A stretch of DNA of 64,000 bases from Akkermansiaceae bacterium (GTDB lineage: Bacteria; Verrucomicrobiota; Verrucomicrobiia; Verrucomicrobiales; Akkermansiaceae), in the NCBI GenBank assembly GCA_051251915.1, contig JBPOGF010000004.1:43188-107187 (forward strand). The letters are read 5' to 3'. The translations under genes were made by a program, and so were the position numbers. The notes under the pieces were generated by a model. That model was not told where the DNA came from. It was given only the letters and a program-made list of their open reading frames with translations, and made no database searches. Positions 1 through 64,000 of the stretch are shown one piece after another; positions within the stretch are counted from its first letter, which is position 1; the number at the start of each line of letters is the position of its first letter.

Positions 1-92
1 TTATAGGGGCCGCGGGGGGATGTTTGTTGAAGATCATTACTTACATCACGGAAAGGCAGATGAAGGAGTTGGACTCACGTAAATTTAAAAAC

Positions 93-133
93 AAAAAAGA
101 GGGTTTATAGGTCTGGGATGACCTATAAACCCT
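93..133 (-). terminator. Intrinsic terminator downstream of leuS
   Basis: Perfect 14-bp stem AGGGTTTATAGGTC (100-113) / GACCTATAAACCCT (120-133). The A-run at 93-98 gives a U-tract on the minus strand, 25 nt past the leuS stop. Confidence 0.85.
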
Positions 134-157
134 GTGAAGGTGTTGTGGGCTATTCGT

Positions 158-2878
158 TTAGTTTGCTACGATGTTTACTAGCTTGCCTGGGATGACGATT
201 ACTTTTCGGACGGTGTTGCCGGTTGTGTATTGTTTGACGTTTTCGTCTGCTAGGGCGAGGGCTTCCATGTCTTCTTTGGAGATGTCTTTGGCTACTGTGA
301 GTTTTGCTCTTAGCTTGCCGTTTACTTGGATGACGACGGTGACTTCTGATTCGATGAGGAATTCTTCGTTGAATGACGGCCATGCTCGGTCACTGAGGAT
401 TCTGCCGGCTGAGCATTTTGCTGATGGGCAGGCTTCTCCTAGGTGTTGGTGGATTTCCTCGGTGATGTGTGGGGCGAATGGGTTGAGGCATTTTAGGAAG
501 TCACGTAGGAGGATGGCAGGGATTTTGTCTGCTTTGGTGAAGGCGTTAGTGCAGATCATCATTTGTGAGATAGCTGTGTTGAAGCTCATTTTCTCGATGT
601 CTTCGCTTACCTTTTTGATGGTCTCGTGGGTGACTTTGAGGAGTGATTTGTCGGTTGGTTCGTCGTTGGTGATCTTGTCTGAGATGACCCAGACGCCGTC
701 TTCTAGCTGGGTCATGGCGACGCGCCAGACTTTAGCGAGGAAGCGGGATACGCCTTCTACGCCTTTCATTTGCCATGGCTTGACCTGGGTGAGTGGGCCC
801 ATGAACATTTCGTAGAGGCGGAGTGCGTCTGCGCCGTATTGTTCTACGACTGTGTCTGGGTTGACTACGTTATTGAACGATTTCCCCATTTTACGATTGA
901 TGGGTTCTAGGATTATCCCAGTCTCCTTTTCTGACACTTGCTTATCATCAATGATTAGATTTTCTTCTTCAACTTTATGACCTTTATATTCTCTGTCAGT
1001 TCTACGGTCCTTAGCTGATACAACGTTATTATTTTCATCAGTATAATAGAAGTATTCGGTTTCGCCTAGGATGAGGCCTTGGTTGACGAGTTTTTTGAAT
1101 GGCTCGTTGGTGGTGAGGTGTCCGAGGTCGAACATTACTTTGTGCCAGAAGCGGGCGTAGAGGAGGTGGAGGACGGCGTGTTCTGTACCGCCTACGTAGA
1201 GGTCTACGGTGGCGTCATCGCTGCTCCAGTATTGTTCTGCTTCTTTGGAGATGAAGCGGTCAGAGTTTTTAGGGTCGCAGTAGCGGAGGTAGTACCAGCA
1301 TGAGCCTGCCCATTGGGGCATGGTGTTGGTTTCGCGTTCTGCGGTTTCGCTGTATTTGATCCAGTCTGTGGCTTTGACGAGTGGTCCGCGTGGGTCGCCA
1401 GTGGGCTTGAAGTCTTCTAGGTCTGGTTGGAGGAGTGGTAGCTCGCTTTCTGGGATGGTTGAGTGTTGGCCGTTTTCCCAGATGATGGGGAATGGTTCGC
1501 CCCAGTAGCGCTGGCGTGAGAAGAGCCAGTCGCGGAGTTTGAAGTTGGTTTGTGGTTTTCCTTTGTTGTTGTCGATGAGCCATTTGATCATGGCGCGTTT
1601 GGCGTCTTTGGTTTTCATGCCGTCGAGGTGGCCTGAATTGATGGCTTTGCCGTTTCCGGTGTAGCCTTGCCAATTGGTTTTCTCATCGTTTGGCTGGACT
1701 ACTTGGAGGATGGGTAGGTCGAATTTCTGGGCGAATTCGAAGTCACGTTCATCATGACCAGGGACGGCCATGATGGCTCCGGTTCCGTATCCCATCATGA
1801 CGTAGTCAGCGATCCATACTGGGATTTGCTCTCCGTTTACTGGGTTGGTGGCGAATGCTCCTGTGAAGATGCCGGTTTTGTCTTTGTTCATCTCGCCGCG
1901 CTCCATGTCTGACTTGGTGGCGCAGGTTTTGATGTAGGCTTGGACGGCTTCTTTTTGTTCTGAGCTAGTGATGTCTGACACTAGTGCGTGCTCGGGTGCT
2001 AGCACCATGTATGTTGCGCCGAAGAGGGTGTCTGGGCGGGTTGTAAACACGGTGATTTCGTTTCCTTGGATATCAAAACTTACCTCTGCGCCGATGGATT
2101 TTCCGATCCAGTTGGTTTGAAGGAGTTTGATGGATTCTGGCCAGTCGAGTGGGCCTAGGTCATCGATGAGGCGTTGTGAGTATTTGGTGATGCGGAGCAT
2201 CCATTGTTTGAGTGGGCGGCGCTCTACTGTGTGGCCTTTGGCTTTCCATTCTTCGACTTCTTCGTTGGCGAGGACGGTGCCTAGGTCTGGTGACCAGTTG
2301 ACGGGTGCTTCAGAGATGAAGGCGAGGCGCTCTTCTTCCATTTGCTCGCGGGTGTAGCCTTTTGCTTCGAGTTCGGAGATGGGTTTGGCTTTTTGGTCTT
2401 GTTCGCAGAAGTATGAGTTGTAGAGCTGGATGAAGATCCACTGGGTCCACTTCATGTATTCTGGGTCAGTGGTGTTGATTTCTCTGTCCCAGTCGTAGCC
2501 GAATCCGAGGGATTTTAGTTGGCGGCGGAAGTTGTCTAGATTTTGTTCGGTGGTGACGCGTGGGTGCTGGCCGGTTTTGATGGCGTATTGCTCAGCGGGG
2601 AGTCCGAAGGCGTCCCAGCCCATGGGGTGGAGGACGTTGTGGCCGTTCATGCGCTTGTAGCGGCCGAGGATATCTGTGGCTGTGTAGCCTTCTGGGTGAC
2701 CTACGTGGAGGCCTGCTCCGGATGGGTAGGGGAACATGTCTAGGACGAAGTACTTTGGTTTTGAAGCGTCAAAGTCAGGTTCTCCTGGGTTGGCTACTGA
2801 GAAGGTTTTGTTGTCTTCCCAGTGTGCTTGCCACTTAGGTTCAAAGGTGTCGAATGGAAAAGCTGGTGTAGGTTTCAT
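158..2878 (-). CDS. leuS: Leucine--tRNA ligase
   Basis: 906 aa; [14 protein letters not shown] (HIGH), CP1 editing motif [26 protein letters not shown] (KMSKS variant). Confidence 0.98.
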
Positions 2879-2989
2879 AGTAAAATTTTTCGGGACTGTA
2901 GTGAATGTTTAGAGAATGAAAAGAAAAACCCATAGCTTGTTTGACCAAACTAAGGGTGAAAGAATTTTCGGGGTGTTTGGTGTTGGTGA

Positions 2990-3919
2990 TTATTTGAAAT
3001 GTGCTCGGCTACCTAGTCCTGCGAGTGCGCTGCCGGCTGGTCTGGCTTGCTGAAAGTGGAGAGCGGCCATGAAGTTGAGGCCTTTGGTGATCTGGGAGAG
3101 CCAGATGATCTGCCCGATGATGGGGATGAGGAGTAGGCAGATGAATGCGCCCATGGTTAGCTTGGGTGCGTTCTTGGTGTTAGGGTAGCATGAAGTGATG
3201 AGGTTCCATTGTTTTGGTAGTCCGCCAATGGCTTTGAAGAGCCAGTAGATGTTGAAAATGGGGATGAATAGGAATCCAATGGCTGCACCTGGTGAGATGG
3301 TGGCGCCTCCTGGCTGGAGGCATTTCCATGCTTTGTAGAGGTAGATGTAGGTGAGGATTCCGGAGAAGAAGATGCATGCGAAACCAGCGACCATTAAGCC
3401 GAGACCTAGGAAGCCTTCGATTTTTGCGCCGAGGAGAAACCCTAGCAAGATGAGTAGTAGTCCGCCGGTGAATAACATGGTCCAGAGGCTCATGCTGCCA
3501 CCTTTGGTGATGGTGGCGGGATAGATGCCGGGGTTTAGTTGTTCTGGGTTGGCGGTTGGGCTTTGGTAGGGGTTGGCAGCTGCAGGTTGCTGTGCTGCTG
3601 CGTAGGAGGCTGGTACTGGGACGCCGGTCACTGCTTGAGTGGTCGGGGTGCTGGGGATCATTGGTACGGTGTCAGCTTGTCTCGGGGTGACGGCTACAGG
3701 GGCTGATGTTCTTAGGGCCGGGGCTTGGGTCGCTGTTTGCGTAGGGAACAGGCCTTCTATGTTTGAGGCGGGTATCCACTGTTCTCCGAGGGTTTCTGTC
3801 CACATTTGTGTGTCCTCGGTGATGCTTCCATTTGCTGTGAGGCTCTGGAGTTGGTGGGTGGTGATAGGGCCTTGCTGGGTCCCTGCTCCATCGATGAAAT
3901 ACCAAGTTTGTTCGCTCAT
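2990..3919 (-). CDS. GYF_2 (DUF4339) domain membrane protein
   Basis: N-terminal WYFIDGAGTQQGP...ITEDTQMWTE...W is GYF_2-like, followed by a Pro/Ala/Thr/Gln linker and several hydrophobic helices. Confidence 0.75.
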   Translation of the reverse strand: MSEQTWYFIDGAGTQQGPITTHQLQSLTANGSITEDTQMWTETLGEQWIPASNIEGLFPTQTATQAPALRTSAPVAVTPRQADTVPMIPSTPTTQAVTGVPVPASYAAAQQPAAANPYQSPTANPEQLNPGIYPATITKGGSMSLWTMLFTGGLLLILLGFLLGAKIEGFLGLGLMVAGFACIFFSGILTYIYLYKAWKCLQPGGATISPGAAIGFLFIPIFNIYWLFKAIGGLPKQWNLITSCYPNTKNAPKLTMGAFICLLLIPIIGQIIWLSQITKGLNFMAALHFQQARPAGSALAGLGSRAHFK

Positions 3920-3942
3920 GTTACTGTGATTTACGTTCTCTT

Positions 3943-5304
3943 TTAGAGTTCTCTCCAGCGTTTGATTTGTGCTTTTACGTTTTCGATGCTCGGAGCGCCT
4001 GGGTTAGTTCTGGCGGCGAGAGCGGTCTGGAGGTTGAAGACGTCTTTGGCGTCTGCTCCGTAATGGTCTGAGATTTTAGTTAGGTCGATTTTGTCGAGCG
4101 GTGTGGATGTTTCTACTGCTACAGCTACGGCTTTTCCTACGAGTTCGTGCGCGCTGCGGAATGGGACACCGTTTTTGACGAGGTAGTCTGCTAGGTCTGT
4201 GGCTAGGAGGAGGGGGTCGCTGGCGGCGGCTTCGCATGTTTCGACGTTGATGACCATGTCTGCGATCATTTCTGTGTTCACGCTGAGGGCGAGGATGAGG
4301 GTGTCGATAGAGTCAAAGAGTGGCTCCTTGTCTTCCTGTAGGTCGCGGTTGTAGGTGAGAGGGAGTCCTTTCGCTGAGGTGAGTAGTGAAACGAGATTTC
4401 CATAGAGTCTGCCTGTTTTGCCTCGGGTGATCTCGCAGACGTCTGGGTTTTTCTTCTGGGGCATGAGTGATGAGCCGGTGGTGTGTGCGTCACTGAGGGT
4501 AGCAAATCCGAACTCGCTTGAGCACCAAAGGATGAGGTCTTCTGAGAGGCGTGAGAGGTGGGTGCCGACTAGTGCGAAATCGAAGAGTAGCTCCATGATG
4601 TAGTCGCGATCTGAGATGGCGTCCATGGAGTTGGTGGTGATGGAGTCGAAGCCTAGCTCGGCGGCGATTTGTTCGCGGTCGAGGTTGATGGTGGAGCCGG
4701 CGAGTGCGCCGGAGCCTAGAGGGGAGACGTTGACGCGTTTTTTGGCATCATTGAGGCGATCTAGATCACGTGCGATCATTTCTACGTATGCTAAAAGATG
4801 GTGGCCGACGGTAACTGGTTGGCCGCGTTGGAGGTGGGTGTAGCCTGGGATGACTGCGGCTGCGTATTGATCAGCTTTATTTAGTAGTGATGTTTTAAGC
4901 GCGTTGAGGTGATCTGAAATCACGCCTATCTGTTCACGGCAATAAAGTCTGGTGTCTGTGGCTACTTGATCATTTCTTGAGCGAGCAGTGTGGAGTTTTC
5001 CTCCTGCCGCGCCGATGCGCTTGGTGAGCTCTGACTCGATGTTCATGTGGATGTCTTCGAGTTCTATTGAGAAGTCGAAGTTTCCAGCGTCGATGTCCTT
5101 TTCTATTTCACGGAGGCCGGTTTCTATTTGTTGGAACTCGTCTTCGGTTAGGAGTTGGGCCTTCACTTGGGCGCGCGCGTGTGCGATCGAGCCTGCGATG
5201 TCGTGTTTATATAATCTCCAATCATAGGAGATGGACTCTCCGTATTTCTGAACTAAGTCTGCTGTTGCTTGAGCGAATCTACCTTTCCACATGGGGGGAT
5301 TCAT
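3943..5304 (-). CDS. argH: Argininosuccinate lyase
   Basis: MWKGRF N-terminus, HTARSRNDQ, GYTHLQ, GSSLMPQKKNPD. Start placed at the ATG at 5304 (ORF track begins at 5328). Confidence 0.97.
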   Translation of the reverse strand: MNPPMWKGRFAQATADLVQKYGESISYDWRLYKHDIAGSIAHARAQVKAQLLTEDEFQQIETGLREIEKDIDAGNFDFSIELEDIHMNIESELTKRIGAAGGKLHTARSRNDQVATDTRLYCREQIGVISDHLNALKTSLLNKADQYAAAVIPGYTHLQRGQPVTVGHHLLAYVEMIARDLDRLNDAKKRVNVSPLGSGALAGSTINLDREQIAAELGFDSITTNSMDAISDRDYIMELLFDFALVGTHLSRLSEDLILWCSSEFGFATLSDAHTTGSSLMPQKKNPDVCEITRGKTGRLYGNLVSLLTSAKGLPLTYNRDLQEDKEPLFDSIDTLILALSVNTEMIADMVINVETCEAAASDPLLLATDLADYLVKNGVPFRSAHELVGKAVAVAVETSTPLDKIDLTKISDHYGADAKDVFNLQTALAARTNPGAPSIENVKAQIKRWREL

Positions 5305-5504
5305 ACGCGTGTAACGCAAGTGATGCACGCTTTTTTTTAATTGCTCGGATATGAGTTTGGAAATCGGTCATATAGTTTAGGGTTCTGAAATAAAATAGAA
5401 TGGCTGATAATATTGTTAGGTGTTGATTTTGAGTGTTTAGCAAGACTTTGTGAAAAATTTCACAAATAGACTTGATCGAAATGGCTGTAGTGGTTATTGA
5501 CCTT

Positions 5505-5521
5505 TTGTCCTCAGAGGACAA
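5505..5521. promoter_or_regulatory. Perfect palindrome upstream of the atp operon (candidate operator)
   Basis: TTGTCCTC-A-GAGGACAA (8-1-8) in the argH/atpB divergent intergenic region, just after a TTGACC at 5497. Confidence 0.45.
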
Positions 5522-5541
5522 TACACGCAAATTACACCGAA

Positions 5542-6405
5542 ATGAGCAAGATCTTCACAACCCTATCATTACTCTTTATATCAGCGGGCTACGCAGCGGC
5601 AGCTGGAGCGCATCAGTTGACACCACATTCGAACGTGATCTTTGGTGACAGAGATGGCTTTGCTGTGACTAACTCCATGATTATGGTGTGGATAGCTACG
5701 GCGATCATTGTTCTGTTCTGTCAGGCGGCTACTAAAAAGATGAGTATGGTGCCTGCTGGGTTCCAGAATTTTGCTGAGTGGTTGATTGAATCACTTTATA
5801 ATTTCTTTGGTGGTATCCTCGGTGATCATCTTGTGAAGAGAACGTTCTGGTTTTTCGGTGGAACATTCCTTCTTATTCTTATTACTAACTGGCTTGGTCT
5901 TGTTCCTGGAGTTGGAACAATTGGTATCGGTCATGACGGTCACATGGAGCATGGTTTGCTACGTGGTGGTAACGCAGATCTTAATATGACTGCTGCGATG
6001 TCAGTGGTTTTCGCGATCCTTTGGTTCTACTGGGCGTTCTCTGAGAATGGCACAAAGGGGTTCCTTGCTCACATCTTCGCACCTAAGGGTAAGTTTTCTG
6101 GAGCTATGCAGATCGGTATGATTGTTATCTTCTTCTTGGTAGGTATTCTAGAGATCGTTTCTATCTTTATTCGACCTGTGGCACTTAGTTTCCGACTTTA
6201 TGGTAACGTGTTCGGTGGTGAGCAAACTCTTGAGTCATTGATGGCTCTTGGAGGTAAGTATTTCGCTTTCGCTCCGGCGCTTCCATTCATGTTCATTGAG
6301 ATTCTAGTGGGGCTTGTGCAGGCGCTCGTGTTCACACTTCTTAGTGCGGTGTTCCTTAAGCTCATCTGTGATCACGGAGATCATGATGAAGAGCATGCTC
6401 ACTAA
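5542..6405 (+). CDS. atpB: F0F1 ATP synthase subunit a
   Basis: FQNFAE, FIRPVALSFRLYGN (essential Arg), LVQALVFTLLS; first gene of the atp operon. Start placed at ATG 5542. Confidence 0.96.
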   Translation: MSKIFTTLSLLFISAGYAAAAGAHQLTPHSNVIFGDRDGFAVTNSMIMVWIATAIIVLFCQAATKKMSMVPAGFQNFAEWLIESLYNFFGGILGDHLVKRTFWFFGGTFLLILITNWLGLVPGVGTIGIGHDGHMEHGLLRGGNADLNMTAAMSVVFAILWFYWAFSENGTKGFLAHIFAPKGKFSGAMQIGMIVIFFLVGILEIVSIFIRPVALSFRLYGNVFGGEQTLESLMALGGKYFAFAPALPFMFIEILVGLVQALVFTLLSAVFLKLICDHGDHDEEHAH

Positions 6406-6508
6406 TTCATAATAAATTTTATACACTTTCGAGAGTCAGACCATAGCGAAGACGGTGGGGGCAATCGGACATAACAACAAAATAACTAACAACTAATTAA
6501 ATAAGAAA

Positions 6509-6703
6509 ATGGCAACTAAAACATTATTCGTAGCAATGGCAGCACTTGGTGGAGCACTCGGAATCGGTTTCCTCGGCGGTAAAGCAGCTGAAGCAACTGG
6601 CCGTAACCCAGGAGCAGCAGGTCCTATCCTTACACTATCAATCATTCTTGCAGCGCTTATCGAGGGAATCTTCATTCTCTCTGCATTCGCGGTTTCAGTT
6701 TAA
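6509..6703 (+). CDS. atpE: F0F1 ATP synthase subunit c
   Basis: 64 aa helical hairpin with GxGxG (LGGALGIG), loop GRNPGA and carboxylate ALIEG; lies between atpB and atpF. Confidence 0.95.
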   Translation: MATKTLFVAMAALGGALGIGFLGGKAAEATGRNPGAAGPILTLSIILAALIEGIFILSAFAVSV

Positions 6704-6730
6704 TATCTAAACGCAAGAATACAGTATCTT

Positions 6731-6757
6731 GAGCGTCGCTCGCAAAGGGCGGCGCTC
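6731..6757 (+). promoter_or_regulatory. Intercistronic stem-loop after atpE
   Basis: GAGCGTCGCT / GGCGGCGCTC 10-bp stem (2 G-U pairs), no U-tract. Confidence 0.6.
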
Positions 6758-6801
6758 ACTCTAAAACCAACTCGAAATCAACTCGAAACTCACAACACAC
6801 A

Positions 6802-7335
6802 ATGTTTACAATATTAGCAGAAGGAGCAAATCCATTTACACAAATTACTGATAGCTTCGGTATTACTTGGCCGCTTTTCATTGCACAGGTTATTAACTTT
6901 ATTATCGTGCTGTTTGTGTTGAAGAAATTCGCCTTTGGTCCTATTCAAGAAATGCTCGAGCAGCGTAAGAATAGAATTCATGAAGGTGAAGAGAAACTGA
7001 AGCGCATCGAAACTCAGCTTGCTGAGTCAGAAGAGCGCACTACAGCAGCTATCGAAGAAGCAAATAGCACAGCTAAGCGCCTCATTGATGAAGCTAAGGA
7101 TAGTGCAGCTAGTCTTTCTGAGCAGAAGACCCAGGAGGCAATCGCTTCTGCACAGGGGATTCTCTCTAAAGCAGAGGAAGCAGCTAAGGCAGAACGCAAC
7201 CAGATGGTGGCAGAACTCAAGCAGGACTTCGGTCGACTTGTGGCGGCTACTACGGCTAGCGTAACTGGTAAAGTTCTCAACGAAGATGACAACAAACGCA
7301 TCAACGAAGAGGCAGTCGCATCTATCGAAAGCTAA
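6802..7335 (+). CDS. atpF: F0F1 ATP synthase subunit b
   Basis: N-terminal TM (FIAQVINFIIVLFVL), then GPI..MLEQR and a long Ala/Glu coiled coil. Confidence 0.95.
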   Translation: MFTILAEGANPFTQITDSFGITWPLFIAQVINFIIVLFVLKKFAFGPIQEMLEQRKNRIHEGEEKLKRIETQLAESEERTTAAIEEANSTAKRLIDEAKDSAASLSEQKTQEAIASAQGILSKAEEAAKAERNQMVAELKQDFGRLVAATTASVTGKVLNEDDNKRINEEAVASIES

Positions 7336-7402
7336 GCTCTACGAAGCATTCAGCATATTCTCGAAATAATAATTTCTCAACGTCCGATCAACAAATAATC
7401 AC

Positions 7403-7795
7403 ATGAAAGTAACTAAAGACGCCGCCGCAGCAGGAAAACGCCTGTTCAGACTTTGTGCCACTGGCAACAGACTGAATGAGGACAAGCTACGCACCGTTAT
7501 CAAGGCACTCGTAGAGAGAAAGCCAAGAAACTATCAAGGCATACTAGCCACCCTTCATCGCCAGGTGCGATTGGATCTGGCTCAGCGCCACGTGATCGTA
7601 GAGAGTGCCAAGCAGCTTGATGAAGCTACTGGTCATAGCATCGCAAGTAAGATGATCTCTCAGCATGGTGACGGACTCACATTTGAATATAAAATCAACC
7701 CCGCCTTATTAGGTGGAATTCGCATCCGCAAAGGTGATGATGTGTGGGATGGCTCAGTTAAGGGTCGCCTCGACAAACTCGCTAACGCATTTTAA
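7403..7795 (+). CDS. atpH: F0F1 ATP synthase subunit delta (short form)
   Basis: [26 protein letters not shown] is the delta C-terminal signature; operon position fits. Confidence 0.9.
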
Positions 7796-7842
7796 TCGCA
7801 GTATCATTTAATAAATCTAAACACTCTAACAAACAAATAGTC

Positions 7843-9375
7843 ATGAGCAGCATTCTTCAGGAACTAGAACAGGAAATCGCGAACGTAACGACTTCCGTAG
7901 GTAAAACAAACGTAGGCACAATCCGTGAAATCGGTGATGGTGTCGCTAAAGTTGAAGGTCTAAGCGACTGTCAGCTAAACGAGATGATCTCATTCCCTGG
8001 TGGAGTTACTGGTCTTGCGATGAACCTTGAGGAAGGTGAAGTTGGAGCTGTTCTTCTTGGTGAGTATCTTCACCTCAAAGCAGGTGACGAGTGCCAGACT
8101 ACTGGTAAGCTTCTTTCTGTGCCAGTAGGTGAAGCGCTTCTCGGACGCGTGATCGACACACTTGGTGCACCAATCGACGGAAAAGGCGATATCGCAGCAT
8201 CTGCTAACTACCCAGTTGAGAAGCTTGCTCCTGGTATCATTAAGCGTAAGTCAGTATCTGTTCCAGTTCAGACTGGCATCATGGCGATTGATGCGATGGT
8301 TCCAATCGGTCGTGGACAACGTGAGCTTATCATTGGTGACCGTGGAACAGGTAAAACTACCATTGCTATTGATACAATTATTTCACAAGCGAATCAGAAC
8401 AAGGCAGCTGAGGCTGGCAAACTTAAGGATCACGCACCACTCTACTGTATCTATGTAGCGATCGGTCAGAAAGCATCTAACGTAGCACGTATCCAAGCGA
8501 CTCTTGAAGAAGCAGGAGCAATGGAATACACAACAATCGTTGCTGCTACAGCTGCTGACTCAGCAGCGAACCAGTTCCTCGCACCATACACAGGTTGTGC
8601 AGTAGCTGAATATCTCATGGATCAAGGCAAAGAGTGTCTCATCGTATTTGATGATCTTTCTAAGCACGCGGTTGCATACCGTCAGGTGTCACTCATTCTT
8701 AAGCGTCCTTCAGGTCGTGAAGCTTATCCTGGTGACGTTTTCTACCTACACTCAAGACTTCTTGAGCGTTCAGCACGTCTTTCTGAGAATGCTGGTGGTG
8801 GTTCACTCACTGCGCTTCCAATCATTGAAACACAGGCTGGTGACGTATCTGCATACATCCCAACTAACGTGATCTCAATTACAGATGGACAGATTTTCCT
8901 TGAGACTGACTTGTTCTACCAAGGTATCCGCCCGGCGATTTCAGTTGGTCTTTCAGTTTCTCGTGTTGGTTCTGCTGCGCAGACTAAGGCGATTAAGAAA
9001 GTATCTGGAACCACTAAACTTGATCTTGCTCAGTTCCGTGAACTTCAGGCATTCGCCCAGTTCGGATCAGATCTTGATGACCAGACAAAAGGTAAGATCG
9101 AGAAAGGTCTCCGTATTGTTGAGCTCTTCAAGCAAGATCAATACTCACCTAAGTCAATGCAGATGCAGGTAGTGGTTCTTTTCTCAATGCAGAATGGATA
9201 CTTCGATGATGTAGATGTGGACCGCATTAAAGAATGCCAGACTGGACTAGAAGAGTTCATGGAAACTCGCAAGGCAGACGTTCTTCAGCTCATCGCTGAT
9301 GAAAAAGCAATGACTGACGGAGTAAGCGATGCTCTCCACTCAGCTCTCAAAGACTTCAAGGGTTCTTGGAAGTAA
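7843..9375 (+). CDS. atpA: F0F1 ATP synthase subunit alpha
   Basis: [36 protein letters not shown]. Confidence 0.99.
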
Positions 9376-9385
9376 GTAATTAGAA

Positions 9386-9415
9386 AGCACTGCGACTGAT
9401 AAAGGCCGCAGTGCT
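9386..9415 (+). promoter_or_regulatory. Intercistronic stem-loop after atpA
   Basis: AGCACTGCG (9386-9394) / CGCAGTGCT (9407-9415) perfect 9-bp stem, no U-tract. Confidence 0.6.
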
Positions 9416-9421
9416 CAAAGC

Positions 9422-9449
9422 CTAACTACTAACTACTCACTACTAACTA
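9422..9449 (+). repeat. Heptamer tandem repeat (CTAACTA)x4
   Basis: ctaacta ctaacta ctcacta ctaacta between atpA and atpG. Confidence 0.8.
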
Positions 9450-9461
9450 CTTCAAAATAAA

Positions 9462-10361
9462 ATGGCAAACCTCAGAGACATCCGCCGACGGATTAAGTCG
9501 GTAAAAAACACAGCACAGATCACGCGTGCGATGCAACTTGTTGCTGCGGCTAAGATGAAGAAAGCCCAGGATCAAGCACTCGCAGGCCGTGAGTATGCAG
9601 ACCAGCTCAACCTAGTCCTCGTTAACCTCAAAGAAAACGTTGATGAAGAATCTCACCCTCTGCTTGAAAAGCGTGAAGGTGATAAAACTCTGACCCTTGT
9701 CATTTCTACTGATAAAGGTCTCTGTGGTGGACTTAATGCCAACCTTCTTAAATTAGTAAGAAGAGAGCAGAACGAGAACACTACTTACGCTACAGTCGGA
9801 AAGAAACTCCGCCTTCAGCTAGAGAAAACAGGTGAGCCAATCAAGGCTGATTTCATCGTAGCAGATCCAGTCGCGTTTTCAGAAGCGCGTCCTATCGCTA
9901 AATTCCTCACTGAGCAATTCCTTGAGGGAAATTACGATAAGATTAAAGTCTGCTTCACTAACTTCGTTTCTACATTAACTCAGACTCCTCATTGTTCACA
10001 GCTTCTTCCTATAGAGGCTGACAAACTAGCAGAGAAGCGAGACTATGAAGGTGTAGGTAAAGGAGACGACGTTAAAGAAACAAATCATGATTCAGCAATG
10101 TCTATGGATTACGAGTTTGAGCCAAGCCCAGAGGTGGTGCTCGATACTCTTCTTCCTCAGTATTTAAACTTCCAGATCTATCAGATGATCCTAGAGGCTC
10201 GCGCTTCTGAGCACTCAGCACGTATGGTATCTATGAAGGCTGCTACTGATAATGCGAAGAACATGATCGATGATCTTACCCTTGACTATAACAAGCTTCG
10301 TCAGGCTGCTATTACTGCTGAGCTTCTCGAAATCACTACTGCGATGAAAGCAATGGAGTAG
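9462..10361 (+). CDS. atpG: F0F1 ATP synthase subunit gamma
   Basis: IRRRIKSVKNTAQITRAM, TDKGLCGG, RQAAITAELLEI. Confidence 0.98.
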   Translation: MANLRDIRRRIKSVKNTAQITRAMQLVAAAKMKKAQDQALAGREYADQLNLVLVNLKENVDEESHPLLEKREGDKTLTLVISTDKGLCGGLNANLLKLVRREQNENTTYATVGKKLRLQLEKTGEPIKADFIVADPVAFSEARPIAKFLTEQFLEGNYDKIKVCFTNFVSTLTQTPHCSQLLPIEADKLAEKRDYEGVGKGDDVKETNHDSAMSMDYEFEPSPEVVLDTLLPQYLNFQIYQMILEARASEHSARMVSMKAATDNAKNMIDDLTLDYNKLRQAAITAELLEITTAMKAME

Positions 10362-10400
10362 TAAAAGATTTCAACCCAATTCAACTAACAAAAAATTTAA

Positions 10401-11885
<1,485 letters not shown>

Positions 11886-11893
11886 TTTTAATC

Positions 11894-11923
11894 TAAGGCG
11901 GTGGCTACAGAGTCACCGCCTTA
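11894..11923 (+). promoter_or_regulatory. Intercistronic stem-loop after atpD
   Basis: TAAGGCGGTG / CACCGCCTTA perfect 10-bp stem, extendable with a G-U pair, no U-tract. Confidence 0.6.
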
Positions 11924-11970
11924 AATTAGCCAATCTAAACTGGCAACTAACAATTTAAAACTTCAACTCC

Positions 11971-12375
11971 ATGCTTCAACTAGAAATCGTAACTCCAGAG
12001 AAGAAAATCTTCTCAGACACAGTCACTGACGTTTACCTACCAGGTGCGGATGGTGAGATGGGTGTGCTTGAATTGCACGCAGCTCTCGTCACTGCACTTC
12101 AACCAGGCGAGCTACGCTATGAGAAAGACGGACAAGTTCAAGAGCTAGCGATTGGTTCAGGATTTGCAGAGGTCACTCAGGAAAAGGTATCAGTCCTCAC
12201 AGACTCAGCCTATGGCGAAGACGACATTGATGAAGCAGCAGAAGAGGCAGCTATGAAGCGTGCAGAAGAGAAGCTAGCTAAAGTATCTGATGAAGATGCT
12301 GAAGAAGCGGCTCATCTAGAAACACTCATTGCTACTAATGCAGCAAGACTTCTTCTTAAGCGTAAGAAGAGGTAG
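11971..12375 (+). CDS. atpC: F0F1 ATP synthase subunit epsilon
   Basis: LEIVTPEK, PGADGEMGVLELHA, GFAEV. Confidence 0.96.
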   Translation: MLQLEIVTPEKKIFSDTVTDVYLPGADGEMGVLELHAALVTALQPGELRYEKDGQVQELAIGSGFAEVTQEKVSVLTDSAYGEDDIDEAAEEAAMKRAEEKLAKVSDEDAEEAAHLETLIATNAARLLLKRKKR

Positions 12376-12440
12376 GGCGAAGCCCTTGTCATTGGTCCAT
12401 TGGCAATCGTTAATGGTCTGATAAGATGAAACATTTATAG

Positions 12441-12472
12441 CCCTCAGCAAGGAAACTTGCTGAGGGTTTTTT
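12441..12472 (+). terminator. Intrinsic terminator of the atp operon
   Basis: CCCTCAGCAAG-gaaa-CTTGCTGAGGG followed by TTTTTT. Confidence 0.9.
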
Positions 12473-12517
12473 AGTCTTGTTCAAATATTGAACGAAACCT
12501 AGAGCTATTATGGCAGT

Positions 12518-13846
12518 TTACTGTTGGAGTAATTTTCCTAGATCGGTAGAAGGGTGAAATACGAAGGTATTTCCGTCTTTTTCTTTGGTCAGTAAACCTG
12601 CAGATGCTAATTTTAGTAAATCAGTTCTAGCTGTTTGGTTAGTGATACCATGGCTAGTTTGGTGTGATGCTATGGTGTAAAGTGCATGGCTATTTCTAAC
12701 AGCATGACTTAGAAGCGCTTTCTGTCTGTGATTCCACTTCCTCATCCCTATAAGAGACGTTGATAATTCTAACTGTTGGCGTTGCTTCCTACTGATGTAT
12801 TCGTGTAATGAAGTTACGGATTTATCCAATGTTTCTAGCTGATGGATGATGAAGTAATTTAGATCATTTTCATCAGTTTCGGTGTATAAAAATGCTCTGT
12901 AATACTGGATTGGAGCTTTGAGTAATTCAGATGAAAGCGAGATGTATTCCATCATCCAGTAGCCATGCTTTAGCATACACCAATAAAATAGAGCTCTAGC
13001 GGTTCTTCCATTTCCGTCGTAGAATGGGTGTTCATAAGCTAGCCAAAAATGTAAGATGATAGATCTAATTATAGGGTGTAAGTAACCTTGCATCTCTGGT
13101 GCATTTGCAAAAGCACATAGTTTTTCCATCCTGTCAGGAAGTAGGTCTGCATCTGGAGGAGAGTGCATGATTTCATTAGTTGTTTGATCAACTACTTGGA
13201 TATCCTCGGAAGCAAAGCGATATCTTCCTGAGGCATCTTCTTTAGTCAAAGTGTCTTTGGTCATCAACCGATGAATTTCTAGTATGAGATCTTGCGATAA
13301 TTCTCGATCCTTTAGTTCATGGATTTTCTTCATTGTTAGGAAGTTATTTAGAATCATCTGCTCATCTTTATTCTTTGGCTTAGATTTTCTTCTTAACATT
13401 TCCCCTGCTATTTCTCTAGTTACTGAGGCTCCTTCTAGCTGTGATGATGTTATGGATTCTTCAATAAGTGAGGATATATAGTAACGTTTTGAGTCGATAT
13501 CTACACTATCTGGCTTGTTGTTAGTGCTGAGGGTTCCTCCACATTTCTTATCCAGTTGATGAATAAGTTCAAACATGTGCTGTGTCAGGTAGAAGACAAA
13601 AGGATTATCGTTAGAGTCTTTAAACGGGAGAAGTTGGTAACGACTATTCCTGTGAAACTTAAGAACTGTCCACCAGTCTTCGGAAGACCAATTTTTAGGT
13701 CTATTACGGTATCTTAGTTTATCCCAATGTAGATATTTTTGCGAATCAGGAAGAGCATCAATGGGGGTATTGATATCAGAGCCAAGTTTATTCAGCGTGT
13801 TGGCTAAGAGAGTCTTCCAGTCAGGTGGTGTTTTTGGGTATTTCAT
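12518..13846 (-). CDS. Fic-family protein with internal inhibitory motif and C-terminal wHTH
   Basis: Canonical HPFYDGNGRTAR; upstream SSQLEG matches the (S/T)xxxE(G/N) inhibitory motif; C-terminal GITNQTARTDLLKLASAGLL is HTH-like. Visibly AT-richer than its neighbours. Confidence 0.92.
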   Translation of the reverse strand: MKYPKTPPDWKTLLANTLNKLGSDINTPIDALPDSQKYLHWDKLRYRNRPKNWSSEDWWTVLKFHRNSRYQLLPFKDSNDNPFVFYLTQHMFELIHQLDKKCGGTLSTNNKPDSVDIDSKRYYISSLIEESITSSQLEGASVTREIAGEMLRRKSKPKNKDEQMILNNFLTMKKIHELKDRELSQDLILEIHRLMTKDTLTKEDASGRYRFASEDIQVVDQTTNEIMHSPPDADLLPDRMEKLCAFANAPEMQGYLHPIIRSIILHFWLAYEHPFYDGNGRTARALFYWCMLKHGYWMMEYISLSSELLKAPIQYYRAFLYTETDENDLNYFIIHQLETLDKSVTSLHEYISRKQRQQLELSTSLIGMRKWNHRQKALLSHAVRNSHALYTIASHQTSHGITNQTARTDLLKLASAGLLTKEKDGNTFVFHPSTDLGKLLQQ

Positions 13847-13999
13847 TTCCTAATTTAGTAGTAATTAGGAGTAAATTAGCAGTTTAGCTATTTGCAGGCA
13901 AGCATTTCCTAATTTAGTAGTAATTAGGAGTAAATTAGTAGTTGGTTCGGCAGATGCAGATTACTACTAATTTAGTATTAATTAGGAGGTAATTAGGAG
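13844..13999. repeat. Three direct repeats (about 36 bp, period 58-59), each with a CCTAATT-N7-AATTAGG palindrome
   Basis: CATTTCCTAATTTAGTAGTAATTAGGAGTAAATTAG is identical at 13844 and 13903, with a degenerate copy from about 13961. It sits directly upstream of the Fic start codon. Confidence 0.9.
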
Positions 14000-14041
14000 T
14001 TGTTCTAGATTATGCTGCTATTACTAGGCTAGCAAAACGAT

Positions 14042-16315
14042 CTAAACTATTTGTAACTCGTAGTCTTTGGTGAGTTGTAGGTGGAGGGTGGTGTCTTTTA
14101 GGGTGGGGTGGGTTACTAGGTGTTGGGAGAGTGAGGTGGTGATGAAGTGGTCTATCTTGCGCTGTAGTGGACGTGCTCCGTATTTGGGGTCGAAGCCTTC
14201 TTTTGCGAGGTGGGTGATGAGGTCTTGGCTGTAGGTGAGGCTGATGTTGCGGTCACGGAGTCCTTCGCGTTGGTTGAGTTCTGTTAGTTCTTTTCTCGCT
14301 ATTTTCTCTATGAGTGGTTGGTCTAGTGCGTTGAAGTAGATGACTTGGTCTAGACGATTGAAGAATTCTGGGCGGAAGAATTTTTTGACTACTGATGTGT
14401 CAACGCTGGTAGATGGGCTATTGGCTTCATTGCCAAATCCGATGTTGTTAGCGAGACCAGCACCTAGGTTAGAGGTCATGATGATGATGGTGCTGTTGAA
14501 GTAGGTGCGGCGTCCGAAGGAGTCTGTTAGGCGCCCTTCGTCGAAGACATTGAGTAGGATGTCGAATACTTCATCGGCAGCTTTTTCAACTTCGTCTAGT
14601 AGTAGTATGGTGAATGGATTTGAGCGGATCTTGCGGATCATTTCTGATGGCTTGCCGCGTAGCTGGGGGTGACCTAGTAGTCTGGTGGCTGCATCGTAGC
14701 CGGCGTATTCGCTCATGTCTAAGCGGATCAAGCGGTCTTTTTCTACTTTTCCTGAGAAGAGCAGATTTCCGAGTGCTCGGACGATAGCTGTCTTTCCTAC
14801 GCCAGTAGGTCCGCAGCAGAGGAAGACACCTAGTGGGCGAGATGGATCATTCATGCCAGCTTTGAAGCGTGAGAGCATGTTGGAGATGACGTTGACTACG
14901 GGTTCTTGACCTAGGACTTGGTTGTTGAGTGTTTGGCGGATTTCTGAGGGCGCTAGGCTTAGCTCGTCATTGAGAAATTCTAGCGGGAGTCCAGTATGCT
15001 TGCTAAAGGTGAGCCAGACTAGATCTGTATCTACTGTGGAGCTGTTAGAGCGCTGGGATTCTTCTTTGAGCCCATCCATGAAATGCATGACCTTGCCGGG
15101 GAAGGAGTCATAGGGTTGGAAGCGTTTAAAGAGTTGGTGGACTATGTCTAGGGCTTCTGGGGCGAAGCTGACTTTGTCTTGCTGGAGTGCTGCGTCTGCG
15201 TAGCGTGCTAGGATTCTTTTGGTTTGTTCTTCAGTGAAGGTTGGGAGTTGGAGCACTTGGAATTGATCGATGAGTCCGGGGAGTAGTCGGTCACAGGCTT
15301 CTAGTTCTTCTGGTGTGGCTTCTACTACAATGCGGAGTTCTTGATTCTGAATGTAGGGGAGCATGAAGGCAGCAATACTGGACTCTGCTGTTTGGCCTCC
15401 TAGTTTGAGCAGCTCTTGGAGGTTTTCTATGAATAGGGTTCCTTGGAAGTTTGCGAGGTCTGCTACGGCATACTCGAAACGTTCTTCCCACTGACCTAGG
15501 TAGCGCATTCCTGAGATGATGCGTCCTGCGTTGGTGGTCCAGAAGAGTTGTTTTTTCTTGCTGTGTTTACTTTTATTCTTCTGTTGTTTGAGCTCTGCAC
15601 GTCTTGCGGCTTCTGTCAAAAGTGATGTTTTTCCACTTCCTGTATTTCCTACGAGAAGGATGCTGTTAGATTCTGCTGAGAGCATGGTTTCTAGCCAGTG
15701 CATTTCATGGTCTCGTTCCCAGGTTCGCTTGGTTTTCTGTGATGTGGTTTTGCTGATGTGGTCGGCAAATTGAGCGAGGCTTTTGACGCAGTCTGTGTCT
15801 TCGTAATGTGAGGTGGATAGTTCTTTGAAGGTGGTGATTATTTCATGGAGTTCAATATGGCTGGGTGGGAGATAGCGGGAGAGTTCTTGGGGGCTTAGAC
15901 CTTGGGCGAAGGATCTTACGTAATGGGTAGCGAGTTCTTCAAATCCTTTTTCATCGTGGTATTCGAAGCTGAGATCCATAGTGGGGATGAAGGCGGTGGG
16001 GAGTCCGCTGTCACGCTCTCCTAGTATGCAGGGGAGGTTGAGCAGGGTGGAGTCTTTGCTAGCATAGGTGCGGCGGTTTTCTTGGTATTCCGCGATGACT
16101 TTTACTTTTAGCTGGGTGAGTCTAGGCTTGAGGAAGTCGCCTTCTGGTAAGAAGTCATTTTTATGGGCGTATTGGAGGTAATCTTTGATTTGCTGTAATG
16201 CTTGTTTCCGTGATTTAGAAACAGCAATTACCTCAGAGTCATCTAGCAGGCATGCGGTGTGCAAGCCATTGTGATCTTGCCAAATAGCGGCTTGGTGTCG
16301 TTCTACTTTAGCCAT
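14042..16315 (-). CDS. ClpA/B-like double AAA+ ATPase (paralogue 3, no C-terminal extension)
   Basis: D1 GNTGSGKT; D2 GPTGVGKT, RLDMSEY, LLLDEVEKA, FRPEFFNRLD, YGARPLQR; NNIGF loop. Confidence 0.9.
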   Translation of the reverse strand: MAKVERHQAAIWQDHNGLHTACLLDDSEVIAVSKSRKQALQQIKDYLQYAHKNDFLPEGDFLKPRLTQLKVKVIAEYQENRRTYASKDSTLLNLPCILGERDSGLPTAFIPTMDLSFEYHDEKGFEELATHYVRSFAQGLSPQELSRYLPPSHIELHEIITTFKELSTSHYEDTDCVKSLAQFADHISKTTSQKTKRTWERDHEMHWLETMLSAESNSILLVGNTGSGKTSLLTEAARRAELKQQKNKSKHSKKKQLFWTTNAGRIISGMRYLGQWEERFEYAVADLANFQGTLFIENLQELLKLGGQTAESSIAAFMLPYIQNQELRIVVEATPEELEACDRLLPGLIDQFQVLQLPTFTEEQTKRILARYADAALQQDKVSFAPEALDIVHQLFKRFQPYDSFPGKVMHFMDGLKEESQRSNSSTVDTDLVWLTFSKHTGLPLEFLNDELSLAPSEIRQTLNNQVLGQEPVVNVISNMLSRFKAGMNDPSRPLGVFLCCGPTGVGKTAIVRALGNLLFSGKVEKDRLIRLDMSEYAGYDAATRLLGHPQLRGKPSEMIRKIRSNPFTILLLDEVEKAADEVFDILLNVFDEGRLTDSFGRRTYFNSTIIIMTSNLGAGLANNIGFGNEANSPSTSVDTSVVKKFFRPEFFNRLDQVIYFNALDQPLIEKIARKELTELNQREGLRDRNISLTYSQDLITHLAKEGFDPKYGARPLQRKIDHFITTSLSQHLVTHPTLKDTTLHLQLTKDYELQIV

Positions 16316-19300
16316 GGTTCGGAAGAAGAAGGTTTGAGATTTCAGTGAGTTCTGGAGCTGTGGGGAGGAGCGGGGTGATGAGGCTCCATAGATTGTAGTT
16401 TCTGTCTGTGATGAGTCCTGTGCGAAGATCTAGGGTGTGGCTGAAAGTTTGCAGGCGATGGATGAATTCACTACGATGTTGCTCAGTGCTTTCTTGGAAT
16501 TGGTAGATGTGCTGTGCTGCCTTTAATTGAATACCGACTAGGTATTTCATGAGTTTTTGCCCAGCGAGTGCTTCGAATTGATAGTGATTGGTTTTCTTTT
16601 TATCGGTCCATTTTCCATCAGGGAAGCTAGTTGTATAGGTTTCTTGATTCCATGTAGGTCCATCTAGAGCGAGGATGACAGTTTCTATATTCAGGTTCTT
16701 TTGTTCTAACAGAAAGTGGATATGGTTGATTTTGTTGATGAGGTTTTCAGCGGAATAGGCGAGGTAGGTTTGGATTTCGCCAGTCTCGGCTAGTTCGTTG
16801 ATCCATTGGCTTGGATTGCTCATCTGGCTGATTTTCTCTAGTGCATTACTTTGCGTTTCTGGGCTGATGCGGACTCTGGTGGAACGGGTTCCAAACCTTG
16901 GTGGGATATCAGTTTTGAAACGCGGGTTGAGCGCTATTTCGTGTTGTGATTGGAGTCTTTGCTGAAGAGTTTTTAGGGAGTTAATTTCTTCAGCTAGCTC
17001 GTAGTAGGGGAGCTTGGATTTGAAGTCGCCGTCTTGTTCACCTAGTAGCTGGAGTCTTTCTTCAGCGCGGTCCATAAAGTCATCACTGCATTCTAAGAGA
17101 GTGAGAGCGTGGTCAGGAGAAATGTCCGAGAAGCCAATGTATTCACGCGTTCTCGCGGTGAATGTCTGGGCTGTGATCTTAGGTGCATTGTTCTGGTCTA
17201 GGCTGACGGTGAGGGTGCTCAAGGCGCTGGGTTTGAACTTCATGAGTGCGTCAGCTAGTGGCTGGACTAGGTAGTTTTCTACTGCTCGGCGGAGTGTTCT
17301 AGCTCCGTATTCTGGGTCGAATCCGTGATCAGTGAGCATTTCATAGACTGGAGGCTCTATCTCTAGTGTGAGCTTGCGCTGGGTGACGCCAAATCGCTTG
17401 AGTGCTTTCTGTGCTAGCCGCTGGACTAGTCCCTGGATGTGGTTGCGGTCTAGGCGGTGGAAGGGGACGATGCGGTCTAGGCGATTGAAAAACTCTGGAC
17501 GGAAAAATTTCTCAGCTGCTTGAGTGTAGATGTGGTCTTGCTGTTCTTGGTTTTGCTCGGAGCTAAAGCCCATGTGGCTAGCGTTTGCTGCTGATCCTAG
17601 GTTGGAGGTGAGAATGATGAGGGTGTTACTAAAGTCTGCAGTCTGTCCAGCAGCGTCTGTTAGGCGAGCCTCGCCTAGGACTTGGAGGAGGAGGTCGAAG
17701 ACGCTGGGGTGGGCTTTTTCTATCTCATCAAATAGGACGACGGTGTATGGCTGACGTTTGATGGCGGAGGTGAGTATACCGTGAGGGCGTGCCTCAGTGC
17801 CTATGAGACGAGCGGCGGCGTCTGCTCCGACGTATTCGTTCATGTCGATCCGGAGTAGACGTTCTTCTGTCTCGAAAACGTAGCTGGCTAGAGCTTTGGC
17901 GCATTCGGTTTTCCCTACGCCTGTGGGTCCTAGAAAGAGTAGGCTAGCGAGTGGGCGACTGGGGTCATTGAGCTGGCTCTTGGTGAGGGTGATGGCATTC
18001 ACCATGGCATCGATAGCGGCTTGTTGTCCTACGATGTGCTGATTGAAATAGAGTATGGGCGTGTCATCTGGGTTGTTGTTAGTTTCGATCATTCGCCATG
18101 AGATTCCTGATTTGGCTTTGAAGTGATCTACTGCATTTTTTTCGGTGATTTCTGTGCTCTGGGAAGCGAGCTGCATGAGTGCATCTGCTCCTTTTCCGGG
18201 GAATGAGCGTGAGCGGACGTAGCGCTGCTGGAGTTGCATGATCTTGGGGATGACGCCGGGGGCGAAGGTGCAGTTTTTCTCAGTCTCTAGCATTTGCATC
18301 ACTCGGATGAGGATGCGCTGGGTCTCATCATCACTAGGTTCACGAATGGGGATGATCTGGAAATAATCGGTGAATCCACGGTCGATCTCTTTGAGCTTTC
18401 TCCAGGCTTCTGGAGTGGCTTCGGCGATGATGCGTGGTGGATTTTTTTCGAGTTGAGCCTTGAGCAGGTTTCCGATGCTAAGGTCACTACTGCTAGATTT
18501 TCCAGCCTGGAAGAGTCCTAGAAGGTCATCGAAGTAGGCTACGTGGTTTTTCTTAGTAATGTGGGTAATGATGGCTAGAAAACGTTCTTCCCACTGACCT
18601 ACATAAGACATCCCTGAGACCATGCGTTGAGGATTGAGCAGCCAGAACTGCTCGTCTAGCTTGTGGCGCTCGTCGTGTCGCTTGGCGATGAGTTCATGAA
18701 TGATGGCGGTCTTGCCTACTTGGCTGGGACCGATGAGGACTACGGGGCGGAGGAGCTGTGTCTGATCAAAGAGTGATGCTATTTCACCGACTAGGGTCTC
18801 TCGCATGACAGCACGTTTGATTTGCTGGGGATAGAGGCGGTTGATGCAGCGTCCTATCCGTTCTAGCTCGGAGGCGCCGTTAAGTTTCTCAGTGCTACCT
18901 AGGCTGGCGAAAAACTGGGAGCCTTGGTTAGGGTCAAGCTTCTGCTGGATGTTGTTTTCAATGTCGATGTAGCTGAGGTTGTAGTTCTGAGCATTGGCTA
19001 TTTCTTCGGGCTGAGCTTTTCCTTCTTCGCGTTCTTTCTTGCGATAGTATTTAGTAAGTATGGTGGTAGCTCGTTCTTGGATCTGGTCACCACGAAGGAG
19101 CTCGAAACTGACTTCTGGTTGCTTGGGGCAGTAGGCTATACGTCTTTCTAGTGCGGAGAAAACCACGAAGAAAAACTTACCTCTGAAGGTTTGTTTCTTA
19201 AGTCGGAGTTCTAGCTTTAGCAGATGCCGGCTTAGCTCTGGGCTGTAGGAGAGAGTGGTGAGCTCGCTGTGGTTTTGCTTTTTTACTAGAGCTGCAATGT

Positions 19301-19460
19301 AGCCGCGGAGGTTCTGAGTAAGACGCTCTGTGGCGCGGTCTTCACGGAGGTCACTGGCGGTGATCTCTTGATTGAAAATAGGGGAGACTGAATAGTAGGG
19401 ATCTGCGTCACCGTCTATGATTTTCTCTATTAGGATGGGTATGGAAAGTTGAGTCAGCAT
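16308..19460 (-). CDS. ClpA/B-like double AAA+ ATPase (paralogue 2, C-terminal extension of about 290 aa)
   Basis: D1 GPSQVGKT; D2 GPTGVGKT, RIDMNEY, VLFDEIEKAH, FRPEFFNRLD, YGARTLRR; HMGF loop; C-terminal TLDLRTG. Confidence 0.9.
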   Translation of the reverse strand: MLTQLSIPILIEKIIDGDADPYYSVSPIFNQEITASDLREDRATERLTQNLRGYIAALVKKQNHSELTTLSYSPELSRHLLKLELRLKKQTFRGKFFFVVFSALERRIAYCPKQPEVSFELLRGDQIQERATTILTKYYRKKEREEGKAQPEEIANAQNYNLSYIDIENNIQQKLDPNQGSQFFASLGSTEKLNGASELERIGRCINRLYPQQIKRAVMRETLVGEIASLFDQTQLLRPVVLIGPSQVGKTAIIHELIAKRHDERHKLDEQFWLLNPQRMVSGMSYVGQWEERFLAIITHITKKNHVAYFDDLLGLFQAGKSSSSDLSIGNLLKAQLEKNPPRIIAEATPEAWRKLKEIDRGFTDYFQIIPIREPSDDETQRILIRVMQMLETEKNCTFAPGVIPKIMQLQQRYVRSRSFPGKGADALMQLASQSTEITEKNAVDHFKAKSGISWRMIETNNNPDDTPILYFNQHIVGQQAAIDAMVNAITLTKSQLNDPSRPLASLLFLGPTGVGKTECAKALASYVFETEERLLRIDMNEYVGADAAARLIGTEARPHGILTSAIKRQPYTVVLFDEIEKAHPSVFDLLLQVLGEARLTDAAGQTADFSNTLIILTSNLGSAANASHMGFSSEQNQEQQDHIYTQAAEKFFRPEFFNRLDRIVPFHRLDRNHIQGLVQRLAQKALKRFGVTQRKLTLEIEPPVYEMLTDHGFDPEYGARTLRRAVENYLVQPLADALMKFKPSALSTLTVSLDQNNAPKITAQTFTARTREYIGFSDISPDHALTLLECSDDFMDRAEERLQLLGEQDGDFKSKLPYYELAEEINSLKTLQQRLQSQHEIALNPRFKTDIPPRFGTRSTRVRISPETQSNALEKISQMSNPSQWINELAETGEIQTYLAYSAENLINKINHIHFLLEQKNLNIETVILALDGPTWNQETYTTSFPDGKWTDKKKTNHYQFEALAGQKLMKYLVGIQLKAAQHIYQFQESTEQHRSEFIHRLQTFSHTLDLRTGLITDRNYNLWSLITPLLPTAPELTEISNLLLPNHG

Positions 19461-19463
19461 CGG

Positions 19464-22400
19464 TTAATCGAGCATGTTGTTAGTTTCCTTAAGCAGTGTG
19501 TCGTTGAGGAGTTTATCCAGTGTGGATATGGAGAAGGGGAGGATTCCTTTTTCTTCTAACCATGTATCACGGTAGCTGCCCTCGAAGAAAAATTCTCTAC
19601 GAACGGCTATTTTCTTAAGATCTAGTTTAGCCTCCAGTTCTTCTACAGGAATGCGGAATTTCTTGAGCGAGCCACTGTGGGTGCTGATGTAGCAACGTTG
19701 TTTGTCTTTGTCTTCTGTATGGTAAACGTGGAGTCCGTGTTCATTGCGAAGTAGGAGTTCTGCTTCTGTGTGCTGGACGTGGAGAGCTATTCCTTTGAGG
19801 GGTTTGAGCTTTCGAGTGCCGACTTTATCACTGAGCATTTCTGCAAATTCTTCTAGGCTTACAATTTCCGGGGTGATGAATTCATGTTCGTTGCCATCTT
19901 CATCTAGGTCTTTTACTTTGAGTTCTTTGGTAGGTTTTCTGTAGATGAGTCCTAGCTTACATTTGAAATTTTTACCTGTTAGCAGTGTGGTGTATGTTTG
20001 CTGTAACTTGGTCATCCACTCGAGTGAATCTACTTGCATGTAGAGGATGATTTCATCATCGAGATTGGAATAGACACTGTAGATCTCTGTGATGAGACGG
20101 AGTGCGTCATGTCTGGTAAATGGGCTGTGTTTCTGCTGGGCGTCCAGATCAGAGTTTTGGAAGGATTTTACGAGTAAGTCTTCTTCCCATTGGGTTGTTT
20201 TAGTGAGGGCTTGAGTTACTTCGTTGAGGCTTGTGGTGAGTGATTCCTTGCGAGGGGTGTTCTCTGGATCAAATTCTGTGAAGACGCTGTCTAGTGATTG
20301 CTTCCTACGCTTTTGTTGTTTGAGCTTTTTAGCCTTTAGTTGATTCATCCTGCGTTCGAGTCTAGCTAGCTCGCTTTTTAGCTCACGTAGCATGGAGCTG
20401 TGGTTTAGCTTGTAGATGAGACGTCTTACTTTAGCGGCTTCGTTTAGTTGTGGATAGCTGTAGGTTTTTTTACTGGAGTGGTGAGGTTCGTATGAGACTA
20501 GCGCTTGAGCTTGGTTCTGTTCATCAGCTGAGACGTTGATGGTGCCATTTTGCTTGGTGTTGTTGATGATGAATTCAGCAACGGGGAGAAGAATGTGTGT
20601 CTCGATAGCTCGCTTGAGTGGACGTGCGCCGTAGCGGGGGTCGTGGCTGTTACGGATGACTTGGTCTAGATATTCAGGGTCTACTTGGATGTCTAGACCT
20701 TGGTGGTGGAGACCATCTCGCTTGGATGCTAGCTGGAGCTCGCGCTGGGCTATTTTTCTAACGGAATCTAGGCTGAGAGCCTGGAAGGGGACGATGCGGT
20801 CGATGCGATTGAAGAACTCTGGGCGGACGCGTTCTTTGACAGCATCAATGAAGTGTTGCTCAGCGAGGACTGAGTCTTCGAGATCATTGGCTAGGAATCC
20901 CATGTTAGAATTTCCAAAGGTGCTGGCTCCTAGGTTGGAGGTCATGATGATGACGGCATTGCTGAAGTCTGCTAAGCGTCCTGCTCCATCAGTCAGACGA
21001 CCTTCGCCTAGGACTTGGAGGAAGAGGTCATAGACTTCTGGTGCTGCTTTCTCAAATTCATCTAGGAGGATGACGGAGAAGGGTTGGTCACGGACGGTGG
21101 CGGTGAGGATGCCTTCGCCCTGGGAAAAGCTATCGCTCACTAGGCGCTGGGCTGAGTGTGGTGAGCTGTATTCGCTCATGTCGAAACGGACAATGCGCTC
21201 CTTTGACCCGTAGAGGAATTCTGCTAGGGACTTGGCTAGTTCGGTTTTGCCTACTCCAGTAGGTCCTATGAACATGAATGTAGCGAGGGGTTTCTTGGGT
21301 CTCGTGAGTCTGGTTTTGACCGTAGCGAGCATCTTGGTGACTACTTCTATGCCGGCGTCTTGAGCCATCACTCGTTGGGTAAACCATTCAGTGATTTCGG
21401 AGGGGGTGAAAATGATATCATCATCCAGAATGAGTTTGGGGAGACCGGTCTCCTTGGAGAAAACTTCTACGATGTCAGAGCGCGATATTTTCCTGTCGGA
21501 ATGTTGTTTGATGAGGCTTTCTAAGAATTGGCAGGGCTTCCCGGGGTAGGCTGAGTAGCTCATGTAGCGGCGGTGAAGCGCGTCAATGTTGTGAATCAGG
21601 TCATGCTGTTCCTCTGAGCTGTGTTTGCTGTTAGAGGCATCTGTTAGATATTGATTTCCTACTTTAAGCAGGATGTTTAGAGCTTGGTCAGGTGTTGGCT
21701 CAGCGATGGTGACGCGGTTAAATGCATCGAGAATTTTTGGGTCGTGAGCTTCCAGTGCGCTGAGTTGTTCCTCAGTGCATTCAGCAATTACGATGAGGTC
21801 TCCACGCATCATGTAGGGGCGGAGGTAGCTGGCGATGCTTTCTGAACTGCTGGAGGATTGACCTACTTGCATGAGCTCGAAGAGATTGCCAATGAAGAGG
21901 ATACTTTTCTCTTCTGCGAGTTCTGAGACCATGTCGTCGCAACGTTTCTGCCACATGCCGAATCCTGTTTGTCCCGCTACGATTTGGGATCCGCTAGATT
22001 TCCAGAGTTTAGGAAGGTGTTTTGATTCTGAACGTAGCATTTCTTCTACGATAGCAGTTTTTCCTACTCCGCTAGGTCCTACGAGAAGTGCGCTGAAGGG
22101 ATTTTTTCCTGTGAGGCATTCTAGTAGGTTTGTGACCTCAGTGGTGCGCTCATAAGCTTGGCGCATATCACCAGTATTCATTTGGCAGGCGACTTCTTTT
22201 AGTATAGTTTTCTGATCTGTTTGATCATCGTAGTTCACCTTGTAGTATTCTAGAGCTGTGTAAGGTCTGGGCTTCCAGGGGGTGAGTTCTACTTCTAGAT
22301 CATCTGCTTTTGTGCGCTGGATGAGGGCCATTTCTAGGAGTGACTTGGAGATAGCTCGGCGTTTTACAGCGAAGAGAATTTCCGATTCTATTTTCTCTAA

Positions 22401-22796
22401 CAGCTTGTCATGATTCTGGATGATGACCTCGATCTTTAGAGCGGGGATGTAGACGATGATGTCATTGTTCTCTTGTTCCCATTGAAGATAGGGAAGGTGG
22501 AGAGTGACTGGCTTCTTGAAGCCAATCTGAGCAGATTTAGCAGGTTCGACGACGACGTCGATCGATTTAATTTTGTATTCTGTAGGGACAGATCGCTCGT
22601 GGAAAACTTGGTTGTTTTTCTTTTTAAGCAGCTCGGCAGCAAGTGATTTGAGCTGCTTCTGGACCTTATCAGTTTTGTGACCAAAGGTGCTGAGCTCTGG
22701 GTAGAATAGTAATTCTGACAGCTCTTGGTTTACTCCATTGATAGAACTCTCCAAGGGCTGCTTGATGGACAACACTTCTAGATGGAGATCCTGCAT
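19464..22796 (-). CDS. ClpA/B-like double AAA+ ATPase (paralogue 1) with release-factor-like C-terminal region
   Basis: D1 GPSGVGKT; D2 GPTGVGKT, RFDMSEY, ILLDEFEKA, RPEFFNRID, YGARPLKR; NMGF loop. C-terminal EWMTKLQQTY and GIALHV..AELLLRNEHGLH resemble the PCRF domain. Confidence 0.9.
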   Translation of the reverse strand: MQDLHLEVLSIKQPLESSINGVNQELSELLFYPELSTFGHKTDKVQKQLKSLAAELLKKKNNQVFHERSVPTEYKIKSIDVVVEPAKSAQIGFKKPVTLHLPYLQWEQENNDIIVYIPALKIEVIIQNHDKLLEKIESEILFAVKRRAISKSLLEMALIQRTKADDLEVELTPWKPRPYTALEYYKVNYDDQTDQKTILKEVACQMNTGDMRQAYERTTEVTNLLECLTGKNPFSALLVGPSGVGKTAIVEEMLRSESKHLPKLWKSSGSQIVAGQTGFGMWQKRCDDMVSELAEEKSILFIGNLFELMQVGQSSSSSESIASYLRPYMMRGDLIVIAECTEEQLSALEAHDPKILDAFNRVTIAEPTPDQALNILLKVGNQYLTDASNSKHSSEEQHDLIHNIDALHRRYMSYSAYPGKPCQFLESLIKQHSDRKISRSDIVEVFSKETGLPKLILDDDIIFTPSEITEWFTQRVMAQDAGIEVVTKMLATVKTRLTRPKKPLATFMFIGPTGVGKTELAKSLAEFLYGSKERIVRFDMSEYSSPHSAQRLVSDSFSQGEGILTATVRDQPFSVILLDEFEKAAPEVYDLFLQVLGEGRLTDGAGRLADFSNAVIIMTSNLGASTFGNSNMGFLANDLEDSVLAEQHFIDAVKERVRPEFFNRIDRIVPFQALSLDSVRKIAQRELQLASKRDGLHHQGLDIQVDPEYLDQVIRNSHDPRYGARPLKRAIETHILLPVAEFIINNTKQNGTINVSADEQNQAQALVSYEPHHSSKKTYSYPQLNEAAKVRRLIYKLNHSSMLRELKSELARLERRMNQLKAKKLKQQKRRKQSLDSVFTEFDPENTPRKESLTTSLNEVTQALTKTTQWEEDLLVKSFQNSDLDAQQKHSPFTRHDALRLITEIYSVYSNLDDEIILYMQVDSLEWMTKLQQTYTTLLTGKNFKCKLGLIYRKPTKELKVKDLDEDGNEHEFITPEIVSLEEFAEMLSDKVGTRKLKPLKGIALHVQHTEAELLLRNEHGLHVYHTEDKDKQRCYISTHSGSLKKFRIPVEELEAKLDLKKIAVRREFFFEGSYRDTWLEEKGILPFSISTLDKLLNDTLLKETNNMLD

Positions 22797-22822
22797 AAGT
22801 GGAGGTTATCCACAGGATCTAG

Positions 22823-23392
22823 CTATAGCAAGTCAACGTTGTTGTAGATGGTGCTGCTGGTGAGTGTGGAGTCAGTGCAGCTTAGGGCAGTTTCGAAATC
22901 GTCGCCTGTTAGGAATTCAGGTTCCCAGTTATTCTCTCTTCTTACTATGATGACTTCTTTACGATCTTGAGCGACGAGGATGTATTCCTGTAGGGATGGG
23001 ATACTGGTGTAAGCTAGGAACTTTTCGTTGCGGTCGATGCGCTCGGTGGAGTCAGAAAGAACTTCGAATATTGTAGTGGGCTTTTCTAGGTATAGGGGAT
23101 GATCTCCAGCTTTATCGCAGCTGACTACAACGTCAGGATAGTAGTAACTTTCATTCGAGAGAGTTTTAACCTGAACTTTGACATCATTGATGAATGGGCG
23201 ACAGGGTGATCCTGACAAAGCTTGATTGAGGGATGAAGCAATGTTTAGCGAGATGGTATTATGATTCAGAGTGCCTCCTGACATGGCATAAACGACGCCG
23301 TCTATGTACTCATGTCTAACCTCTGAAACAATTTCTCCCTCCAGATATTCTTCAGGTGTGATGAGAGAGTTTATTTTCAGAGTGGAGCTCAT
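22823..23392 (-). CDS. Uma2 (DUF820) family PD-(D/E)xK endonuclease
   Basis: EEYLEGE..SEVRHEYIDGVVYAMSGGT..H, YYPDVVVSC, IFEVLSDST..IDR.EK, LQEYILVAQD. Confidence 0.93.
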   Translation of the reverse strand: MSSTLKINSLITPEEYLEGEIVSEVRHEYIDGVVYAMSGGTLNHNTISLNIASSLNQALSGSPCRPFINDVKVQVKTLSNESYYYPDVVVSCDKAGDHPLYLEKPTTIFEVLSDSTERIDRNEKFLAYTSIPSLQEYILVAQDRKEVIIVRRENNWEPEFLTGDDFETALSCTDSTLTSSTIYNNVDLL

Positions 23393-23448
23393 TACTGTAA
23401 GTATAGGTTATATACTATCTTTTACAATAGAGAATGTTGTGTGTTGTT

Positions 23449-24726
23449 CTATGAAGATATTTCCTCGGAGCCGAAGTATGGGACCAGGGCTGCGGGGATT
23501 TTGATGGTGCCGTCTGGTTGTTGGTTTTGCTCGATGAGGGCTACGTAGAGTCTTGGAAGGGCGGTGCCTGAGCCGTTTAGGGTGTGGCAGAATTGGTTTT
23601 TGCCGTCTGCGTCTTTGTAGCGGAGCTTCATGCGGCGGGCTTGGTAGTCGCCGAAGTTTGAACAGCTTGAGACTTCGAGGTATTTGCCTTGGCCGGGTGC
23701 CCAGACTTCGATGTCGTAGGTTTTGAGTGAGCTGAATCCGACGTCTCCGGTGCAGAGTTCGATGGTGCGGTAGTGGAGGCCCAGCTTTTGGAGAACGGCT
23801 TCGGCGTGGCCGGTTAGCTCTTCTAGGACTTGCATAGATGTTTCTGGGACGACTGCTTGGACGAGTTCTACTTTATCAAACTGGTGCATGCGGATGATAC
23901 CTTTGTTGTCGCGTCCTGCACTGCCAGCTTCACGGCGGAAGCATGGAGTGTGGGCGGTCATTTTGATAGGGAGATCAGATTCGTTTTGGATGGTGTCGCG
24001 GAGGAGGTTGGTGACTGGGACTTCTGCTGTAGGGGCGAGGAACATTTCGTTGTCTTCGATGCCGTACATGTCGTCTTCGAATTTAGGGAGCTGACCGGTG
24101 CCTTCCATGCAGTAGCGTCTGATGATGTGTGGGACGTTGACTTCTGTGTAGCCGTGTTCTTCTGTCTGTAGATCGAGAAGGAAGCCGATGAGTGCGCGTT
24201 CGAGTTTGGCACCTTTTCCACGATACATGGCGAAGCCAGAGCCGGAGATTTTGGCGGCGGCTTCAAAGTCGATGAGGCCGTGTTTTTCTGCGAGTTGGAC
24301 GTGGTCTAGAGGATCTGTGATTTCTGGTTTGTCTCCCCAAATCCTTACCTCTGGGTTGTCGTTTTCATCCTTGCCGATAGGGCAGTCTGCGTAGGGGACG
24401 TTGGGGATGGTCATGAGGAGGTAGTTTAGCTTGGTGCTGACTTCCTCGCTTTGAGTTTCTAGTTCCTTGATCTTCTCTCCGATTTCTTTGACGGCTGCTT
24501 TGGCTGTTTCGGCAGCATCTTTTTCGCCTTTCGCCATGAGTGCTCCGATGTTTTTTGAGGCGGTGTTTCGCTCAGACTGTAGGACTTGTTTGTCTGTTTC
24601 TATTTTTCTGCGAGATTCATCGTGGACAAGTACTTGGTCGATAAGTGTGTGTGCATCGCCTCCGCGGGTGGCGAGTCTTGTTTTGATCTGTTCTGCGTTT
24701 TCGCGGATGTCTTTGATGTCTAGCAT
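23449..24726 (-). CDS. serS: Serine--tRNA ligase
   Basis: MLDIKDIR, N-terminal coiled coil, LAPTAEVP, CFRREAG, HQFDKVE, HTLNGSG. Confidence 0.98.
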   Translation of the reverse strand: MLDIKDIRENAEQIKTRLATRGGDAHTLIDQVLVHDESRRKIETDKQVLQSERNTASKNIGALMAKGEKDAAETAKAAVKEIGEKIKELETQSEEVSTKLNYLLMTIPNVPYADCPIGKDENDNPEVRIWGDKPEITDPLDHVQLAEKHGLIDFEAAAKISGSGFAMYRGKGAKLERALIGFLLDLQTEEHGYTEVNVPHIIRRYCMEGTGQLPKFEDDMYGIEDNEMFLAPTAEVPVTNLLRDTIQNESDLPIKMTAHTPCFRREAGSAGRDNKGIIRMHQFDKVELVQAVVPETSMQVLEELTGHAEAVLQKLGLHYRTIELCTGDVGFSSLKTYDIEVWAPGQGKYLEVSSCSNFGDYQARRMKLRYKDADGKNQFCHTLNGSGTALPRLYVALIEQNQQPDGTIKIPAALVPYFGSEEISS

Positions 24727-24810
24727 GGCTAATAGTTTGTGATAGATTGGTTTCTGGGCAGAGGCATAGCGTAACTGCTATGAATTACCAGTGAAGAAAG
24801 AAATTTTTGG

Positions 24811-25155
24811 TTAGCTCTGTACTTTCTTTACGAAGCAGGCTTTGAGGTTGATGGCGATTCCGTTCATGCGGCATGAGATCTCGTGGTCGCCGTCTTGGAT
24901 GCTGATGGGCTTTGATTTGGTGCCGCTTTTGAGGACGTCTGATGAGCCTTTCATTTTGATATCTTTGATCATCTGGACGACGTCACCTTTTTCGAGGACG
25001 TTTCCGTAGGCGTCTTTGACGATGCGCTCTTCTGGTGCATCATCGTCTGGAACGTCTTTGCGGTCCCATTCGTGGCCACAGGTCATACATTCGTAAATTT
25101 TCTCGTGAGTGAGGACATCGTCCACCGTGCATAATGGGCATGATAATTCTGACAT
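24811..25155 (-). CDS. phnA: PhnA/YjdM zinc-ribbon domain protein
   Basis: CPLC...CMTCGHEW ribbon, then VKDAYGNVLEKGDVV..IKD.K.KGSS..LK.GTK and LKACFVKK. Start placed at ATG 25155. Confidence 0.85.
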   Translation of the reverse strand: MSELSCPLCTVDDVLTHEKIYECMTCGHEWDRKDVPDDDAPEERIVKDAYGNVLEKGDVVQMIKDIKMKGSSDVLKSGTKSKPISIQDGDHEISCRMNGIAINLKACFVKKVQS

Positions 25156-25190
25156 GGGGGGATCTAATAGGACTGATAGGGATTTTGCAA

Positions 25191-25727
25191 CTATGCAATG
25201 GGGTCTGGGCAAAATTTTCGTCGTAGGCACTTGAGGCAATGGTCGCCTAGGTAGAGGGAGTCAATCCAGTCGATGAGAGGGGAGACGTGTTGCTGTTCGT
25301 CAGTGAGGATGCCGGCTTCGAAGTTACGTTTGTCTGGGGATTTGGCGCCTAGTCCGGCGCCGGTTAGATTTGCGGAGGTAATGAATGCTGTTTTGCCGTC
25401 TATGACGATGGCCTTGGTGTGGACGCGAGGGCAGAGGATGCGCTCGAAGAGGTCGCTCTCTACGAGGGCGGGGTATTTATCGAAGTCTCTGCGGAATCTG
25501 GGGCCGGGTTCTTTGGCGTGGATGAGGCGGATGGCTACTCCTTGCTGAACGAGGTCGCTGAGGATTTCTAGGAAAGGGACGAAGCGTTGGCGTTTTCCTT
25601 TGAGGCCTTTTCCTACGTGGAGGTCTTTGATGTCGGCGGTGACGATCCAGAGGAATTTCTGAGCATTTGGCACTAGGTCAGCGATGACTCGGTGGTAGAT
25701 GGCTTCGTTGAGTAGTAGTTCGGTCAC
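25191..25727 (-). CDS. Phospholipase D-family (single HKD) protein, possibly a nuclease
   Basis: HTKAIVIDGKTAFITSANLT matches HxKxxxxD-x6-SxN; C-terminal CLKCLRRKFC. Confidence 0.85.
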   Translation of the reverse strand: MTELLLNEAIYHRVIADLVPNAQKFLWIVTADIKDLHVGKGLKGKRQRFVPFLEILSDLVQQGVAIRLIHAKEPGPRFRRDFDKYPALVESDLFERILCPRVHTKAIVIDGKTAFITSANLTGAGLGAKSPDKRNFEAGILTDEQQHVSPLIDWIDSLYLGDHCLKCLRRKFCPDPIA

Positions 25728-25980
25728 CTCAAGAGTATGGTTATACTTGGGTGGAAGTCAGTTAAAATCTTTTTGTGAAATTTAGGCGGATTTGGTCTCA
25801 TGATGCATACATCACTTTGTTCTCGGCTCTGATCGTTCTTGGCGGCAGCCTACTGGTATAGGTATGTGGCTACGTCTTGCAGGAAATAAAAAACACTTGG
25901 TGATTTGTCTTATTTTTTTACTATTTGGTACAAAAGCTCACTGCAAATCAGAAGAGATGGTAGTAGTTTTATCTATATGA

Positions 25981-26015
25981 ATAAAAGACTGCGCCACAAG
26001 TGACGCAGTCTTTAT
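25981..26015 (-). terminator. Probable intrinsic terminator (possibly bidirectional)
   Basis: AAAGACTGCG / CGCAGTCTTT 10-bp stem flanked by A/T runs. Confidence 0.65.
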
Positions 26016-26048
26016 GTGATTGTCTATTGTATCGATAATCACGGTATT

Positions 26049-26198
26049 GTATATTATGGGGGTGATATATTATGGGGAGTATATTATGGGGGTATATATT
26101 ATGGGGGTATATATTATGGGGGTATATATTATGGGGGGATATATTATGGGGGGATATATATTATGGGGGGATATTATGGGGGGATAAATTATGGGGGA
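26049..26198 (+). repeat. 15-bp tandem repeat (consensus ATATATTATGGGGGT), 10 copies
   Basis: TTATGGGG cores at 26054, 26070, 26084, 26099, 26114, 26129, 26144, 26161, 26174 and 26189. Confidence 0.95.
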
Positions 26199-26201
26199 TG
26201 A

Positions 26202-26455
26202 TTATTGTCTTCTCTTTCGAGAGAGAGTGTCTGCTGCTCTTGTAGCGTTAAAGTAAGTGGTGTTTGGTTCAGGTGCGAAGATTGATTTCTGATTGTTATG
26301 ATCGTGTTGGTAATTCCGGAGAGTTACCAGAGGTTGCTGTTGTTTCCATTTGCTTCATTGGAGCCGCTTACACTGTTCGCAGTAGTTTGAATAGCTGTGG
26401 ATAGCCATACAGGTGCGTAAAGTAGGGAGGCGGCAATAATTTTATATTTATTCAT
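26202..26455 (-). pseudogene. Probable decayed PEP-CTERM exported-protein gene
   Basis: My translation: ATG 26455 gives MNKYKIIAASLLYAPVWLSTAIQTTANS (signal-peptide-like) and stops after 43 aa. A different frame ends IFAPEPNTTYF...LSRKRRQ* (stop at 26202-26204). Confidence 0.4.
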
Positions 26456-26786
26456 GTTTCGTGAAGCTGAACTGTTAATAATTTATAAAAATAAGTTAAA
26501 GTTTGCAATATTTTAAATATAGTTCATTTTGTTGTATGTTTATAAGTAATTTAAACACAAAGAATTGTTGTGAATTATGCTTCGATCCATAAGTTATGGA
26601 GTATGATTTTTTTATTTAATGATAATTAACTATCTTTTCCATATGATTATCAAACTTAAGCCTGTTAAGCTAATAAGTAGAAAGAAGTTGGTTCAGTCTG
26701 GTGCTTAGTGAAGGATAGCTAACTGAAATTATTTTTTATCTTGAAATCAAGCTGTTTAGGTAGTGAATATGGGTTATTATTCACTT

Positions 26787-27242
26787 ATGACAGCAGAAGT
26801 TAACATCACACATATTAGCCTACGAGTAGTATTGGGGGCTATTTTTATGTGGGCGGGGACGATGAAGGTTCTTGATCTGGATTGGTTTGTGGAGACAGTT
26901 GGGTATTTTGAAATTTCTCCGTTTAATGCGGCACCTTGGGATATGTGGTTGGGATATATGCTGCCGGTTTTTGAGATATTGGTGGGGGCGGCGTTGATTT
27001 TGGGGATACTACTGAGGGGGGCGATGTTGAGTGTATTGGTGTTAACGGTAGGGTTTCTTGTGGCGGTTATTTCTGCCGAGATGCGGGGATTGAATATTGA
27101 GTGTGGGTGTTTTGGTAAGGCGTTGTCATTTGAGAATTACTTTGTGCATATTGCCGTATTGGTGGTTATGGCGTTAATGGCGTTGGTGCTAGTGATTCTG
27201 GAAATGAGGGGTCAGGTGCGGGATCAGAAGAGGCTGGCGTAA
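26787..27242 (+). CDS. MauE/DoxX-family membrane protein
   Basis: LRVVLGAIFMWAG..K, LPVFEILVG..LI, GLNIECGCFG. Start placed at ATG 26787. Confidence 0.85.
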   Translation: MTAEVNITHISLRVVLGAIFMWAGTMKVLDLDWFVETVGYFEISPFNAAPWDMWLGYMLPVFEILVGAALILGILLRGAMLSVLVLTVGFLVAVISAEMRGLNIECGCFGKALSFENYFVHIAVLVVMALMALVLVILEMRGQVRDQKRLA

Positions 27243-27757
27243 CGTTCTTTTAGCTCGGCTTGCCATTTTTCTAGGAATGCTAGATCGCGAGCTGGGCTGG
27301 CTAGGTTTTCTATTTGAGTCGCTTTTTCCAGGGTAGAGGATTTTTCGGTTTCGATGCTGTCGATTTGGTGTCCGAGTTTTTCTTGGAGGAGTTGGGATTC
27401 TGGTTCTAGTAGTGCTAGGCCTAGTGCGGATGTGGTGGTGGATTTCTTGCGCAGAAATTGATCGGTGTCTTGGAGGAGTTGGGCGGTGGACATGAAGAGG
27501 TCCATGAGGTGGTCACTGACTGTGCCGCGTTTCTCGTAGGTGATGCCTGCGAGTTCTAGGAGGTGGGTGAGTCTTTTGGAGGGTGACTTGAGGGTGGCGT
27601 AGGCGGTGTTGATTAGTTTGTATTGGGTGTCATTACCGTCGTTTCCTGGGCTGTCTGGGTGGTGTTTTGCGGCGAGTTTCTTGTGGTGGTCGGATAGTTG
27701 AGTTAGGTCGATTTCGGTCGATTGCGCTATGTCTAACAGTTTGAAATAATTTTCCAT
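27224..27757 (-). CDS. hscB: HscB-like J-domain co-chaperone
   Basis: MENYFKLL, KHHPD, INTAYATLKSP.KR..HLLELAG, MDLFM, final helix ..FLEKW.AE. Start placed at ATG 27757. Confidence 0.7.
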   Translation of the reverse strand: MENYFKLLDIAQSTEIDLTQLSDHHKKLAAKHHPDSPGNDGNDTQYKLINTAYATLKSPSKRLTHLLELAGITYEKRGTVSDHLMDLFMSTAQLLQDTDQFLRKKSTTTSALGLALLEPESQLLQEKLGHQIDSIETEKSSTLEKATQIENLASPARDLAFLEKWQAELKERYASLF

Positions 27758-27762
27758 GTGGT

Positions 27763-28551
27763 TTACTTGGCTAGATGGTTTAGGGCGCGCTGGGCGGCGA
27801 AGAGGCCGAGGGTGGCGGTCATGTGGGTGACGCTGCCGAAGCCTGATGCGCAATTGAGGCGCATGCTGTTAGATTGATCTGTGTCGCATTCTTCGGCGGC
27901 TGGGAAGACTGCGGGTTCATCGAAGAAGATGGCTTCGATGTTGAATTTTGGGGCTTTGTAATTTACGGCTTTTGGGAATCCGAACTTGCATCTGAGGCGT
28001 GTTCTTACTTTGTGAATGAGTGCGTCACGGGTGACTTTGGAGATGTCTGCTACTCTGATGCGGGTTGGGTCAATTTTTCCTCCGGCACCTCCGCAGGTTA
28101 CTACGGGGATGTTGCGTCTGGTGCAATCGGCGATGAGGAATGTTTTTTGCATCATGAGGTCGATGGCGTCGATGACGAAGTCGTAGCCGGAGGAGAGGAG
28201 GCGGTCGGCGGTTTTTTCGTTGAAGAACGTTTGTTCGCAGATGACGTCGCATTCTGGGTTAATGAGTCGGATGCGTTCTGCCATGGCGTCTGTCTTTTGT
28301 TTGCCGATTTCTCCATCCATGGCGTGGAGTTGGCGGTTGATGTTGGTGACGCAGACTTCATCGAGGTCGACCATGGTGATTTTGCCGATGCCTGATCTGG
28401 CGAGTGATTCAGCTGCCCAGGAGCCTACGCCGCCGATGCCGATGACGGCTACGTGGGATTGGGTGAATTTCTCTAGGGCGGGGGTTCCGTAGAGTCGTGC
28501 AATTCCGCCAAACCTGTCGATAGTGGTTTGAGATAATGTGGAGCTGGGCAT
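27763..28551 (-). CDS. tcdA: tRNA threonylcarbamoyladenosine dehydratase (ThiF family)
   Basis: RFGGIARLYG, VIGIGGVGSWAAESLARSGIG, VDLDEVCVTNINRQLHA, GGAGGKIDP, LNCASGFGS..HMTATLG. Confidence 0.9.
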   Translation of the reverse strand: MPSSTLSQTTIDRFGGIARLYGTPALEKFTQSHVAVIGIGGVGSWAAESLARSGIGKITMVDLDEVCVTNINRQLHAMDGEIGKQKTDAMAERIRLINPECDVICEQTFFNEKTADRLLSSGYDFVIDAIDLMMQKTFLIADCTRRNIPVVTCGGAGGKIDPTRIRVADISKVTRDALIHKVRTRLRCKFGFPKAVNYKAPKFNIEAIFFDEPAVFPAAEECDTDQSNSMRLNCASGFGSVTHMTATLGLFAAQRALNHLAK

Positions 28552-28566
28552 GGTGATCTAGGAGTT

Positions 28567-28595
28567 AAAAAGCCTCCTAGTGTGAGTAGGAGGCT
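28567..28595 (-). terminator. Intrinsic terminator after the DEAD-box helicase
   Basis: AGCCTCCTA / TAGGAGGCT stem with an adjoining A-run (U-tract on the minus strand). Confidence 0.8.
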
Positions 28596-28624
28596 GGATG
28601 AAATTTTAGTGTGATGAGTGGTGG

Positions 28625-29983
28625 TTAACTTCTTCTGCGTCTGGTGGATGATCTTCTTCTAGATGTGGAAGATGGTGCGGATGAGTTAGATCCTGGGCCG
28701 GATGATTTTTTGGCGTTTCCGCCTTGGCCTCTTCCTCCGCCGCCATTGCGTGGGGGTCTTGGTCCGCGTTGTTGTCTGGCTTGTTTTTTGCGCTCAGCGT
28801 CTGCCTTTTGAACTTCTGAGGCACTTGGTGCGCGGTCTGGCCAGTGATCCGGGATGAAATTTTCATCGGTGAGGAGTGGGATTTTCTTGCTGATGAGTTT
28901 CTCGATGTCCTTGAGGAATGCACGCTCGTTGTTACAGACGAGTGAGATAGCTTCGCCGCTTTGACCAGCTCTTCCTGTGCGGCCGATACGGTGCACGTAG
29001 TCAGCGGGGACATTTGGTAGCTCGTAGTTGATGACGTGCGGTAAGTAAGCGATGTCTAGCCCACGTGCTGCGATGTCTGTGGCTACGAGGACTCTAACAG
29101 AGTTGTTCTTGAACCCTTGAAGAGCGCGTTCGCGTGCTCCTTGAGATTTGTTTCCGTGGATAGCGCTAGAGGATATTCCTGCGTTTTCTAGTTTTCCACT
29201 GAGGCGGTTTGCACCGTGTTTGGTCTTGGTGAAGATGAGGACTTGGTTCCATTCGCCTTGATTGATGAGGTGGATGGCTAGGTCTGCTTTTGCGCCAGCA
29301 TCACAGCGGTAGGCTGACTGCTCTACGCGTTCTGCGGTGGTGTTCTGGGCTGCTACTTCTACGGTGACAGGGTTATTTAGAAACTGTTTCGAGATGACCT
29401 TGATTTCCTTTGAGAAGGTGGCGGAGAAGAGGAGCGTTTGACGTTTTTTAGGGATGTAGTTCATCACCTTTTTGATGTCGTTGATGAAGCCCATGTCGAG
29501 CATTCTGTCTGCTTCATCTAGCACGAGAATTTCTACATTGCTGAGGTCGCAGGCGCGCTGTTGGCAGAGGTCTAGTAGGCGTCCTGGAGTGGCGACTAGC
29601 ATGTCGATTCCTTGCTTGAGCTTGTTGATTTGTGGTTTGATGTTCACGCCGCCGAAGACAACGAGGCTCTTCAAATGAAGGTGGCTGCCGTATTCGTCGA
29701 TGTTTGCTTTGATCTGAGCAGCTAGCTCACGGGTAGGGGTGAGGACGAGTGCTCTGACTGATCTGCGGTCATTTCTGGCTGGGTTTTCAGAGAGTTTGTG
29801 GAGGATGGGAAGGGTGAAGCCTGCTGTCTTACCTGTGCCTGTCTGGGCGGCGGCTAGGACGTCTTTTCCAGCGAGAACTGGAGGGATGGCTTGTGCTTGG
29901 ATGGGAGATGGGATTTCGTATCCTTTGTCCGTGACTGCACGGAGGATTTTATCAGATAGGCCTAAGTCGGCGAAGGTATTCAT
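28625..29983 (-). CDS. rhlE: DEAD-box RNA helicase, RhlE-like
   Basis: Q motif, [29 protein letters not shown]; Arg/Gly/Ser-rich tail. Confidence 0.9.
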
Positions 29984-30160
29984 ATTTCAAAAAAAGTTAG
30001 AAAATTGTCCGCTTCAGCAACCTAGTGTGGCTGAGCGTGGGCGCACACTAGCTTATTTTCTTCTAATTGATAGAAGAAAGTGATTTTTTGGGCGAGTTGT
30101 ATGTTCTTTACTCGTTCATTTGCAGAATCTTGGGTTGATTCAGGTGGGGTTTTATAGTGG

Positions 30161-30580
30161 CTAAAGATACTCAAGGAAGCTATTTCCTAGTTCGGTGAGG
30201 CGTGCTTTTTCCGTTTCTGAGAAGTCGTAAGGCTCTAATTTTCCTACGCCAATGGTGCCGAGGACGGTGTTGCCGTCTTCTGCTAGAATGGGTACAGCTA
30301 GTGAGCCTGAGACTCCGGTTTTGCGGGCATCTTCTTTTGCTACGCCGCCTAGATCTTGCTGGAGGTTGCAGAGTTCTACGGGTTCTTTGGTTTCTGCTGC
30401 GACTCCTGCGATGCCTTTGCCGAAGGGTATCATGGAGATTTTCTCGATTAGGAATTCAGGAACTCCGGCGTGGCTTACTAGTGAAAGGAGTTCTCCGGGT
30501 TTTGCTGTTTTATGGAGGGTTCCTGTGGCGCAACCGAACTCTGCCATTACTGCCTGTAATTTGTCATCAATCTCTTTCAT
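30161..30580 (-). CDS. Stand-alone GAF-domain protein
   Basis: IPFGKGIAG.AAE..EP, SLAVPI, LGTIGV, FSETEK..L. Confidence 0.8.
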   Translation of the reverse strand: MKEIDDKLQAVMAEFGCATGTLHKTAKPGELLSLVSHAGVPEFLIEKISMIPFGKGIAGVAAETKEPVELCNLQQDLGGVAKEDARKTGVSGSLAVPILAEDGNTVLGTIGVGKLEPYDFSETEKARLTELGNSFLEYL

Positions 30581-30624
30581 ATAATTAGATATTGGAGTTA
30601 GATTTTGGTGTGTCCAGAAGAAAT

Positions 30625-31974
30625 CTATTTCTGATTACTTGCGTGCCATGCTTCGATTTCTTTGTTGAGGGCTTTGACTTTGTCTGGGTACTTGGCTGCG
30701 AGGTTGTTTGTTTCGTGTGGGTCATCGGATAGGTTATAGAGTCTAAATGGTTCTTTGTCCCATTGATGGAGTTTGATGTATTGGGTGGTGTCGATGCCGT
30801 TTTTGCGAACTAATAGTTTCCAATCTCCGTGAACGCACCAGAGGTATTGGAGTGTTTCATTTGGTTTGCCTAGGGTCATGTTGTGAGAGGAGTGGCTCAC
30901 TCCGAAGACGGTGGTGCGCGCTGCTCTGGCTTTAGGATCTGTTAGGTCGATGCCTTCTAGGCCTGCTGGTGTGGGAATGCCGGCAACTGACATGATGGTG
31001 GGGAAGATGTCGACTGTGTGTGCGAGGTCTTTGGAGTTTAGTGGTTCTATTTTGGCGGGCCAGGTGACCATTATTGGGGTGCGGACTCCGTTTTCGTACG
31101 GTGAGCTTTTTGAACGCTGGGCGTAGTGTTTCCAGTCTTTCTGGGTGGGGTCGTCTGCGTTGGTGGAGGCGTTTGCCCAGCCGTTGTCACAGGCGTAGAT
31201 GAAGACGGTATTTTCTGTGAGGTTCTTTATGTCGATGTAGTTGATGACCTGGCCGCATGTTTCATCGAACCATTCGCACATTGCGTAGTATTTGGCGACA
31301 TCGAGAGGGATTCCGTTTGCTGTGTATTTCTCTAGTAAGCGTGCTGGTGGGTTGTGTGGTGTGTGGGGGAGGAATGGGGCGTACCAGACGAGGAATGGCT
31401 TTTTTTCTTCTACTGCGAAGTCGATGAAGTCTGTGACTGGCTTGATGCCATCTCTGCCGATGGTTAAACCTGCGTCACCGTGACGGCCTTTGCGCTTAGG
31501 GTCAGCATGTGTCATGCCGTGGGTGAAGCCACCTTCTTGGTAGGTTCCTTCCCACCATTTACCGGATTGGTGGGTGAGGTAGCCGTTGGCTGTTAGAGAT
31601 TTTACGAAGCTGGGGAGCTGGTGAAATGCATCGCGGAATGGGGGATCATTTTCTGCGCGGTTGGTTTTCTGATTTGCATCATTTCCTACGATTCCGTGCT
31701 TGGTGGGGGAGACTCCGGTGACGATGGATGCTAGCGAGGGGCGACAGATGGGAGCGGCTACGTAACCGCGCTCGAATGTGAGACCTTGTTTGGCGAGTTT
31801 GTCTAGATTAGGGGTCTTTATTTCTTTGTGGCCCATGAAGCCGTAGTCGGTCCAAGCTTGATCATCGCTGAGGAGAAAGACGATGTTAGGGCGCGGGGTT
31901 TCTGCGCTGGCTAGTGAGAGTGTGAGGAAGGAGCTGAATAGTGAAAGTAGGATTACCTTAATCAATGAGTGCAT
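30625..31974 (-). CDS. Formylglycine-dependent sulfatase (S1), exported
   Basis: Signal peptide, PNIVFLLSDD, CRPSLASIVTG, GKWW, DIFPTI, LYNLSDDPHETNNLA. Confidence 0.9.
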   Translation of the reverse strand: MHSLIKVILLSLFSSFLTLSLASAETPRPNIVFLLSDDQAWTDYGFMGHKEIKTPNLDKLAKQGLTFERGYVAAPICRPSLASIVTGVSPTKHGIVGNDANQKTNRAENDPPFRDAFHQLPSFVKSLTANGYLTHQSGKWWEGTYQEGGFTHGMTHADPKRKGRHGDAGLTIGRDGIKPVTDFIDFAVEEKKPFLVWYAPFLPHTPHNPPARLLEKYTANGIPLDVAKYYAMCEWFDETCGQVINYIDIKNLTENTVFIYACDNGWANASTNADDPTQKDWKHYAQRSKSSPYENGVRTPIMVTWPAKIEPLNSKDLAHTVDIFPTIMSVAGIPTPAGLEGIDLTDPKARAARTTVFGVSHSSHNMTLGKPNETLQYLWCVHGDWKLLVRKNGIDTTQYIKLHQWDKEPFRLYNLSDDPHETNNLAAKYPDKVKALNKEIEAWHASNQK

Positions 31975-32042
31975 GAAAGAATCGTAGGTGCTGAAGGTCT
32001 ATAGTCAAAAAAAAATCAGTATGGGACGGCGGTAATATTATA

Positions 32043-32912
32043 TTAGCGAGCTCTGAGTTGAGGGGCTTCTGCGAAGGCTCTGGCGTTTGTGCGATTGTTT
32101 ATTTCAGTGGTGCCGTAGGTCCATGGGTTGATGCCTTTTTCGGTGAAGACAGCCATGCCGATGACGCCGATGTTTCTGGTTCCTTGGCCGCTGAGGTTGC
32201 TGTAGGAGCTGTTTACGCTGGCGAACTTGAATGCGGCGACTGCGTCTTCGCTTTTTCTGAAGCCTTTGACGGTGAGGGTTTTTCCTGGGTGGATGATGTA
32301 GCCGCGTTTTTTAGTTGAGGCTGGCTTGCCGTCTAGGACGTCTAGGCCATCTACGCTCATGACTATTTCTAGGCGAGATTTAGTGAGGTTTTTTACGACG
32401 AGTGAGTAGGTTTGGTTTTTGCTTCCGACTACGAATCTTTTACCGCTAGAGTGGCGGTTTTTGAGATATCCCCAGCTTCCTTTGACTCCCCATTCGACCA
32501 TGCCGTTGGCTGTCTTTTGGAGGCCTTTGCCGCTGTAGTTCCATGAGTTGGTCATGGCTTTGATGCCTTCTGCATCGTTGTAGTAAATGGATGCCATAGA
32601 GGCTGGGTGTGCGTTGGCGCGGTGGAAGTTGGTGTAGTTTACTGAGGAGGCTACGTCATCGCCCCAGCCGGTGCCTAGTCCTGGGCGTTCTTGTGGAGGG
32701 CGGGATACTGTTTTACTTCTGCTAATAGATGGATGGTAGTCGCTCGCTAGTTCGCTATTGTTTGCTTGTGGTGCGTAGGATGGTGCTGTGACTGCTCCTG
32801 CGGGGACAGCACAGCTTGTAAGGTGGACTAATCCTAGTCCGAGGGTGGCTGCCATCAGGAGCTGCTTGGCTCGATGCCCGAGTGTGAGATTTATAAATAA
32901 GTTCGGTTTCAT
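32043..32912 (-). CDS. Conserved hypothetical lipoprotein
   Basis: Lipobox LTSC after a hydrophobic stretch; conserved-looking SVDGLDVLDG, RGYII.PG, RNIGVIG.AVF. The start (ATG 32912) is uncertain. Confidence 0.7.
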   Translation of the reverse strand: MKPNLFINLTLGHRAKQLLMAATLGLGLVHLTSCAVPAGAVTAPSYAPQANNSELASDYHPSISRSKTVSRPPQERPGLGTGWGDDVASSVNYTNFHRANAHPASMASIYYNDAEGIKAMTNSWNYSGKGLQKTANGMVEWGVKGSWGYLKNRHSSGKRFVVGSKNQTYSLVVKNLTKSRLEIVMSVDGLDVLDGKPASTKKRGYIIHPGKTLTVKGFRKSEDAVAAFKFASVNSSYSNLSGQGTRNIGVIGMAVFTEKGINPWTYGTTEINNRTNARAFAEAPQLRAR

Positions 32913-32959
32913 AATAAGGCTAGAAAAACAGCATTTGGGTGATTCGTCAATTCTTTTTG

Positions 32960-33001
32960 TGCTAAAAATACTGCACTTTTGTAATTGCAGTATTTTTAGC
33001 A
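32960..33001. promoter_or_regulatory. Perfect 16-bp inverted repeat, candidate BlaI-family operator
   Basis: TGCTAAAAATACTGCA-N10-TGCAGTATTTTTAGCA lies between the divergent lipoprotein and BlaI genes. Confidence 0.7.
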
Positions 33002-33018
33002 TCATGTATGGTATGTTT

Positions 33019-33387
33019 ATGAGCAGATTAGAAAAAGGTCAAATGTCGCGCCGAGAGAGGCAGATCATGGACATCATTTATCGACTGGGGCAGGCTTCAG
33101 CGAAGGATGTGCAGGAGAATCTCCCCGATCCTCCATCGTATTCTGCGGTGCGTGCGTTGTTAGTGACGCTGGAGAATAAGGGGATGGTGAAGCATGCTAA
33201 GGAATCACGGCGCTACATTTATAAGCCGGCTATTACTGAGAAGAAGGCGCGTAAGTCTGCGCTAAAGAATTTGATTTCAACGTTCTTTGAGGGCAAGCCG
33301 CAGAATCTTGTGGCGGCGTTGTTGGATGAGAATGATCAGGACTTATCGAAAGAGCAGATCGATGAGATTCGTAATATGGTAAAGTAG
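33019..33387 (+). CDS. BlaI/MecI/CopY-family transcriptional regulator
   Basis: MSRRERQIMDIIY, PPSYSAVRALL..LE.KG.V.H, RYIY.P, FFEG. Start placed at ATG 33019. Confidence 0.92.
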   Translation: MSRLEKGQMSRRERQIMDIIYRLGQASAKDVQENLPDPPSYSAVRALLVTLENKGMVKHAKESRRYIYKPAITEKKARKSALKNLISTFFEGKPQNLVAALLDENDQDLSKEQIDEIRNMVK

Positions 33388-33411
33388 CATCTCTTTAGGA
33401 ATTTAGGAAAC

Positions 33412-34479
33412 ATGATCATCACTAGCATTATTATATCGGCACTGGCCCTGGCACTTAGCATGTGGATGGGGCGGCGGAATCCGGTGCGCTCATCTGGGCT
33501 AACGGCTGGGATGTTGGTATTGTTGATGATTACACCGTTATTGCTTTGGATGCCGAAGGTGCATCTTGATTTGGATTTGCCGTGGGCATCATCGGCAGTG
33601 GTGAATGCTGCTGAGAGTAGTTCACTGAGTGAGAATTCTTGGAGTTTGATGTATTTGTTGATGTGGGTTTATGGTATTGTTTGTGTGGTATTGCTGACTA
33701 GGTTGTTAGGTCATTTTCATGTTGTGAAGCGTTGGTGTAGTGAGTCGGTGGTGGATAAGAATGAGGATCATTTGAAGTTGTTAGAGGAATGTGCGGATCA
33801 GCTGAGTTTGGGTAAATTGCCAGAGGTAAGTTTTTCTGAGCGGGTGAATTCACCAGTGATCACGGGGTTATTTCATCCTGTGTTATTACTTCCTTCACGC
33901 GCTAGTGAGTGGAGTGGTGAGACTTTGAAGATGGTGATGCTTCATGAGTTAGGGCATGTGCAGCGGCGTGATTTATGGACGAGTCTTGCGGGGCAGATTG
34001 CTTGTGCGTTGCATTGGTTTAATCCGTTGGTGTGGATGCTTAGGAAGCGACTTACTCATGAGTGTGAGTATGCTTGTGATGCGCATGTAATTTCCTGTGG
34101 TGCGCATCCGGGGAACTATATTAATGCGCTTTGTGATGTGGCAGAGTCTTGCCAGAATAAGAATATGCTGAATGCTCGGAATGGGCATTCGCTGGCCTTT
34201 TCTGCGGCGTTATCGATGGCGAATAAGGCGAGTTTGAGGAATAGGGTTGAGAATTTGTTAGAGAAGAAGCCTGGGGTGAATAAGGCGAGTTCGGTAATTG
34301 TGGTGGGAGTTCTTGTTGTTTCTGCGACAGCTGCGCTGGCTATTAATTTGGTTCGTCCTGAGATGCATCAGGATATGAGTCCTGAGATGAAAATGGATCA
34401 TGAGCTAATCGAAGCTAACACTCCTACTAGAGAAGAGGTGCAGCTTCGGTTAAGTGCTAATGCCTTTCCTGGGGGTTAG
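33412..34479 (+). CDS. M56 (BlaR1/MecR1) family metallopeptidase
   Basis: SPVITGLFHP, HELGH, HWFNPLVW, ECEYACD; N- and C-terminal TM helices. Confidence 0.92.
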   Translation: MIITSIIISALALALSMWMGRRNPVRSSGLTAGMLVLLMITPLLLWMPKVHLDLDLPWASSAVVNAAESSSLSENSWSLMYLLMWVYGIVCVVLLTRLLGHFHVVKRWCSESVVDKNEDHLKLLEECADQLSLGKLPEVSFSERVNSPVITGLFHPVLLLPSRASEWSGETLKMVMLHELGHVQRRDLWTSLAGQIACALHWFNPLVWMLRKRLTHECEYACDAHVISCGAHPGNYINALCDVAESCQNKNMLNARNGHSLAFSAALSMANKASLRNRVENLLEKKPGVNKASSVIVVGVLVVSATAALAINLVRPEMHQDMSPEMKMDHELIEANTPTREEVQLRLSANAFPGG

Positions 34480-35237
34480 AATCTCCAAGTAAATCCGAGT
34501 TTGACGACGGGGTAGATATCGTATTTTTCGAGATCGTCGATGATATCTTGTTCTTCGCTGTTGAATGCAATTTGTGGCACTGAGCCTAAGAGGGCACTGT
34601 TTGGTGTGAGGTTCACTTCTGGTGGTCCGATGAAGATGGCGCCGGCATCGAATGATACTATGTATTGTTTCTCATTCCCCCATGCCCAATCCCAACCTAT
34701 ACCGAGGTAGGGAGCAAAGTCTGAGTAACTAATGTCTCCAGTGAGTGAGTCACCCGCTTGGAAGGTGTAGGAAATAATATTACCGATATTTAATACTTGG
34801 CCTGGAGCGCTAGCGTCTATGCTAATGTTATTATCAACTGCGTAGCCACCGAAACTGATTCTGAAGCCTTTCCCGAGTGTGCTGTTGGCAAAGGGGAGGT
34901 AGTTTGCGGTGATACCAGAGGAGAAGAAGTCTAGTTTTGAGTCGTAATTAATATTATCAAGGTCTAGTTCTTTATCAAAAGTGAGGCCTTGAATTTCTCC
35001 TTTGAGGTAGAATTTTTTGTTAAATTGGTAGGTCACGTGTCCGCCAAGACCGAGTGTGGAGATGGAGATGCCTGCTCCCCAATGGTTGTTTAAGTTGTCT
35101 AGGCTGTGAGAGGTTGCCCAGTCGCCAGTGTTAGAAGGGGCGGGATTGTCTTGGATGTCTGTTGCGGCAGTGGCTAGCGGGCAGATTAAGGAAAGAAGCG
35201 GGGCTAGGATGCGTGTTTTGGTATCATTATTCATCAT
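34476..35237 (-). CDS. Outer-membrane beta-barrel protein (hypothetical)
   Basis: Signal peptide, alternating amphipathic strands (STLGLG, PYLGIGW), terminal FTWRF. Confidence 0.7.
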   Translation of the reverse strand: MMNNDTKTRILAPLLSLICPLATAATDIQDNPAPSNTGDWATSHSLDNLNNHWGAGISISTLGLGGHVTYQFNKKFYLKGEIQGLTFDKELDLDNINYDSKLDFFSSGITANYLPFANSTLGKGFRISFGGYAVDNNISIDASAPGQVLNIGNIISYTFQAGDSLTGDISYSDFAPYLGIGWDWAWGNEKQYIVSFDAGAIFIGPPEVNLTPNSALLGSVPQIAFNSEEQDIIDDLEKYDIYPVVKLGFTWRF

Positions 35238-35258
35238 CTGTTTAGATAATGTAAAACT

Positions 35259-35621
35259 TCACCGCTGCACAAGATAAAAGCCAATAAAGCAGAGGGCTAG
35301 GCCGCCTAGGAGGGAGATGAGGGAGTAGGTGATGGCTAGGGTGAGGTTGCCGGACTGGATGAGTTTTTGGGTGTCTAGGGCGAAGGTGGAGAAGGTGGTG
35401 AAGCCGCCGAGGAAGCCGGTGACGGCTAGGGGGGAGATCCAGGTGGGGTGGTGGGATTTAACGAGTCCGTAGATGATGCCGATGAGGAGGCAGCCTAGGA
35501 GGTTGGCGGTGAGGATGCCGTAGGGCATTTTGGAGCCTTCGCTTTGGAGTTGGAGTGAGAGGATGTAGCGGGCGGTGGCGCCTAGGCCGCTGCCGATGAA
35601 GATGAGGAGAATGTGATTCAC
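35259..35621 (-). CDS. crcB: Fluoride efflux channel CrcB/Fluc
   Basis: GSGLGATARY, PYGILTANLLGC, TGFLGGFTTFSTF. Confidence 0.95.
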   Translation of the reverse strand: MNHILLIFIGSGLGATARYILSLQLQSEGSKMPYGILTANLLGCLLIGIIYGLVKSHHPTWISPLAVTGFLGGFTTFSTFALDTQKLIQSGNLTLAITYSLISLLGGLALCFIGFYLVQR

Positions 35622-35676
35622 TGTGTCGCGGGATATGGTGGAATGTTATTGAGAGCTTATATAGCAAACGGGCAGT

Positions 35677-35704
35677 AGCAGGAAGCAGGAAGCAAGTAGC
35701 CGCA
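35677..35704 (+). repeat. Heptamer tandem repeat (AGCAGGA-like)x4
   Basis: agcagga agcagga agcaagt agccgca. Confidence 0.65.
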
Positions 35705-35779
35705 AGCGAACTTTTAGAGTTTGAAGTGAAATGAGATTGTTAGAGAATGTCTTCAGTTAGAGCGATTCGGTTATGGTGG

Positions 35780-36607
35780 TTATTTCTTGAGGATACCGTA
35801 GCGTGGGCTGAAGGTGAATGCGAGGAGGAAGATGAGGCCTAGGAGGATGACGATGGCTTGGCCGGCGTGGATGTTGATAAAGTGGCTGAGTGTCACGCCG
35901 CCTGCGCCGGAGAGTGCGCCGATGATGGCGCCGCCCCAGAAGAGGCTTTTGGTATTGTCTGTGAAGAGTAGCATGATGGCGGAGGGGGCTACGAGGAGTG
36001 AGACTGAGAGGACGCTGCCTACTGCTTGGAGGGAGGCTACGAGCATGAGGATGAGGAGGGTGAAGATGAGGTACTGCATGGCTCTGACGGGAACTCCCTG
36101 GGCGGATGCAACGTGGGGTTCGAACATGGTGAGGAGGAGGGGGCGCATGAAGAGGTTACTGAGGGCGAGGCTGATGGTGCTGATGATGAAGATGAAGTTT
36201 AGGTCCCGCTGGGACATGAGGCTGAGGTCGCCGAAGAGCCAGCTTTCTAGGCTAGCGATGATGGGGAGGTGGGGGAGGATGGCGATGCCTCCGGAGAAGG
36301 CGGCGGTGTAGAGGACGGCGAGGGCGGTGCTCTCTGGGATGCGGGAGTTTCTGCTGACTAGGACGGAGCCTAGGCCGACGAGGATGCAGGCGAGGAGGGC
36401 GCCGATGAAGGCGTTGGCCTGGGTGAGCTGCTGGGTGATGAGGACGGCGATGGCGATGCCGGGGAGCATGGTGTGGGAGAGTGCTGAGACGGAGAGGGCG
36501 CTGCGGCGGAGGTTTACGAAGCCGCTGAAGAAGCCGTTGGCAAAGCCGATGACTGTGGCTCCGATGAAGGGAGCGACCATGAGGTCTATGTTGGCGATGA
36601 TGTTCAT
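35780..36607 (-). CDS. Zn/Mn-type metal ABC transporter permease
   Basis: SALSHTMLPGIA, WLFGD, FEP..A.AQG, AVGSVLSVSLLVAP (ABC-3 family). Confidence 0.92.
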   Translation of the reverse strand: MNIIANIDLMVAPFIGATVIGFANGFFSGFVNLRRSALSVSALSHTMLPGIAIAVLITQQLTQANAFIGALLACILVGLGSVLVSRNSRIPESTALAVLYTAAFSGGIAILPHLPIIASLESWLFGDLSLMSQRDLNFIFIISTISLALSNLFMRPLLLTMFEPHVASAQGVPVRAMQYLIFTLLILMLVASLQAVGSVLSVSLLVAPSAIMLLFTDNTKSLFWGGAIIGALSGAGGVTLSHFINIHAGQAIVILLGLIFLLAFTFSPRYGILKK

Positions 36608-36615
36608 TAGGGGGC

Positions 36616-37400
<785 letters not shown>

Positions 37401-37401
<1 letters not shown>

Positions 37402-37868
37402 TACTCGTTCTCCTTCCAGTGAAATTTCATGATGTCGGTGATGTCGCCTTCTGCTCTGATGGTTTGAGTTTGTGAGTCGAGGTCATCTGGTGAGATGATG
37501 ACTTGCATGAATTTGTAGCCGTCTTGTGGGGATTCCCATTGTGCCTCGCATTGGATTTCTATTTCATCAGAGGTAAGTTTTTTCACTGGGATGAAGACGT
37601 CGCCGCTCCATTCGGAGGCGTTGAGGTTGTTAACCTTGATGAGTGGGAGTGCGGTGGCGGGGTGGGTGAGGGAGAAGTTCTTGGCCTCGGAGGAGAAGTA
37701 GATTTCTAGGTAGACGGAGACTTGATCTGCTTTGATGTGCTCAACGGGGGTTGAGGTTTCAGGCTGAGTGGTATTGCCATCGATAGAGAAAGCCACGCGC
37801 ATTCCTGCATACATGGCGAGCATGATTAGGCAGGCTAATAGGGTAGCGAGTATGGGTGATCCTTTCAT
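37401..37868 (-). CDS. Hypothetical membrane-anchored protein, first gene of the metal ABC operon
   Basis: N-terminal TM helix; its stop overlaps the ATPase start by 1 nt. Confidence 0.7.
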
Positions 37869-37928
37869 GGTGAAAACTTACCTCTGGTGGCTAGCGAGGC
37901 GGGTGCAAGTGTCAGCAGGAATCGGCGC

Positions 37929-37949
37929 TAATGCAAGAAAATTGCGTTA
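37929..37949. promoter_or_regulatory. Palindrome, candidate metalloregulator site
   Basis: TAATGCAA-N5-TTGCGTTA (7/8 match), 60 nt upstream of the metal ABC operon start. Confidence 0.4.
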
Positions 37950-38362
37950 AGTCGGGCAGGGAGATCAAGCTAGTTTTTTTACCAGGAATAACGGGTATCT
38001 TCACGAATGTGGTGGACGATGAAGCTTTTTTTGTCCGCTAAATACACTAAAATCACGAAACCATTACGATGAAAGCTGAATGGAAGTATTTTAAACGACA
38101 CGCGACTGAATAGCGCTGAATTACGCTGAATAAATATGCCGAACTAGTTCATATGTTCCTAGCTTGGTTGCAGTGAGGGGGGATGAATTTTTGTGAGAGA
38201 ATAGCTGAGGGTTTGTTGGGGGCTGAGTTGAGTGAGTGTGGGAGTGGGTTGGAGAATTTAGGGGTGATTTGGTTTATTTGTAGTCAAAGGGTGAGAAAGA
38301 TTCATCTTTCATTTTTTGTGTTAGTGGTCTTAATGGCGGGGATACGAGCTACGTAAAAAATT

Positions 38363-38818
38363 ATGCCATACAGAATTTGCAAGATGATAGAAGTGGAGAA
38401 TGGTCACCTACTTTCCAAGCACCCGGATAAATGCCGTTTCCCGCATGGGCATACACGTAAGGTGGAGCTTGTGTTTGAGGCTGATACGCTGGATGACCAT
38501 GAGATGGTGTTTGATTTCAAGCTGGTGAAGCACATGGTTGAGGAGTTTATCGAGACTTATGATCATGCGCTGTGTATGAATACGGCTGATCCTAAGTTTG
38601 AGTTTTTCAAGGATGCTTATGGGGATAGGATTATTGGGTTTGAGAATGAGGATCCTACTACGGAGGTGATGGCTCGGACGATTTTTGATCATACTAGCGG
38701 GCAGCTGGCGCATCATGTGAATAATCCGGATGACGAGTATCCAGTGCGCGCGGAGGTGCGACTGAAGACGGTGCGGATCTGGGAGACTACTAGTTCTTGG
38801 GCTGAGTATTCCGTCTAG
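38363..38818 (+). CDS. queD: 6-carboxy-5,6,7,8-tetrahydropterin synthase
   Basis: GHLL..H..KC..PHGH, MVFDF, DHA, PTTEVMA, WET.SS.AEY. Confidence 0.88.
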   Translation: MPYRICKMIEVENGHLLSKHPDKCRFPHGHTRKVELVFEADTLDDHEMVFDFKLVKHMVEEFIETYDHALCMNTADPKFEFFKDAYGDRIIGFENEDPTTEVMARTIFDHTSGQLAHHVNNPDDEYPVRAEVRLKTVRIWETTSSWAEYSV

Positions 38819-38824
38819 TGCGGG

Positions 38825-39475
38825 TTAGATTCCGTCACCTGGGGACTCGGAGGTGAAGCCTTCGAAGTCGACAGCTAGGGAGTCTGAGAAGTCATTGGAG
38901 TCTTCATCGGCGACGATGGTGTCGATCGGTTTAGATGCTTCTTTTGGAATGCTGAGGGGTTTTTCAAGCTCAGGCTCGCGGGTAATGTCATTCATGAGCG
39001 AAGGCTCTGCGAATTCGACATCGGGTTGACGGAGTGAGTTAACGAGTGCGACAGTTTCTAGCTGGAATCCTTTTTGGGCGTCCATGAGTTGCTGGACTTG
39101 TTGTTTCAATGATGTGTGGTCTGCAACTCTGGAACTCTCTAGTTCGCCGATGCGTTTTTCCACTTTTTCTAGTGTGGTGGCGATTGGTTTGACTAGTTGG
39201 TTGGCAGTGAGTTTGGAATTGAGGCTGATTTCGTTTTGCTTCAGCGCGGCTTCTGAGTCACGGAGGATTTGTAAATCTTTTTGGGTGGATGCGAGGCGTT
39301 GTTTGGTCTCGCTGGTGCGATTTTTTTCTGCTTCTAGTTCTGTAGTGATTTTCGCGACGCGGGATTTTTTAGAGCTGGAGCAGATGAGTGCGGTGAAGAT
39401 GACGCCGACGACGAAGGCCGCGGCTGCGATGATGTGGCTCTCTATTGGAAGCTTAGTGAGAGTATCGAGGTCCAT
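38825..39475 (-). CDS. Membrane-anchored coiled-coil protein resembling the RmuC N-terminal half
   Basis: TM plus coiled coil ending ETVALVNSLRQP, then an acidic low-complexity tail. Start placed at ATG 39475. Confidence 0.6.
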   Translation of the reverse strand: MDLDTLTKLPIESHIIAAAAFVVGVIFTALICSSSKKSRVAKITTELEAEKNRTSETKQRLASTQKDLQILRDSEAALKQNEISLNSKLTANQLVKPIATTLEKVEKRIGELESSRVADHTSLKQQVQQLMDAQKGFQLETVALVNSLRQPDVEFAEPSLMNDITREPELEKPLSIPKEASKPIDTIVADEDSNDFSDSLAVDFEGFTSESPGDGI

Positions 39476-39650
39476 TGAAATGGCATAGATTGTTGATGGC
39501 ATAATGTCTAAAGATTGGTTCTTGCGAAATAGGTTAACAAGCGCATAGTGTGTCTGAGAGTGATGTTCTGCAAGCAAGATATCTGCGGATTTGCATCATT
39601 TCTCAGGACAAACGTATAAATCCAAACACACAAAACGAACTAAAATTATT

Positions 39651-40310
39651 ATGGCATTTGAATTACCAGAACTAGGATACGCATATGACGCGCTCGAGCC
39701 ACATATCGATGCACGTACTATGGAAATACACCACAGCAAGCACCATAACGCTTATGTGACAAACGTGAACAACGCGATTGCAGGCAATGCTGAGCTAGAG
39801 GGCATGAAGGTATGTGAACTCGTGATGAACTTGGACAAAGTTCCTGCAGACATCCGTGGAGCAGTGAGAAACAACGGTGGTGGACACTTCAACCACAGCA
39901 TGTTCTGGGACTGCATTAAGCCAGGCGGAGCAAATGCACCAAGTGGTGATCTTGCAGCGGCTATTGATGAGGCATTTGGTTCATTTGATGGATTCAAGGA
40001 AGCCTTTTCTAAGGCAGCGGCTACACGTTTCGGCTCAGGATGGGCATGGCTCTGTGCTAAGGGTGGCAAGGTGAGCGTCTGCTCAACACCAAACCAGGAC
40101 AACCCACTTATGCCTGAGTCAGGCTGTGAAGGTTGTGCTCCAATCCTAGGACTTGATGTCTGGGAGCACGCTTATTATCTGAACTACCAGAACCGTCGTC
40201 CTGACTATATTACTGCATTTTTCAATGTGGTGAACTGGGACGTAGTGGCTGAGTGGTATGAGCAGTTCGGAACTTGCGATAGCGATTCTGACGGCAAGTG
40301 CTGCGGCTAA
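39651..40310 (+). CDS. sodA: Superoxide dismutase, Mn-type signature
   Basis: [45 protein letters not shown]. Start placed at ATG 39651. Confidence 0.93.
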
Positions 40311-40332
40311 TCTGAGGTAAGTATTTTTTTAC

Positions 40333-40376
40333 AAGCCCTCGACTGATGAGTGAATCATTGGTTGGGGGCTTTTTTT
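40333..40376 (+). terminator. Intrinsic terminator after sodA
   Basis: AAGCCCTCGACTGATGA / TCATTGGTTGGGGGCTT long stem with G-U pairs, followed by a T-run. Confidence 0.8.
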
Positions 40377-40407
40377 GTTGTCAGGAGTGGGAGTGTCGGT
40401 AATTTAG

Positions 40408-42087
40408 GTGATGTTCTATCATAAACTCACTCAATGTATCACGGTATTAGGAATTTCCTTTGGGCTTACTATTGTTTCTTCTGCTGAAACTTATGAGGCG
40501 GATATTATTATTTATGGTGGGACTTCTGCGGCGGTGATGTCTGGGGTGCAGGCTAAGAGGTCTGGGAAGTCGGTTATTATTGTGAGTCCTGATAAGCATT
40601 TGGGGGGGCTGACTTCTGGTGGGCTGGGGTGGACGGATAATGGGCATGCGAAGGGGATAGGTGGGATAGCTAGGGAGTTTTATATTGATATTAAGAGGCA
40701 TTATGAAGATCCGTCAGCTTGGAGGCAGCAGACGCATGCTGAGTATAAGGCGACTCCTAAGAGTCAGTCGCGGAATAGGCCTACTGATGAGGCGATGTGG
40801 GTGTTTGAGCCGCATGTGGCGGAGGGGTTGATGGATCGGTATATTGCGGATCATGGGGTCGAGGTGCATCGTGAGGCGTATTTAGACAGAGGGAAGGGGG
40901 TGGTGAAGGATGGGACTAAGGTTGTTTCTATTACTACGTTGGATGGGGATGTGTTTAGGGGTAAGGTTTTCATTGATGGGACTTATGAGGGGGATTTGAT
41001 GGCGGCAGCTGGGGTTGAATTTCATGTGGGGAGAGAGAGTAGTGAGGTGTATGATGAGAGTGTGGGGGGAGTGCAGAAGGATAGGCGTGATCACGGGCAT
41101 TATTTTTCATTTACTGGGAAGAAGATAGATCCGTATGTGGTGGAGGGGGATCCTTCGTCTGGGTTGCTTCCGAGGATTTCTGCTGAGGCTCCCGGGGAGA
41201 ATGGGGATGGGGATGATAAGATTCAGGCGTATTGTTTTAGGGCTTGTTTGACTGATGCGCCGGAGAACAGGGTGCCATTTCCTAAGCCTGATGGGTATGA
41301 TGCGGATGAGTATTTGCTGATGTTGAGGGTGCTGGATATTGGTTGGCGTGAGGTGTTTCATAAGTTTGATCCGATGCCGAATAGGAAGACGGATCAGAAT
41401 AATCATGGGCCGTTTAGTATGGATAATATTGGTTATAATTATGATTATCCGGAGGCTAGTTATGAGCGGAGGAGGGAGATCATTAAGGAGCATGAGACTT
41501 ATCAGAAGGGTTTGATGTATTTCATGGCGAATGATCCGCGGGTTCCAGCTGATGTGCGTGAGCCGATGTCTAAGTGGGGGCTGGCTAAGGATGAATTTGT
41601 GGATAATGGGAACTGGTCACATCAGCTGTATATCCGAGAGGCGCGTAGGATGGTGGGTGAGTATGTGATGACTCAGCATGATGTGGAGGGGAAGACTGAT
41701 GTGAAGGATTCAATAGGGCTGGGGGTGTATACGATGGACTCGCATAATGCGCAGCGGTATGTGACTGCTGATGGAGGTGTGGAGAACGAGGGTAATGTGG
41801 GGAAACGTATTAAGAGTCCTTATCCGATTGCTATGGGGGTGGTGTTGCCGAAGCGGGCGGAGGCTAGTAATTTATTGGTTCCGGCTGCGGCTTCTGCGAG
41901 CCATATTGCTTATGGGTCATTGCGGATGGAGCCTACGTTTATGACGCTGGGGCAGTCGTCTGCGTTGATTGCATCGATTGCTATCGATAAGGGGGTGGCG
42001 GTTCAGGATGTGGCTTATGAGAAGGATTTGAAGCCTTTGTTGCTAGAGGTGAAGCAGCGGATTGCTAATAAGCCTAAGGTGAAGTAG
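40408..42087 (+). CDS. Exported FAD-dependent oxidoreductase
   Basis: Signal peptide, IIIYGGTSAAV dinucleotide-binding strand, LGGLTSGGLG, FIDGTYEGDLMA, SASHIAYGSLRMEP. Confidence 0.85.
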   Translation: MMFYHKLTQCITVLGISFGLTIVSSAETYEADIIIYGGTSAAVMSGVQAKRSGKSVIIVSPDKHLGGLTSGGLGWTDNGHAKGIGGIAREFYIDIKRHYEDPSAWRQQTHAEYKATPKSQSRNRPTDEAMWVFEPHVAEGLMDRYIADHGVEVHREAYLDRGKGVVKDGTKVVSITTLDGDVFRGKVFIDGTYEGDLMAAAGVEFHVGRESSEVYDESVGGVQKDRRDHGHYFSFTGKKIDPYVVEGDPSSGLLPRISAEAPGENGDGDDKIQAYCFRACLTDAPENRVPFPKPDGYDADEYLLMLRVLDIGWREVFHKFDPMPNRKTDQNNHGPFSMDNIGYNYDYPEASYERRREIIKEHETYQKGLMYFMANDPRVPADVREPMSKWGLAKDEFVDNGNWSHQLYIREARRMVGEYVMTQHDVEGKTDVKDSIGLGVYTMDSHNAQRYVTADGGVENEGNVGKRIKSPYPIAMGVVLPKRAEASNLLVPAAASASHIAYGSLRMEPTFMTLGQSSALIASIAIDKGVAVQDVAYEKDLKPLLLEVKQRIANKPKVK

Positions 42088-42092
42088 GGGAG

Positions 42093-42177
42093 TTTGAATT
42101 TTGAATGTAGAAGTGTGAAGTTTGCTTGGGTTGATGCCTGCGGCGCTTAACCACGAATAGCACGAATTTTCACGAAT
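42093..42177 (+). repeat. Heptamer repeat plus CACGAAT triplet element
   Basis: tttgaat tttgaat gtagaag tgtgaag (42093-42120); CACGAAT at 42152, 42161 and 42171. Confidence 0.7.
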
Positions 42178-42269
42178 GATGGAGGAGGGAGAGCGGGGTT
42201 GATGGGTTTCTTGAACCGCTGGAAGGTGCTAAATATAAGATCCTTGTTGCGTGAAATCTGTATTGGGTT

Positions 42270-42767
42270 TTATGACGGCCAGATGAGGGAGGCGGCCCAC
42301 CAGGCGATGAGGCCGATGAGTGTGAAGACGGTTACTGCAACTACTGCAAGAATGATGACTGGGGCCCAGCCGCTGCGTTCGGCTTCCTCGCCAACGGTGT
42401 CGTTTAGGTGGGCGCGTAGTAGTGTGTGGTTGCGGTGATTTGACTTATACCAGAAGGAGAAAATGTCTCCTATGAATGGGAGGGCACCGACGAGGGAATT
42501 TAGCATCCAGTTAGCAATCATGCGGAGATAGACGCTGAGGGGGATGTGTTTTTTGGCGCCGATGGCTAGTAGTGAGAGTCCTGCTGTGGATGTGGCGAAG
42601 TCACCGACTCCGGGGATGAGGCCGATGATAGGATCTAGTCCGATTCGTTTTTTGGTGCCAGGGATTTTGATTAAATCATCGAGGATGAAGGCGATCCATT
42701 TTGCGAATGTGTTTTCTTCCTTGGTGGTGGGCGACTCTTTTTGCTGTTTTTCGGGTGGAGTTTTCAT
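42270..42767 (-). CDS. DUF4112 family protein
   Basis: LDD..KIPGT..RIGLDPIIGLIPGVGD, VGALPFIGD.F..WYKSN.RN. Confidence 0.9.
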   Translation of the reverse strand: MKTPPEKQQKESPTTKEENTFAKWIAFILDDLIKIPGTKKRIGLDPIIGLIPGVGDFATSTAGLSLLAIGAKKHIPLSVYLRMIANWMLNSLVGALPFIGDIFSFWYKSNHRNHTLLRAHLNDTVGEEAERSGWAPVIILAVVAVTVFTLIGLIAWWAASLIWPS

Positions 42768-42811
42768 GGGTAGAAGGGTTGAGATTTATCAGATTTTTAC
42801 AGGCATTGGGG

Positions 42812-44833
42812 TTATTTTTTGTTGCTTGGGATTTCTAGATTTTGGAAGGCATCTCTGACGAGTTTTTTTGGTAGGTTGTGTTCATCATAGATGCCCATGC
42901 GTGAGTATCCATTTTTATTTTTGCTGCCGGTGTATGGCTTGCGTGAGCGGTAGTCTTTTAGGAGCCAGTAGGTGTAGCCGGAGAAGTGAGGGGTGTGCTT
43001 GGTAAGAACTTCCCATTGGCGTTTGAGGAGGTCTGCTTGCCAGTTTTCGTTGCTTTTTTTGGTGATGGGGCCTCTGCTGCCGCGCTTGGACCAGGCGCCG
43101 TTTTCCATGATGATGATGGGCTTGTTAGGGTTTGCGGTGATGACTTTCTTCATGTCGGGGTCTAGGAGATCGAATGGGTCCATGGCGCCGCGGTATTCGT
43201 TGAAGCCGACTGCGTCTGCGTGCTCGAAGTGGGGTTGGCCTTTGTGGGGGTGCCATGCGGACCAGGTGATGGGGCGTTTTTGGTAGTCGATTTCTCTGAC
43301 GAGTTCACGGGTCATTTTGAGGAAGCCGTCGTATTCTTCACAGAACTGGTGGCATTCGTTGTTGAGGCCCCAGAGGACGACTGAGGGGTGATTTAGCATG
43401 TCCCAGACGGCGCAGCGAGCCATGGTTTGGTAGATGGAGTGTGGGTCTTGGGTTTGTGCGAGCATGGATTTTTCTTTGTACCAGAAGCCTCCCCATTCGC
43501 CGCAAACGAGGATGCCTTGTTCGTTTGCTAGTTTGTAGGAGTATGGGTCACGCTGGGTGACGTGGAGGCGGGCGAAGTTTGAGTTGGAGTCGTGGAGGAG
43601 TTTGTAGTGGTCGCGGTGGTCTTGTGGTGTGATGGCGCCGCCACGTTCTGGGTGTTCGTCGTAGATGGATGCTCCTTTGAGGAAGATGGATTTGTTGTTG
43701 AGCTTGAATGTGGGGCCATCGGTTACGAATGTGCGGACGCCGAATTGGGTGGCGTGGTTATCGATGGTTTTACCTGTTTTGTCCTGTAGTTGGAAGCTGG
43801 CGGTGTAGAGTTGTGGTGATGTGGGTGACCATGGTTTTGCTTTAGCGGTGCCGCCTTTGATGAGCATGTGCTTGGCGATGGTTTGGTGGGGGGCGATGGT
43901 GAAGTAGGGTGTTTGTGTGGTGGTTTGGGGGTCGATGGTGGAGGACATGGAGCTGCGTAGCTGGAGGGGTGTGTCTCCGTGGTTTGAGATGATGACTACT
44001 GCGTTTAGGCCTTCTGTGGTGGGGTTGATAAGTGATTTACGGATGGTGACTGGGGCTTCTTCTATGAGGTAGACGTCACGGAGGATACCTGCGTATGGCC
44101 AGCAGTCTGGGGCTTTTGGGTGGAGGGTGTGGGTGTAGTCTAGTTCTTGCCATCCTTTGTCGCCTTTTCCTTCTGGGTGTTTGATGTAGTTTGGTAGGCG
44201 GAGGACTTTAAGTGCTAGGGTGTTTGTTCCGGTTTTGATGTGTTCTGAGGCGTCAATGGAGAATGGTGCGCCGCCGCCTTCGTGTTGGGCTATTTCATGG
44301 CCGTTGAGGAATACGCGAGCGCGTTGTTGGACGCCGAGGAAGACGATTCTTTGGCGTGAGTTGTTGCCTTGTTTGGGTTGGTATTGGAATGTTTTTTGAT
44401 ACCAAGATGCGCCGTTGTAGTGTGGTGGGTTGTCTGGGGTCTGGTCATTCCAGTCCCAATATTTACCGCCTGGCATGGCGTCCCAACAGTGTGGGACGGT
44501 GACGTTTAGCCAGTCTTTTGTGGTGGTGGGTTGGTGCCATTTTTGTGTGGTTCCGACGCTGTTGGGGTCGAAGCGGAATTTCCATGTGCCGGCGTTTTTG
44601 CCGCTTAGTTTGGTGATGTTGCGGGTGTGGTTGGTGGTGAGGTTGTCGAAGTCGGGTCTGACTTGGTTGTAGTGGAATACTACTGGGACGCCGTCTACTT
44701 TCTTGGTTTCGACTTTCATGGCGTGGGCGAATTCTGGGTGGTCGCCGAGGTCTGGGTCGGTGGTTTGGGCGGTGGTGATGAGGGGTGCTGTGAGGTAGGT
44801 GATGGCGGCGATGAAAGGAATGTGGATTTTCAT
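42812..44833 (-). CDS. Glycoside hydrolase family 2 (beta-galactosidase/glucuronidase-like), exported
   Basis: Signal peptide, W..VTVPHCW, VFLNGH.I..HEGG, FGVRT, LNNKSIFLKG...DEHP, WGLNNEC (acid/base), IMENG (nucleophile). Confidence 0.88.
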   Translation of the reverse strand: MKIHIPFIAAITYLTAPLITTAQTTDPDLGDHPEFAHAMKVETKKVDGVPVVFHYNQVRPDFDNLTTNHTRNITKLSGKNAGTWKFRFDPNSVGTTQKWHQPTTTKDWLNVTVPHCWDAMPGGKYWDWNDQTPDNPPHYNGASWYQKTFQYQPKQGNNSRQRIVFLGVQQRARVFLNGHEIAQHEGGGAPFSIDASEHIKTGTNTLALKVLRLPNYIKHPEGKGDKGWQELDYTHTLHPKAPDCWPYAGILRDVYLIEEAPVTIRKSLINPTTEGLNAVVIISNHGDTPLQLRSSMSSTIDPQTTTQTPYFTIAPHQTIAKHMLIKGGTAKAKPWSPTSPQLYTASFQLQDKTGKTIDNHATQFGVRTFVTDGPTFKLNNKSIFLKGASIYDEHPERGGAITPQDHRDHYKLLHDSNSNFARLHVTQRDPYSYKLANEQGILVCGEWGGFWYKEKSMLAQTQDPHSIYQTMARCAVWDMLNHPSVVLWGLNNECHQFCEEYDGFLKMTRELVREIDYQKRPITWSAWHPHKGQPHFEHADAVGFNEYRGAMDPFDLLDPDMKKVITANPNKPIIIMENGAWSKRGSRGPITKKSNENWQADLLKRQWEVLTKHTPHFSGYTYWLLKDYRSRKPYTGSKNKNGYSRMGIYDEHNLPKKLVRDAFQNLEIPSNKK

Positions 44834-44963
44834 AGGTATGTAATAGAGGTATAAATTAGACCCATCTTTGAAAGAACGCGAGATGGAGTTTCGTTACTAA
44901 TGCTTCCAATATACGGCGATGGGTGTCACTTTTAGTCATCGAATCCAATCAAATTACTTTGTT

Positions 44964-46304
44964 ATGAAATTATTATTACTTCTTCTTCTCTCTGCTACGC
45001 TTCATGCGGCACCTAAAAAGCCTAACGTGGTGATCCTGTATGCTGATGACTGGAGGTTTGATACGTTGGGGGCTGCTGGGCATCCTATTTTAAAGACTCC
45101 TAATTTGGATGCATTGGCGGATGATGGTGTGCGGTTTACGCATGGGAATGTGACGACTGCGATCTGTGGTGTGAGTAGGGCTTCTTTCTTTACTGGGCAG
45201 TGGATGTCACGTCATGGGAATAAGGGGTTTCGTGCGTTTAAGACTCCCTGGGAGGAGACGTTTCCTGGGTTGTTGAGAGCGAATGGTTATCATACTGGGC
45301 ATGTGGGGAAGTGGCATAATGGGGGATTTCCTAAGAAGAATTTTGATTTTGGGACCTCTTATTCAGGGAATCACTGGATCAAGGAGGAGGATGGGACGAT
45401 GATCCATGTGACGCAGAAGAATGAGAATGATGCGATGGAGTTTCTTAAGACTCGTCCGATGGATAAGCCGTTCGTGCTGACGTTGGCGTTTTTTGCGACG
45501 CATGCGGTGGATCATGATCCGAAGCAGTTTTTACCGCAGCCTGAGAGTATGAAGTTGTTTACTGATGTGGATATTCCGATTCCTAAGACTGCGACTGAGG
45601 AGGCATTTAGGAAGCTTCCGGAGTTTGTGGCGACTGAGAAGAATGAGGGGCGGAAGCGTTGGCATTGGAGGTTTGATACTCCTGAGAAGTATCAGACGAT
45701 GATGAAAAATTATTATCGTTTAGCTCATGAGGTGGATAGCACTTGTGGGAAGGTGATAGCGGAGCTCAAGAGGCAGGGGGTGTATGATGATACGCTGATT
45801 ATATTTACTGGTGATAATGGGTATTACCATGGTGAGCATGGGTTGGCGGATAAGTGGTATCCGCATCAGGAGAGTATCCGTGTGCCGCTTATTGTGCGTG
45901 ATCCGCGTATGCCTGAGGGCGTGAGGAGTAAGACTGATGACCGCTTTGCTCTGAATGTGGATTTGGCACCGACTATTTTGGCTGCTGCTGGGATAGAGGC
46001 TCCTGAGACGATGCAGGGGCGGGATTTAGCGCCGTTGTATTCTGGTGAGAAGGTGAAGGACTGGCGGACTGATTATTTTTATGAGCATGCGATTATCAGC
46101 AATAAGGAGAGGATTCCGGCTTCTGAGGCGTTGGTGACTAAGGAGTGGAAGTATTTCTACTGGCCGGATTTTGGTAGGGAGCAGCTGTTCCATATTGCTG
46201 AGGATCCATTTGAGGAGAATGATGTGGTGGATGTGAAGGCGAATAGGGCGAGGCTGGAAGCAATGCGCGTCCGATTCAACGAATTGAAAGCGGACGCGCG
46301 GTAG
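44964..46304 (+). CDS. Formylglycine-dependent sulfatase (S1), exported
   Basis: [44 protein letters not shown]. Start placed at ATG 44964. Confidence 0.92.
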
Positions 46305-46348
46305 TGCTTTGTTTGAGTAACTGGTAGTTTAGTTACTGTTGGTTGATT

Positions 46349-47527
46349 TTATTTCAACAATTCTGAAGTCGGCGGGAATGTGTTCTGGTCGACTTTTTTG
46401 ATGGCGTTGCTGACTAGTTTTCCGTAGTAGGCTGAGGTGCGAGGGTCAGTGATTTTTTCTTGTGCTTCTGCGGCGGCGGCAAGATCTGTTTTGGCGAGGT
46501 CTGTGTTACCAGCCATGAAGTTGAGGCGTGCTTTGGTGACGTGGTGGAATGTAGTGGCCAAGGGGGTGGCATCTGCTGGGAGGTCTGGTGCTCCCGCGAG
46601 GACGATGTCTGCGTAAGTCTTGGCAGCCGCAGCTGTCTCAGGAGTGATGGGGGTGTCACGGATGATGGTGGAGTTCAGCATGGACATTCTTACCGAAGAG
46701 CCGAAGCGTTTGTTGGTGATGTCATTTCTGAGGGCTAGGAGGTCTTCCCAGTTGCTTGATTTTGCAGCTGCACGGGCGAGTAGTCCATATTTCATGGAGT
46801 TTGTGTCTTCTAGTCCGAGGGCTACTTCCTTGAGTGCTTCCCAGTCGCCAGCTTTATTGAGCGCGACGATTTTTTCACTGAAGTCGCGTCTTTCTTTTTC
46901 CTTGGCGGCTTGTTCTTTACCGTAAGTTTCTGCATCAAAGCTTCCGTCGATGATACCAGCTACTCGTTCAGTGGTGAGTTGGCTAGGGTGGATGCTGAGG
47001 ATGAGTTTACCGTCTTTGATGACTAGTGCGCGGGGGATGCCAGTTACTTTGGCAGGTTTGAGGACGGTGTCGGCGAAGGCGGCTTTGCGGCCACCTGAGT
47101 ATGCGACACGGTAGGACATGCCATCGCCCATTTTCTTGACGAAGTTTTGAGATTTTTCGATGCCGTCTTCGAAGACGTTCATGCCGATGATGACTAGTCC
47201 TTTGTCAGCAAATTCTTTGTGAAGTTCGTTTACGTGAGGGATGACTCTGATGCAGGGTCCGCACCATGTGGCCCAGCATTCTATGATGTAAACTTTGCCA
47301 GCTTCATCTAGTGAAGTTACGGGGTCTCCTTGAATCCAGGTGATTCCTTCTAGAGCATTTTTCGGGAATGCGTCGCCTACAGATAGTGCGGGAGTGGGGA
47401 TTGCAGCTGGTGTAGGAGCTTCTTTTACTTCTTGAGCTTGGGCAGTGTGAGTGGTGAGGCTGGTGAAACCTAAACCTAATCCTAGAGTGAGGATCATTCC
47501 GGCAGTTTGCTTATTGTATTTTTTCAT
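46349..47527 (-). CDS. TlpA-family thioredoxin-like disulfide oxidoreductase, exported
   Basis: Signal peptide, IECWATWCGPC, GIPRALVI; helical C-terminal extension. Confidence 0.88.
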   Translation of the reverse strand: MKKYNKQTAGMILTLGLGLGFTSLTTHTAQAQEVKEAPTPAAIPTPALSVGDAFPKNALEGITWIQGDPVTSLDEAGKVYIIECWATWCGPCIRVIPHVNELHKEFADKGLVIIGMNVFEDGIEKSQNFVKKMGDGMSYRVAYSGGRKAAFADTVLKPAKVTGIPRALVIKDGKLILSIHPSQLTTERVAGIIDGSFDAETYGKEQAAKEKERRDFSEKIVALNKAGDWEALKEVALGLEDTNSMKYGLLARAAAKSSNWEDLLALRNDITNKRFGSSVRMSMLNSTIIRDTPITPETAAAAKTYADIVLAGAPDLPADATPLATTFHHVTKARLNFMAGNTDLAKTDLAAAAEAQEKITDPRTSAYYGKLVSNAIKKVDQNTFPPTSELLK

Positions 47528-47782
47528 ATTATTTATGTTACCCTTAAAGTGGGTGTCGATTAGGTTTTATTTTATGGCAAAGAAGATGGTAATATTCCTC
47601 CACTATACGGTTATAAAAAACCACATAGGTGGCTAGGAGGCAAGCGCTGATTTCAGGTGTTAGGTAAAAGATTCTAAGGAGTGCGGGGGAGGGGATCTGC
47701 TAGGTAAACAGTTGTTTGGGAGCGAAGTGGGGGGAGTGGTTAAAGGCTTGGCAACCCACTTTTGGTTTGTTACTTGTCGCGC

Positions 47783-48856
47783 ATGCGAATTGGGATTTTA
47801 AATAGTGGGGGAGATTGTCCGGGCTTGAATGCTGTGATCCACGGTGTAGTGGGAGCGGCTAGTAAGTTGGGCTGGGAGGTGATAGGATTTCGCGATGGCT
47901 TTGAGGGGTTGCTTCCTCCGGGGGATTATCAGGTGCTTGATCCAGAGGATACGGTAGGGATTTTGAAGTTAGGTGGGACGATTTTAGGAACCACGAATAA
48001 AGGACAATTTGCCGCCAGGATGGGCAAGGGGACTAAGGAAGAGATCTCTGAGAGAGTGATTGAAAAAGCGGGGAGAACGATGAAGCAGTTAGAAATCCGC
48101 GCGCTTATTGTTGTGGGTGGTGACGGTTCGCTTTCTACGGCTCTGCATCTTTACAAGGCAGGATTTCCTATTATTGGAGTTCCGAAGACGATTGATAATG
48201 ATTTGCAGGCTACGGCGATGACGTTCGGTTTTGATAGTGCGGTCTCATGTGTGGTGGATGCTATGGATCGACTGCATACTACGGCGGTGAGTCATAAGCG
48301 TGTGATGGTGGTGGAGGTGATGGGTAGGAATGCTGGTTGGATTGCACTTTGGGGCGGGATAGCAGGTGGAGCGAATGTTATTTTGCTGCCTGAAATAGAG
48401 TTCTCACTTGATAAGGTGGCTGATCATATTATGGAGCGGGAGGCTAAGGGGAATCATAGTTCGATGGTGATAGTGGCGGAGGGGGCGAGGACTCCAGAGG
48501 GGAAGTTAGTGACACAGGAGTATGATGAAGGAGGCTCTGTGAGGCTCGGGGGGATAGGAGATTTTGTAGCGAATGAGTTGGCTAAACGCACGGGGAAGGA
48601 TACACGCGCATGTACGCTGGGTCATCTGCAGCGGGGTGGTGAGCCGACTAGTTTGGATCGGATTTTGGGGGCTAGGTTTGGTGTGAAGGCTGTGAAGTTG
48701 GCCGAGGAGGGAAGATTTGGTAGGATGGTGAGTTATCAGTCGTATTTGGTGAGTTCAGCATCGATTGAGAAGGCTGTGCATAAGTTGAGGTTGGTAGATC
48801 CGGAGAGTGAGGTTGTGGAAGCAGCGAGAGCGATTGGTATTTGTTTGGGGGATTGA
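47783..48856 (+). CDS. pfkA: 6-phosphofructokinase (PfkA family)
   Basis: SGGDCPGLN, GGTILGT, GGDGS, PKTIDND, EVMGR, GHLQRGG. Start placed at ATG 47783. Confidence 0.93.
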   Translation: MRIGILNSGGDCPGLNAVIHGVVGAASKLGWEVIGFRDGFEGLLPPGDYQVLDPEDTVGILKLGGTILGTTNKGQFAARMGKGTKEEISERVIEKAGRTMKQLEIRALIVVGGDGSLSTALHLYKAGFPIIGVPKTIDNDLQATAMTFGFDSAVSCVVDAMDRLHTTAVSHKRVMVVEVMGRNAGWIALWGGIAGGANVILLPEIEFSLDKVADHIMEREAKGNHSSMVIVAEGARTPEGKLVTQEYDEGGSVRLGGIGDFVANELAKRTGKDTRACTLGHLQRGGEPTSLDRILGARFGVKAVKLAEEGRFGRMVSYQSYLVSSASIEKAVHKLRLVDPESEVVEAARAIGICLGD

Positions 48857-48870
48857 GCAACGAAGGTGCT

Positions 48871-48913
48871 GTCATTGGTCAATAGTCAATAGCAATGGAC
48901 AATGGGGACTGGA
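48871..48913 (+). repeat. STRR-like heptamer repeat
   Basis: gtcattg gtcaata gtcaata g caatgga caatggg; a related tract lies at 12388-12417. Confidence 0.7.
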
Positions 48914-48934
48914 TGATGAAACTTACGAAATAAA

Positions 48935-49678
48935 ATGAATATGGAAGATTTAGGACGATCAGGTTATGCATTGTTTGATTTGGATCAGACGATTGTGCCT
49001 TGGGATACGCAGTTGTTGTTTTGTAATTATGTTTTGAAGCGTGAGCCTTTGAGACGTTTGCATGTTTTGGGGTTGATTCCGTTTTTGCCTTTTACGAAGA
49101 TTTTAGGGGCAGGTGGGATGAAGCGGGTGTTTTTGAATTATCTGGCGCTTATGGATGCCGAGACTCTTGAGCAGTATGCGCGTGAGTTTGTGGATGAGAT
49201 GTTTCCAGAGGAGATGTATGGTGAGGTGTTAGAAATTGTTAGAGAGCAAAAGGAGGCGGGGAGGTTGACTATTTTGAATAGTGCTAGCCCTGAGGTGTGG
49301 GTGAAGTATTTGGGGGAGAAGATGGGGTTTGATTTTTGTTATGGGACTCAGGTGGAGATAGGTGAGAGGGTGAGGTTTTTTCCAGATATTATTGACGGCA
49401 ATAATAAGGGAGCGGTGAAGTTAGGGAGGATGAGACCGCATTTTCCGAAGGGATGGGAGGCTGGTGAGGTGCTTGCTGATAGTTATGGTTATTCAGATAG
49501 TCATGCGGATATTCCGATGCTGGATATTTGTGAACATAATACGATGGTTCATCCTACGGATAAGTTGTTGGCTTATGGGACGAAGCGGGGATGGGAAAAA
49601 CTTACCCCTAGCAGGCCAACGAAAGGTAAGTGGAGTTTTGCATGGGCTTGTTGTAGGCAGGCTGTTGGTTTGTATTAG
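48935..49678 (+). CDS. HAD-IB family hydrolase
   Basis: FDLDQT (DxD), SASP, NNKG..K, YSDSHADIPML. Confidence 0.88.
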   Translation: MNMEDLGRSGYALFDLDQTIVPWDTQLLFCNYVLKREPLRRLHVLGLIPFLPFTKILGAGGMKRVFLNYLALMDAETLEQYAREFVDEMFPEEMYGEVLEIVREQKEAGRLTILNSASPEVWVKYLGEKMGFDFCYGTQVEIGERVRFFPDIIDGNNKGAVKLGRMRPHFPKGWEAGEVLADSYGYSDSHADIPMLDICEHNTMVHPTDKLLAYGTKRGWEKLTPSRPTKGKWSFAWACCRQAVGLY

Positions 49679-49739
49679 CCTTTATTCTGATCGAGCAAGA
49701 CGTAGCACTAGTTTTTATTTAGGCTTTCTGCATGTGGGT

Positions 49740-49776
49740 AAAAAAAATCCCACGCAGCTGAATGGCTACGTGGGAT
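49740..49776 (-). terminator. Intrinsic terminator after the CxxCH protein
   Basis: ATCCCACG / CGTGGGAT stem with an 8-A run on the + strand. Confidence 0.8.
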
Positions 49777-49802
49777 GCGGTAATGTTTAGGTTCTGTTTA
49801 TC

Positions 49803-52800
49803 CTATTGGATAGGGTGTGCCTGAAGTAGGGTTTCTGCTTTGTATGGTCCTAGCTGAGTTTGGCCATCAGTGGCTTTTTGGATGGCGTCTACTTCTTCTT
49901 TGGTGACTCCGTCGCCAGCTTTGTTTGACCAGGCATTACGAACGTAAGTAAGTATGTCTGCGATTTCCGCATTTGGGATTCGTTCGTTGAAGCCAGGCAT
50001 TGCTGAGTTGTATTTGTCGCCGTTGACTTCTATTTCTCCCATGATGCCGTGGATGGCGATCTTGATGAGGAGGTCTTTGTCTTTAGTTACCCATTTACTG
50101 CCGTCGAGTGGAGGGAAGAGTGCTAACTTGTTACCTTTGCCGTCAGGTCCGTGACAGATGGTGCAGTTCTCTTGTTCGAGGTATGCTTCAGCTCCACGTT
50201 GGAAAGATTTCTGAACTTTCTTAGGCGCTTTTGCAAGGTGAGCAGGGATTTTGACTTCTTCCTTAACTTCTGCGACTGCTTCTTCTCCACCTAGGTGAGC
50301 CTTGGCGTATTTGAGAGCACTTGTAGAAGTTTTGTTGACTGGAGCTTTTTCGAAGACTTCGACGATTTCTAGGCCAGCCTTTTTGCCCATCCAAGATGCC
50401 GCAATGAGGGCTTCATGTCTTACTTCTCCATGGGGGTCTGCTGCGGAGCGCTTGAGAAGGTCAACTGCGTTAGTTAGCTTCTTGGCGTTGTAGCGGACTG
50501 CACGAGTTGCGGCGGCACGAGCACGATGATCTTTCGCTGTGAGAGCTGCTTCGAGGATAGTAGGGTCGATCTGATTGATTCCCCATGAGACCCAAACTGC
50601 TTCTGTTAGGTTGTGATCGTAGTTCTTGTCAGCTTTATCAAGGCCTGCGACCCACTTGGTGAGGGCTGCTGCTACTTCATCGTGGTTTCTGCCGCGAAGT
50701 TCTCTGCGAGTGCGGTAGCGAGTGCGGATCTCAGGTAGCTTGAGGTTCTCAAGTAGCTCATCGATCGATGCGCCGTCTACTTTTGCCACTGGCACGAGTG
50801 GGCGTGATGGGTATGTGATGCGGTAGATGCGTCCGTGAACGTGGTCACGCTTAGGGTCACGAGCATTGTGCTGCATGTGCCCGATGAGGACGTTACTCCA
50901 ATCGACTACATAGAGTGAGCCATCAGGAGCGAATTCAAGATCTACTGGGCGGAAGTATGGGTTAGATGACTCGAATAGTTTCTGGCGTAGTTCAGCTTTG
51001 TAGCCGACTTCTCCGTCAGGGATCATTTTATTCTGCATGGCACCTAGGAAGCCGATGTTGTTACAGATAAGAGCATCACCTTGAACATCATCTGGGAAGT
51101 GACGTGAGGAGATGAATTCTAGACCCGCGGTAGGACGCACGCCTCTCTTAGTGAGCAGATCTGGTGCGGAAATATTGACACCGTAGCGAGGCTTCACAGC
51201 TGCATTTTGCATCCAGGAGAATGATGGTCCTGAGGTGTGAATGAAGAAGTTCTGGCCCCATTCATCAAAGGCGATACCCCATGGGTTAGGGATGCCTAAC
51301 TGGGCTGTTCTTTCGAGTCTGTTGTTGTTGGGGTTGAAGCGGTAGAATCCGCCGTTGGTTCCTCTAACAGGTCCGTATGGTGTTTCTACGTTCGAGTGAA
51401 GGAATACGCCTTCGCCCATGTAGATGGCTCCAGATGGATCTGCGCAGAAGCTTGAGATAGCGTGATGAGTGTCATGGTCATCGAATCCGGAGAGGACGAT
51501 GATTTTTTCGTCAGCTTTGTCGTCTCCGTCGTTGTCTTTGAAGAGAACGAGGTCATTTTGAAGAGAAACGAACACACCGTGTTCTGTGATTTCAAATCCC
51601 ATAGGGGTGACGATGTTGTCTACGAAGATGGTCTGTTTGTCAGCTTTTCCGTCATTGTCAGTGTCTTCAAAGATGAGGATCTTGTCATTTGGTAGTGGGT
51701 CACCAATTTGATATTGCGGGTAGCTAGGCATGCAGCTGACCCAGAGACGTCCTTTGTTATCAAATGCCATTTGTGATGGGTTTGCTAGGTCGGGGAACAT
51801 GTCTTCGTCTGCGAAGAGTTCCATTTTGTAGCCTTCTGGGAGTGTTAGTTTAGACTCCATTTCTTTCCCTGAAATGTAGACATTAGGGCGGTCTGAGTTT
51901 GATGTGACAGGCTTGAGCTTGATGGTTTTGGCATCAGCTGCTGCGGTGTCAAAGTCTTGTCCTTTGTTAGCTGCCCATAGTGCTTGGTCACGGATGTCTA
52001 ACATTTGGCGAGTCTTGGTGATCTCGTCCGGGTAGTTTACGCTACCGAATGGCTTGTATCGGCGGCCATGAACGTGCACGCCATTTGGGATCTTGTAGTC
52101 GTGTAGCCAGTAGAAGTTTTTCTCAGCGACTGCTGCGTGAATTTTTGCTTCATCGCCGGTTGCTTCTTTGTTGCCGAATAGAGTATCTGCTAGAAGAGGC
52201 GAGAACTTTTTGTATGCTTCGTCTGTTAGGTTGCTGCCATTGTAGGTGAGGTCTTCTTCAGTAGAGTCGTAGAGACCTTTTGTGATGGAGAATGCATCTA
52301 CAAAGAGGACGCCTTCTTCCTTACAGACTTCGCGCATGGCGTTGGTGTATGCTTGGAGTCGAGCGTTTGTTTTTTTACCATTTGGGAGATCTTTCTTAGC
52401 TGAGAGGTCTTCAAGTGCAGCTGGTGAAACGATGGCAAGTTGAGGGGTGTTTCCTGAATATTTCTGAGAAAGTGTGTATTTGATAAATGCACGGAGCTCA
52501 GCTTTGTATCCGTCGATGCGGTTGTAACCGTCAAATGATTCACTGTAACCGAAGAAACCGATGATGGTGTCGATACGGTTGTGAGTTAACCATTGATCTG
52601 GAGTTTCGTAGTGGCCTTGTCCACCACCTTTACGGTATTCTTCTTTGACTAGCTCTTGTCCATTAGGGATGACCCAATGAGATTTTCTAGATGGGTGTGG
52701 TCTAAATGCTGGAGTATCACCTTCTCTGCACCAGTTACGGATGAAGAGGTCGTTCTCTGGGTATCGGCGCTGAAGTTCTGTTTCGAAGCGGTTGTAGATA

Positions 52801-54101
52801 TTCATGCGTGAGCCGAGACCGCCACCGATGAATCCGATGTGCATGTCTTTGACAACTTCAAGTGAAGCAGGGGGAGTTCCTGGAGTCACATCTGGGTGCT
52901 TTGGTCCAGGAGGAAGCAAGGCGAGTTTGGCTGCGATGGCGGCGGCTTTTGCTTCGTTTTCTATCTTTAGCTCGGCGGCTTCTTTAGCTCTTCTTTTTGC
53001 CTTTGCGTTTGCTCTATCTTTCTTAGGATCTTTCTTTGCTGCTGCAGCTGGTTTAGCAGCCTTAGCTTTTTTAGGAGCCTCTAAGATGATGAAGTCTTCA
53101 GGTGTATGGTTTTTTCTGAAGGTTGTGCGTGGGTCATTAGCGATTTCTTTGATCCCGTAGAAAGTGGGGTTGTAAGCGCTTTGTGGTGTGACGTCAGCTT
53201 TTGCTGGGACATCCATTCCTAGTCCCCAGTAGATGCCATTGACGACGAGTCTTCTGAGGTCTTCATCAGAGAGATCATCAGCTGAGCCCATGGTGGTGGT
53301 GAGGACTTTATTTACTTTTCCGTTCTTTTGTTTGAAATCACGGACCCATGCTACTGGCATCATTGGATCATTTTTGTCACCAGCGATGGGCTTAGATGTT
53401 GGGGCAAGTGAATCAGTGACAGCGCCTCTGAGCAGGATGGTAGAAGGCTCTAGTGGAGCGGCTCCATAGACGTCAGTTCTACCAAAGATTTCACCTACTC
53501 CGTTGAGAACTGGGTGTTTGGCGTTGTTTTTTTCTGTAACTGTGAGAGTTCCTTGTTTGGCGTGAGCACCGTGGTGGTTAACCCATGTCTCGCCGAGGAC
53601 TTGTCTGCCGAAGCCACCTTCCCAGCCTTTGACTTTAGAACGCCAGTTGAACTTGTGGTATTTCGCTTTCTTGTCATCAATTTTGAATGCGTGGGTGGTG
53701 GTTCTTAGTGACACGATGGGGACTCCGCGTTCGAATGCTGCGTTGAATTTATCAAATGTTGGTTCGTCCCAATTTCTGAATCGGACAGCCATGATGATGG
53801 CGTCAGCAGAAGATAGCGCTTTAGGATTTGAGAGGCTTTTCTGGTTGTTTGGATCTACAAATTTGTTGTTTTTGTCCATGGAGAATAGGACGGTGCATTT
53901 GAATCCATTGTTGGCGAGAACCTGACCTAGCATTGGCATGGATTCTTCTGAGCGATATTCTTCATCGCCCGCTAGTAAGACGACGTGTTTGCCGTTTGCC
54001 TTTCCTTTCGCTTCAAAGACTAAATGATCTTGTGCAGCGTGGGCAAAGCCCGTGGCCGCGATCATGGTGGATGAAAACGTTATGATTTGATTTAATTTCA
54101 T
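49803..54101 (-). CDS. PVC-type multidomain heme-binding (CxxCH) dehydrogenase-like protein
   Basis: Signal peptide; ThuA-like domain (GDEEYRSEE), Lys/Ala linker, SGNH-like region, beta-propeller (FDNKGRLWV, NPWG..FD.WG, FRPVD.EFAPDG), HEAT repeats, C-terminal CTICH cytochrome c. Start placed at ATG 54101. Confidence 0.88.
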   Translation of the reverse strand: MKLNQIITFSSTMIAATGFAHAAQDHLVFEAKGKANGKHVVLLAGDEEYRSEESMPMLGQVLANNGFKCTVLFSMDKNNKFVDPNNQKSLSNPKALSSADAIIMAVRFRNWDEPTFDKFNAAFERGVPIVSLRTTTHAFKIDDKKAKYHKFNWRSKVKGWEGGFGRQVLGETWVNHHGAHAKQGTLTVTEKNNAKHPVLNGVGEIFGRTDVYGAAPLEPSTILLRGAVTDSLAPTSKPIAGDKNDPMMPVAWVRDFKQKNGKVNKVLTTTMGSADDLSDEDLRRLVVNGIYWGLGMDVPAKADVTPQSAYNPTFYGIKEIANDPRTTFRKNHTPEDFIILEAPKKAKAAKPAAAAKKDPKKDRANAKAKRRAKEAAELKIENEAKAAAIAAKLALLPPGPKHPDVTPGTPPASLEVVKDMHIGFIGGGLGSRMNIYNRFETELQRRYPENDLFIRNWCREGDTPAFRPHPSRKSHWVIPNGQELVKEEYRKGGGQGHYETPDQWLTHNRIDTIIGFFGYSESFDGYNRIDGYKAELRAFIKYTLSQKYSGNTPQLAIVSPAALEDLSAKKDLPNGKKTNARLQAYTNAMREVCKEEGVLFVDAFSITKGLYDSTEEDLTYNGSNLTDEAYKKFSPLLADTLFGNKEATGDEAKIHAAVAEKNFYWLHDYKIPNGVHVHGRRYKPFGSVNYPDEITKTRQMLDIRDQALWAANKGQDFDTAAADAKTIKLKPVTSNSDRPNVYISGKEMESKLTLPEGYKMELFADEDMFPDLANPSQMAFDNKGRLWVSCMPSYPQYQIGDPLPNDKILIFEDTDNDGKADKQTIFVDNIVTPMGFEITEHGVFVSLQNDLVLFKDNDGDDKADEKIIVLSGFDDHDTHHAISSFCADPSGAIYMGEGVFLHSNVETPYGPVRGTNGGFYRFNPNNNRLERTAQLGIPNPWGIAFDEWGQNFFIHTSGPSFSWMQNAAVKPRYGVNISAPDLLTKRGVRPTAGLEFISSRHFPDDVQGDALICNNIGFLGAMQNKMIPDGEVGYKAELRQKLFESSNPYFRPVDLEFAPDGSLYVVDWSNVLIGHMQHNARDPKRDHVHGRIYRITYPSRPLVPVAKVDGASIDELLENLKLPEIRTRYRTRRELRGRNHDEVAAALTKWVAGLDKADKNYDHNLTEAVWVSWGINQIDPTILEAALTAKDHRARAAATRAVRYNAKKLTNAVDLLKRSAADPHGEVRHEALIAASWMGKKAGLEIVEVFEKAPVNKTSTSALKYAKAHLGGEEAVAEVKEEVKIPAHLAKAPKKVQKSFQRGAEAYLEQENCTICHGPDGKGNKLALFPPLDGSKWVTKDKDLLIKIAIHGIMGEIEVNGDKYNSAMPGFNERIPNAEIADILTYVRNAWSNKAGDGVTKEEVDAIQKATDGQTQLGPYKAETLLQAHPIQ

Positions 54102-54501
54102 AGATATTTGTATCGTTATTTCTGTAAATTGTCCTTCTTGTATAAAGTTACGTGGGGTTTGGTTTTCTTTTATCACCTAGGCTTAAATTTGTATCACAGA
54201 TTGATGTTTATTTTATATTGCCTAGTGTTGGGTGGGGATAATCTCACTAAATCTTTAGCTTGTCATTTTTATAAATGAATTTTTTTCATGATTGACTGAA
54301 GAGTTGGGGAGGCGAGCTTGAGTCTTAAGCTTTATTAGTTCATGATCTGAGGTTAGATGCGATCTGGTAGGGAAGTGTCTGGGGGGTAGTGGGGTTGTGT
54401 ATTGTACTAGAATTAATTATGAGTGAGGGGGGGATATATGTCAAAATTTTGTCAAAGGAAGGTTTGCCAAGCGTTTTTAGAATGGTTAGAAATGATGGTA
54501 T

Positions 54502-56445
54502 ATGAGTAATTTAGTAGAAAACCTAGATAGTGCTGTTGCAGGTGGTGAGCTTTTGGAGTCATCAAGAGAGAATATTGTGAATCATTTGGCTGGGTCTATT
54601 AGTCCAGTGGCTGAGGCTGCGGTGACGGAATTAGTTGGTGATGGTGAGTGGGCGGAATTGAATGATCGATTTTATAAGACGTTGGCATTTGGAACTGGTG
54701 GGCTGCGTGGGCGTACTATTGGTAAGGTGGTGACTAAGGCTGAGCTTGGTGAGGGTGGACCGAATGAGCGTCCGGAGTTTCCTTGTGTGGGGTCTGCGAC
54801 AATGAATTTCTATAATGTGGGTAGAGCGATTCGTGGGATGGTGGCTTATGTTAAGAAGCATTTTGAGAAGGAGGGGATTGATCGCAAGCCATCGTTTGCA
54901 TTTGCGCATGATACGCGGCACTTCTCTAGAGACTTTGCGGAGTTCTGCGGGAAGATTTGTAATGATCTTGGCTGTGATGCTTATTTGTTTGAAGGGGCGC
55001 GGGCTACTCCACAGGTTTCATTTTTGATTCGTGAGCTTAGGTTGGATGCTGGTGTGGTTTTGACGGCGAGTCATAACCCGAGTCATGATAATGGATTTAA
55101 GGCTTACTTTAATACGGGTAGTCAGTTGGTAGAGCCTCATGCTGGTGGGGTGATCGATGAGGTGAATGCTATTACTAGTGAGGCTTATGATGCGCTTCCT
55201 GAATCTGAGCAGGGTGAGTTATTCATTGTGGGTGAGGATGCGGACGCCCGTTATGTGGATAAGCTGAAGACTACGTTGCTTAGGCCGGAATTGTTAGAGG
55301 GAGGCGAGAGCACGAAGGTTGTGTTTACGAGTATCCATGGAACGGGTGGTCATATATCTGTGCCGCTTTTGCGTGAAATGGGATTTGAGGTGCTTACGGT
55401 GTCTGAGCAGGAAGTGCAGGATGGTAGATTCCCAACTGTGGCTTCGCCTAATCCGGAGAATGCTGAGGCGCTTCAGATGGGTGTGGAGTTGGCTGAGAAA
55501 GAGGGTGCTGAAATCGTTATTGGGACTGATCCTGATTGTGACAGAATGGGGGTAGTTGTTCGTGATGAGAATGGTGAGATGCAGATTCTTACTGGTAACC
55601 AGACTGGGACGCTGATGGAGTGGTATAGGATCAAAACGATGTTTGATGCTGGTATTTTGAATGACTCTAACCGGAGTCGTGCGGTGGTGGTGAAGACTTA
55701 TGTGACTTCGCCGTTACAGAATAAGATAGCGGAGAAGGCTGGGATCAATGTGGTGGATACGCTGACTGGATTTAAGTTTATCTGTGATAAGCTTCAGAAG
55801 TATGAGGATGGGATTCCTGCTGATAAGTATGAGGGGGATTACCGTGATTTATCTGAGGATGAGAGCCGTAAGTTGAGGTTGGAGTATTCTAGATTTTTCG
55901 TCTTTGGTGGCGAGGAGAGCTACGGGTATATGGGTGGTGACTATGTGCGTGATAAGGATGGAAACATGGCGACTGTGATGTTTGCTGAGATAGCGGCTTA
56001 TGCGAAGAGTGTGGGCAAGAGCGTGGCTGGTCTGTTAGATGATATTTATAAGGAGTATGGCTTCCACAAAGAGGTGAATAAGAGCGTGGTGATGGAGGGT
56101 GCTGAAGGTGCTGCTCAGATCGCGAGCTTAGCGAAGTCTTATTCTGAAGATAATCCGACTGAGTTTGCGGGTGTGAAGGTGGCAAATGTTAGAGATTTTG
56201 CGACGACTACTTATACTGATGCTGAGGGTGATGAAGTGCCAAGGCAGGGGATGCTTATTGTTGATATGGAGGATGGGAATTCCTTTGCGGTGCGACCGTC
56301 TGGGACTGAGCCTAAGATTAAGTATTACCTCTTTGGGAATGATGCGCCATCAGATGATCTGGCTGGAAGTAAGGCTAGGGTGGCTGAGGGCTTGGATGCT
56401 CTTTGGGTAGCGATTGAGGCTGATATGAAGGAGAGGTTGAATTGA
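54502..56445 (+). CDS. Phosphoglucomutase/phosphomannomutase family protein
   Basis: FGTGGLRG, LTASHNP (phospho-Ser), DPDCDR, GGEESYG, RPSGTEPKIK. Confidence 0.95.
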   Translation: MSNLVENLDSAVAGGELLESSRENIVNHLAGSISPVAEAAVTELVGDGEWAELNDRFYKTLAFGTGGLRGRTIGKVVTKAELGEGGPNERPEFPCVGSATMNFYNVGRAIRGMVAYVKKHFEKEGIDRKPSFAFAHDTRHFSRDFAEFCGKICNDLGCDAYLFEGARATPQVSFLIRELRLDAGVVLTASHNPSHDNGFKAYFNTGSQLVEPHAGGVIDEVNAITSEAYDALPESEQGELFIVGEDADARYVDKLKTTLLRPELLEGGESTKVVFTSIHGTGGHISVPLLREMGFEVLTVSEQEVQDGRFPTVASPNPENAEALQMGVELAEKEGAEIVIGTDPDCDRMGVVVRDENGEMQILTGNQTGTLMEWYRIKTMFDAGILNDSNRSRAVVVKTYVTSPLQNKIAEKAGINVVDTLTGFKFICDKLQKYEDGIPADKYEGDYRDLSEDESRKLRLEYSRFFVFGGEESYGYMGGDYVRDKDGNMATVMFAEIAAYAKSVGKSVAGLLDDIYKEYGFHKEVNKSVVMEGAEGAAQIASLAKSYSEDNPTEFAGVKVANVRDFATTTYTDAEGDEVPRQGMLIVDMEDGNSFAVRPSGTEPKIKYYLFGNDAPSDDLAGSKARVAEGLDALWVAIEADMKERLN

Positions 56446-56477
56446 TTATTTGATAGTGATTATTGAGTATTTTATAG

Positions 56478-56515
56478 GGTGGTGCGGAGGTTAATTTCTC
56501 TGCGCCACCTTTTTT
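56478..56515 (+). terminator. Intrinsic terminator between the convergent pgm-like and VIT1 genes
   Basis: GGTGGTGCGGAG / CTCTGCGCCACC stem (2 G-U pairs) followed by a T-run. Confidence 0.75.
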
Positions 56516-57269
56516 ATTCAGGGACTAGTGGTCTGAGGAGGAAGCCTATTAGATATGCCATGGCTGCGGCGATGGTTCCGATGAGTAGGGTTTCTAGGCC
56601 TCCGGAGAGCCAGTGTTGGTCTGTGTATTTGCTTTTGAAGGCGCCGATGGCGAAGAATGATATGCCTGTTAGGACGCAGGCGGCGGGGAATGCTGAGCCT
56701 GAGAAGATGCCGAAGGCGGCGTCTAGGAAGTAGGCGAGTAGGGGGATGGTGCCGATAGTTAGGAATGCAATTAGGGTCGTTAGGCCTGATTTGATGGCTG
56801 ATGGGGGATGGAGTGGGAGGCCGTGTTCTTCTTGGATCATGGTGTCTACCCATCGTTTTTTGTCTGAGGTGATGGTGTCTACGACTTGTTCAAGGGTGTC
56901 GCCTTTGAAGCCTTTTGATTTGAAGATTTGGCGGATTTCTTCTCGTTCTCCTTCTGGGTGGTTTTCTATTTCTTCTTCTTCTTCACGGCGGAATTTTCTG
57001 GCGGATTGGTTTTCTGCTCGGGTGCCGGAGAAATTTCCAGCGGCCATGGAGAAGCCATCGGCTAGCATGTTGGCGATGCCTAGGACGATGACGAGGCTGC
57101 TGGATAGGCCGGCTCCTGCAACGGATGAAACGACGGCGAAAGTGGTGACGGCGCCATCGATGGCGCCGAGGATGGAGTCTTTTAGGTAATCGTTACCCAT
57201 GCCTTCCTTGAGACGTTTACGGATCGCTTCTGGGGTGTGTTCGGCGGCGTGGTCATCGTGGTGGGACAT
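56514..57269 (-). CDS. VIT1/CCC1 family metal transporter
   Basis: LGAIDGAVTTFAVV..VAGA, LGIANMLADGFSMA, Glu-rich cytoplasmic loop, EEHGL. Confidence 0.93.
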   Translation of the reverse strand: MSHHDDHAAEHTPEAIRKRLKEGMGNDYLKDSILGAIDGAVTTFAVVSSVAGAGLSSSLVIVLGIANMLADGFSMAAGNFSGTRAENQSARKFRREEEEEIENHPEGEREEIRQIFKSKGFKGDTLEQVVDTITSDKKRWVDTMIQEEHGLPLHPPSAIKSGLTTLIAFLTIGTIPLLAYFLDAAFGIFSGSAFPAACVLTGISFFAIGAFKSKYTDQHWLSGGLETLLIGTIAAAMAYLIGFLLRPLVPE

Positions 57270-57281
57270 GGTATCTGTGGG

Positions 57282-58685
57282 TTAAACGAGGAGTTCGGGG
57301 AGGTTGTTTGTGCAGCCTGCGAATTCTTTGGTTTCTGTTCCAAGTTGTTGGAGGATGGTGAGGAGTAGGCGGCCCATGGGTTCTTCTTTGGCGTGTTCTT
57401 TGTTTCTCATGTCTCGCTCTGCGGCGACGTTGATGCCAGCCATGGCGTCGAAGTCTTGTGGGCCGTATTGGATGTATTGTCCTTGTTTGAATCCCATGTT
57501 TTGGCCGCCGGCGATGATGAGTGGGTAGTTGCGTGAGAGGTGGAAGGCGCTGGTTGCGGAGCCGAAGAGGCAGAAGGTGTTTTCTAGCATGGTGCCGTGG
57601 CCACCGGGTTCTGGGGTGGAGTGGAGGCGGGTGAGGAAGTGGTGGAATTCTTCGATGAGGAAGCGGTTGTATTGGCCGAAGTTTTCCCAGCCGCCGGGTT
57701 TTTTGACGTGGTGGGAGAGCATGTGTGTGAGGTTGAATCCGACGGCGCGGCCGAGGCGGTCGCTGATGCCGAGGCCGTTTTCTCTGCCGATCTGGTAGGT
57801 GGCGGTGCGGGTGGTGTCTGAGTGGAAGGCGAGGTAGATGAGCTCAAACATGGTGCGGACGTAGTTGCGCGGGTCTTGTGGTGAGATTTCTAGGTTGAGG
57901 TGGTCTGCGTTGATGGATGGGTGGGGGATGTTTAGCCAGTGTTTGGCTTTTTCGATTTTGCGTTCGGTTTCTCTGACGGATTGGAGGTATTGGTCGAGGG
58001 TGTTTTGGTCGTGTTTGGAGAGTTTTTGTTTGAGTGAGCGGCTGTCTGCTAGGAGGTCGTCTAAGGCGGATTGTTGGGCGGCGAGCTGGGCTGCGGCTTT
58101 GGTGTTGCTGGTGACGAAGAGTTGGTCGAAGATGCGTTTTGGTTTGTTTTCTGATGGGATGGGGCGGCCTTGGCGGTTGAATGACATGGTTTGTGCGCCA
58201 CGTGGGGAGCCGGTGCCGCCGTCGGTTCCGAGGATCATGCAGTCGTGGCGGGTTTGGTCGCCGATGGCTTCTGCGAAGAGTTGGTCCATGGAGACGGAGT
58301 TGTGGTAGTCTCCGCCTGAGCCGGTGTTTGCTCCTGTGAGGAATTGGTCAGCGTTGGAGTGGCCATGGACTTTGCGGGCGTGTGGGTGAGATAGGCCGCT
58401 GAGGACTGAGACTTGGTTTTTGAGTGGGTTTAGTGGGTCTAGGCATTTGGTGAAGGAGTGGTTGGTTCCGTCTTTGTTTTTGTGTGGGAACCAGCTCCAG
58501 TCTTGGAATGCTGGGTCTTCTTTTAGTGGCATGGGAACGCCGTCTGGCATGTAGAAGCAGGCGAGGCGTTTTTTGGTGATGGAGGTGGCGGGGAGGGTTT
58601 TGGCGAAGGTTTCAAACCATGGTAGTGCGAGGCCGATGCCTGCTCCGCGGAGGAATTTTCTGCGATCTAGTGATGATAGGTTCAT
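57282..58685 (-). CDS. DUF1552 family protein with Tat-like leader
   Basis: LDRRKFLRGAG..LALPW, YMPDG, SVSMDQ, LDQYLQSVRE.ERKI. Confidence 0.88.
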   Translation of the reverse strand: MNLSSLDRRKFLRGAGIGLALPWFETFAKTLPATSITKKRLACFYMPDGVPMPLKEDPAFQDWSWFPHKNKDGTNHSFTKCLDPLNPLKNQVSVLSGLSHPHARKVHGHSNADQFLTGANTGSGGDYHNSVSMDQLFAEAIGDQTRHDCMILGTDGGTGSPRGAQTMSFNRQGRPIPSENKPKRIFDQLFVTSNTKAAAQLAAQQSALDDLLADSRSLKQKLSKHDQNTLDQYLQSVRETERKIEKAKHWLNIPHPSINADHLNLEISPQDPRNYVRTMFELIYLAFHSDTTRTATYQIGRENGLGISDRLGRAVGFNLTHMLSHHVKKPGGWENFGQYNRFLIEEFHHFLTRLHSTPEPGGHGTMLENTFCLFGSATSAFHLSRNYPLIIAGGQNMGFKQGQYIQYGPQDFDAMAGINVAAERDMRNKEHAKEEPMGRLLLTILQQLGTETKEFAGCTNNLPELLV

Positions 58686-58703
58686 GTGGTTGTGTGGTTT
58701 GAG

Positions 58704-61382
58704 TTATGAGTTTCTAAAGAGGTCGCTTTTGATGATGTTTAGGATGAGGGTTTTTAGTCCGTCTCCGTTTTTGCGGGTTTGTGCGGTGATCTTTTCGATC
58801 TGGGCGTGGTCTGAGAAGTTGAGTGGTCTGCCGAGGGCGTAGCAGGCGAGTTTGTGGACCATGGCGCGGGCGAATTGGTCTTGTCGATTTTCTAGAAGAT
58901 AGCTTTTTAGTCCGTTGATGCCAACGATTTTTGTTTTGTCGACTAGGTAGCTTTGGGCGTCTACTGGTTTGCCGTTGATGTTATTTCTGAAGAGGCCGAC
59001 TGCGTCGTATTCTTCAAATACGATTCCCCAGGGGTCGATTTTGATGTGGCATGATGAGCAGGCTGGGTCGTTGCGGTGGTCTTCCATGCGTTCTTTGAGG
59101 GTCATTTTGAGGATGTTGGGGTCTGTGAGGTCGATCTCTGGGACGGCTGGTGGTGGTGGTGGTGGTGGGTCGTGGAGGATGTTTTCTAGGAGCCAGATGC
59201 CGCGTTTGAGTGGGTGGGAGTCGTTGCCATCTGAGTTCATGGCGAGGAGGCCGGGTTGGGTGAGGAGGCCGCCGCGGGTTGATTTTAGTTCTGGGGGGAG
59301 TTTGACTTTACGGAAGTGGTTTCCGTAGATGCCTGAGATGCCGTAGTGGTGGGCGAGGGTGGCGTCTAGGTAGGCGTGGTCTGAGTGGATGAAGTCGATA
59401 ATGGAGTGGTCATGGGTGAGCATGTCTTGGAACATGGCGACGGGCTCTTGTTGCATGGATTTCAGGGTGGAGGGGGAGAACTGGGGGTAAGTTTTTTTGT
59501 TTATTTCGAGTTGTTTTAGGAGGTCGAGGTTGAGCCATTGGTCGGTGAAGTGTTTTGTGAAGCGGTGGGCGCGTGGGTCTGCGAGCATGCGTTCTGCTTG
59601 GGCGGCTAGGGTGTGAGGGTCGCGGATTTTTCCTGATTTGGCGAGGTTTAGAAGTTCTTGATTTGGCTGGCTGGACCACAGGAAGTAGGAGAGGCGGGAT
59701 GCGAGTTCGTAGTCTGATGGTGAGTGGGCGGATTGTGAGATGTAGATGAAGTGGGGTGATGAGAGGATGGAGGCGATGACTTCTAGGATGGTTTCTTGGA
59801 AGTCGTTGTAGGCTGGGCGGATGGTTTGGAAGAGTTTGAGTTTGCGTGTGATTTCATCGTCGGTGACGGGGCGTCTCCATGCTTTTGGCATGAAGTGGGT
59901 GAGGATGGTGCGGGCTTGGTGGGTCTCTGATAGGGTTTTATTTTGTGTTGGGAAGATGGTTAGGTGTGATGCTGGGGGCCATTGTTGTTTGTAGGGTGCG
60001 ATGACTTCGATGTAGTCGATGATGACGTTGGCGTTTTCTTCATTTTCTCCTTGGTAGGAGTTGGTGATTTGGAAATACTCGGCTGGGTTTGGGCGTGCTT
60101 CTGGGCTGGCGGTTCTGAGGTATGGGTTGCGCTCTAGGGCGTCTAGGGGGATGGTCCACTCGTAGAATTCGGGTTTTTCTGGTGGTGCTGTGATGGCGAT
60201 TTGTTTGGCATTTACTTGGTATTCGGAGTCTGAGTTGTTGTTGGGTTTGTGGCCGAACTGGAGTGAGACGCTGGGGTTGTCTGGGTTGTTTGCTATGGCT
60301 TGGTGGGCGCGGAAGCGGATGCGGATGGAGCCTCTGTCTGGAAGTGTGTTTCCAAGCCAGATTTTATGTGCGTTGTCTGCTGGGATGATGAGGATGTGGG
60401 GTTGGAGGTCTGGAGGGGTGGTGGGGAGTTCTGTGACGGGGCTCCAGGGGCTGAATCCGTAGGGGATTTTGTAGCTCCAGCCTTTGCCTGTTTTTTTGTT
60501 GTAGAAGTGGGTTCTGGTGGATCTGAATTTGTCGCCATTTTTTTGTTCGCGAGCGTCTTGGTAGAGGGATTTGAAGTTGCCATCGATGGCGTTATCGAGG
60601 ATGAGGACTTTTTTACGTTCTTGGAAGTAGTCTGATCTTTCTTTTGCCCAGTTGATGAGTTGTTCGCCGCCTTTTTCCATGGTCATGGAGAAGTAGGTGG
60701 GGGTTGGAGCGTCGCCTATAATGGTGGCGGCTTGGAGGGCTTGGCGGGCGATGTCTCGGTAGATGGAGAATTGTTGTGAGGTCATTTGGAGGCGTTCGGA
60801 GCTGTTGCGGAAGCCGTCTTCTGAGGGGGTTTCTGGGGGGAGGTTTTGGGAAAAGTCGTGTGGGAGGTGGAGGAGGTCTTGTAGTGCGTAGCTGTATTCG
60901 TAGCGGGTCATGCGGCGGAAAGAGGTGTGTCCGCCTTGGCTGCGTTTTACTTGTGAGGCGATGAGGACTTGGCCGGAGAGCCAGTCGATGAGTTTGCCGC
61001 GGTTTTGAGGGGAGATGTCTACGTCTTTTTCCTCTGGGGGCATTTCGTTGTTAGAGAGGACTTCGATGACTTCAAGCCAGTAGTCGGCATCGTGGCCGTT
61101 GATGAGGTCTGGGTTTAGTTCGTCTAGACGGAGGTCGCCTTTTTGTTTGTCTGGGCCGTGGCAGGGGTAGCAGGATTCTTTTAAGATGGGGGCGATTTGT
61201 GTTTGGAAGCCTTTGAGGTCTGGTTTGGTTTGGGTGGAGTGTGGGGTGACTTGTTGTTTGAGGTATTTTGAGGATTGGGTGCCGAGTTTTTTTAGTTCGT
61301 TGAGGACGGGGTGTTCGGTAGCGCTTACAGAGAGTGTAAGGGCTAGGAATGCGAGAATGATTTTGAATACTGGTGGTTTCAT
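58704..61382 (-). CDS. DUF1592-type protein with planctomycete cytochrome c domain
   Basis: CYPCHG..KQKG.LRLD, RRMTR.EY, LASRLSYFLWSS.P, RGGLL, HPLKRG.W, CSSCH.KIDP.G. Confidence 0.9.
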   Translation of the reverse strand: MKPPVFKIILAFLALTLSVSATEHPVLNELKKLGTQSSKYLKQQVTPHSTQTKPDLKGFQTQIAPILKESCYPCHGPDKQKGDLRLDELNPDLINGHDADYWLEVIEVLSNNEMPPEEKDVDISPQNRGKLIDWLSGQVLIASQVKRSQGGHTSFRRMTRYEYSYALQDLLHLPHDFSQNLPPETPSEDGFRNSSERLQMTSQQFSIYRDIARQALQAATIIGDAPTPTYFSMTMEKGGEQLINWAKERSDYFQERKKVLILDNAIDGNFKSLYQDAREQKNGDKFRSTRTHFYNKKTGKGWSYKIPYGFSPWSPVTELPTTPPDLQPHILIIPADNAHKIWLGNTLPDRGSIRIRFRAHQAIANNPDNPSVSLQFGHKPNNNSDSEYQVNAKQIAITAPPEKPEFYEWTIPLDALERNPYLRTASPEARPNPAEYFQITNSYQGENEENANVIIDYIEVIAPYKQQWPPASHLTIFPTQNKTLSETHQARTILTHFMPKAWRRPVTDDEITRKLKLFQTIRPAYNDFQETILEVIASILSSPHFIYISQSAHSPSDYELASRLSYFLWSSQPNQELLNLAKSGKIRDPHTLAAQAERMLADPRAHRFTKHFTDQWLNLDLLKQLEINKKTYPQFSPSTLKSMQQEPVAMFQDMLTHDHSIIDFIHSDHAYLDATLAHHYGISGIYGNHFRKVKLPPELKSTRGGLLTQPGLLAMNSDGNDSHPLKRGIWLLENILHDPPPPPPPAVPEIDLTDPNILKMTLKERMEDHRNDPACSSCHIKIDPWGIVFEEYDAVGLFRNNINGKPVDAQSYLVDKTKIVGINGLKSYLLENRQDQFARAMVHKLACYALGRPLNFSDHAQIEKITAQTRKNGDGLKTLILNIIKSDLFRNS

Positions 61383-61564
61383 TTTATGGAATGATATGAT
61401 TCTAGATGTTTACGTCTATGAAAAAGAGTAACTTGCATTTCTGGGGTGACTACTAGAGATTATTTATCACGAGTTTTTGAGAATGGTGTATGATGAAGTT
61501 TTTTTTAACCGAACATGTTCTATTGATAGACAAGTGATTCATGATTTATAGAATAGCGATTGTG

Positions 61565-62287
61565 ATGAAGAATTTATCTCTGTTTGTTTTACTGATGTCG
61601 ATTTTGACTGGGAGTGTGGTTGGGAAGAGTGTGGTTGGGAAAGAAGGTGTGATCTTGTTGCATGGGCTTTGCAGGTCATCGTCTAGTATGGAGAAGATGG
61701 CTAGGGAGCTACGGCGATCTGGGTTTGTGGTGGAGAATGTGGCTTATGCTTCTCGATCAGCTAAGATTAGAGAACTGGCTGAAGTAGCTATTGGATCTGC
61801 TCTGCAAAGTGAGAGCATCCGGTCTTGTTCGAAGGTTCATTTTGTCACTCATTCTTTGGGAGGAATTTTGGTGAGAAGCTATTTGGACGAGAAGGAGATT
61901 AAGCGATTAGGTCGGGTTGTGATGTTGTCTCCGCCAAATCAAGGGAGTGAGGTAGTGGATAAATTGGGTTCGTGGAAGGTGTTTCGGGCGATTAATGGTC
62001 CTGCTGGTGGTGAGTTGGGGACTGGTGTGAATTCGGTTCCGAATCAGTTGGGGAGAATTAATTTTGAATGCGGAGTGATTACGGGTGATCGGTCGATTAA
62101 CTGGATCAATAGTCTGATGATTCCGGGTAAGGATGATGGGAAGGTGTCTGTTGTAAGATCCAATACTTTAGGTGTGAAAGAGCATAGAGTGATGCATGTT
62201 ACCCATCCTTATATTATGAAGAATAAAAAGGTGATTTTAGAGGTTGTGCATTTTTTGGTGAATGGGGAATTTATTGTGGTGGAGTAG
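61565..62287 (+). CDS. Exported alpha/beta hydrolase (lipase/esterase-like)
   Basis: LLHGL, THSLGG nucleophile elbow, PPNQGSE, DDGKV, H. Start at 61565 or 61541. Confidence 0.88.
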   Translation: MKNLSLFVLLMSILTGSVVGKSVVGKEGVILLHGLCRSSSSMEKMARELRRSGFVVENVAYASRSAKIRELAEVAIGSALQSESIRSCSKVHFVTHSLGGILVRSYLDEKEIKRLGRVVMLSPPNQGSEVVDKLGSWKVFRAINGPAGGELGTGVNSVPNQLGRINFECGVITGDRSINWINSLMIPGKDDGKVSVVRSNTLGVKEHRVMHVTHPYIMKNKKVILEVVHFLVNGEFIVVE

Positions 62288-62418
62288 TTTTTTATTATAT
62301 CTATGAAGATAGAATTCTTGTTGATATTGTAAGTGTTGGGCAAAGGAGGGGTATTTATGAGTAGAGGGGGAGTGACCAGGCTTAGCTTTGTAGTAAGTTG
62401 TGTCTGGTACCAGATTTC

Positions 62419-63294
62419 TTAGTGCTTGAGGCTTTTTATCCAAGCGATGTCGTTGGGATGAAGGTAGGAGGGGTTATTGTTTTTGACTCGGATTGCGTAG
62501 ATGGTGGTGATGGCTTCTGCTGCGATGAGGATTTGTTTTACTTGTTGGAGATCATCCCATAGGTCTAGGCTTTCAGTGAGTGGGTCGTGATTTGGATCGC
62601 TGGTGTGGAGGGATTTTTGGAGTAGTTGAAGTGCTGGGTTAATAGTGATTTCTGGAGCTAACTGCTGTACTTCTTGTTCTGCTGTTTTGTTAGCCTCTTT
62701 CTCAGCAGATTTTTGTTTTCTGTTTTTTAGGAAGCTGGAAAAGTGATCTAGTCCGCTGGAGGTGAGTTTGGAGCTGAGTGAAGGGAGTAGGGCTTTGGCT
62801 GCGATGCCGACTCCTAGTAGAGGGTTGGCTACTGCGACTATTCCGCCGATGACGAGTAGACCGTTGGTGATGGTGTTGGTTTTCTGGTCGATCTCTTCGG
62901 CGATGATGTCGAGTCGGTGGGCGGTGGTGGAGTGGGTGTCTAGTTCTTTGAGTTTGTTTTGGCTGATTTGTTGTTTGAGTAGGTGTTCTAGTTTTTCTAG
63001 TGATTCGTTGTTGGGGAGCTGGAAGATTCGTTTTTTTGTTAGGTTGTTTTGTGTGCTGTGACCTTCTGGGAGGACGCGTTTGGTGTAGAGCGAGAATCCG
63101 GCTTCTGTTTCTCGATCTGGAACTAGAAGGTAATGTGTTTCATCATAGAGTTGATTTTCTGTGATGAGTGCTTCTGATGAGGTGAAGAGGTTTAGGTCGC
63201 CTAGCAGGCCTTTGAAATAGCTTGTGCCGTCCTCGGTAATGGCTCCGACTTTATTTAGGAAGTCGGTGAGATTAGTTTTTAGTGAGTTGAGCAT
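62419..63294 (-). CDS. Hypothetical protein
   Basis: Long ORF with minus-strand codon style and a central hydrophobic segment (LLVIGGIVAVANPLLGVGIA). Start placed at ATG 63294. Confidence 0.7.
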   Translation of the reverse strand: MLNSLKTNLTDFLNKVGAITEDGTSYFKGLLGDLNLFTSSEALITENQLYDETHYLLVPDRETEAGFSLYTKRVLPEGHSTQNNLTKKRIFQLPNNESLEKLEHLLKQQISQNKLKELDTHSTTAHRLDIIAEEIDQKTNTITNGLLVIGGIVAVANPLLGVGIAAKALLPSLSSKLTSSGLDHFSSFLKNRKQKSAEKEANKTAEQEVQQLAPEITINPALQLLQKSLHTSDPNHDPLTESLDLWDDLQQVKQILIAAEAITTIYAIRVKNNNPSYLHPNDIAWIKSLKH

Positions 63295-63383
63295 GATGGC
63301 TTCTGGTAGTTGTAATATTGTGCATTCAACCATCTGTTCTTGGAGGTTACAAGCGTATACCGGAGAGCGTAGAATCATCAATC

Positions 63384-63584
63384 ATGGAGGTTGACTGGGT
63401 GGGAGAGGGTGGGCGATTTTTGATGGAGGGGGTGGAGGAGTGGGCTAGGAAGAATGGTTGTGCGTTTAATACAGTGGCTACTCGTAGGGCGGGGGCATTT
63501 TATGAGGCTATTAATTATGATGGGAGTGCGGGGGATAAAAAAAAGCTATCACCGTATGGCGATAGCTTTAGATTATTTAAATGA
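63384..63584 (+). pseudogene. Probable GNAT acetyltransferase C-terminal remnant
   Basis: GEGGRFLMEGVEEWARKNGC..TVATRRAGAFYEAINY resembles GNAT motifs A/B. No N-terminal half is present upstream. Confidence 0.55.
63537..63569 (-). terminator. Intrinsic terminator after the lipoprotein gene
   Basis: AAAGCTATC-accgtatggc-GATAGCTTT with an 8-A run on the + strand. Confidence 0.75.
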
Positions 63585-63596
63585 TTAAATTAACGA

Positions 63597-63911
63597 CTAT
63601 TTTCCACTTCCGATATCGGTTGCCGTATTCAATAATTTATCTTTAGCTGCTTTAAGTCGCTCTTTTTGATCATCAGAGAGTGAATCTTCGTCTTTCAGGT
63701 CGACTCCTAGCTCTTCTGCTTTTTTCTTAAGTTCTTTCCCTTCTTTCATTAGCTCCATTAGTTTCGCTGCGTCTCCTTCTTTCATGGCTGCCGCCGTTTT
63801 TTCCATTATTTCGATAGATTCATCGACTAATTGATCTTTGGGGTTTTCTCCGCATGAACTGAAGATAAATGCTGATAAAGCGACGAGTAGAATATTAAGT
63901 ATTTTTTTCAT
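63597..63911 (-). CDS. Small helical lipoprotein
   Basis: MKKILNILLVALSAFIFSSC lipobox and a Lys/Glu-rich helical body. Start placed at ATG 63911. Confidence 0.8.
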   Translation of the reverse strand: MKKILNILLVALSAFIFSSCGENPKDQLVDESIEIMEKTAAAMKEGDAAKLMELMKEGKELKKKAEELGVDLKDEDSLSDDQKERLKAAKDKLLNTATDIGSGK

Positions 63912-64000
63912 AGTGTAGTATGGTTTATTCCCCTTGTATGAGGTAACTGTGAAGAAGCTTAATGAAACTGCTGTAGATGGGAATAAAATAGTTAGCATAA

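Follow-up and report, generated by a model that had tools for sequence, protein, structure and literature searches.

Tandem Palindromes Upstream of a SoFic-Type Fic Gene of an Akkermansiaceae Bacterium as Candidate Operators of the Encoded Protein

Introduction

Directly upstream of a Fic gene of an Akkermansiaceae bacterium, a short sequence occurs three times, and each copy is built around a palindrome. Which function do these palindromes have, and which molecule, if any, recognizes them? The locus is part of a stretch of 64,000 nt that was analysed as a whole and is referred to as the window. In the initial annotation of this stretch the palindromes were proposed to be tandem operators for the winged helix-turn-helix (wHTH) domain of the Fic protein itself, with a processed small-RNA array similar to type III antitoxins or a mini CRISPR-like array as alternatives. 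Here, these readings are weighed against the structure of the repeats, the distribution of the palindrome within the genome, and its occurrence and variation in related Fic loci.

Structure of the Repeat Array

The features of the locus are compiled in Table 1. A repeat search reproduced the position and identity of the 36-bp identical repeats described at 13844 and 13903 (41 bp with one mismatch): the first 36 nt of copies 1 and 2 are the same, the overall identity is 98%, and the sole mismatch, C/T, is situated at repeat position 37. The degenerate third copy, which had been placed from about 13961, was recovered as well. Start-to-start distances of the three repeats amount to 59 and 58 nt. 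With a repeat length of 41 nt, the unique spacers comprise 18 and 17 nt; with 36 nt, they comprise 23 and 22 nt, in agreement with the 22–23 bp given originally.

The palindrome CCTAATT-N7-AATTAGG had been assigned to every copy. This holds exactly for copies 1 and 2, but copy 3 reads ACTAATT-N7-AATTAGG with one mismatch and contains an overlapping second register in addition. Four matches to the palindrome were found in the window versus 0.13 expected, and none of 100 shuffles gave four. All three palindromes are located at most 141 nt from the Fic ATG. The proximal candidate operator, O1, has the same 10-7-10 layout as the proximal sites of the orthologues, stops 1 nt short of the Fic ATG, and includes an AGGA ribosome-binding motif. 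Read on the minus strand, AGGAAATG forms the end of copy 1 as well as of copy 2. As noted at the outset, copy 1 thereby provides the start codon of the Fic gene (13846-13844), which agrees with the conserved MKxPxTPP N-terminus of the orthologues, and the duplicated ATG of copy 2 opens a small upstream ORF (uORF), MLACK*; both are read directly in the sequence.

Table 1. Positions of the Fic gene, its predicted protein features, and the upstream repeats and candidate sites within the window.
Feature	Position	Strand	Length or sequence	Remarks
Fic gene	12518-13846	-	442 aa	SoFic-type class II Fic with predicted C-terminal winged helix
Predicted winged helix-turn-helix	12551-12730	-		residues 373-432
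Predicted recognition helix	~12602-12640	-		residues 403-415
Fic catalytic motif	12995-13030	-	HPFYDGNGRTAR	residues 273-284, intact
Inhibitory-helix motif	13430-13450	-	TSSQLEG	residues 133-139, class II, conserved in the family
Repeat copy 1	13844-13884		41 nt	contains O1, the extra half-site, and the Fic start codon
Repeat copy 2	13903-13943		41 nt	40/41 positions same as copy 1
Repeat copy 3	13961-14001			degenerate, 78% identity
Candidate operator O1 (proximal)	13848-13870		TCCTAATT-N7-AATTAGGA	exact
Candidate operator O2 (middle)	13907-13929		same palindrome as O1	59 bp upstream of O1
Candidate operator O3 (distal, degenerate)	13965-13998		TACTAATT-N7-AATTAGGA	1 mismatch; second register 13976-13998, 2 mismatches
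Extra direct half-site	13873-13880	-	GCTAATTT	11 bp upstream of the O1 left arm, in gene orientation
O2 counterpart of the extra half-site	13932-13939		ACTAATTT
uORF	13888-13905	-	MLACK*	opened by the duplicated ATG of copy 2
Inferred promoter	13873-13901	-	-35 TTGCCT, 17-nt spacer, -10 TAATTT	-35 at 13901-13896, -10 at 13878-13873; between O2 and O1

The Fic Protein and Its Predicted DNA-Binding Domain

The gene product matches the Pfam Fic domain with an E-value of 4.9e-18 and the PADLOC SoFic model (PDLC03963) with 1.1e-42 over residues 126-434, covering 300 of the 361 profile positions. According to the PADLOC profile, the protein would thus belong to the SoFic-type single-gene anti-phage defence family, with a putative protective role. 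With 51 bits, the score for the NCBIfam SoFic equivalog falls far short of the cut-off of 550, and the protein therefore represents a distinct subfamily. The catalytic motif fits HxFx(D/E)GNGRxxR, the columns of which are invariant over 78 sequences, and the inhibitory helix follows the pattern (S/T)xxxE(G/N) as quoted for CccR (PMC9755527) and CbFic2 (PMC10628234).

An AF2 model calculated from the 78 sequences (pLDDT 86.6, pTM 0.84) matches, over its whole length, SoFic (3zcn, 3eqx), 7xux, 7cb8, and 8cil across 360-415 alignment columns. At its C-terminus the helices H373-384, H392-399, and H403-415 are followed by a beta hairpin (residues 419-432; strands E419-424 and E427-432). HTH_DeoR and SoFic-like_C matches to residues 399-430 are sub-threshold. 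The first ~120 residues form an extra N-terminal region without a Pfam match, and a Pfam search to E 5 with the N-terminal 179 aa returned no family. The Fic gene has a GC content of 38% versus 47-50% in the neighboring genes, which fits an acquired accessory or defence gene.

Confinement to the Fic Locus and History of the Three Copies

In the whole 4.0-Mb assembly, which is 98% complete, TCCTAATT-N7-AATTAGGA with up to two mismatches is found solely at the Fic locus. Six matches with three mismatches occur elsewhere in the genome, compared to 14 for a reversed control pattern, and thus represent background. Since the palindrome is confined to this locus, it is a private element of it, and a reading as dispersed repeat is ruled out.

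A Fic pseudogene of 70% identity in a genome of the same genus (G011) carries the exact 21-mer palindrome at its ATG, however in a single copy. In this syntenic locus, the one site lies within a 75-nt intergenic region, and the pseudogene is placed between atpC and a gene which we take to be serS. No Clp genes are situated in between. Since pseudogene and operator occur there without the Clp trio, a functional tie to the upstream Clp-like genes of the window is ruled out. In a further genome (G018), a Fic remnant of 53 aa still has a palindrome, with 18-nt arms.

Copies 1 and 2 are nearly identical down to the copied ATG, which points to a recent duplication of ~59 bp that added a site. The added site could either tighten repression or be neutral. 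The simplest history suggested by the sequence looks like a tandem duplication of a ~59-bp unit holding operator and start codon. The interval between copies 1 and 2 has no clear similarity to the next interval; the spacers have diverged while the operator cores are identical. The MLACK* uORF is best read as a by-product of this duplication, in which the operator was copied together with the start codon, and O3 as an additional upstream site.

Sites Upstream of Related Fic Genes

One genome per species was scanned for relatives of the Fic protein. At least 587 were confirmed, of which the best 80 were examined; these belong to the Verrucomicrobiota, Planctomycetota, Latescibacterota, Hydrogenedentota, Kiritimatiellia, Spirochaetia, and Gammaproteobacteria. 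All intact orthologues with 45-53% identity from other families of the same order have CTAATT-type palindromes before the ATG. A layout of 10-nt half-site, 7-nt spacer, and inverted half-site is nearly universal in the upstream regions examined. Considering 82 upstream regions from Verrucomicrobiota, Planctomycetota, Latescibacterota, Gammaproteobacteria, and further groups, the best inverted-repeat arm has a mean length of 10.3 nt versus 5.6 nt in shuffles.

In the 75 loci with an assignable half-site, the number of 10-7-10 sites is two in 50, one in 22, and three in three loci. Looking upstream of homologous genes had been suggested together with the initial annotation, and similar palindromes are indeed present there, 53 of the 75 loci having two or three. 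With its three sites, the window is among the three unusual loci. Site-to-site spacings have modes at 47-49 and 59-61 bp, two classes roughly one turn of the helix apart. Of 85 palindromic sites, 38 are preceded by a direct copy of their half-site at a distance of 11 bp from the left arm. The half-site varies by lineage, with TCCTAATT, TACTAATT, TGCTAATT, TTCTAATT, TATCAATT, TACCAATT, and others, but within a locus both arms and both sites change together.

A conserved partner or antitoxin gene is ruled out by a comparison of the neighboring genes of 78 loci, in which no family was common to more than 13 loci and the largest families reached 12-13. These largest sets stem from related planctomycete contigs, where the Fic gene has a divergent uvrA-like gene on one side and an endonuclease V gene on the other. 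In the syntenic loci the latter starts 9 nt downstream of the Fic gene; both neighbors are housekeeping genes. The Fic gene is hence the sole gene that travels with the sites, through unrelated neighborhoods and across phyla.

Position of the Sites Relative to the Promoter

A strong sigma-70 match was observed in 18 loci, mostly of planctomycetes. Here, the first six bases of the proximal site constitute the -10 box, which reads TATACT in 17 loci and TATATT in one; in two more loci the -10 box is one base off the start of the proximal site. A TTGACA-like -35 box follows immediately on the distal site, 16-18 nt upstream of the -10 box. The sites of planctomycete-type loci thus flank a near-consensus promoter, which is a classical repressor layout.

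In case of the window, a promoter and terminator scan of positions 13847-14041 returned neither a consensus promoter nor a terminator. By analogy with the orthologous loci we infer a promoter between O2 and O1, which scores 7 out of 12 against the consensus. If this position is right, the transcript would start within the left arm of O1, and the MLACK uORF would not be transcribed from this promoter. There is no terminator between the upstream Clp-like gene and the Fic gene, so read-through transcription could also feed the latter.

Covariation of Half-Site and Recognition Helix

Covariation between the half-site and the protein is predicted for a repressor that co-evolves with its own operator, and would be explained neither by an RNA element nor by a foreign regulator. 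The loci were classed by the three bases preceding the AA of the half-site, and every protein column was scored by mutual information with these classes. The segment SxQTARTDLxxL had been marked as likely recognition helix before scoring. Columns 408, 402, 404, and 403 obtained ranks 1, 2, 3, and 5 of 440. If clade labels are used instead of operator labels, the same four columns drop to ranks between 44 and 328. Within-clade permutation of the operator labels, adopted as control in place of a small sign test, returned columns 404, 403, 402, and 408 as the top four, with z-scores of 13.6, 7.9, 7.8, and 7.4, respectively. The association of half-site and recognition helix therefore survives the control for relatedness. 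In the AF2 model the four columns map to the N-terminus of the predicted helix H403-415, and the N-terminus of the recognition helix is where HTH proteins usually read bases.

CTAA half-sites occur together with Q404 in 55 of 65 loci. Where C replaces this T (10 loci), residue 404 is D, A, E, N, or G, and never Q (0/10). On a tree built from residues 1-360 only, thus leaving out the wHTH, the CCAA class has three separate origins, each accompanied by a change from Q to D; for one of these, the sister group (99% support) still has CTAA and Q. The TCAA class originated at least twice, in each case with the helix AYATARAD. An independent-pairs sign test gave 3-4 pairs to 0, all in the predicted direction (p = 0.125), and is underpowered with only four pairs. 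The sequences suggest a recognition rule in which residue 404 would be Q for CTAA, D or E for CCAA, and A for TCAA. A DNA specificity of this Fic subfamily is strongly implied by the covariation.

Alternative Explanations

The palindromes might act mainly as RNA, with a hairpin in the 5'-UTR that sequesters the AGGA motif and throttles translation, independent of any protein on the DNA. Copy 1 does fold at -7 kcal/mol (z = -4.3), its 3' arm containing AGGA, and AATTAGGAG, the right arm in verrucomicrobial orthologues, is at the same time a Shine-Dalgarno sequence. However, in loci with a clear promoter the distal sites share the sequence of the proximal sites although they are located upstream of the -35 box and thus would not be transcribed, and with the -10 box inferred for the window the transcript would begin inside the left arm. 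Mismatches between the arms lack a G-U bias (27 sense-compatible, 23 antisense, and 74 other), and an RNA element does not account for the covariation with the recognition helix, so that we consider it improbable as the principal function, although the hairpin may make some contribution at the RNA level. Binding of a host regulator other than Fic appears slightly less probable still: nothing specific speaks in its favor, the site is unique in the genome, which leaves such a regulator without a regulon, no other gene accompanies the site on its way with Fic through unrelated neighborhoods and phyla, and the half-site changes along with the recognition helix of Fic itself. An equally low probability is given to a neutral local duplication without function. 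The match between copies 1 and 2 (40/41 positions, start codon included) does point to a recent duplication, and as three sites are present in only three of 75 loci, the extra copy could be neutral; but two sites with constrained spacing (47-49 or 59-61 bp) are the norm of the family across phyla, and the operator cores have remained identical although the spacers diverged.

An arrangement of 36-41-nt repeats around unique sequence, placed ahead of a toxin-like gene, also resembles a processed small-RNA array of the type III antitoxin kind or a mini CRISPR array, as had been proposed initially. Neither proposal stood up, and their joint probability is negligible. There are only three repeats, which are non-contiguous and of which the third is degenerate, with intervals of 17-23 nt, and in the orthologues the sites occupy fixed positions relative to promoter and ATG. 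A ToxIN-like type III toxin-antitoxin system, in which a processed antitoxin RNA stems from contiguous tandem repeats ahead of a ToxN-type endoribonuclease gene, is ruled out, since the repeats here are split by unique sequence, the downstream gene encodes a Fic protein and not a ToxN-type RNase, and an Rfam search (E up to 1) of positions 12300-14300 gave no match in the repeat array, the four matches outside the repeats being at chance level. In a CRISPR array one would expect several repeats of identical sequence, separated by spacers of roughly 26-72 nt, along with cas genes in the same genome. With two and a half repeats and intervals of 17-23 nt, no Cas1 found in a search of the 98%-complete genome, and no match of the intergenic region in a BLAST search against phages, for which the 17-23-nt intervals are too short to serve as spacer queries, this reading is ruled out as well.

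Proposed Mode of Action

With a probability of roughly 85%, the three palindromes are self-operators that would be bound by the wHTH of the downstream Fic protein for autorepression. The proposal of tandem operators for autoregulation made in the initial annotation is supported by the comparative evidence, i.e., orthologous sites of the same geometry, uniqueness in the genome, the lack of a conserved partner, covariation with the recognition helix, and overlap with the promoter, and experimental precedent is given by CccR and SoFic. Physical binding, the sign of regulation, and the stoichiometry are putative. The individual site consists of the half-site xxTCCTAATT (10 nt) and its inverted counterpart with 7 nt between them, accompanied by a direct half-site one helical turn upstream. 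At O1, bound Fic would sit over the transcription start as well as the ribosome-binding region, and at O2 it would flank the -35 box. Such negative feedback would keep transcription of the potentially toxic AMP-transferase low.

It is tempting to speculate that the array serves, in addition, as an allosteric docking platform, which would keep the antitoxin-less Fic protein on the DNA as an oligomer that is inactive or deAMPylating. Active toxin would be set free once this contact is lost, e.g., when phages attack the host DNA or through titration, and the third site of the window would set geometry and capacity of the platform. This addition, for which CbFic2 is the model, is rather unlikely.

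As self-operators, the palindromes would be of wider interest, since operator sequences are known for very few Fic-wHTH proteins. The present analysis provides a base-resolved candidate operator for a large, SoFic-like subfamily that spans several phyla (at least 587 relatives), together with a putative recognition rule at residue 404 that is directly testable. It also supports the view that single-gene toxin or defence cassettes may carry a private control circuit of their own.

Comparison with Known Fic Systems

The closest characterized case of self-repression is CccR of Yersinia pseudotuberculosis, a class II Fic protein with a C-terminal HTH that represses its own promoter, as demonstrated by lacZ fusions, EMSA, footprinting, and ITC; its operator, AGATAATCAT-N26-ATGATAATCT, is located near the -35 and -10 boxes (PMC9755527). 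The protein described here agrees with CccR in its class II inhibitory helix at the N-terminus and in its predicted C-terminal HTH. As with CccR, a single gene encodes it without a separate antitoxin, and inverted repeats are present in its own promoter, which in the window is a candidate promoter. PDB entry 7xux, which from chain length and release date is probably CccR, matches the fold over about 370-390 columns, although the sequence identity with CccR is only about 18%. The operators differ as well: CccR has one pair of 10-nt inverted repeats, 26 bp apart, whereas the sites observed here each have the 10-7-10 arrangement, number two or three at distances of 47-61 bp, and frequently come with a third, direct half-site. 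Furthermore, the present subfamily has the extra N-terminal region of ~120 aa, and while CccR is a T6SS effector, nothing suggests secretion of the Fic protein of the window.

The best structural match, over ~370 columns, is SoFic of Shewanella oneidensis (3eqx, 3zcn), which is reported to bind, as a dimer, to the 100 bp that directly precede its own gene (bioRxiv 10.64898/2026.07.09.737422). The operator sequence of SoFic itself is undefined, whereas base resolution was reached for the candidate sites described here. The toxic Sofic of E. coli is accompanied by AS1, a small antitoxin encoded downstream (PMC12249575), for which the Fic locus of the window has no counterpart. CbFic2 of Coxiella burnetii (PDB 8cil) has the same Fic and wHTH architecture. 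When its HTH binds DNA, this protein is reported to change its oligomeric state and to switch from one activity to the other, AMPylation or deAMPylation (PMC10628234). CbFic2 bound random DNA and has no specific operator known, whereas the covariation argues for specificity in the subfamily described here. Self-repression by a Fic-wHTH protein has thus already been shown for CccR and suggested for SoFic, and the locus does not represent a new type of system; it differs from the known kind in operator geometry, in the number of sites, and in belonging to a distinct subfamily with an N-terminal extension.

Genomic context of the Fic gene

The Fic gene of the window (12518-13846) has a GC content of 38.4%, and its atp and Clp-like neighbours range from 47 to 50%. 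Another species of this genus (locus L011, G011:C337) has a decayed Fic gene, with stop codons and 70% identity, at the corresponding position after atpC. It directly adjoins the next gene, presumably serS-like, and the three Clp-like genes of the window are absent beside it. Due to this absence, the Clp trio and Fic do not constitute a conserved unit.

For the orthologue loci L040, L041, L044, L045, L052, L055, L061, L062, and L086, which all belong to a single group of planctomycete contigs, most of which carry the label Pirellulales, Fic has a divergent uvrA-like gene on one side and an endonuclease V gene on the other. In this group the endonuclease V gene starts 9 nt past the Fic stop codon, a gap which suggests co-transcription of a toxin-like Fic gene with a DNA repair gene.

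In the window, atpC and Fic are convergent, and the 142-nt gap separating them contains a strong terminator that is likely shared by both genes. The uORF MLACK* originated from the start codon copied within repeat 2, the second copy of the 41-nt upstream repeat. This uORF shares bases with the inferred -35 box, which makes its transcription from the Fic promoter improbable.

Features associated with Fic
Feature	Location	Strand	Source
Strong terminator, 13-bp stem	12439-12468		window
Extra N-terminal region, Fic residues 1-120	about 13487-13846		window
uORF MLACK*	13888-13905	-	window
Fic N-terminus remnant, 53 aa, with palindrome	1295-1545		L017 (G018:C5)

Probable operator sites and the N-terminal region of Fic

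In the upstream regions of loci L027-L106, the distance between the two operator sites is bimodal, with classes of 47-49 bp and 59-61 bp. These classes lie approximately one helical turn apart, and in both of them the sites are separated by nearly a half-integral number of turns, which suggests that the sites are constrained in relative orientation.

Fic residues 1-120 form an additional N-terminal region characteristic of this family, for which Pfam yielded no matches, even at E up to 5; its predicted structure contains helices followed by a beta hairpin, with a further helix spanning residues 89-102. Because columns 91, 92, and 102 of this region also rank high for association with operator class (a grouping by half-site bases), the N-terminal region may contact the predicted C-terminal wHTH or DNA.

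In genome G018, the Fic remnant retains a palindrome whose 18-nt arms match perfectly, CCTAATCTATTCCTAATT-N7-AATTAGGAATAGATTAGG. Here, a predicted operator has survived longer than its Fic gene.

Follow-up and report, generated by a model that had tools for sequence, protein, structure and literature searches.

Three Clp-like double-ring AAA+ paralogues with a conserved, apparently remodelled first nucleotide site in an Akkermansiaceae bacterium

The trio operon and its family

The window, a stretch of 64,000 nucleotides from an Akkermansiaceae bacterium (contig JBPOGF010000004.1), encodes three paralogous proteins on its minus strand, to which all coordinates below refer: W1 (type 1, T1; 1110 aa; 19464..22796), W2 (type 2, T2; 1050 aa; 16308..19460) and W3 (type 3, T3; 757 aa; 14042..16315), each identified as an open reading frame, by Pfam and by its placement in the tree. 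The three reading frames are long and intact, W2 starts 3 nt past the stop codon of W1, the last 8 nt of W2 are shared with the start of W3, and the genes constitute a single operon. The order T1-T2-T3 recurs at loci L120 (with 4-nt overlaps), L122 and L123 and in 12 of 14 sampled genomic regions, and the trio usually occupies one such operon in Verrucomicrobiales, Planctomycetota, Acidobacteriota and one deltaproteobacterial MAG. From synteny and translational coupling, T1, T2 and T3 most likely assemble as a hetero-oligomer.

In the tree the trio falls into three supported clades apart from canonical Clp, which are ancient orthologous groups, each with its own fixed signature in the first AAA+ module (D1). 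All three proteins match AAA_2 (PF07724; E 1e-38 to 1e-46) and ClpB_D2-small (PF10431; E 1e-13 to 1e-16), and D1 gives weak matches to AAA_16 and nSTAND3. Their best NCBIfam scores (297-360 bits) lie far under the cut-offs of the ClpB and ClpA models (993-1417), and those against the ClpV, ClpG and ClpK models (cut-offs 885-1900) are lower still. Clp_N (PF02861), present in most canonical Clp matches, has no match in W1-W3, and a Pfam search with their separate N- and C-terminal regions returned nothing significant.

The AF2 model of W2 (pLDDT 91) retrieves ClpC1-ClpP and ClpC-ClpP complexes as its top Foldseek matches (E ~1e-40), with ClpC1, ClpC, ClpB and ClpA at E 1e-35 to 1e-40. The D1 match of W2 ends near residue 436 and the second module (D2) begins at 473, leaving a linker of about 36 aa; the same positions in Thermus thermophilus ClpB are 393 and 557. 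The trio is thus without the long coiled-coil M-domain, in which it resembles ClpC/ClpA and differs from ClpB/Hsp104. W1 is laid out as a novel N-domain, D1, D2 and a release-factor-like C-terminal module, the last of which is lacking in W3, while the C-terminal extension of T2 resembles the T1 module in its predicted secondary-structure pattern, the likeness being one of secondary structure only. The release-factor likeness surfaced only by fold search, the tails are without GGQ, and neither the W1 nor the W2 tail gave a significant BLASTP match to the PCRF-positive relative P0161.

D2 has the features of a canonical motor. The motifs GPTGVGKT, hhhDE, TSN, RPEFFNR and GAR are all present in W1-W3, in agreement with the initial annotation, which had listed Walker A, Walker B, RPEFFNR and GAR as kept; in W2 the Walker B motif reads VLFDE (17724..17738), and its equivalents lie at 21057-21071 in W1 and 14591-14605 in W3. 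Walker A and B, the sensor-1 Asn, the arginine finger and the sensor-2 Arg of D2 are invariant in the family. The GYVG pore loop of D2 is deleted, GYVGY (ClpB 655-659) corresponding to a gap in 121-122 of 122 aligned family sequences. A tripeptide h-G-F (MGF in W1 and W2, IGF in W3) aligns, at the level of sequence only, with the LGF of the ClpP-docking loop in the genome's own ClpC; its Gly is found in 184 of 186 members and its last residue is F/L in nearly all. The genome encodes ClpP, and no clpP gene adjoins the trio at any locus examined.

The trio is best explained as a ClpC/ClpA-derived, uncharacterised double-ring AAA+ family with three subunit types. An identity as an anti-phage defence ATPase (PADLOC DolB, PDC-M37B) was rejected, as the matches are confined to the D2 P-loop core (profile positions ~132-300 of 375-390); neighbour genes vary from locus to locus at every trio locus examined, and the Fic and Uma2 neighbours are not conserved at other loci.

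The D1 nucleotide site in the three subunit types

The genome's own canonical ClpB aligns with the window proteins with zero gaps over positions 305-340, so that the mapping of D1 residues (given in ClpB numbering unless a window protein is named) is firm, and every motif string quoted in the initial annotation was found in W1-W3. The Walker A motif of D1 is kept as described there, and reads GPSGVGKT in W1 (aa 240-247; 22056..22079), GPSQVGKT in W2 (aa 244-251; 18708..18731) and GNTGSGKT in W3 (aa 223-230; 15626..15649). Its G, G and K are found in 39 of 40 T1 sequences, the fortieth being a truncated sequence with a gap there, and the T2 Lys in 120/120 and 128/128.

The Walker B strand has diverged in three directions. 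W1 contains ILFIGN-LFE (21876..21902; ILFIGN, aa 299-304), where Asp is replaced by Gly and the catalytic Glu by Asn, with an acid (E) three residues downstream; W2 contains VAYFDD (aa 307-312; 18525..18542), where the Mg-ligating Asp is retained and the catalytic Glu is replaced by Asp, so that an acid still occupies the catalytic position; W3 contains TLFIEN (aa 293-298; 15422..15439) followed by LQE, with Asp replaced by Glu and the catalytic Glu by Asn. These are clade features, as the consensus is G-[NS] in T1, D-D in T2 (D278 in 114/120, D279 in 118/120) and [ED]-[NS] in T3, against D in 81/84 and E in 74/84 of the canonical controls. The third residue past the catalytic position (282) is E in 40/40 T1 and D/E in 26/26 T3 sequences.

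The former arginine-finger segment reads DPKILDAF in W1 (21720..21743), DRGFTDYF in W2 (18360..18383) and LPGLIDQF in W3 (15260..15283), giving D-A, D-Y and D-Q at the positions of R331 and R332, which are Arg in 82/84 and 75/84 of the canonical controls. Asp replaces R331 in 107/120 T2, 25/26 T3 and 21/40 T1 sequences. All three proteins thus lack the canonical catalytic residues of D1 (Walker B Glu and fingers R331/R332), as initially proposed. W2 carries a clade-specific Arg at position 327, four residues ahead of the lost finger, which is near-invariant in T2 (118/120 and 125/128).

A Glu in strand β4 is common to the three proteins: E339 in W1 (IVIAECT; 21780..21782), E347 in W2 (RIIAEAT; 18420..18422) and E332 in W3 (RIVVEAT; 15320..15322). 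It had been described as a Gly-to-Glu change in sensor 1; the shared Glu at one position is borne out, but it replaces Ala (A313), I-G-A-T-T having become I-A-E-A/C-T with the Gly changed to Ala or Val. Sensor 1 corresponds to the second Thr (ClpB T315, Hsp104 T317; PMC4192545), which is intact two residues downstream of the Glu (T341 in W1, T349 in W2, T334 in W3). In the AF2 model of W2, E347 is the penultimate residue of strand 343-348 (β4), which is flanked by the P-loop and Walker B strands, and T349 caps helix 350-359.

The β4 Glu is found in 40/40 T1, 120/120 T2 and 26/26 T3 orthologues and in 128/128 further representatives, a total of 314/314 clade members, as well as in 52/52 genes from 19 loci. 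None of the 82 canonical Clp sequences has Glu at this position, where the residue is A in 68, T in 7, S in 6 and I in 1; the sole two E-bearing sequences in the control set are divergent members of the trio family. The pattern is far beyond chance, and conservation in homologues, which had been named beforehand as a refuting test, proved to be invariance across the three clades. None of the members examined combines the β4 Glu with 'DE' or 'RR' in D1.

The best-conserved stretch of D1 is the pore-loop segment (SGMSYVGQWEER in W2; 18582..18617), in which G, W and R are invariant in all three clades. Identity in the large subdomain is 0.52-0.56 for D1 and 0.62-0.65 for D2, and D1 is under purifying selection similar to that on D2. 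The initial description of D1 as dead in all three paralogues is therefore wrong in the sense of decayed; it holds as far as the loss of the catalytic Glu and the fingers is concerned, and is too strong for W2, given the D-D clade consensus and R327. With the Glu fixed in the clades and D1 nearly as conserved as D2, D1 appears to be a conserved, remodelled and selected nucleotide site rather than a decaying one.

Candidate roles of the first ring

In ClpB, the E279A variant keeps ATP bound with AAA-1 turnover abolished, and R331/R332 are the essential fingers (PMC5319980), while Hsp104 T317A shows that the sensor-1 Thr is required for hydrolysis and not for binding (PMC4192545). The trio sequences mimic such an engineered trap, as a site with neither a catalytic Glu (N/S in T1 and T3) nor fingers should by default bind ATP and not turn it over. 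The best explanation, to which we give about an even chance, is that D1 is a stably ATP-loaded, non-hydrolysing or slowly hydrolysing tier for assembly and substrate holding, and D2 the only motor. D1 would take up Mg-ATP tightly and hydrolyse it slowly or not at all; the β4 Glu would assume the contacts with Mg2+ and the Walker A Thr-Lys that normally come from the Walker B Asp, which would account for the clade-specific drift of Walker B; the ATP-locked tier would keep the heteromer assembled and display the conserved D1 pore loops; and the canonical D2 ring would be the sole motor. Double-ring AAA+ machines in which D2 alone is fully active still work (PMC6862443; for ClpAP with inactive D1, bioRxiv 10.1101/585554). 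Against an ATP-locked D1 stand the acidic D-D pair and near-invariant R327 of T2, and the retention of the sensor-1 Thr in more than 95% of each clade hints at continued sensing or cleavage of the gamma-phosphate.

The same features underlie a second reading, possible but tentative, in which D1 remains a hydrolase, its site rebuilt: the β4 Glu, or the acid at 282 in T1 and T3, would be the water-activating carboxylate, non-canonical basic residues of the neighbour (R327 or R320 of T2, R324 of T3, K/R328 of T1) would replace the fingers, and competence would be limited to some interfaces of a hetero-hexamer, giving a slow, asymmetric timer. It is consistent with a Glu that is invariant while the residue after the Walker B Asp is free to change (N, S, D), as a shift of the base would predict, with the sensor-1 Thr kept in 38/40 T1, 115/120 T2 and 25/26 T3 sequences, and with the β4 Glu sharing a face with that Thr, as strand alternation in the AF2 model predicts. 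The acids at 279 and 282 are also complementary, T1 and T3 pairing N/S at 279 with an acid at 282 and T2 pairing D at 279 with Gly at 282, and the invariant acid of T1 and T3 could be a shifted catalytic carboxylate; the conserved clade-specific Arg residues, moreover, sit in the interface helix and loop. On the other hand, no basic residue at or near the finger position is conserved in all three clades, Asp reverses the charge at R331, Gly is invariant in T1 (40/40) where the Mg-ligating Walker B Asp belongs, and deep T2 lineages have a D-N Walker B with no acid at 282, because of which the idea that T2 is the active subunit by virtue of its D-D is likewise weakened. We know of no precedent in AAA+ proteins for a catalytic Glu two residues ahead of sensor 1. 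Carried further, and rather unlikely in our judgement, the rebuilt site would be a new AAA+ active-site architecture, in which the Mg2+-ligating, water-activating carboxylate has left the Walker B strand for the sensor-1 strand and only certain D1 interfaces of an asymmetric hetero-hexamer fire (e.g. that of T2, with D-D, Glu, Thr and a non-canonical Arg/Lys of the neighbour), D1 serving as a slow timer that gates the engagement of a target, possibly the ribosome, by the D2 motor and the release-factor-like tails.

It is improbable that D1 is an empty pseudo-ATPase, in which a salt bridge joins the β4 Glu to the Walker A Lys and the Glu occupies the phosphate site, leaving a nucleotide-free structural spacer and pore-loop scaffold. 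The extra carboxylate does adjoin the P-loop strand, Walker B and the fingers are gone, and one member, P0275, with a broken P-loop (GK[TS] changed to GRH), has lost the β4 Glu together with the Lys, a joint loss that a Lys-Glu pair and a nucleotide site explain equally well; the strict invariance of G-x4-G-K-[TS] across more than 300 diverse sequences is, however, hard to explain without bound nucleotide, and the sensor-1 Thr and the lid motif P-G-K (P421, G422 and K423 in W2) are kept. Chance, alignment artefact or decaying duplicates can be set aside as negligibly probable, in view of the gap-free alignment, the ancient conserved clades, the distribution of the Glu, the intact reading frames and the high conservation of D1.

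Relation to known machines and significance

The closest likeness is to the class-I, ClpP-coupled Hsp100 proteins ClpC, ClpC1 and ClpA, with which the trio shares two stacked AAA+ modules, an AAA_2 plus ClpB_D2-small D2 that is canonical in its motifs, and the top structural matches. The trio differs from them, besides its low model scores and lack of Clp_N, in a D1 devoid of the Walker B Glu and of both fingers that carries the β4 Glu, in the deleted GYVG of D2, in having three co-operonic paralogues instead of one gene, and in the release-factor-like module added to T1.

A functional analogy only can be drawn with Pex1/Pex6, heteromeric type-II AAA+ paralogues in which one ring binds nucleotide, lacks many hydrolysis residues and serves assembly, and the other ring is the motor (PMC6862443); the trio likewise has an intact Walker A, missing hydrolysis residues and a partner ring predicted to be active, its heteromer being inferred from the operon. 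Pex1/Pex6, however, are eukaryotic, belong to the classic Cdc48 clade and number two rather than three, and their degenerate ring is poorly conserved, whereas the D1 of the trio is conserved nearly to the level of D2, holds the best-conserved pore loop and has gained an invariant Glu. Compared with the engineered ClpB and Hsp104 variants, the trio keeps sensor 1, adds the β4 Glu, reverses R331 to Asp and fixes clade-specific replacements, which points to an adapted state rather than simple loss.

The NSF D2 and p97 D1 tiers are comparable to the assembly ring of Pex1/Pex6. The hhhhDD Walker B of T2 is also that of AAA+/STAND switches of the DnaA and Apaf-1 type, in which slow, switch-like hydrolysis is usual, and the weak AAA_16 and nSTAND3 matches fit this likeness; the trio is, however, without STAND architecture, its fold and context are those of an Hsp100 D1, and the deep T2 lineages carry D-N.

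Degenerate rings in double-ring AAA+ machines are known and are usually read as relics that hold the hexamer together. In the trio, the supposedly dead ring comes close to the motor ring in conservation and contains the best-conserved pore loop of the family, and the old catalytic positions are fixed in three ways in three subunit types. To our knowledge no characterised AAA+ protein has a carboxylate at the β4 Glu position, and a literature search brought up no account of the trio family or of such a Glu. E339 of W1, E347 of W2 and E332 of W3 are precise and cheap targets for mutation. The family couples a Clp motor with a catalytically empty release-factor-like module, and offers a natural experiment on the requirements of a P-loop site for binding, sensing or cleaving ATP and on how asymmetric AAA+ rings are constructed in bacteria.

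Organisation and class assignment of the trio

The region 14042–22796 contains exactly three ORFs, all co-oriented on the minus strand, which encode the Clp-like double-ring AAA+ proteins W1 (19464–22796; 1110 aa), W2 (16308–19460; 1050 aa) and W3 (14042–16315; 757 aa), with a gap of 3 nt between W1 and W2 and an overlap of 8 nt between W2 and W3. The Hsp100 second ring (D2) is clear in all three (Pfam AAA_2 at E 1e-38 to 1e-46, together with ClpB_D2-small), and the P-loop domain of the first ring (D1) matches generic Pfam models only (AAA_16, nSTAND3). These proteins belong to no named Clp equivalog, as their NCBIfam scores for ClpB and ClpA are 297–360 bits against cut-offs of 993–1417 bits, and homologues retrieved with the N-terminal halves of W1, W2 and W3 as queries are annotated just as ClpA/ClpC or "AAA family ATPase". 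Canonical forms of both ClpB and ClpC are also encoded in the same genome and served as internal references for alignment; ClpB numbering in D1 coincides with that of E. coli ClpB (K212, E279, A328, R331/R332; PMC5319980). In a maximum-likelihood tree the family is cleanly split from canonical Clp proteins (support 100) and comprises three well-supported clades (aLRT 96–100), T1, T2 and T3, to which W1, W2 and W3 respectively belong, in addition to a few extra lineages.

The family occurs in Verrucomicrobiales, Planctomycetota (Gemmataceae and Pirellulaceae), Acidobacteriota and other groups, and recurs in the order T1-T2-T3, as a rule with small gaps or overlaps. This order is found in Roseimicrobium gellanilyticum (1112 + 1095 + 766 aa), an Acidobacteriota MAG, another metagenomic contig and 12 of 14 regions from the phylum of a Pirellulaceae MAG and one deltaproteobacterial MAG, while a Gemmataceae locus has T1-T2 only. 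The closest-relative locus (JGI contig, 10001–19033) reads T2-T3-(293 aa)-(832 aa), where T1 is last and appears to be divided between two ORFs; the N-terminal part, with the D1 Walker A, is missing from the 832-aa product. A search of 1.84 billion representatives yielded 367 clusters at 50% identity with E ≤ 1e-30; the family is present in 14 of 201 sampled genomes from the phylum of a Pirellulaceae MAG and in one of 151 from the window's own phylum, namely the window's genome itself. It is thus sparse and patchily distributed, which suggests lateral spread of the operon.

On either side of the trio lie a Fic-domain gene (12518–13846; PADLOC SoFic, E 1e-42) and a gene of the Uma2 family (22823–23392; PDC-S03, E 4e-29). 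A link of the trio to a "conflict island" is not supported, as both neighbours are missing next to the trio at the remaining loci examined, where no other conserved neighbours were found and clpP is never adjacent. Strand composition is strongly biased across the window, with a + strand GC skew of +0.2 to +0.46 where genes lie on the minus strand and of about 0 at 6–12 kb, where genes lie on the + strand; on coding strands, C thus exceeds G to an unusual degree.

Residues of the first ring

D2 is canonical in W1, W2 and W3 (Walker A and B, TSN, RPEFFNR and GAR). In D1 of W1, W2 and W3, respectively, Walker A reads GPSGVGKT, GPSQVGKT and GNTGSGKT, Walker B reads ILFIGN, VAYFDD and TLFIEN, the finger segment reads DPKILDAF, DRGFTDYF and LPGLIDQF, and strand beta4 reads IVIAECT, RIIAEAT and RIVVEAT, so that every motif string quoted in the initial annotation was recovered. 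The three proteins align to ClpB with zero indels from position 305 to 340, where the Ala of G-A-T-T (A313) is replaced by Glu (W1 E339, W2 E347, W3 E332) and the preceding Gly by Ala or Val. Sensor 1 corresponds to the second Thr (T315; T317 in Hsp104, PMC4192545), which W1, W2 and W3 all keep. The "Gly-to-Glu change in sensor 1" described initially was thus mislabelled, since the Glu occupies the A313 position; the substitution is of Ala by Glu, and sensor 1, two residues downstream, is intact.

The AF2 model of W2 (pLDDT 91, pTM 0.76) best matches ClpC1-ClpP and ClpC-ClpP complexes, followed by ClpB and ClpA. In its D1, beta1 (residues 240–243) precedes the P-loop, beta3 (307–310) precedes D311 and D312, and beta4 (343–348) carries E347 as its penultimate residue, with T349 capping helix 350–359. 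E347 is predicted by strand alternation to lie on the same face as the sensor-1 T349. The AAA+ strand order 5-1-4-3-2 places beta4 with the P-loop strand on one side and the Walker B strand on the other; given this order and the alternation, the carboxylate of E347 could plausibly reach Mg2+, the Walker A Lys/Thr and the gamma-phosphate region.

Each clade possesses its own fixed D1 signature. T1 contains Walker A GPSGVGKT, pore loop AGQTGFGMWQER, Walker B hhhhG[NS]LxE (Gly in 40/40), beta4 AEC-T and finger segment DPxLLDAF; T2 contains GPRQVGKT, SGMSYVGQWExR, hLYFDDLLG (the two Asp in 114/120 and 118/120), AExTPE and DRGFADLF (R327 in 118/120, D331 in 107/120); and T3 contains GxSGxGKT, GMRYLGQWEER, hLC[IV][ED]NLL[DE], [AV]EAT and LLPGLID. 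The residue three after the old catalytic Glu is Glu in 40/40 T1 sequences (W1 E307, 21876–21878), Asp or Glu in 26/26 T3 (W3 aa 301) and Gly in 118/120 T2 (W2 aa 315), a complementary pattern with an acid at +3 where the catalytic position is Asn/Ser (T1, T3) and Gly where it is Asp (T2). The acid of T1 and T3 may represent a carboxylate that has shifted position, or may serve as a contact at an interface.

The beta4 Glu is found in 40/40 T1, 120/120 T2 and 26/26 T3 sequences, and in 128/128 representatives at 50% identity that formed an independent set. At 19 loci, 52/52 genes carry it; 14 of these loci were freshly extracted from genome assemblies. The Glu occurs in 0/82 canonical Clp sequences, where the residue at this position is Ala (68), Thr (7), Ser (6) or Ile (1); two Glu-bearing sequences in the canonical control set are divergent family members. 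Among the sequences examined, the Glu never occurs together with "DE" or "RR" in D1. It is missing from two relatives at the edge of the clades: P0275, in which the Walker A Lys and Thr are also gone, and P0162, a single-gene form whose Walker B reads E-D. In D1, the residues shared by all clades without exception are Gly and Lys of the P-loop, G/W/R of the pore loop, the beta4 Glu and, in the P-G-K motif of the lid, Pro; the Gly of that motif is nearly invariant.

Within clades, identity of the D1 large subdomain is 0.52–0.56 versus 0.62–0.65 for D2, and D1 is not drifting. Strict selection acts on the P-loop, on sensor 1 and on the acquired Glu, and Walker B is fixed differently in each subunit type with D2 intact. 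The proposal that D1 is dead in all three paralogues was half right: the canonical D1 catalytic set is missing from W1–W3, but the site is remodelled and selected rather than dead by decay.

Pore loops, candidate ClpP-docking tripeptide and terminal modules

Of the 122 family sequences examined, 121–122 have a deletion of the D2 pore-1 loop, which reads GYVGY in ClpB and ClpC (W2 17775–17804, aa 553–562, and the equivalent loops of W1 and W3), while the best-conserved D1 element is its pore loop (SGMSYVGQWExR). Hence, the motor ring has no gripping loop, whereas the ring without canonical catalysis keeps one. An h-G-F/L tripeptide (W1 MGF, 20895–20903; W2 MGF, 17565–17573; W3 IGF, 14435–14443), present in all three clades with Gly in 184/186, lines up with LGF in the ClpP-docking loop of this genome's own ClpC, and a clpP gene lies elsewhere in the genome on contig C12.

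The W1 tail (19467–20531, aa 756–1110; model pLDDT 90) folds like a class-I release factor, the top 42 PDB matches of a fold search all being RF2 or RF1 (best E 7.8e-7), and W2 16311–17225 is probably release-factor-like as well. P0161, a single-gene relative, matches Pfam PCRF at E 6.6e-18. The GGQ motif is absent in 36/36 T1 tails. The N-terminal domain shared by W1–W3 (aa 1–190) has no significant Pfam match; it forms two beta-beta-beta-alpha repeats in the W2 model, and the N-termini of P0161 and P0162 (aa 14–46) show weak UPF0150 (HicB-like) matches (E 1e-4, below cut-off).

Possible role of the first ring

The simplest mechanism, which we regard from these sequences as having about an even chance of being correct, is that the D1 tier would be ATP-loaded and non- or slowly hydrolysing, with the beta4 Glu holding Mg-ATP in place of the Walker B Asp, a replacement that fits the invariant Gly of T1 at the Asp position. 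Such a tier would lend stability to a heteromeric ring and display the D1 pore loops, which are conserved, while D2 would be the ring doing the work. This is consistent with ClpB E279A, in which ATP is bound without turnover (R331/R332 being essential; PMC5319980), and with other systems, as machines with D2 alone fully functional still operate (PMC6862443), as does ClpAP with an inactive D1 (bioRxiv 10.1101/585554).

That D1 is instead a rebuilt, slow hydrolase seems rather unlikely, though in its favour are the DD and R327 of T2, the invariant acid of T1 and T3 three residues past the old catalytic position, and the retained sensor-1 Thr, the corresponding residue of Hsp104 being required for hydrolysis, not binding (PMC4192545). 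More doubtful still is the reading of D1 as an empty pseudo-site in which the Glu forms a salt bridge with the Lys, because GxxxxGK[TS] is perfect.

Literature searches found no paper on this Clp-like family, which appears to be undescribed. A degenerate ring in a type-II AAA+ machine is a known theme, and the D1 of W1–W3 is a variant of it within this apparently undescribed family.

What the first reader, a model, noticed from the sequence alone, without database searches (positions are those of the whole stretch)
14042..21300. D2 GYVG pore loop lost but IGF/MGF ClpP-docking loop kept in all three paralogues
Seen: where ClpA/B have RLVGAPPGYVGY, the proteins have RLVSDSFSQGEG, RLIGTEARPHG and RLLGHPQLRG (shorter, no pore Tyr). 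After TSNLG all three have NMGF, HMGF or NIGF. D1 pore loops keep an aromatic residue (TGFG, SYVG, RYLG). Known: the GYVG Tyr drives translocation, and (I/L/M/V)G(F/L) loops bind ClpP. Inference: they may couple to ClpP but translocate substrate in a non-standard way, or act as remodellers or scaffolds.
Basis: partly seen in the sequence, partly recalled or inferred. Interest (0 to 1): 0.62.

Follow-up and report, generated by a model that had tools for sequence, protein, structure and literature searches.

The report
Three-gene Clp machine, tip-less motor pore
Three neighbouring genes encode an undescribed branch of the Clp/Hsp100 protein-unfolding ATPases that has lost the usual substrate-pulling tyrosine in its motor ring yet strictly keeps the small loop used to dock onto the ClpP protease, so it most likely feeds already-unfolded chains, perhaps from ribosomes, into ClpP.

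Summary
The minus-strand ORFs W1 (19464-22796), W2 (16308-19460) and W3 (14042-16315) are two-ring Clp/Hsp100 ATPases.

- **D2 pore-1 loop.** None of 213 homologues has GYVG, and the loop is 5 residues shorter than in ClpC and ClpB.
- **Docking loop.** The hydrophobic-Gly-Phe/Leu tripeptide aligns with the ClpP-docking loop of ClpC. Its Gly is kept in 212 of 213 members and Phe/Leu/Tyr in 212 of 213, inside an otherwise hypervariable loop that the structure model predicts to be flexible.
- **D1 ring.** It keeps its pore tyrosine but has no canonical Walker B and no arginine fingers. D2 keeps every catalytic motif.
- **Gene organisation.** The three genes are ancient paralogues. They occur together in the same order in Verrucomicrobiota and Planctomycetota, and no other neighbour is conserved. 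ClpP is encoded elsewhere in the genome.
- **Tails.** W1 and W2 end in a release-factor-like domain without GGQ.

Best reading (about 0.55): a probably heteromeric, ClpP-coupled translocase that grips with D1, is driven by D2, and has weak unfolding power. This is the natural counterpart of the engineered ClpA D2 pore-loop mutant. No ClpP binding was shown. I found no paper on the family. I rate it a new variant of a known kind, interest 0.68.

The parts
19464..22796 (-). W1, 1110 aa. Domains: HicB-like N-domain, D1, D2, D2-small, release-factor-like tail.
   Evidence: ORF. Pfam AAA_2 150.8 bits and ClpB_D2-small 54.1 bits. Belongs to orthologue class W1, 54 members.
16308..19460 (-). W2, 1050 aa. 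Same architecture as W1, with a more eroded release-factor-like tail.
   Evidence: A 3-nt spacer separates it from the W1 stop codon.
14042..16315 (-). W3, 757 aa. N-domain, D1 and D2, ending right after D2-small with no tail.
   Evidence: Its start overlaps the W2 stop by 8 nt. AF2 model pLDDT 86.4. Best Foldseek matches are ClpC chains in ClpC-ClpP complexes.
21102..21146 (-). W1 D2 pore-1 loop, RLVSDSFSQGEGILT. Shortened, no Tyr, one Phe.
17769..17810 (-). W2 D2 pore-1 loop, RLIGTEARPHGILT. Shortened, no aromatic residue. The class consensus is GTFxQPEG.
14636..14683 (-). W3 D2 pore-1 loop, RLLGHPQLRGKPSEMI. No aromatic residue.
   Evidence: In the AF2 model it is a short coil (residues 548-557) between two helices.
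20895..20903 (-). W1 P-loop tripeptide MGF, the candidate ClpP-docking motif.
17565..17576 (-). W2 P-loop, HMGF.
14435..14446 (-). W3 P-loop, NIGF.
   Evidence: Aligned on S. aureus ClpC FAGF. Lies in the segment 621-634 with pLDDT below 50.
21948..21977 (-). W1 D1 pore-1 loop, AGQTGFGMWQ. The aromatic residue is shifted by one position.
   Evidence: (Phe 39 and Tyr 10 of 54).
18588..18617 (-). W2 D1 pore-1 loop, SGMSYVGQWE. Tyr kept.
   Evidence: (Tyr 105 and Phe 14 of 123).
15485..15514 (-). W3 D1 pore-1 loop, SGMRYLGQWE. Tyr kept.
   Evidence: (Tyr 33 and Phe 3 of 36).
21882..21899 (-). W1 D1 Walker B position, LFIGNL, where the canonical sequence is FIDELH. The equivalents are W2 AYFDDL at 18522-18539 and W3 LFIENL at 15419-15436.
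19467..20525 (-). W1 C-terminal tail, residues 758-1110. Related to class-I release factors (domains 1, 2 and 4), with no GGQ domain.
   Evidence: An HMM of 51 tails hits only W1 itself, RF2 (5.8e-11) and RF1 (8.7e-7) among 10,210 ORFs of this genome. AF2 pLDDT 87.9. The top 37 Foldseek matches are all RF1, RF2 or mtRF1. No GGQ.
16311..17183 (-). W2 C-terminal tail, homologous to the W1 tail.
   Evidence: hhalign against W1 tails gives 95.9% probability, E 6e-9. The HMM hits RF2 only at E 0.01.
15740..16315 (-). W3 N-terminal domain of about 190 aa. The homologous domains are W1 22167-22796 and W2 18822-19460.
   Evidence: hhalign between the three classes gives 97, 97 and 85.5%. The model shows beta-beta-beta-alpha, then a long hairpin, then beta-beta-alpha. 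The relative P0281 has sub-threshold UPF0150 and HicB-like hits.

Best explanation
W1, W2 and W3 belong to an undescribed clade of two-ring Clp/Hsp100 ATPases that works as a three-gene unit. The most likely model has five parts.

1. The three proteins assemble into one ring, probably a mixed hexamer (inferred).
2. D1 binds nucleotide but does not hydrolyse it in the canonical way. It supplies the conserved aromatic pore-1 loops that capture and hold the polypeptide. The motifs are shown; the role is inferred.
3. D2 is the only canonical motor. The tip of its pore-1 loop (PPGYV) has been deleted, so the ring should pull weakly on folded domains. The deletion is shown; the consequence is inferred from ClpA mutants.
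4. Each subunit docks on the housekeeping ClpP, encoded elsewhere, through its flexible Phi-G-F loop, and the substrate is degraded. The motif, its position and its conservation are shown; binding is inferred.
5. The machine is therefore a ClpP-feeding translocase for chains that are already unfolded, not a strong unfoldase. The GGQ-less release-factor-like tails of W1 and W2 suggest that its clients are found at the ribosome or on the termination machinery (speculative).
For: **Membership and fold**
- AAA_2 and ClpB_D2-small hits are strong.
- The best PDB sequence match is ClpC.
- The best Foldseek matches are ClpC chains in ClpC-ClpP complexes.

**D2 is catalytically intact**
- Walker A, Walker B, sensor 1, the Arg finger and sensor 2 are invariant in 213 sequences.

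**D1 is not canonical**
- Walker B is G-N in W1, D-D in W2 and E-N in W3. The Arg fingers are replaced. Walker A is kept.

**Pore loops**
- GYVG is found in 0 of 213 members, and the loop is 5 residues shorter than in ClpC and ClpB.
- The D1 Tyr or Phe is conserved in all three classes.

**Docking loop**
- Gly is kept in 212 of 213 members, followed by Phe, Leu or Tyr in 212 of 213.
- It sits 6-8 residues after TSNLG and aligns with the ClpC AGF/LGF motif.
- It is disordered in the model.
- The divergent members P0281, P0282 and P0286 carry VGL or IGL.
- In S. aureus ClpC this motif docks into the ClpP H-site, and the G672D/F673D mutant loses ClpP (PMC12521514).

**Partner protease**
- This genome has one canonical ClpP plus ClpX, ClpC and ClpB.
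- ClpP is present in 28 of 29 other triad genomes.
- No peptidase or other gene is conserved next to the triad in 16 loci.

**The three genes act as a unit**
- Orthologues match one to one and keep the same order in Verrucomicrobiota and Planctomycetota.
- The genes are separated by a 3-nt gap and an 8-nt overlap.

**Experimental precedent**
- ClpA with all six D2 pore tyrosines mutated still degrades unfolded titin-ssrA with ClpP, at a higher Vmax, but fails on folded substrates. The D1 tyrosines are needed for engagement. D2 can drive degradation when D1 hydrolysis is off (PMC8666677).
Against:
- ClpP is almost universal in bacteria, so its co-occurrence with the triad tests nothing.
- The combination of a non-hydrolysing D1 and a Tyr-less D2 has not been tested in any model Clp protein. 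D1 loops in a ring that does not hydrolyse ATP may not move.
- An invariant Glu two residues before the sensor-1 Thr (AExT) might restore D1 hydrolysis, which would change the division of labour.
- 99 of 123 W2 orthologues, and the window's W1, keep a Phe or Trp in the short D2 loop. This residue might still grip substrate.
- The tails hang from the ClpP-proximal D2 end. It is unclear how a ribosome-bound tail would present a chain to the D1 entrance.
- The mixed-hexamer idea rests only on co-occurrence and gene coupling.
Confidence: 0.55

Rival explanations
1. A ClpP-independent remodeller or disassembly machine. The ring uses D2 hydrolysis to remodel a client, for example a ribosome or termination complex reached through the release-factor-like tails. 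The Phi-GF loop binds some partner other than ClpP, or another part of the complex.
For: - The tip of the D2 pore-1 loop is deleted, which fits poorly with processive threading.
- D1 lacks canonical hydrolysis residues.
- The tails are release-factor-like, that is, domains that bind ribosomes.
- ClpP is never encoded next to the triad.
Against: - In every characterised Hsp100 or ClpX, a Phi-G-F/L loop at this position is the ClpP-docking element (PMC12521514). ClpB-type remodellers lack it: 71 of 81 in the comparison set.
- The loop is predicted to be free and flexible, not packed.
- D1 pore tyrosines are conserved, as expected for threading.
Confidence: 0.2
2. An ordinary processive ClpP unfoldase. 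A substitute aromatic residue in the short D2 loop (Phe in the GTF of W2-type subunits, Phe in the SDSF of the window's W1) does the job of the GYVG Tyr, so nothing is mechanistically unusual.
For: - 99 of 123 W2 orthologues and 20 of 54 W1 orthologues carry Phe or Trp in the loop.
- Where W2 lacks it, as in the window's lineage, W1 usually has Phe.
- The W2 loop is well conserved as G-T-F-x-Q-P-E-G.
Against: - The loop is 5 residues shorter, and the motif is not aromatic-hydrophobic-Gly.
- By alignment the Phe may correspond to the second, non-pore Tyr of GYVGY.
- W3 has an aromatic residue in only 5 of 36 members.
Confidence: 0.15
3. An anti-phage or conflict module. The triad would belong to an accessory island (Uma2, three Clp genes, Fic) and act as a defence ATPase system.
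For: - PADLOC hits to DolB and PDC-M37B at about 1e-21 to 1e-31. The flanking Fic and Uma2 genes hit SoFic and PDC-S03.
- Distribution is patchy. The triad is absent from three congeneric genomes and from every sampled genome of the same family.
Against: - The PADLOC hits cover only the generic AAA_2 module and are far weaker than the ClpB and ClpA models (1e-88 to 1e-107).
- In 16 loci nothing but the triad is conserved, and Fic and Uma2 are not found beside it elsewhere.
- There is no effector domain such as a nuclease or toxin.
Confidence: 0.07

Closest known systems
ClpC / ClpC1 (class I Hsp100 partner of ClpP)
   Same: - Two AAA+ modules plus a D2-small domain.
- Best sequence and fold matches.
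- A Phi-GF P-loop after sensor 1 at the same aligned position.
- All D2 catalytic motifs.
   Different: - No Clp_N domain and no M-domain; a different N-domain.
- D1 Walker B and Arg fingers are lost.
- The tip of the D2 GYVG loop is deleted.
- A 350-aa release-factor-like tail on two of the three paralogues.
- Scores far below the NCBIfam cut-offs (ClpA model 297-337 bits against a cut-off of 993).
- A separate clade in the D2 tree.
E. coli ClpA, in particular the engineered D2-6A pore-loop variant (PMC8666677)
   Same: - D1 tyrosines present, D2 tyrosines absent, ClpP-docking loop present.
- That variant degrades unfolded ssrA-tagged substrate with ClpP but not folded substrates.
- No M-domain in either.
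   Different: - ClpA D1 still hydrolyses ATP.
- ClpA is a homohexamer with a Clp_N domain and the ClpS adaptor.
- Here the state is natural, ancient and family-wide.
Pex1/Pex6 and other heteromeric two-ring AAA+ machines with an inactive D1
   Same: Paralogous subunits that are always found together, a degenerate D1 tier and an active D2 tier.
   Different: - Eukaryotic, two paralogues, no peptidase partner, and D2 carries the aromatic pore loops.
- Heteromer formation is not shown here.
Class-I release factors RF1 and RF2 (tails only). Functional analogy: Dom34/Pelota and Vms1-Cdc48.
   Same: - The W1 tail is homologous to RF domains 1, 2 and 4.
- PCRF scores above the Pfam cut-off in relatives.
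- Like Dom34, it lacks the catalytic glutamine motif.
- Like Vms1-Cdc48, it links a release-factor-type module to a two-ring AAA+ ATPase. For Dom34 and Vms1 see PMC6514570.
   Different: - No GGQ domain and no PxT/SPF motif at the homologous site.
- It is fused to the ATPase.
- Ribosome binding is untested.
- Vms1 and Dom34 have the unrelated archaeo-eukaryotic RF fold.

Membership tests
Clp/Hsp100 class I (two-ring) ATPases | Two tandem AAA+ modules, the second of AAA_2 type, followed by a ClpB_D2-small domain. | tested here: met
   AAA_2 133-159 bits and D2-small 52-62 bits. D1 aligns to ClpC D1. Foldseek against ClpC, ClpB and ClpA gives E of 1e-43 to 1e-36.
Clp/Hsp100 class I (two-ring) ATPases | Clp_N (double Clp repeat) N-terminal domain. 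| tested here: not met
   No PF02861 hit in W1, W2 or W3, whereas the canonical hits have it. The N-domain has a different fold pattern.
Clp/Hsp100 class I (two-ring) ATPases | Aromatic GYVG-type pore-1 loop in D2. | tested here: not met
   0 of 213 members have it, and the loop is 5 residues shorter.
Clp/Hsp100 class I (two-ring) ATPases | Canonical D1 Walker B (hhhhDE) and D1 arginine fingers. | tested here: not met
   Walker B is G-N, D-D or E-N. The ERRFQ motif reads LDAF, ADLF or VDxF.
ClpP-coupled unfoldases (ClpA, ClpC, ClpE, ClpX) | A flexible loop after sensor 1 carrying the Phi-G-F/L tripeptide. | tested here: met
   The own-genome ClpC (LGF) and ClpX (LGF) serve as references.
ClpP-coupled unfoldases (ClpA, ClpC, ClpE, ClpX) | Physical binding to ClpP and activation of it. 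| not testable with these tools
   Only presence could be checked. ClpP is in this genome and in 28 of 29 other triad genomes.
ClpA, ClpB or ClpC equivalogs (NCBIfam) | Score above the curated equivalog cut-off. | tested here: not met
   ClpB model 305-360 bits against a cut-off of 1232. ClpA model 297-337 bits against 993.
ClpB/Hsp104 disaggregases | A long coiled-coil M-domain and no ClpP loop. | tested here: not met
   The W3 model has only short helices between D1 and D2. The P-loop is present.
Class-I peptide chain release factors (tails of W1 and W2) | PCRF-type domains 1 and 2. | tested here: met
   The tail HMM hits RF2 at 5.8e-11 and RF1 at 8.7e-7. PCRF scores 30-66 bits in relatives. 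The Foldseek top hits are RF1 and RF2. Pfam does not score the window's own tails.
Class-I peptide chain release factors (tails of W1 and W2) | The GGQ peptidyl-hydrolase domain and the PxT/SPF codon-reading motif. | tested here: not met
   The alignment skips RF domain 3. There is no GGQ. The single SPF in W1 is not at the homologous site and occurs in 1 of 51 tails.
PADLOC defence ATPases (DolB, PDC-M37B) | A full-length match together with the system's partner genes. | tested here: not met
   The hits cover only the AAA_2 core. No conserved partner genes were found in 16 loci.

The most novel reading that the evidence does not exclude
The triad is a ribosome-directed, ClpP-coupled extraction machine. 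The GGQ-less release-factor-like tails of W1 and W2 would occupy the A site or factor-binding site of stalled or terminating ribosomes. The ring would then thread the incomplete nascent chain, or a trapped termination or ribosomal protein, into ClpP. This would be a bacterial counterpart of Dom34- or Vms1-Cdc48-type quality control that works beside tmRNA.
Probability: 0.2. Interest if true: 0.9.

Novelty: new variant of a known kind. Interest (0 to 1): 0.68.

Why it matters
Textbook Clp/Hsp100 machines pull substrates with the GYVG tyrosines of their main motor ring. This is a natural, ancient family of some hundreds of sequence clusters in which that element is deleted, while the ClpP-docking loop and the D1 tyrosines are under strong constraint.

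The family offers a natural test of the division of labour between rings that so far has been studied only in engineered ClpA. It would also be the first bacterial Clp ring built from three obligate paralogues, if the heteromer is confirmed.

It carries release-factor-derived tails as well. If those tails bind ribosomes, they would point to an unrecognised route from the translation machinery to ClpP in Verrucomicrobiota, Planctomycetota and some Acidobacteriota.

Tried and rejected
- **Pfam on the window's own N- and C-terminal pieces.** Nothing credible even at E up to 10. The domains were identified only through relatives, a purpose-built HMM and structure models.
- **The search for related loci on genome contigs.** It used generic Walker patterns and returned almost only canonical ClpB and ClpC. 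Only L019 was a clear family member.
- **Phylum-wide genome sample.** Only this genome carried the family. The order-level sample was informative. That search scores at most three candidates per genome, so 'three hits' means at least three.
- **Promoter and terminator scan.** Fewer sites than in shuffled sequence, so uninformative.
- **Empty-site test for an insertion between atpC and serS.** Not possible, because the two genes lie on different contigs in the congeneric genomes.
- **Decay or pseudogene reading.** Rejected. The frames are intact, D2 motifs are invariant, and each class is conserved across phyla.
- **Defence reading.** Rejected as the main explanation.
- **Literature.** No paper combines PCRF, AAA+ and Clp. 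The release-factor survey PMC6514570 does not mention Clp fusions. Two further searches found nothing on the family.

Full report
**What is there**

The region holds three co-oriented minus-strand ORFs: W1 (19464-22796, 1110 aa), W2 (16308-19460, 1050 aa) and W3 (14042-16315, 757 aa). A 3-nt spacer separates W1 from W2, and W2 and W3 overlap by 8 nt.

All three have a strong AAA_2 module and a ClpB_D2-small domain, preceded by a weaker first P-loop module. They score 297-360 bits on the NCBIfam ClpA and ClpB models, far below the equivalog cut-offs of 993 and 1232. The best solved relative by sequence is S. aureus ClpC.

An AlphaFold2 model of W3 (pLDDT 86.4) matches ClpC chains from ClpC-ClpP complexes best, then ClpB and ClpA, with E-values of 1e-43 to 1e-36.

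**Check of the observation**

- The PDB alignment puts the W3 D2 loop 'rllghpq.lrg..kps' under ClpC 'rlvgappgyvghddgg', and W3 NIGF under the ClpC FAGF P-loop.
- This genome's own ClpC (RLIGSPPGYVGYEEGG; TSNVG...SLGF) and ClpB (GYVG, no loop) served as in-genome references in a 215-sequence alignment. They give the same correspondence.
- The D1 loops align to ClpC AGTKYRG as AGQTGFG (W1), SGMSYVG (W2) and SGMRYLG (W3).

There are two corrections. W1 keeps a Phe in its short D2 loop. The D1 loop of W1 lies just outside the coordinates given.

**These traits define a family**

Searches with each paralogue returned a few hundred relatives, annotated only as 'AAA family ATPase' or 'ClpC'. They come from Verrucomicrobiales, Planctomycetota (Gemmataceae, Pirellulaceae and others) and some Acidobacteriota.

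By reciprocal phmmer scores, 213 of them fall into three orthologue classes: W1 with 54 members, W2 with 123 and W3 with 36. In a D2 tree the three classes, together with a divergent group, form a clade (support 0.93) apart from ClpB and ClpC.

Column statistics:

| Feature | Result |
|---|---|
| GYVG in D2 | 0 of 213 |
| D2 pore-1 loop length after RLxG | 7 residues, against 12 in ClpC and ClpB |
| Aromatic residue in that loop | W1 20 of 54; W2 99 of 123 (GTF); W3 5 of 36 |
| P-loop Gly | 212 of 213 |
| Residue after the Gly | Phe 183, Leu 25, Tyr 4 |
| Offset of the tripeptide after TSNLG | fixed, 6-8 residues |
| Column entropy at Gly and Phe | 0.04 and 0.69 bits, against 2.7-3.6 bits in the flanks |
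| D2 Walker A and B, sensor 1, Arg finger, sensor 2 | invariant |
| D1 Walker A | kept |
| D1 Walker B | G-N (W1), D-D (W2), E-N (W3) |
| D1 arginine fingers | lost |
| Glu before the D1 sensor-1 Thr | invariant |
| D1 pore aromatic | W2 Tyr 105 and Phe 14; W3 Tyr 33 and Phe 3; W1 Phe 39 and Tyr 10, one position later |

In the comparison set, all 41 ClpC-like proteins whose loop could be parsed have Phi-GF, and 71 of 81 ClpB-like proteins lack it. In the W3 model the IGF lies in a 24-residue coil with pLDDT below 50. Real ClpP-docking loops are likewise flexible (PMC12521514).

**The three genes are one unit**

- A 1.3-Mb contig carries genes of 1097, 1088 and 761 aa that are one-to-one orthologues in the same order, with unrelated neighbours.
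- In a sample of 301 genomes of the order, 30 genomes (14 of 57 genera) have the family. 28 of them have one W3-, one W1- and one W2-type gene, mostly adjacent. That search scores only three candidates per genome.
- In 16 loci from at least 9 genera, the only conserved gene cluster is the triad itself. No peptidase, adaptor or defence gene travels with it.
- The family is absent from three congeneric genomes and from all sampled genomes of the same family. It was found in no other genome of a phylum-wide sample. Its distribution is therefore patchy.
- ClpP is encoded elsewhere. This genome has one canonical copy, next to tig and near clpX. 28 of 29 other triad genomes also have ClpP. Because ClpP is nearly universal, this is consistent with the model but does not test it.

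**Other domains**

A profile of 51 W1 tails was searched against all 10,210 ORFs of this genome. It hits only W1 itself, RF2 (5.8e-11) and RF1 (8.7e-7). The alignment covers RF domains 1, 2 and 4 and skips the GGQ domain.

- Divergent relatives score above the Pfam PCRF cut-off, up to 65.7 bits.
- A model of the W1 tail (pLDDT 87.9) has RF2, RF1 and mtRF1 as its top 37 PDB matches.
- There is no GGQ and no homologous SPF or PxT motif.
- The W2 tail is homologous to the W1 tail (95.9%), but its own link to RF2 is weak.
- W3 has no tail.
- The tail profile finds 863 clusters among 1.84 billion representatives. The full-length ones all carry it at about residue 755 to the end of proteins of roughly 1100 aa.

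The three N-domains are homologous to each other. They may be HicB/UPF0150-like, but the only hits are sub-threshold and in a relative.

**How it most likely works**

In ClpA, D2 is the stronger ATPase and can drive degradation when D1 hydrolysis is off. The D1 pore tyrosines are needed to engage substrate. A variant with all six D2 pore tyrosines mutated still degrades unfolded titin-ssrA with ClpP, at a higher Vmax, but cannot degrade folded substrates (PMC8666677).

The present family has that configuration by nature, and keeps the ClpP-docking tripeptide under strong constraint. I therefore read it as a ClpP-coupled translocase that grips with D1 and is driven by D2. It would be specialised for chains that are already unfolded, and is probably built from all three paralogues.

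What is shown: the motifs, their positions, their conservation and the gene organisation. What is inferred: ClpP binding, ring composition, weak unfolding power and the nature of the clients.

The release-factor-like tails make translation-linked clients an attractive possibility, though still a speculative one. The genome also has a normal tmRNA with the tag ADSNELALAA.

**Rivals**

- A ClpP-independent remodeller, about 0.2.
- An ordinary unfoldase that uses the substitute Phe of the short D2 loop, about 0.15.
- A defence module, about 0.07. Its PADLOC hits cover only the generic AAA_2 core, and its neighbours are not conserved.

**Novelty**

Five literature searches and the release-factor survey PMC6514570 turned up no description of this family. 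It is a new variant within the Clp/Hsp100 kind.

Noticed in passing
window 19467-20525 (W1) and 16311-17183 (W2): The C-terminal tails are derived from class-I release factors (domains 1, 2 and 4) and lack the GGQ domain. W3 has no tail. In 1.84 billion representative proteins this tail occurs only at the end of Clp-like proteins of about 1100 aa.
   Followed up: yes
window 21774-21788, 18414-18428, 15314-15328: An invariant Glu sits two residues before the D1 sensor-1 Thr (AExT) in all three classes: 53 of 54, 123 of 123 and 36 of 36. It might be a relocated catalytic residue, so D1 could be rewired and not dead.
   Followed up: partly
window 22167-22796, 18822-19460, 15740-16315: The three N-terminal domains of about 200 aa are homologous to each other. 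They start beta-beta-beta-alpha. The only family hints are sub-threshold UPF0150 and HicB-like hits in a distant relative.
   Followed up: partly
L015:15638-19033: In the closest metagenomic relative the gene order is W2-W3-W1, and W1 is split into ORFs of 293 and 832 aa. This could be a frameshift, an assembly error or a real split.
   Followed up: no
own genome C3:120941-121555 (L009) and C34:147895-148422 (L002): The genome also has a second ClpX-like ATPase (open frame of about 569 aa, not trimmed to a start codon) with its own IGF loop. It further has a 423-aa protein with a hydrophobic N-terminus (possible signal peptide) and a weak ClpP-family domain.
   Followed up: no
whole window: GC skew is strongly and persistently positive (0.15-0.46) and AT skew negative on the plus strand wherever genes lie on the minus strand. 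The skew is near zero at 6-12 kb, where the atp genes are on the plus strand. The coding strands are thus markedly rich in C and A.
   Followed up: no
own genus and family (handles G544, G565, G574 and family f1): The triad is missing from three congeneric genomes and from every sampled genome of the same family, but common in two other families of the order. This suggests gain by transfer, or repeated loss.
   Followed up: partly

Follow-up and report, generated by a model that had tools for sequence, protein, structure and literature searches.

A three-gene operon of Clp-like paralogues

The window analysed here is a stretch of 64,000 nucleotides from an Akkermansiaceae bacterium (GCA_051251915.1, contig JBPOGF010000004.1, positions 43,188 to 107,187), and it contains an operon of three Clp paralogues in which P1 is the first gene, followed by P2 and P3 (Table 1). 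P1 matches Pfam AAA_2 (4.6e-44) and ClpB_D2-small (1.7e-14) and has two Walker A motifs; its NCBIfam ClpA/ClpB matches score far under the equivalog cut-offs. Precomputed Pfam annotation of P1-type proteins of about 1100 aa lists AAA-type domains only.

Table 1. Features of the P1-P2-P3 operon, in coordinates of the window.
Feature	Residues	Position	Strand	Basis or remarks
P1 (paralogue 1), Clp/Hsp100-like double-AAA+ protein with RF2-like C-terminal extension	1110 aa	19464..22796	(-)	ORF, Pfam
P1 N-terminal domain, family-specific	1-205	22182..22796	(-)	57-sequence profile
P1 D1 AAA+ module	~206-455	21432..22181	(-)	Walker A GPSGVGKT intact; pore loop GQTGFGMWQ
P1 D2 AAA+ module and D2-small	~456-757	20526..21431	(-)	Walker A GPTGVGKT and Walker B LLDEFEKA, both canonical
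P1 RF-domain-1-like helical region	~782-910	20067..20453	(-)	hhalign: RF columns 6-110
P1 RF-domain-2-like (PCRF) domain	~911-1047	19656..20066	(-)	RMY-like Y935; triad E1019-G1021-H1023
P1 family-specific ~45-aa insertion in domain 2	~953-999	19800..19940	(-)	hhalign gap; AF2 secondary structure
P1 junction KFRIPVEELEAKLDLK	~1048-1063	19608..19655	(-)	at the site of the RFs' ~100-aa GGQ domain 3 and switch loop
P1 RF-domain-4-like strands and C-terminal helix	~1064-1110	19467..19607	(-)	invariant R1067 (RR.Y/F motif), D1077
P2 (paralogue 2)	1050 aa	16308..19460	(-)	last ~290 aa (16311-17186) RF-like, GGQ-less
P3 (paralogue 3), without RF-like tail	757 aa	14042..16315	(-)	ends just past D2-small; ORF, Pfam

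Relatives in other genomes were sought with the D1 region as query, the tail alignment having no stretch conserved enough; one genome per species (185,579 species) yielded 177 relatives in at least three phyla. The P1-P2-P3 operon is kept in Verrucomicrobiota, Planctomycetota and Acidobacteriota, and among 80 fetched related loci the complete P1-P2-P3 order is present in 27 and at least P1-P2 in 39. The cultured planctomycete Zavarzinella formosa DSM 19928 has a P1 gene and a P2-like gene at its locus, where the complete three-gene operon was not found. All 70 full-length P1 homologues, from three phyla, carry the RF-like tail, and none is truncated.

The genes flanking the operon vary among genomes and have housekeeping roles (DapD, aminotransferase, methyltransferase, radical SAM, RecJ/RecG, FeoAB). 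Neighbour analysis of the related loci gave no conserved partner gene, and we therefore rejected the Uma2 and Fic genes beside the operon here as members of the system. The same analysis found neither an RNA gene nor a gene of RNA metabolism with a consistent link to the operon, and no genomic association of the operon with ribosomes.

The AAA+ motor

The N-terminal ~205 aa of P1 have no PDB match and no consistent Pfam match, either as a single sequence or in a 57-sequence set, and a Clp_N domain is absent by the same searches. The Walker B of D1 in P1 has no acidic pair (ILFIGNLFEL), and so differs from the hhhhDE motif of a catalytically competent D1; the G-N at this position is invariant or nearly so in 11 homologues. 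The equivalent residues are GN in P1 (ILFIGN), DD in P2 (YFDD) and EN in P3 (FIEN). Since the acidic Walker B pair is absent, D1 would bind ATP only, and D2 would act as the motor.

TSNLG is followed by NMGF in P1, HMGF in P2 and NIGF in P3, in the place that the ClpP-docking loop takes in ClpA/ClpC. The G-F of this putative docking loop is present in 70 of 70 P1 homologues, with a polar first tripeptide residue in 18 of them, and the genome encodes two ClpP genes. The three paralogues probably form a single heteromeric hexamer that, judging from the conserved xGF loop, probably docks ClpP.

As in ClpA and ClpC, there are two AAA+ modules in P1, with an AAA_2-type D2 and D2-small, and TSNLG is followed by a tripeptide of the (I/L/M/V)GF type. 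Unlike them, P1 lacks both Clp_N and the middle domain, an acidic Walker B pair is missing from its D1, the GYVG pore loop of D2 is replaced, a 350-aa extension is present at the C-terminus, and there are three paralogues per operon.

Architecture of the C-terminal tail of P1

The RF-like tail of P1 comprises about 330 residues (~782-1110; window 19467-20453, minus strand). An earlier note on this DNA had placed the release-factor-like part at 19464-20070, behind a coiled coil. RF-like sequence does occupy that interval, but it begins about 380 nt further upstream, and the supposed coiled coil is RF domain 1 itself, as indicated by hhalign, AF2 and Foldseek. The AF2 helices of this region are H25-41, H44-74, H89-122 and H138-153, and its addition to the model improves the Foldseek E-value from 8.6e-5 to 3.4e-7. 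In release factors, the helical domain 1 is turned towards RF3 and the base of the ribosomal stalk. The strongest family-specific conservation of the tail is in these domain-1-like helices (LRR..Q.L..S....EL.NE.YRL.R; ED..LL..YG), and not on the former decoding face.

The three strings quoted in the earlier note are present in the translation (DDEIILYMQVDSLEWMTKLQQTY, residues 911-935; LKGIALHVQHTEAELLLRNEHGLH, residues 999-1023; IAVRREFFFEGSYRDTWL, residues 1064-1081), and both HMMER against the PDB and hhalign align them, in the order proposed, with the RF motifs ..GG.EA..FA..L.RMY, I.G..A...L..E.G.HR and IR(T/S)Y.......D.R. The invariant or nearly invariant residues of the domain 2/4 part (Y935, E1019/G1021/H1023, R1067 and D1077) fall on the motifs that RFs themselves conserve best (RMY, E.G.HR, IR.Y, D.R), and we therefore infer that they constitute the fold core. 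Tails are 13-25% identical among homologues, and D1 regions 38-57%. The domain 2/4 part is acidic, with a net charge of -5 in P1 and a family median of -4; the arginine pair of RR.Y is conserved, and most members have a PP...RG loop at the former switch-loop position. The ~45-aa insertion in domain 2 consists of small beta-hairpins and a helix, in place of the short hairpin turn of RFs.

The tail has no GGQ, as the earlier note had said: the tripeptide is absent from P1, and its occurrence in 5 of 80 family members is at chance level. RF domain 3 appears as a single gap in hhalign, corresponding to a block of ~82 residues missing from the tail, and the median distance between E.G.H and RR.Y is 40 aa for the P1 family, compared with 122 aa for real RFs; the whole of domain 3 is therefore missing. 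The elements around the decoding site are also altered. The GxGG(D/E) loop that precedes helix alpha5 is deleted, leaving a 5-residue gap, and the loop at the PxT/SPF position is about 8 residues shorter (GLHVYHTEDKDKQRCYIS versus GVHRVQRVPxTExQGRIHTS); 'RIHTS' is not retained, and the switch loop is replaced. The earlier claim that there is no SPF or PxT anticodon motif holds for the loop after E.G.H, but an S-P-F tripeptide does exist at residues 891-893 (window 20118-20126, HSPFTR), in the linker between domains 1 and 2. We rejected it as an anticodon motif, since it lies outside the loop that follows E.G.H and homologues do not conserve it. Because domain 3 and all three stop-codon-reading elements are absent, the tail is predicted to be unable to release peptides or read stop codons.

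Homology of the tail to RF2

Simple searches fail to connect the tail with release factors. Single-sequence searches of Pfam and the PDB with the tail gave only weak SurA_N_3/CEP63 coiled-coil noise, and a 3-sequence tail profile had no match in the PDB. A word-indexed homologue search of the tail recovered 3 proteins. HMMER with the 3-sequence profile against 1.8 billion representatives recovered 28, about 21 of them true members; none of the 28 is a bona fide RF, and plain HMMER therefore cannot bridge the tail to RFs. A Pfam PCRF/RF-1 comparison, proposed in the earlier note, was negative for P1 itself, which has no PCRF (PF03462) match even at E<=10 and reaches no Pfam RF threshold; the homology is visible at the profile-profile and fold levels only. 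Among 64 tails PCRF is the commonest weak Pfam match, with 5 sub-threshold members and a best E of 0.0017.

Deeper profiles give a clear signal. When a 21-sequence tail profile was compared with the PDB using HMMER, 14 of the 15 matches were RF2 chains, with E-values of 0.002-0.004 for the best 12. An hhalign comparison of 80 tails with RF1 and RF2 combined gave a probability of 93.8% (E = 1.8e-7) across RF columns 6-364; the probability was 95.1% (E = 3e-8) with RF2 alone, 15% with RF1 alone, and 0.4% (E = 0.14) in a reversed-profile control. Identity of the P1 tail to RFs is about 10%.

The structural comparison with RF1 and RF2 that had also been proposed returned class-I release factors for all of the top 40-46 Foldseek PDB matches. 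With an AF2 model of residues 885-1110 (pLDDT 92.2, pTM 0.86) the top 40 are all RF1, RF2, mtRF1(a) or PrfH, with a probability of 1.0 for the best, and the beta-rich compact domain matches RFs on its own when the helices are left out. With a model of residues 758-1110 (pLDDT 91.6, pTM 0.85) the top 46 are all class-I release factors (best E 3.4e-7). By Foldseek with these two models, the P1 tail has the fold of RF domains 1, 2 and 4.

In another genome of this order, a Clp-RF fusion that is anchored in the membrane scores 24.8 bits against Pfam PCRF, over the cut-off of 24. Two separate Clp families have the fusion: a soluble one with three paralogues and this membrane-anchored one. A 982-aa frame in G037 has a weak PCRF match that is confined to RF domain-1 helices, and we discarded it as coiled-coil noise. 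Our literature search found no published description of a Clp-RF fusion, and none is mentioned in the searched passages of the release-factor survey by Burroughs & Aravind.

We conclude that the P1 tail is almost certainly homologous to a class-I release factor, and specifically to RF2; judged by the profile comparisons, it is a diverged RF2 paralogue that is clearly nearer to RF2 than RF1. The earlier proposal of a catalytically inactive release-factor mimic is borne out and extended, in that the tail is a true RF homologue, codon-blind and RF2-derived, which has also kept domain 1.

P2 carries a related tail. Using hhalign, 38 P2 tails match RFs with a probability of 73% (E = 3e-5) and the P1 tail with 86.6% (E = 4e-6), and in this genome the P2 tail has lost the E.G.H triad (LVGIQL). 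On these alignments the P2 tail is a second GGQ-less RF-like tail, more eroded than that of P1.

Comparison with known systems

RF2 (PrfB; PCRF PF03462 plus RF-1 PF00472) shares with the P1 tail its fold, the order of domains 1, 2 and 4, and the core motifs (RMY-like Y, E.G.H, (I/V)R.Y/F and D). The P1 tail differs from RF2 in lacking domain 3 with its GGQ, the SPF loop, the GxGG(D/E) loop and the switch loop, in its ~45-aa domain 2 insertion, and in forming the C-terminus of an AAA+ ATPase instead of a free protein. PrfH (RFH) and ArfB/ICT1, specialised paralogues of RFs, work on abnormal ribosomes and do not read stop codons; PrfH is among the Foldseek matches of the tail models. These proteins keep the catalytic GGQ domain, ArfB/ICT1 that domain only, whereas the P1 tail is everything except GGQ.

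PrfB3 of land-plant chloroplasts is, like the P1 tail, an RF2 derivative that has lost both functional motifs and has yet been kept. The loss of the motifs is described in a review, which does not state a loss of domain 3, and PrfB3 binds an mRNA 3' end rather than acting in termination (PMC5897788). PrfB3 thereby shows that the RF2 scaffold lends itself to a role outside termination. PrfB3 differs from P1 in being a stand-alone RNA-binding protein with no motor fusion.

The ribosome-rescue systems Vms1/ANKZF1-Cdc48 and Dom34/Pelota-ABCE1 are similar in concept only, each combining a release-factor-like ribosome probe with an ATPase; the Dom34 probe is inactive and Vms1 is catalytically active. 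Unlike the P1 tail, Vms1 and Dom34 have an unrelated fold (the eRF1 superfamily), they and their partners are separate proteins, Vms1 recruiting the AAA+ unfoldase Cdc48 (PMC6514570), and the systems are eukaryotic or archaeal.

Possible functions of the tail

Our preferred reading, held tentatively at a probability of roughly 0.4, is that the codon-blind tail is a targeting module by which a heteromeric unfoldase, probably coupled to ClpP, reaches ribosomes or the RNA bound to them. The RF2-derived tails would most likely be the target-recognition arms of the motor, delivering it, independently of the codon, either to the factor-binding or A-site region of ribosomes or to RNA that ribosomes have bound. 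Stalled nascent chains, bound factors and ribosomal proteins are examples of the ribosome-associated substrates on which the unfoldase would then work, and the complex would not itself hydrolyse peptidyl-tRNA.

The evidence is mixed for the suggestion of the earlier note that the domain could dock the unfoldase in the ribosomal A site, there to extract stalled nascent chains or remodel stalled ribosomes. Several observations may be taken to favour ribosome targeting: the three-domain RF shape is kept whole across phyla, fusions are present in two distinct Clp families, and an xGF loop in all three paralogues accompanies two ClpP genes in the genome. Others argue against it. The RF elements with known contacts to the decoding centre have all been deleted or replaced in the tail, so little identity among tails would not be expected of a surface that binds the A site, which is invariant, and the residues that are conserved look like fold core. 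The tail is also at the D2 face of the motor, where exit and ClpP docking occur, and not at the substrate-entry face, and PrfB3, which derives from RF2 and lacks SPF and GGQ, took on a non-termination mRNA-binding role (PMC5897788).

A stronger form of ribosome targeting, which we consider doubtful, is that P1-P2-P3 is a ribosome-wired AAA+ protease in which two kinds of RF2 mimic, codon-blind and without a hydrolase, probe vacant or aberrant A sites, and a hetero-hexameric motor coupled to ClpP extracts and degrades stalled nascent chains or dismantles the ribosome. If so, it would correspond in bacteria, as one complex, to Dom34-ABCE1 or Vms1-Cdc48, and would run in parallel with tmRNA, ArfA/ArfB and RqcH.

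An alternative explanation, credible although in our judgement unlikely, is that the tail works off ribosomes as a structural or regulatory arm, comparable to the middle-domain coiled coils of ClpB/ClpC, that sets the register of a hetero-hexamer, gates ClpP docking at D2 or serves as an adaptor platform. The tail leaves D2-small next to the xGF loop that is presumed to dock ClpP, its best family-specific conservation is away from the former decoding face, its sequence drifts fast, and its presence on two of the three paralogues only would suit an asymmetric assembly. Simple coiled coils would suffice for oligomerisation, however, and this explanation does not account for the retention of a complete RF, with domains 1, 2 and 4 in their native arrangement, in two Clp families and several phyla.

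Binding of RNA off the ribosome, in the manner of PrfB3, is a poorer candidate still and we regard it as improbable; here the tail would recruit the unfoldase to mRNA or a ribonucleoprotein, whose bound proteins would be remodelled or degraded. PrfB3 provides the precedent, in that it binds and protects the petB 3' UTR (PMC5897788), RF domain 2/4 is by nature RNA-contacting, and the conserved RR.Y pair and common PP...RG loop are consistent with such a role. The acidity of domain 2/4 is not, nor is the lack of a consistently linked RNA or RNA-metabolism gene, and PrfB3 is a stand-alone protein that is not tied to a motor.

It is very improbable that the tail is a decaying, functionless relic of an ancient fusion. 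The low sequence identity, the missing E.G.H triad of the P2 tail and the tail-less P3 could be read in that way, but untruncated tails in every full-length homologue across three phyla, compact high-confidence AF2 models and the retention of invariant core residues argue against it. Finally, a resemblance to RFs by chance or composition, such as that of a coiled coil, might be suspected from the failed single-sequence searches and ~10% identity, but is refuted by the agreement of independent methods (PDB profile search, hhalign with its reversed control, and Foldseek on two AF2 models), by the related fusion that passes the Pfam PCRF threshold and by the match of the beta-rich domain alone.

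Implications

To our knowledge, all known RF-derived bacterial ribosome-rescue factors (ArfB, PrfH, and ArfA with RF2) keep a GGQ hydrolase. The opposite part is kept here: in at least three phyla, the decoding and stalk-facing RF body, lacking the hydrolase, is joined to an unfoldase powered by ATP. Should the tail still be able to locate ribosomes, P1-P2-P3 would represent a new branch, dependent on energy, of translation quality control or ribosome turnover in bacteria; otherwise, the tail would clearly exemplify the reuse of a core translation factor as a pseudo-enzyme adaptor. Either way, the ~1100-aa P1-type proteins gain a testable domain assignment.

Homology of the P1 tail to RF2

The three peptide strings quoted in the earlier note were found as written in the P1 translation, and the feature to which they belong covers P1 residues ~909–1110. 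Searched as a single sequence against Pfam and the PDB, the C-terminal extension of P1 (the tail, residues ~782–1110) found nothing, and family members had to be gathered before its resemblance to class-I release factors (RFs) could be tested. A word-indexed search gave two homologues, and a HMMER scan of 1.8 billion representatives gave 28 proteins, of which about 21 are true matches; each of these is the C-terminus of a Clp-like protein of ~1100 aa or a fragment of one, and no ordinary RF is among them. Scanning the conserved region of the first AAA+ module (D1) against one genome per species yielded 177 relatives, and the tail is carried by all 70 that are full length.

Searching the PDB with a 21-sequence profile gave 15 matches, of which 14 are RF2 (E 0.002–0.004 for the best 12); the alignment covers RF2 140–165 and 170–204 (…ISGDYAYGWLRTETGVHRL). 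Profile-profile comparison of 80 full extensions with an RF1/RF2 reference alignment, made from genomes of the same order, gave a probability of 93.8% (E 1.8e-7) across RF columns 6–364; the corresponding values are 95.1% (E 3e-8) against RF2 alone, 15% against RF1 alone, and 0.4% for a reversed-profile control. AlphaFold2 models of residues 885–1110 (pLDDT 92.2, pTM 0.86) and 758–1110 (pLDDT 91.6, pTM 0.85) were compared with the PDB using Foldseek, and the top 40 and top 46 matches respectively are all RF1, RF2, mtRF1/mtRF1a or PrfH, with best E values of 8.6e-5 and 3.4e-7. The RF-like fold proposed from the sequence is thus borne out by structure and profile searches alike, with RFs only at the top. 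The proposed resemblance to Pfam PCRF is seen in part: the P1 tail alone has no match, and PCRF is the commonest weak Pfam match among 64 tails of the family (5 members). Because four independent tests (PDB profile, profile-profile, fold and Pfam) agree, we accept, at a probability of about 95%, that the tail is homologous to class-I RFs, and specifically to RF2.

Elements retained and lost in the tail

The alignment with RFs runs end to end, with the helices at residues ~782–910 matching RF domain 1, residues ~911–1047 domain 2, and residues ~1064–1110 domain 4. The earlier assignment to domains 2 and 4 therefore stands, and the segment described as a preceding coiled coil aligns instead as domain 1. 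GGQ is absent as had been noticed: the ~100-residue domain 3 that bears it is missing as a single block, replaced by a ~16-residue junction, and the spacing from E.G.H to RR.Y has a family median of 40 residues compared with 122 in RFs. Helix alpha5 lacks its GxGG(D/E) tip loop, which aligns as a 5-residue gap; RIHTS has been lost, and the PxT/SPF loop is ~8 residues shorter (GLHVYHTEDKDKQRCYIS compared with GVHRVQRVPxTExQGRIHTS). Absence of an SPF/PxT anticodon motif is correct for this loop, but the S-P-F tripeptide does occur elsewhere, at P1 residues 891–893; it lies in the domain 1–2 linker, is not conserved, and is incidental. With domain 3, its GGQ and all three stop-codon-reading elements gone, the description as a catalytically inactive RF mimic holds. 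What remains is an RF2 paralogue of intact structure, unable to hydrolyse peptidyl-tRNA or to read stop codons, carried permanently on an AAA+ motor. By the attributes of functional RF1 and RF2 it falls outside on every count (Pfam thresholds, GGQ, tripeptide anticodon and domain 3), and it belongs to the RF superfamily by fold and ancestry.

Two groups of conserved residues are evident. Y935, E1019/G1021/H1023, R1067 and D1077 fall on the RF motifs RMY, E.G.HR, IR.Y and D.R, and we infer from this that they form the fold core. Family-specific residues make up the other group, which includes an invariant E871 and a nearly invariant R791, with consensus motifs LRR..Q.L..S....EL.NE.YRL.R and ED..LL..YG in the domain-1-like helices. 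A family-specific insertion of ~45 aa (residues ~953–999) is present in a hairpin of domain 2, and a PP…RG loop occupies the former switch-loop position in most family members but is absent from P1 of the window. The domain 2/4 part has a net charge of -5, and identity among homologues is 13–25% in the tail compared with 38–57% in the motor.

Motor modules of P1, P2 and P3

Each of the three paralogues contains Pfam AAA_2, ClpB_D2-small and a weaker second AAA module. They are Clp/Hsp100-like and lie outside every named subfamily, as their NCBIfam scores against ClpA, ClpB, ClpV, ClpG and ClpK are 220–360 bits, compared with equivalog cut-offs of 885–1900 bits. None of them has a predicted transmembrane segment. 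Neither Pfam nor the PDB yielded a relative of the ~205-aa N-domain of P1, in which an AYVPALGIEV-type motif is conserved and Arg146 is invariant across the P1 family.

Positions of the operon genes, selected features, flanking genes and a related protein
Feature	Position	Strand	Remark
P1 ORF, 1110 aa	window 19464-22796	minus	heads three-paralogue operon
N-terminal domain of P1, ~205 aa	window 22182-22796	minus	common to P1 family
D1 Walker B region of P1	window 21900-22080	minus	equivalent D1 modules in P2, P3
xGF tripeptide of P1	window ~20860-20900	minus	equivalent sites in P2 and P3
P2 ORF, 1050 aa	window 16308-19460	minus	3-nt gap after P1
RF-like module without GGQ ending P2	window 16311-17186	minus	hhalign
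P3 ORF, 757 aa	window 14042-16315	minus	8-nt overlap with P2
Fic-domain gene	window 12518-13846	minus	just downstream of P3; NCBIfam Fic match 7e-14
189-aa gene	window 22823-23392	minus	just upstream of P1; no family in NCBIfam scan
Single-gene Clp-like ATPase, different from operon family	L117 (G042:C79) 9320-13207	+	locus in same-order genome

The D1 Walker A motif is intact in all three paralogues, and the acidic hhhhDE Walker B pair is absent from all three; its position is occupied by ILFIGN in P1, YFDD in P2 and LFIEN in P3, with GN kept throughout the P1 family. Together these motifs suggest a D1 ring that binds ATP without hydrolysing it, as in Pex1/Pex6-type heterohexamers. The second module (D2) is canonical, with a shorter segment, RLVSDSFSQGEG, standing in for the usual GYVG pore loop. 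TSNLG is followed by an xGF tripeptide where ClpA/ClpC have their ClpP-docking loop (NMGF in P1, HMGF in P2 and NIGF in P3); the G-F of this putative ClpP loop is present in 70/70 P1 homologues, and the genome encodes two ClpP homologues.

Tails of P2 and of a membrane-anchored relative

P3 ends without a tail. For the P2-family tail, hhalign gives 73% against RFs and 86.6% against the P1 tail, and the family consensus retains E.G.H and a DxRTG motif; in P2 of the window the E.G.H triad is eroded to LVGIQL and HTLDLRTGL is kept. The Clp-like protein of L117 is membrane-anchored by an N-terminal transmembrane helix (MPDLPLLIALLAGLAAGAIAVVAL), and its GGQ-less RF2-like tail is much less diverged (…EAQEFADRLMRMYQRW…EPEDGLHVLER…VRRYQEQPTPLVRDKVRDYRSGRLDLVMDGYFD), with a PCRF score of 24.8 bits, above the Pfam gathering score of 24.

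Distribution and gene neighbourhood

In the D1 scan of one genome per species, relatives were found in Verrucomicrobiota, Planctomycetota (including cultured Zavarzinella formosa DSM 19928), Acidobacteriota (Blastocatellia and Pyrinomonadaceae) and Lentisphaerae, with a few in MAGs labelled Clostridia. The tail is distributed patchily within the order of the window, being present in 23/201 genomes and 12/45 genera, and in no other sampled genome of the window's own family. The P1-P2-P3 order is complete in 27 of 80 fetched loci and at least P1-P2 is present in 39, many of the other contigs being truncated. The closest metagenomic relative has the order P2-P3-P1 (L003 3467-12499), and its P1 is divided into ORFs of 293 and 832 aa with the break directly after the D1 pore loop GQTGFGMW, which a frameshift, a misassembly or a true split might explain.

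No flanking genes are conserved around the operon across the genomes compared. In other genomes the neighbours include DUF2891 with RecJ/RecG, FeoAB with ArgJ, DapD, aminotransferases, a methyltransferase and a radical-SAM enzyme. The Fic-domain and 189-aa genes are probably unrelated neighbours, since neither lies beside the operon elsewhere; an upstream 425-aa ORF we take, by eye, to be seryl-tRNA synthetase (serS). The three-gene operon itself is the functional unit. Most long ORFs of the window are on the minus strand, and GC skew on the + strand is strongly and persistently positive over nearly all 64 kb.

Possible role of the RF-like tails

P1, P2 and P3 probably assemble as a heteromeric hexamer in which the D1 ring would bind ATP without hydrolysis, D2 would act as the motor, and the RF-like tails would serve as target-recognition arms; the hexamer would probably be coupled to ClpP. 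Two separate Clp lineages keep all of domains 1, 2 and 4 natively arranged, which is most economically explained if the RF shape as a whole is still important. As this shape spans the decoding centre and stalk base in RFs, the tail may point to the ribosome, a reading we consider possible but somewhat short of even odds. The evidence against it is substantial: none of the canonical decoding-centre contacts survives, the tail has diverged far more quickly than the motor despite an invariant ribosomal A site, its domain 2/4 part is acidic, it is located on the motor's exit face, and the operon has no linked translation gene. There is also a precedent for work off the A site in PrfB3, a land-plant chloroplast RF2-like protein without SPF and GGQ that acts as an mRNA-binding protein (PMC5897788).

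PrfB3 is likewise the nearest precedent for an RF2 derivative without these motifs. ArfB/ICT1 keep only GGQ and the tail is their mirror image; PrfH also keeps GGQ, unlike the tail. The nearest conceptual analogues, Dom34-ABCE1 and Vms1-Cdc48, each pair an RF-like probe with an ATPase, and in fold they are unrelated to the tail. We found no description of a Clp-RF fusion in the literature and no name for P1-type proteins in public sources, and their precomputed Pfam annotation lists AAA-type domains only. Its significance would grow only if the tail proved to direct the motor to ribosomes; in our reading P1 is a Clp/Hsp100 unfoldase bearing a putative new targeting domain, and this domain is an RF pseudo-enzyme.
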